Shown: positions 1 to 6,193 of the stretch, piece by piece
How the letters are laid out: each line of letters opens with the position of its first letter
How positions within the stretch are numbered: the first letter of the stretch is position 1
IMG/VR virus record: IMGVR_UViG_2663762857_000022
From: a virus
Taxonomy: Monodnaviria > Loebvirae > Hofneiviricota > Faserviricetes > Tubulavirales
Reading direction: 5' to 3' (one strand)
DNA: 6,193 nt
Program-made: the position numbers and the translations under genes
The notes under the pieces: model-generated
The model's database searches: none
The model's input: the letters and a program-made list of their open reading frames with translations, nothing else
What the model was told of the DNA's origin: nothing

Positions 1-1331
<1,331 letters not shown>

Positions 1332-1344
1332 TTACCCCGCAAAA

Positions 1345-1704
1345 TTACTTGCCAACATTAAGCCCATTTGATTTAAATAAATCATAAACCAATCGATACA
1401 CTCTATCCTTATAAAGATATATGTATGAAATAAATTGAACATGGAGGATGATATTAAAACAGTACTGAATATTTAAAGGAAGGTAACTGAATGCAACTAC
1501 AATAACATCGAGTTTATTAACATCGGAGATTTGACGAATAATAAAATTGACGGCAGATACAAGAGCATAATATGAAGTGTAGCAAAGACCAAGATAAGAA
1601 AGGAGCTTAGCCCATGCAACAGCTTTATCACCGATAACTCCTGCAATGAAACGTAGTGATTTTAAAACAACATCAACAAAAAAAGCACCTAAAATGGCCC
1701 ACAT
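1345..1704 (-). CDS. Minor coat protein pVI-like (virion cap / membrane protein)
   Basis: 119 aa, very hydrophobic with several predicted TM segments, similar in size to f1 pVI (112 aa). It sits between pIII and pI as in Ff. Its ATG (1704..1702) overlaps the pIII TGA stop (1706..1704) in an ATGA arrangement. Confidence 0.6.
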   Translation of the reverse strand: MWAILGAFFVDVVLKSLRFIAGVIGDKAVAWAKLLSYLGLCYTSYYALVSAVNFIIRQISDVNKLDVIVVAFSYLPLNIQYCFNIILHVQFISYIYLYKDRVYRLVYDLFKSNGLNVGK

Positions 1705-2990
1705 CAGAGTTTTACCTCACGTTCAAATAATGTACGGCGAGAAATAACAAAAACGCGTAACATGGTTATCATATAAATAGCATATTCAAGAACAGAACGA
1801 ACATAATCGTCATAAGCTTTTGCAAAATGGCTTGTATCAATCTTGAAATTAATCGCGCCAATCAACGGAAGATTAAAGCTAAACTGTAAAGTAAAAGGAA
1901 GAGCAGTTCCATTATTTGTATTTACCAGTTTGTCAATATTAACTGTAAGCCAATTGTTATTATCATGACTCTCACTTCCCTGTCCTGGCAAATAATGCGA
2001 AAGCTCCCCTAAAGGGAAATCCCCATCAGGCAAAGAAGAAGCTATATTCTGACTAATATCTTTAATACCATTGTCCAGTGAATTTAATGCATTATTCATA
2101 TCAGCCTGAGAAACAGAAAAAGCATTATTTAAATCATTCACTGACACCCATATTGTTTTTAACCAGCCCAAAATACCATCAAGCCAGCCATTGTCATCGC
2201 CGGATGAGCCACCGGATCCTGAACCTGAACTACCGCTACCGGATGAACCGCCGGAGCCCGAGCCGGAGCCACCGCTACCGGATGAACCACCGGAGCCAGA
2301 ACCTGAACCACCACCGGAACTGCCGCCGCCTGGGTTACCACCACCGGAACTGCCACCACCTGAGCTACCGCCATCCTCCTTACCATCGGAGAATGCAGGA
2401 TCTACAGCAACTGGTTTCCAGTCGGCAGTACAAACTGTATCATCATCGGGATTACAAATAAGAGGATTGCCGGTTGCCTCATAAATACACCCCTGCACAT
2501 TAACATAACGGGTCCCGTCATCACCTTTATAAACATCAGAAAAAGTCATACCATCAAGAACCGGACGAGAAAGACAAATCTCGTCAGTTGGCGGCTTATT
2601 ATATTCAGGTGTCAAATCCCCCTCACCACCCTGAAAAGCAAGGGCGCAGGCTGTCCACTTTTGCTTGTCTGAATCCCAGACTTTATATGCTGACCACCGG
2701 GCACGGACAAAAGACCCGACAGTCGAAGGTGCATTAACAGGCGTGGAAAGTGGCACACCACAATAATGAATTATTCCGGAACATGCGTCATAACTGCCCG
2801 AACCACAGAAAAGATGACCGGCCCCCCGGGATAATTTAGTTGAAACACCTGCATCTGAATAAGCTGTCCTGCAGGATGAATGGCCTGCACACTGAACAAG
2901 TGCATCCGGATTTTCTTTCTCTTCAGCGAAAGAAAACGAGGAAAAGAACAAAAACAGAAGCGGAATAATAAAGTGAATCAAACAAAACAC
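1704..2990 (-). CDS. Adsorption / minor coat protein pIII-like (receptor-binding attachment protein)
   Basis: 428 aa. N-terminal signal-peptide-like hydrophobic stretch (FCLIHFIIPLLFLFFSSFSFA), a Cys-rich N-terminal region (about 10 Cys), a long Gly/Ser linker (residues ~207-264) and a hydrophobic C-terminal anchor region, typical of g3p. It lies directly downstream of the coat-gene terminator as in Ff. The start codon is uncertain: GTG at 2990 (AGGA immediately adjacent) or TTG at 2981 (AGGAG 8 nt upstream). Confidence 0.75.
   Translation of the reverse strand: MFCLIHFIIPLLFLFFSSFSFAEEKENPDALVQCAGHSSCRTAYSDAGVSTKLSRGAGHLFCGSGSYDACSGIIHYCGVPLSTPVNAPSTVGSFVRARWSAYKVWDSDKQKWTACALAFQGGEGDLTPEYNKPPTDEICLSRPVLDGMTFSDVYKGDDGTRYVNVQGCIYEATGNPLICNPDDDTVCTADWKPVAVDPAFSDGKEDGGSSGGGSSGGGNPGGGSSGGGSGSGSGGSSGSGGSGSGSGGSSGSGSSGSGSGGSSGDDNGWLDGILGWLKTIWVSVNDLNNAFSVSQADMNNALNSLDNGIKDISQNIASSLPDGDFPLGELSHYLPGQGSESHDNNNWLTVNIDKLVNTNNGTALPFTLQFSFNLPLIGAINFKIDTSHFAKAYDDYVRSVLEYAIYMITMLRVFVISRRTLFEREVKL
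2199..2372 (-). repeat. Imperfect tandem nucleotide repeats encoding the Gly/Ser linkers of pIII
   Basis: Repeated units such as ccgctaccggatgaaccgccggagcc[c/a]ga[g/a]cc[g/t]ga[g/a]cca and accaccggaactgcc[g/a]cc[g/a]cc are visible on the plus strand. The translation is GGSSGGGSSGGG...GSGSGSGGSSGSG. Confidence 0.7.
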
Positions 2991-3001
2991 TCCTGGTATG
3001 A

Positions 3002-3026
3002 TTAAAAAAGCGCCCCGGAGGGCGCT
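3002..3026 (-). terminator. Rho-independent terminator between the major coat gene and pIII
   Basis: Plus strand reads ttaaaaaa-gcgccc-cgga-gggcgct. On the minus (sense) strand this is a 7-bp GC-rich stem (3009-3015 / 3020-3026) with a 4-nt loop followed by a TTTTTTAA tract. Ff phage has an intrinsic terminator at this position immediately after gene VIII. Confidence 0.7.
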
Positions 3027-3041
3027 GTCATTAAATAACTA

Positions 3042-3302
<261 letters not shown>

Positions 3303-3308
3303 TTAAAA

Positions 3309-3479
3309 TTAATTAACAGCATCACTGAACATCCGGCAGACCAGAGTGAAAATAACACCAAGACCAAAGCCAAGAAGCCAGCAGACAATCCAGACATAAA
3401 GAACGGACCAGTAAAGCTCCCCGTCCTGTACGCCAGAATTCAGTGCGGATAAAACACCGCTGAAATCAAATTCAGTCAT
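3309..3479 (-). CDS. Small hydrophobic protein, candidate minor coat protein (pIX-like); start uncertain (ATG 3479 or 3512)
   Basis: 56-67 aa with one strongly hydrophobic segment (LYWSVLYVWIVCWLLGFGLGVIFTLV). It occupies the position between the pVII-like ORF and the coat gene as in Ff. No recognisable sequence motif. Confidence 0.4.
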   Translation of the reverse strand: MTEFDFSGVLSALNSGVQDGELYWSVLYVWIVCWLLGFGLGVIFTLVCRMFSDAVN

Positions 3480-3612
3480 AATAACGCTGAACAGTAATGC
3501 TTTGTGAGTCACAGGCGCGAATCAGTTTTATTCCGATGCCAAAACCTGAAGAAAATAAAATCATTGCAGGCGCAGCAAATAAAACAAAGTTCAGAAAATC
3601 AGCGTCAGACAT
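3472..3612 (-). CDS. Small hydrophobic protein, candidate minor coat protein (pVII-like); start taken at the internal ATG 3612
   Basis: The ORF track gives 3472..3666, but the first 18 codons would overlap the upstream gene. The ATG at 3612..3610 lies 4 nt after the TGA (3619..3617) of the 141-aa ORF, with AAGG 9 nt upstream, giving a 46-aa protein MSDADFLNFVLFAAPAMILFSSGFGIGIK... with one TM-like helix. Confidence 0.4.
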   Translation of the reverse strand: MSDADFLNFVLFAAPAMILFSSGFGIGIKLIRACDSQSITVQRYYD

Positions 3613-3616
3613 ATCA

Positions 3617-4042
3617 TCAGCCTTTTTCTTTACCTGCGGGCAGTGCACCCAGCGGCTGACCGTCAAAACGTTTCATGGAGCCGGAAATAAAACGATACCA
3701 GACACCATGACGTTCTGAGCCTGTCGCCCATGAGTTAACATCCACCGTGAGATAAACAGGTTTGCCCTGCAAATCAGGACATGAATTAAAAAATTTAAAA
3801 TCCTCCTCAGTACAGGAAAAGCGCTCATGCTCCTCACGGCGGACTTTTAATTTTCGGTCCTCATACGGATAGGCAATAACAATGGCATATTTGGGTTTAG
3901 CCTCAGGGTTATAATGAGAACCCGTGGGTTTTAACTCCTCATCATTTATGACAGTGACGTGAATAAAATATCCCGCCATTGTCATGCCTGAGGTAAAACC
4001 CTCAGGGGAAGGAAACGGAAAACTGTCGTAAATTTGATTCAT
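3617..4042 (-). CDS. Putative ssDNA-binding protein (gene V / RstB analogue) by position; function not confirmed
   Basis: 141 aa with a strong RBS (GAGGAG 8 nt upstream of ATG 4042), immediately downstream of Rep and upstream of the small coat-like ORFs, which is the gene V position in Ff. Basic and aromatic rich (KPVYLTVDV, GVWYRFISGSMKRF). Larger than Ff pV (87 aa), closer to the CTXphi RstB size class. No direct motif recognised. Confidence 0.4.
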   Translation of the reverse strand: MNQIYDSFPFPSPEGFTSGMTMAGYFIHVTVINDEELKPTGSHYNPEAKPKYAIVIAYPYEDRKLKVRREEHERFSCTEEDFKFFNSCPDLQGKPVYLTVDVNSWATGSERHGVWYRFISGSMKRFDGQPLGALPAGKEKG

Positions 4043-4072
4043 AAATCAGACTCCTCAATGTTAAAAATTCAG

Positions 4073-6088
<2,016 letters not shown>

Positions 6089-6120
6089 TCAATCATTCAA
6101 GATGAACCGCAAGGCTCAGC

Positions 6121-6142
6121 ACTGATACTTGACGGTATCAGT
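6121..6142. promoter_or_regulatory. Perfect 8-bp inverted repeat (actgatac-N6-gtatcagt), candidate operator overlapping the predicted rep transcription start
   Basis: actgatac (6121-6128), ttgacg spacer, gtatcagt (6135-6142). It sits directly downstream of the predicted -10 in the direction of rep transcription, a typical operator position. Confidence 0.3.
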
Positions 6143-6143
6143 T

Positions 6144-6172
6144 ATGCTATTATCAAACTTAACAAACGTCAA
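6144..6172 (-). promoter_or_regulatory. Putative sigma-70 promoter for the rep operon
   Basis: On the minus strand: TTGACG (plus 6172..6167), a 17-nt spacer, then TAGCAT (plus 6149..6144). It lies about 70-100 nt upstream of the rep ATG. Sequence-only prediction. Confidence 0.3.
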
Positions 6173-6193
6173 TAATGTTGATACCAATAAATA

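Follow-up and report, generated by a model that had tools for sequence, protein, structure and literature searches.

In the filamentous phages of the Ff group the genes follow the order Rep - V - VII - IX - VIII - terminator - III - VI - I - IV. The product of gene V (pV) is a protein of 87 aa that forms a homodimer, binds single-stranded DNA (ssDNA) cooperatively and represses the translation of gene II; the translation of gene VII is coupled to that of gene V, and the coupling runs along V-VII-IX. Other inoviruses carry other proteins of this kind. The GPA-Rep inoviruses fs2, VFJ, Dolos and Vaf1 and a pre-CTX variant have a protein of 104-106 aa (phrog_5738) in the slot behind Rep, which the records of VFJ and Dolos annotate as ssDNA-binding protein, and the gene 5 protein of Pf1 (phrog_1144), likewise annotated as ssDNA-binding, has 144 aa and a pI of 6.25. 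In CTXphi the position is taken by RstB, which a review likens to the ssDNA-binding proteins found in other filamentous phages and which has a reported role in integration (PMC3545932). Here we describe an E. coli prophage with a gene for a protein of 141 aa in this slot, and judging from gene order and predicted fold we consider it likely that the product is the phage's own ssDNA-binding protein, a counterpart of the Ff gene V protein and of CTXphi RstB that belongs to a separate, uncharacterised family.

The DNA analysed, referred to as the window, is a stretch of 6,193 nucleotides, which a six-frame ORF listing and profile scans identified as an E. coli filamentous (inovirus) prophage with its genes on the minus strand and in Ff-like order (Table 1). 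The first gene of the replication module encodes the Rep protein, which also matches phrog_91 ('nicking at origin of replication', E 1.6e-127). The ORF of interest comprises 141 codons, with the ATG at 4042 and the TGA at 3617-3619, and lies between the GPA-type Rep and the block of pVII, pIX and coat genes, in agreement with the gene V position assigned to it in a preliminary description. The strong ribosome binding site noted there could also be read directly from the sequence: on the minus strand the order is TGA(Rep stop)-CTGAATTTTTAACATT-GAGGAG-TCTGATTT-ATG (TGA-N16-GAGGAG-N8-ATG), with 30 nt between the Rep stop and the start codon. On the downstream side the ATG of the pVII-like gene follows 4 nt after the stop codon (GGC TGA TGAT ATG), a distance that makes translational coupling plausible, and the junction resembles that of genes V and VII in Ff. 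The pVII-like gene is preceded by a weak purine-rich stretch only, which is located within the 3' end of the upstream gene. Judged by the spacing, the layout of the three genes, with a 4-nt gap followed by an 8-nt overlap, is compatible with translational coupling along V-VII-IX. The terminator-like hairpin directly behind the coat gene appears to close the transcription unit that extends from Rep to the coat gene; in Ff a terminator is likewise present after gene VIII.

Table 1. Features of the window, with positions counted from its first letter and the basis of each assignment.
Feature	Position	Strand	Basis
Promoter-like site (-35 at 6172-6167, -10 at 6149-6144), with palindrome	6121..6172	-	consensus matches
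Rep, P2 GPA-type rolling-circle initiator, 666 aa	4073..6073	-	PF05840, E 4.2e-48
Shine-Dalgarno sequence GAGGAG, 8 nt upstream of the ATG at 4042	4051..4056	-	consensus, read from sequence
CDS in the gene V slot, 141 aa, predicted OB-fold, phrog_30648	3617..4042	-	ORF, profile and AF2 model
pVII-like protein, 46 aa, hydrophobic	3472..3612	-	sequence; RefSeq CDS in relatives
pIX-like small membrane protein, 56 aa	3309..3479	-	sequence; overlaps the pVII-like gene by 8 nt
Major coat protein precursor, 80 aa, signal-peptide-like N-terminus	3042..3284	-	weak match to phrog_1646 'major coat protein'
Intrinsic terminator-like hairpin, 7 pairs (6 G-C) and TTTTTT	3009..3026	-	directly 3' of the coat gene
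pIII-like protein	1704-2990	-	PF05357
pVI-like protein	1345-1704	-	ORF in gene order
Zot/pI ATPase	279-1328	-	PF05707

Regarding the distribution of the phage, a megablast search of 5,426 complete E. coli genomes showed that a few dozen chromosomes carry the phage part of the window (369-6075), with identities of 91-99%. The chromosomal copies are annotated with a 'replication endonuclease', at least 6 'hypothetical proteins' and a Zot-domain protein, and the full-length copies additionally with a GspD-type secretin. Among 50,697 phage records no relative was found, either by megablast with the whole window or by tblastn with the 141-aa protein, and none of the isolated phages in GenBank is related at the DNA level, the phage of the window being known only as prophage or UViG. 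The protein or its close relatives are carried by 22 IMG/VR viral contigs. A CDS of the same size, 426 nt, is called by RefSeq in related prophages, and 398 blocks of the assembly collection index the identical protein. The gene is a genuine, conserved one, and a chance ORF is ruled out. Close relatives show just 3-7 differences, too few for a dN/dS comparison to carry weight. The protein is listed as 'hypothetical' or of 'unknown function' in RefSeq and PHROGs, yet its identical sequence is present in hundreds of E. coli assemblies; the matching genomes listed are mostly from human isolates, and some of the prophages stand in tandem arrays beside hipBA. OV141394.1, a record of 363 kb deposited as a plasmid of Citrobacter youngae, contains a copy of the phage with 98% identity (83653-91498), so that the phage group is not restricted to E. 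coli chromosomes.

Two further parts of the window are of note. The Gly/Ser-rich linker of the pIII-like protein is encoded by tandem repeats of 39 and 30 nt at 2200-2373, and in near-identical relatives this protein has between 425 and 461 aa, pointing to expansion and contraction of the repeats. At the other end, positions 1-369 are an internal fragment of argS on the plus strand (PF00750, E 4e-51; 95-99.5% identical to E. coli argS), joined directly at position 369 to a zot/pI gene that is truncated by ~84 codons at its end; the window has no secretin gene. This junction occurs in 0 of the complete E. coli genomes and is therefore either a real rearrangement or an assembly chimera.

Upstream of Rep, and just downstream of the promoter-like site, we found a perfect palindrome, ACTGATAC-N6-GTATCAGT, at 6121-6142. 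Promoter-like site and palindrome together constitute a candidate promoter/operator of the operon that contains the gene in the V slot. Rightward of ~6076 (6076-6193 in the window) the relatives diverge and carry different regulators, namely a 62-aa ORF, a 108-aa HTH protein or a 153-aa HTH protein; by analogy with rstR of CTXphi these look like heteroimmune variants. Several prophages form head-to-tail tandem arrays in E. coli chromosomes (L022/L023 in GCA_977066965.1, L001 and L002), with at least 3 successive Rep genes in L023 and copies about 9.16 kb apart, and in L001, L020 and L021 the prophage immediately adjoins hipBA, near which dif is located in E. coli. Tandem arrays and the adjacency to hipBA resemble, by analogy, the situation in Xer/dif-integrating phages such as CTXphi and YpfPhi. 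A second group of E. coli prophages (L016-L019; CP027437, CP076709, CP028741) carries family members at 54-57% identity, has a transposase of the IS110 family (DEDD_Tnp_IS110/Transposase_20) immediately upstream of Rep and occupies other chromosomal sites, which suggests that integration is mediated by the transposase rather than by Xer. Several of these copies are riddled with IS elements.

Sequence searches with the 141-aa protein gave a single full-length match, to phrog_30648 of PHROGs ('unknown function'; E 1.2e-95 over 1-141 of 141), which the distant members P0020, P0028 and P0023 match as well (5e-26, 4e-21 and 2e-7). There was no significant match in Pfam, in NCBIfam or to PDB sequences, so that the earlier remark that no motif can be recognised holds at the level of profiles too, and no strong homology to an unrelated family emerged that would speak against a DNA-binding role. 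The family is very small. A word-indexed search of 5.8 billion proteins returned 17 clusters, most of them from E. coli and all with ≥53% identity; when 1.84 billion cluster representatives were searched exhaustively with an HMM, only 10 matched at E≤1e-3, including 1 spurious repeat protein, and a second profile search yielded 3 further divergent members. A collection of genome contigs with one genome per species, scanned with the E. coli alignment, contained no match, and in the literature we found no paper that characterises the protein or its E. coli phage group. Family members occur in other inoviruses, range from 131 to 146 aa and are 25-90% identical to the protein of the window. They are hydrophilic, with 14% aromatic residues and a charge near neutral, and 10 columns of the alignment are invariant (G15, F16, G24, F26, K51, V96, W105, G113, W115 and Y116). 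The protein of the window has a pI of 6.1, lacks a signal peptide or transmembrane segment, is predicted to be soluble and ends in ...GQPLGALPAGKEKG (...LPAGKEKG), with basic or neutral tails across the family.

The only Pfam family with any signal was PF17426 (Putative_G5P), which is mentioned in one paper only, on small RCR plasmids. It is the top match for 9 of 17 members, weakly and over ~35 residues of the beta4-beta5 region, with a best E of 0.006 and all matches confined to the closely related E. coli subgroup, while 0 of 8 divergent family members match. For the protein of the window the score is 13.5 bits against a gathering cutoff of 25 and covers model positions 65-102 of 108 only. 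We did not regard membership as supported and did not count the signal as evidence, as it is below the cutoff, local and absent from the divergent members.

With 12 close sequences AlphaFold2 (AF2) gave a pLDDT of 41, which rose to 74 (pTM 0.66) with the addition of six divergent members to an alignment of 19 sequences in total, reaching about 87 over residues 20-100. The predicted elements are strands 18-31, 52-62 and 67-77, a helix at 79-86 and strands 95-101 and 116-118, and the model thus has the classical OB order beta1-beta2-beta3-alpha-beta4-beta5. Its loop between beta4 and beta5 (106-113) is of low confidence and is flanked by the invariant residues W105, G113, W115 and Y116. Searched against the PDB with Foldseek, the model gave as first 19 matches only SSB, mtSSB, PriB and editosome OB proteins (E from 1.8e-3, probability 0.96-1.00, TM to target 0.4-0.6), and against viral models the named matches were almost all phage SSBs; Ff gVP and Pf3 SSB were not among the fold matches listed. 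These scores, weak to moderate, indicate similarity at the level of the predicted fold rather than demonstrable homology, and the model appears nearer to cellular OB domains of the SSB/PriB type than to any listed phage gVP structure. Since the alignment is shallow (Neff about 2.8) and the five models of the second run range in pLDDT from 55 to 74, it has to be considered that the fold is predicted wrongly and that a conserved, phage-essential protein has another structure and mechanism. The jump from the first run to the second and the modest fold scores can be read in the same sense; we regard this as improbable. On the predicted model, the OB topology and the ssDNA-binding OB proteins among its neighbours bear out the structural expectation attached to the first reading of the gene.

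A role unrelated to DNA was also considered, in which an OB-like or other small beta-barrel protein acts as regulator, as immunity or host-modulating factor or as a degenerate papain-like domain. The last possibility arose from matches to papain-like cysteine peptidases (C1), which are local and sub-threshold (E 0.06-0.6) and derive from an NSW...G.WY motif. Aligned to the catalytic His of PepC is a residue other than His, the counterpart of the catalytic Asn (N103) is N, G, A or S across the family, 141 aa are too short for a fold of ~200 aa, and no peptidase was among the matches of the fold searches, so the peptidase assignment was rejected. A DNA-unrelated function is likewise at odds with the hydrophilic sequence free of export or membrane signals, with the predominance of SSB-class proteins in all three fold searches, and with the gene slot and the cassette exchange described below, both of which point to replication or packaging; we hold such a function to be very improbable.

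Wherever its surroundings were examined, a family member lay immediately behind a GPA-type Rep, in some cases separated from it by a single tiny ORF, and ahead of genes for small membrane and coat proteins, pIII, pVI and Zot, to which a secretin is usually added. The loci examined comprise E. coli phages beside hipBA, E. coli phages with the IS110-family transposase, a Psychromonadaceae MAG and four metagenomic lineages. The most informative locus for the role of the gene is L004 (1-13787), from the same sample as the Psychromonadaceae MAG, which contains two adjacent sister prophages. Their regulatory regions share 95% and the starts of their structural modules 91% nucleotide identity, and the DNA between is unrelated: the first prophage has a GPA-Rep, interrupted by an IS21-family insertion, and a family member of 131 aa, the second a Rep_trans protein and a bona fide RstB (PF07459, E 5e-26). 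In both, the slot gene has its stop codon about 27 nt beyond the point at which homology sets in again. From the shared flanks and the unrelated middle we conclude that 'Rep + family member' was exchanged for 'Rep + RstB' as a cassette, a clean natural illustration of Rep and SSB being exchanged as a unit. The exchange supports the description of the protein as RstB-like with respect to role. The same description does not extend to sequence, as hhalign against bona fide RstB gives a probability of 0.1%.

The likely function as the phage's ssDNA-binding protein follows from these observations taken together, i.e. the conservation of the gene, its slot between Rep and the cap and coat genes, the strong ribosome binding site, the cassette equivalence with RstB and the predicted SSB-like OB fold. 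The gene V analogue proposed in the preliminary description is supported in this way, with OB topology, neighbours and cassette exchange as evidence from which we infer ssDNA binding itself.

The constant association with Rep can also be read differently, namely that the protein is a replication accessory, an SSB/PriB-like partner of the GPA-type Rep rather than a packaging protein. Its task might then be to stabilise the displaced strand or the origin after nicking, or to bring in host factors of the helicase, replisome or primosome; some other factor would sequester the ssDNA for assembly, or no sequestration would be needed. This would account for a family that is inherited with Rep, for the joint exchange of Rep and slot gene in L004 and for the PriB structures among the best fold matches. 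Further relevant evidence comes from L006, where Rep and the family member are followed, at the head of the structural module, by two overlapping paralogous ORFs of 144 and 111 aa (54% identical; 5529-6280), the shorter of which matches Ff-type SSB profiles (phrog_1199, E 3.5e-7; PF02303, E 0.028). L006 is thereby a phage with three putative SSB-type genes. It has Rep (65%), the family member (76%) and the secretin (48%) in common with L012/L013, and not the coat, pIII, pVI and Zot genes, a pattern that identifies it as a mosaic. Both the Ff-gVP-like paralogues and the sharing of Rep and family member without the structural genes fit an accessory of Rep; mosaicism alone, however, explains the two types of SSB gene, as L006 may have inherited one SSB from each parent. 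Moreover, no other gene able to supply the gVP function was found in the phage of the window, L003/L005, L011, L012, L013 or L016-L019, and the unrelated slot protein of fs2, VFJ, Dolos, Vaf1 and the pre-CTX variant shows that a GPA-type Rep requires no specific partner. An SSB gene that travels with Rep is also the case in Ff and in CTXphi (PMC3545932). We therefore consider an accessory role unlikely; if it were true, GPA-Rep and OB protein would form a two-protein replication module that can coexist with a classical gVP, as in L006.

As the phage's own ssDNA-binding protein, the product would come from a transcript shared with Rep, started at the promoter upstream of Rep, and its GAGGAG site would ensure efficient translation. 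It would accumulate during infection or induction and coat the plus strand displaced in Rep-initiated rolling-circle replication, thereby blocking complementary-strand synthesis and switching from RF replication to the production of ssDNA. The nucleoprotein rod so formed would then reach the export apparatus of Zot(pI) and secretin, in which the ssDNA-binding protein would give way to the major coat protein. Binding would probably involve the invariant aromatic residues F26, W105, W115 and Y116 together with K51, which flank the flexible beta4-beta5 loop in the model; alignment and model suggest base stacking as in SSB. A part in oligomerisation or cooperativity may fall to the 17 conserved residues at the N-terminus and to the short Pro/Gly-rich tail, and the protein may feed back on the translation of Rep, comparable to the action of Ff pV on gene II.

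Compared with the Ff gene V protein, the protein holds the equivalent slot in the gene order and is alike in the strong ribosome binding site, in the tightly abutting pVII-like gene and in the predicted small five-stranded beta-barrel of the OB class. Unlike the Ff protein (pI 9.2), it has a pI of 6.1 and gives no match to PF02303 (Phage_DNA_bind) even at E≤1 or E≤10, its model contains an alpha-helix between beta3 and beta4 and an N-terminal extension, and its partner Rep is of the P2-GPA type instead of the gII type. Relative to the 87 aa of Ff pV the protein is indeed atypically large, as had been stated, and according to the model the extra length is made up of the N-terminal extension, the long beta1-beta2 loop (32-51) and the beta3-beta4 helix. 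The statement does not hold against the Pf1 gene 5 protein, which is close in both size and pI and provides a precedent for an inovirus SSB of about 140 aa; other slot proteins have 104-114 aa. The extra residues of the Pf1 protein are nevertheless placed differently, in a long Pro/Gln/Ala-rich C-terminal tail instead of the N-terminus, the beta1-beta2 loop and the helix, and there is no match to phrog_1144 (hhalign probability 0.5%).

CTXphi RstB is the positional equivalent, and both phage groups include dif-associated tandem prophages, putatively so here, by their position beside hipBA; RstB is paired with a Rep of another family, and the protein of the window has no match to PF07459 (CTX_RstB). 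The family of fs2 ORF104, VFJ orf104 and Dolos occupies the same slot after a homologous GPA-type Rep, with the Reps of this type being 29-33% identical to the Rep of the window. Its members differ in length from the present family (104-106 vs 131-146 aa), and neither phrog_5738 nor hhalign (0.2%, alignment of 5 sequences) connects the two. The best structural neighbours are bacterial and mitochondrial SSB and PriB, which share beta1-beta2-beta3-alpha-beta4-beta5 with the model over 88-98 residues. Residue W88 of E. coli SSB serves as point of comparison for the invariant Trp at the end of beta4, which is comparable in place. In contrast to bacterial SSB (PF00436) and PriB, to which there is no match in Pfam, NCBIfam or PDB sequences, the gene is phage-encoded and part of an inovirus replication module, and the acidic C-terminal tip of bacterial SSB (DDDIPF-type) is absent.

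By sequence, then, the protein appears to belong with none of Ff pV, RstB, Pf1 g5p, fs2 ORF104, SSB or PriB, and fits phrog_30648 only. The findings are of use mainly for annotating these prophages, which are widespread in E. coli, and as an example of Rep and SSB exchanged together; a known role, and no new mechanism, would be served by an unfamiliar sequence family. Four unrelated sequence families are now seen in the slot after inovirus Rep genes.

Follow-up and report, generated by a model that had tools for sequence, protein, structure and literature searches.

The window analysed here is the entire draft contig CDQW01002537.1 of assembly GCA_000936715.1, a stretch of 6193 bases, and almost the whole of it is a filamentous (inovirus) prophage whose genes lie on the minus strand (Table 1). 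At its right end are a replication initiator gene, rep, the relatives of whose product carry the RefSeq name 'replication endonuclease', and a short non-coding tail with the inverted repeat that is the subject of this report. At the other end (window 1-486), an internal fragment of argS on the plus strand is joined at about position 369/370 to a zot gene without its 3' end, the zot product having 349 aa in the window versus 403 aa in the nearest prophage. Because this junction falls within argS, an essential gene, it points to a rearranged duplicated fragment or to a chimeric assembly. Long open reading frames on both strands at 2078-2484 overlie that part of the pIII-like gene which codes for Gly/Ser-rich linkers; they are spurious, arise from sequence composition and are no genes. 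Within rep we also observed a perfect 13-nt inverted repeat (ACCGAATCAGCCA and TGGCTGATTCGGT, window 5601-5613 and 6058-6070), by which codons 2-5 pair with a segment 444 nt downstream and which is kept at 12 of 13 positions in the closest prophage. Such a repeat is very unlikely to arise by chance within 700 nt, and it could reflect a long-range pairing in the rep mRNA or a tie to an internal origin of the gpA type.

Table 1. Features of the window, numbered from its first base; for minus-strand promoter hexamers the reading direction is given in brackets.
Feature	Position	Strand	Remarks
Fragment of argS	1 to ~369	+	PF00750, profile positions 75-205
Zot-like assembly ATPase	279-1328	-	
119-aa ORF in the pVI position	1345-1704	-	
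pIII-like adsorption protein	1704-2990	-	Gly/Ser linkers; PF05357
86-aa ORF in the major-coat position	3042-3302	-	
Small ORFs and a 141-aa protein	3617-4042 (141-aa protein)	-	
Replication initiator rep	4073-6073	-	666 aa; Phage_GPA (P2 gpA) family, PF05840, E = 4e-48
Candidate recombination joint, GPA-rep/structural module versus HTH-type regulatory module	6073..6074		TTTTA/TGAC (minus strand), at the rep start codon
Non-coding tail, rep start codon to contig end	6074-6193		120 nt; holds the inverted repeat
Shine-Dalgarno-like GAGAG	6086..6090	-	12 nt before the rep ATG
Conserved block GAACCGCAAGGCTCA in the rep 5' leader	6104..6118	-	GCAAG invariant or nearly so
Candidate operator O1, ACTGATAC-TTGACG-GTATCAGT	6121..6142		8-nt arms, 100% complementary; 6-nt spacer
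Conserved core of O1, TGATAC-N6-GTATCA	6123-6140		alignment of 16 relatives
-10 hexamer of the predicted rep promoter, TAGCAT	6144..6149 (6149-6144)	-	consensus scan
-35 hexamer of the predicted rep promoter, TTGACG	6167..6172 (6172-6167)	-	consensus scan; 17-nt spacer to the -10
Candidate operator O2, TGATAC-CAATAA-ATA(TCA)	6179..6193, cut by the contig end		directly upstream of the -35

A sequence-only reading of this DNA had described a perfect inverted repeat next to a promoter candidate directed towards rep. The repeat was confirmed at 6121-6142, where it starts 2 nt downstream of the predicted -10 hexamer, and the promoter candidate holds as well: TTGACG-17-TAGCAT on the minus strand, with 9 of 12 consensus matches, is the only promoter-like site that a consensus scan finds between 5900 and 6193. 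Shuffled sequences yield a mean of 0.5 such sites per scan, so that by itself the scan counts for little. When the tail (6074-6193) is shuffled by dinucleotides, 2.4% of the shuffles contain a perfect 8+8 inverted repeat with a loop of 0-12 nt (mean 0.03), and in the whole window five perfect 8+8 repeats are observed where 1.3 are expected. Taken without its relatives the repeat is only suggestive; it is the comparison with those relatives that lifts it above chance. A single match of the window to the consensus pattern given below is likewise not significant alone, since one or more matches with up to two mismatches turn up in 83 of 200 shuffles.

Relatives were gathered with DNA anchors that exclude the repeat, by exact look-ups of homologues of the HTH protein described below and by a protein-based scan; the sources were complete E. 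coli genomes, IMG/VR, exact-protein look-ups and a single metagenome contig. No match to the tail was obtained by blastn among deposited phage genomes, nor by exact-pattern scans of a collection with one genome per species. In an alignment of 16 relatives the O1 positions TGA (6123-6125), T6129, G6134, T6136 and CA (6139-6140) are invariant and the spacer positions 6130-6133 are conserved at 56-75%, different phages having TTGACG, TTAACG, TAAACG, TAGTTG, TAATCG, TTTGCG or TTATTG between the arms. With conserved arms around a spacer whose middle four bases are free to vary, the site can be written TGAYAC-N6-GTRTCA. The variation in spacer and flanks also indicates that the relatives are not too recent to be informative. 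In the promoter, T6145 and TA (6148-6149) of the -10 hexamer are invariant among the 16 relatives and A6144 is 94% conserved, the TAnnAT frame being retained as TATCAT or TAGTAT, and GTCAA (6168-6172) of the -35 hexamer is invariant in all 16. O2 has invariant TGA (6179-6181), AA (6189-6190) and TCA, the last of these immediately past the window end, in the same alignment.

When TGAYAC-N6-GTRTCA was searched with up to two mismatches, exactly two sites were found per intergenic region, in every locus and 55-57 bp apart, and the rest of the 113 kb scanned holds six other matches, each with two mismatches. Another reading of the half-sites is as pentamers that alternate in orientation with an 11-bp spacing, and these GTRTC/GAYAC pentamers are enriched about 5-10 times in the intergenic region. 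In the window the centres of O1 and O2 are 56 bp apart, i.e. 5.3 turns, which is not an obvious same-face spacing. Several relatives have an imperfect O1 dyad with 5-6 of the 8 arm pairs, and in one subgroup (L011 and L038) the better dyad is an 'everted' one that lies one pentamer further left; for these reasons the register in which the protein would bind is uncertain. The leader block GAACCGCAAGGCTCA is present in all immunity groups, also in those with other operators, and it folds as a small hairpin in some relatives and not in others. A further suggestion, that the central TTGACG of the repeat might act as the plus-strand -35 element of a regulator promoter, did not survive the comparison: the hexamer varies among relatives and has no -10 partner, which is why we reject it, and a plus-strand promoter using TTGACG was not found.

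Every relative that shares the intergenic region carries a divergent HTH_3 regulator gene, which was also found by further look-ups and scans, and whose conserved ATG lies about 83 bases past the point that matches the window end. The divergent regulator that had been predicted to the right of the window is thus there in all of these relatives, while in the window itself the contig stops at 6193. Because this stop lies inside O2 and leaves the repressor gene out of view, the window's operator could have such a gene beside it or could, alternatively, be an orphan. The proteins of this family have about 160-175 aa, are of the XRE type and are annotated just as XRE/HTH regulators; their hosts are Salmonella, E. 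coli, Klebsiella, Yersinia enterocolitica, Kluyvera, Providencia and Pantoea. An AlphaFold model (low confidence, pLDDT 59) has five helices that form an N-terminal HTH domain, followed by a linker that is poorly predicted and by a C-terminal part that is helical. HTH_3 alone was found in a domain search, with no peptidase domain (S24 or RecA-cleavable) detected. A tblastn search of deposited phages returned only remote N-terminal matches, to Vibrio inoviruses and Pseudomonas CI-like repressors, and no named or deposited phage with this HTH module, and the family profile had no significant hit among PDB sequences. In the relatives, the gene that follows the HTH gene directly is a variable cargo slot with defence-like proteins, namely Fic, AbiJ_NTD4/Abi_C, SduA_C (Shedu-like) and SLFN_AlbA_2 (L011 3604-4338; L026 3599-4534; L028 3544-4356; L029 3558-4160).

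The recognition helix of the HTH protein starts with GIS-V-S-TLKR in every phage with GTRTC-type sites and with GIS-(A/S)-R-TLKR in a sister clade (P0006, P0009, P0016 and relatives). At the corresponding place, between the GCAAG block and the -10, phages of the sister clade have AGTGCC-N6-GGCACT together with additional GTGMC pentamers. Counted for each intergenic region (about 190 nt), the V-S group has 2-7 GTRTC-type and 0-1 GTGMC-type pentamers and the A/S-R group 0-2 and 5-7, respectively, the background density being about 2-4 pentamers per kb. Both operator types adjoin G2P and Rep_trans initiators, and the GTRTC type also adjoins the GPA initiator of the window. Across the sequences compared, operator type tracks the HTH clade independently of the Rep family (G2P, Rep_trans or GPA), which argues that the HTH protein is the binder and argues against a Rep-binding origin. 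The correlation between helix and half-site is effectively one evolutionary event, since it rests on a single clade split.

We consider it likely that the repeat is operator O1 of a temperate filamentous phage immunity switch, bound over the rep start by the phage's own XRE-type (HTH_3) repressor. The locus has a two-fold symmetric site that overlaps the predicted core promoter, arms that are conserved around a free centre, extra copies of the site and a change in its sequence that is linked to the recognition helix. The proposal of the sequence-only reading that the repeat is a repressor site controlling replication is supported in this respect: the arms are kept across the 16 aligned relatives and the spacer is not, the further half-sites that it had suggested looking for are present as a second dyad 56 bp away, and an HTH_3 gene accompanies the region in relatives. 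A repressor dimer would bind both arms of TGAYAC-N6-GTRTCA, and its gene, coding for a product of about 160-175 aa, would lie divergently just past the contig end. With transcription of rep presumed to start at about 6136-6138, O1 would span about -5 to +17 of the rep promoter (P_rep) and O2 about -42 to -59. When bound to O1, the repressor would keep RNA polymerase off the promoter, and rep and the phage genes downstream would thereby be silent in a lysogen. O2, together with a half-site GACMC 11 bp past it, would separate P_rep from what is probably the HTH gene's promoter, for which the relatives offer a conserved candidate, TTCAGC-16-TA(A/G)(A/G)AT, missed by the scan. O2 and the further half-sites toward the repressor gene probably serve cooperative binding and autoregulation. 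What we infer here from sequence comparison is where transcription from P_rep starts, that the HTH protein binds and represses, that it does so cooperatively and that the source strain has its gene.

A more elaborate arrangement, which we hold to be a rather unlikely though conceivable one, is that the control region consists of six alternating GTRTC/GAYAC pentamers on which the HTH protein, with its two domains, clamps or wraps the promoter as an oligomer, and that this region forms a portable cassette for at least three unrelated rolling-circle initiators. Pentamers start near 6113, 6124 and 6135 and near 6180, 6191 and about 6202, i.e. in two clusters of three with an 11-bp spacing; the clusters have two-fold symmetry around the centre of the spacer in the rep promoter (about 6160), and the pattern is seen both in the window and in a relative (L002 9045-9140). 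The leftmost of these in the window is a weak pentamer, GGCTC (6113-6117), inside the GAACCGCAAGGCTCA block and 11 bp from the left arm of O1. If this arrangement were true, immunity type would be decoupled from the replication machinery in enterobacterial inoviruses, and the cassette of the window would be joined exactly at the start codon.

The simpler assignment of O1 to the phage's own repressor also has to be weighed against binding by another protein, either a host transcription factor or a different phage protein, with the HTH protein binding elsewhere. There is precedent for host control of such promoters, since PrstA of CTXphi is co-repressed by host LexA and transcription of rep in YpfPhi is under RovA (PMC8402870, PMC4266046). 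The outermost bases of the repeat read CTG...CAG, which recalls a LexA box, but their geometry is CTG-N14-CAG instead of CTGT-N8-ACAG; the window holds no LexA-like box at one to three mismatches and no CTGT-N8-ACAG at one mismatch or fewer. In addition, the sequence of the site changes with the recognition helix of the phage HTH protein within the same host range, which is not expected of a host-factor site. We regard this explanation as improbable.

Function of the repeat as a nucleic-acid hairpin would not involve a DNA-binding protein in the same sense: it could form a stem-loop at the 5' end of the rep mRNA that controls stability or translation, or a hairpin in single-stranded DNA that serves as minus-strand origin or packaging signal. 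Inovirus intergenic regions do carry functional single-stranded DNA hairpins, as in the Ff phages, and a 34-nt segment of the window, when isolated, folds into an 8-bp stem (-11 kcal/mol, z = -3.8). This stem is dropped, however, in the minimum-energy fold of the full leader. The covariation score of 0.103 lies below the shuffled mean of 0.153, one pair alone having changed on both sides, and in 10 of the 16 relatives a T stands opposite the G at the fourth arm position (plus strand), which puts an A-C mismatch into the middle of the stem on the strand of the rep mRNA; the commonest variant is TGATAC opposite GTGTCA. Since the presumed start at about 6136-6138 falls inside the first arm, the hairpin would not be contained in the mRNA. 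No T-run or terminator was found, and an Rfam scan of the tail gave no match. A hairpin would also leave unexplained O2, which has the same arms and an imperfect dyad. Taken together, a role as a hairpin appears very unlikely.

We see equally little room for the repeat as a binding site of the replication initiator, whether as part of a rolling-circle plus-strand origin or as a site of Rep autoregulation. The idea has a basis in f1, where gpII binds inverted repeats next to the nick site and where the plus origin of the Ff phages lies in the intergenic region upstream of gene II, and most relatives with the region do have a G2P-type Rep. Yet the same dyads stand beside three unrelated initiator families, G2P/Phage_CRI, Rep_trans and, in the window, Phage_GPA; the GTGMC-type variant occurs with both G2P and Rep_trans; and the type of site follows the HTH clade and not Rep. 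An f1-like nick motif was searched for in a G2P-type relative and was not found. Origins of the P2 gpA type lie inside the A gene, and the Rep of the window is of this type. That the repeat is a chance palindrome without function in an A+T-rich intergenic tail is scarcely credible: its frequency in shuffled tails and the non-significance of a lone consensus match leave some room for this, but arm bases are invariant while flanks and spacer diverge, every locus has a second copy at a constant spacing, and the motif is essentially absent elsewhere.

The control region appears to have a different history from the genes that it adjoins. In complete E. coli genomes, the prophages with the Rep and structural genes of the window, at 95-99% identity, all lose similarity to it at 6067-6077. 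Upstream of rep these prophages have a divergent gene for 62 aa and a cluster of TGCAATTGTGCA repeats (L001 10780-10930), so that the same GPA Rep stands next to wholly different repeats when the small divergent gene is another one, which fits exchangeable immunity modules. The window tail (6069-6193), on the other hand, matches only 5 of 5426 complete E. coli genomes, at 87-88% identity, and the matches are to the intergenic region between a 371-aa G2P-type rep (PF05155, PF05144) and a divergent HTH_3 gene (PF01381, E = 2e-8). The prophage with the matched region is integrated in tandem, with dif-like inverted sites alongside. Because the tail and the Rep/structural block match different prophage types, the phage of the window is, as far as its sequence can tell, a mosaic in which a GPA-type replication and structural block stands behind an HTH-type control region.

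The joint falls exactly on the rep start codon and reads TTTTA/TGACC on the minus strand; to the left of it the sequence is similar to codons 2-3 of the G2P gene, to the right of it to the GTG-ACT start of GPA, and the ATG of the window's rep appears to have been created by the joint. The Shine-Dalgarno-like sequence is 12 nt from the rep start in the window versus 5 nt in G2P-type relatives. The junction of a GPA rep with this regulatory region was found in none of the 5426 complete E. coli genomes. An assembly artefact could conceivably lie behind it, also given the odd argS fusion at the other end of the contig. We think misassembly of the tail less likely because the microhomology of about four bases (TGAC) is too short for a k-mer assembler, because the tail is a distinct allele, 88% identical to its nearest relatives, and because a proper ATG arises at the joint, which we accordingly hold to be real but unproven.

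Among known systems, the closest parallel to the proposed switch is RstR/PrstA (ig-2) of CTXphi. CTXphi is a filamentous phage that integrates at dif via XerCD, and the relatives of the window have dif-like inverted pairs; in both cases a small HTH_3 repressor gene diverges from the replication gene, and the operators of RstR lie over the rstA promoter as the candidate O1 lies over that of rep. Repression of PrstA is by a dimer of RstR dimers (PMC8402870). In both systems, otherwise similar phages exchange heteroimmune alleles of repressor and operator, and some of the relatives studied here have an initiator of the Rep_trans (RstA) type. In contrast, RstR has 112 aa and the proteins found here, at about 160-175 aa, additionally contain a linker and a C-terminal domain of helices. 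Homology to RstR over its length was not found: in an hhalign comparison of RstR with the HTH family only 41 HTH columns align (probability 77%, 37% identity). Further differences are that there is no LexA box here, that the Rep of the window is of the Phage_GPA family and not Rep_trans, and that the operator sequences are unrelated. Strictly taken, the module therefore lies outside the RstR family.

The dif-like pairs of the relatives (AGTGCGCACAATGACGTTATGT... and ...CATTATGCGCACT) are inverted and flank a strong hairpin (L002 about 10105-10200; L001 about 11373-11465), an arrangement that resembles the folded single-stranded attP of CTXphi. Prophages with these pairs lie in tandem near hipBA, in the dif region.

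The architecture of the site, here a dyad of 18 bp, is also similar to that of the lambdoid CI/Cro operators (lambda, 434, P22), with dyads of 17-18 bp, conserved outer arms around a variable centre and several sites between divergent promoters. Lambdoid operators are read by the first residues of the recognition helix, and specificity shifts with one or two helix residues. Here, however, we detected no S24 peptidase or RecA-cleavable domain and identified no cro-like second regulator, the regulated gene is an inovirus rolling-circle initiator, and the half-sites can also be read as alternating pentamers with an 11-bp spacing. YpfPhi/CUS-1, with YPO2273 (an RstR homologue), and UPphi share with the relatives of the window the host range, integration of an enterobacterial inovirus at dif and a putative repressor gene that diverges from the neighbouring gene II. 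In such phages the gene II/V block is known to recombine as a module (PMC4266046, PMC7307601). The regulatory role of YPO2273 'awaits experimental demonstration' (PMC4266046), the description of UPphi (PMC7307601) does not treat regulation, and no operator is described for YpfPhi/CUS-1. Pf4r, compared here together with P2 C, is likewise a temperate inovirus repressor with several sites beside its own gene and a role in superinfection control (PMC8402870). The sites of both Pf4r and P2 C are non-palindromic direct repeats (PMC8402870), whereas the sites described here are inverted repeats that go with a protein of the XRE/HTH_3 type.

Most likely, then, the repeat is an ordinary phage repressor operator, found in an uncharacterised enterobacterial family. 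The principle of such a phage switch is not new and would follow the logic of CTXphi and of the lambdoid phages. Its relevance comes from the hosts, as the fitness and virulence of Enterobacterales are affected by their temperate filamentous phages (CUS-1, YpfPhi, UPphi and many unnamed relatives). A concrete product of the analysis is the candidate operator consensus TGAYAC-N6-GTRTCA, present in two copies that flank the rep promoter. With it come a candidate repressor family and a putative two-residue specificity determinant, V-S versus A/S-R, the latter paired with a second operator type. The immunity module appears to move between phages with three different replication initiators. Operator and helix type may thus be of use for classing heteroimmunity groups and for predicting cross-repression among co-resident inoviruses.
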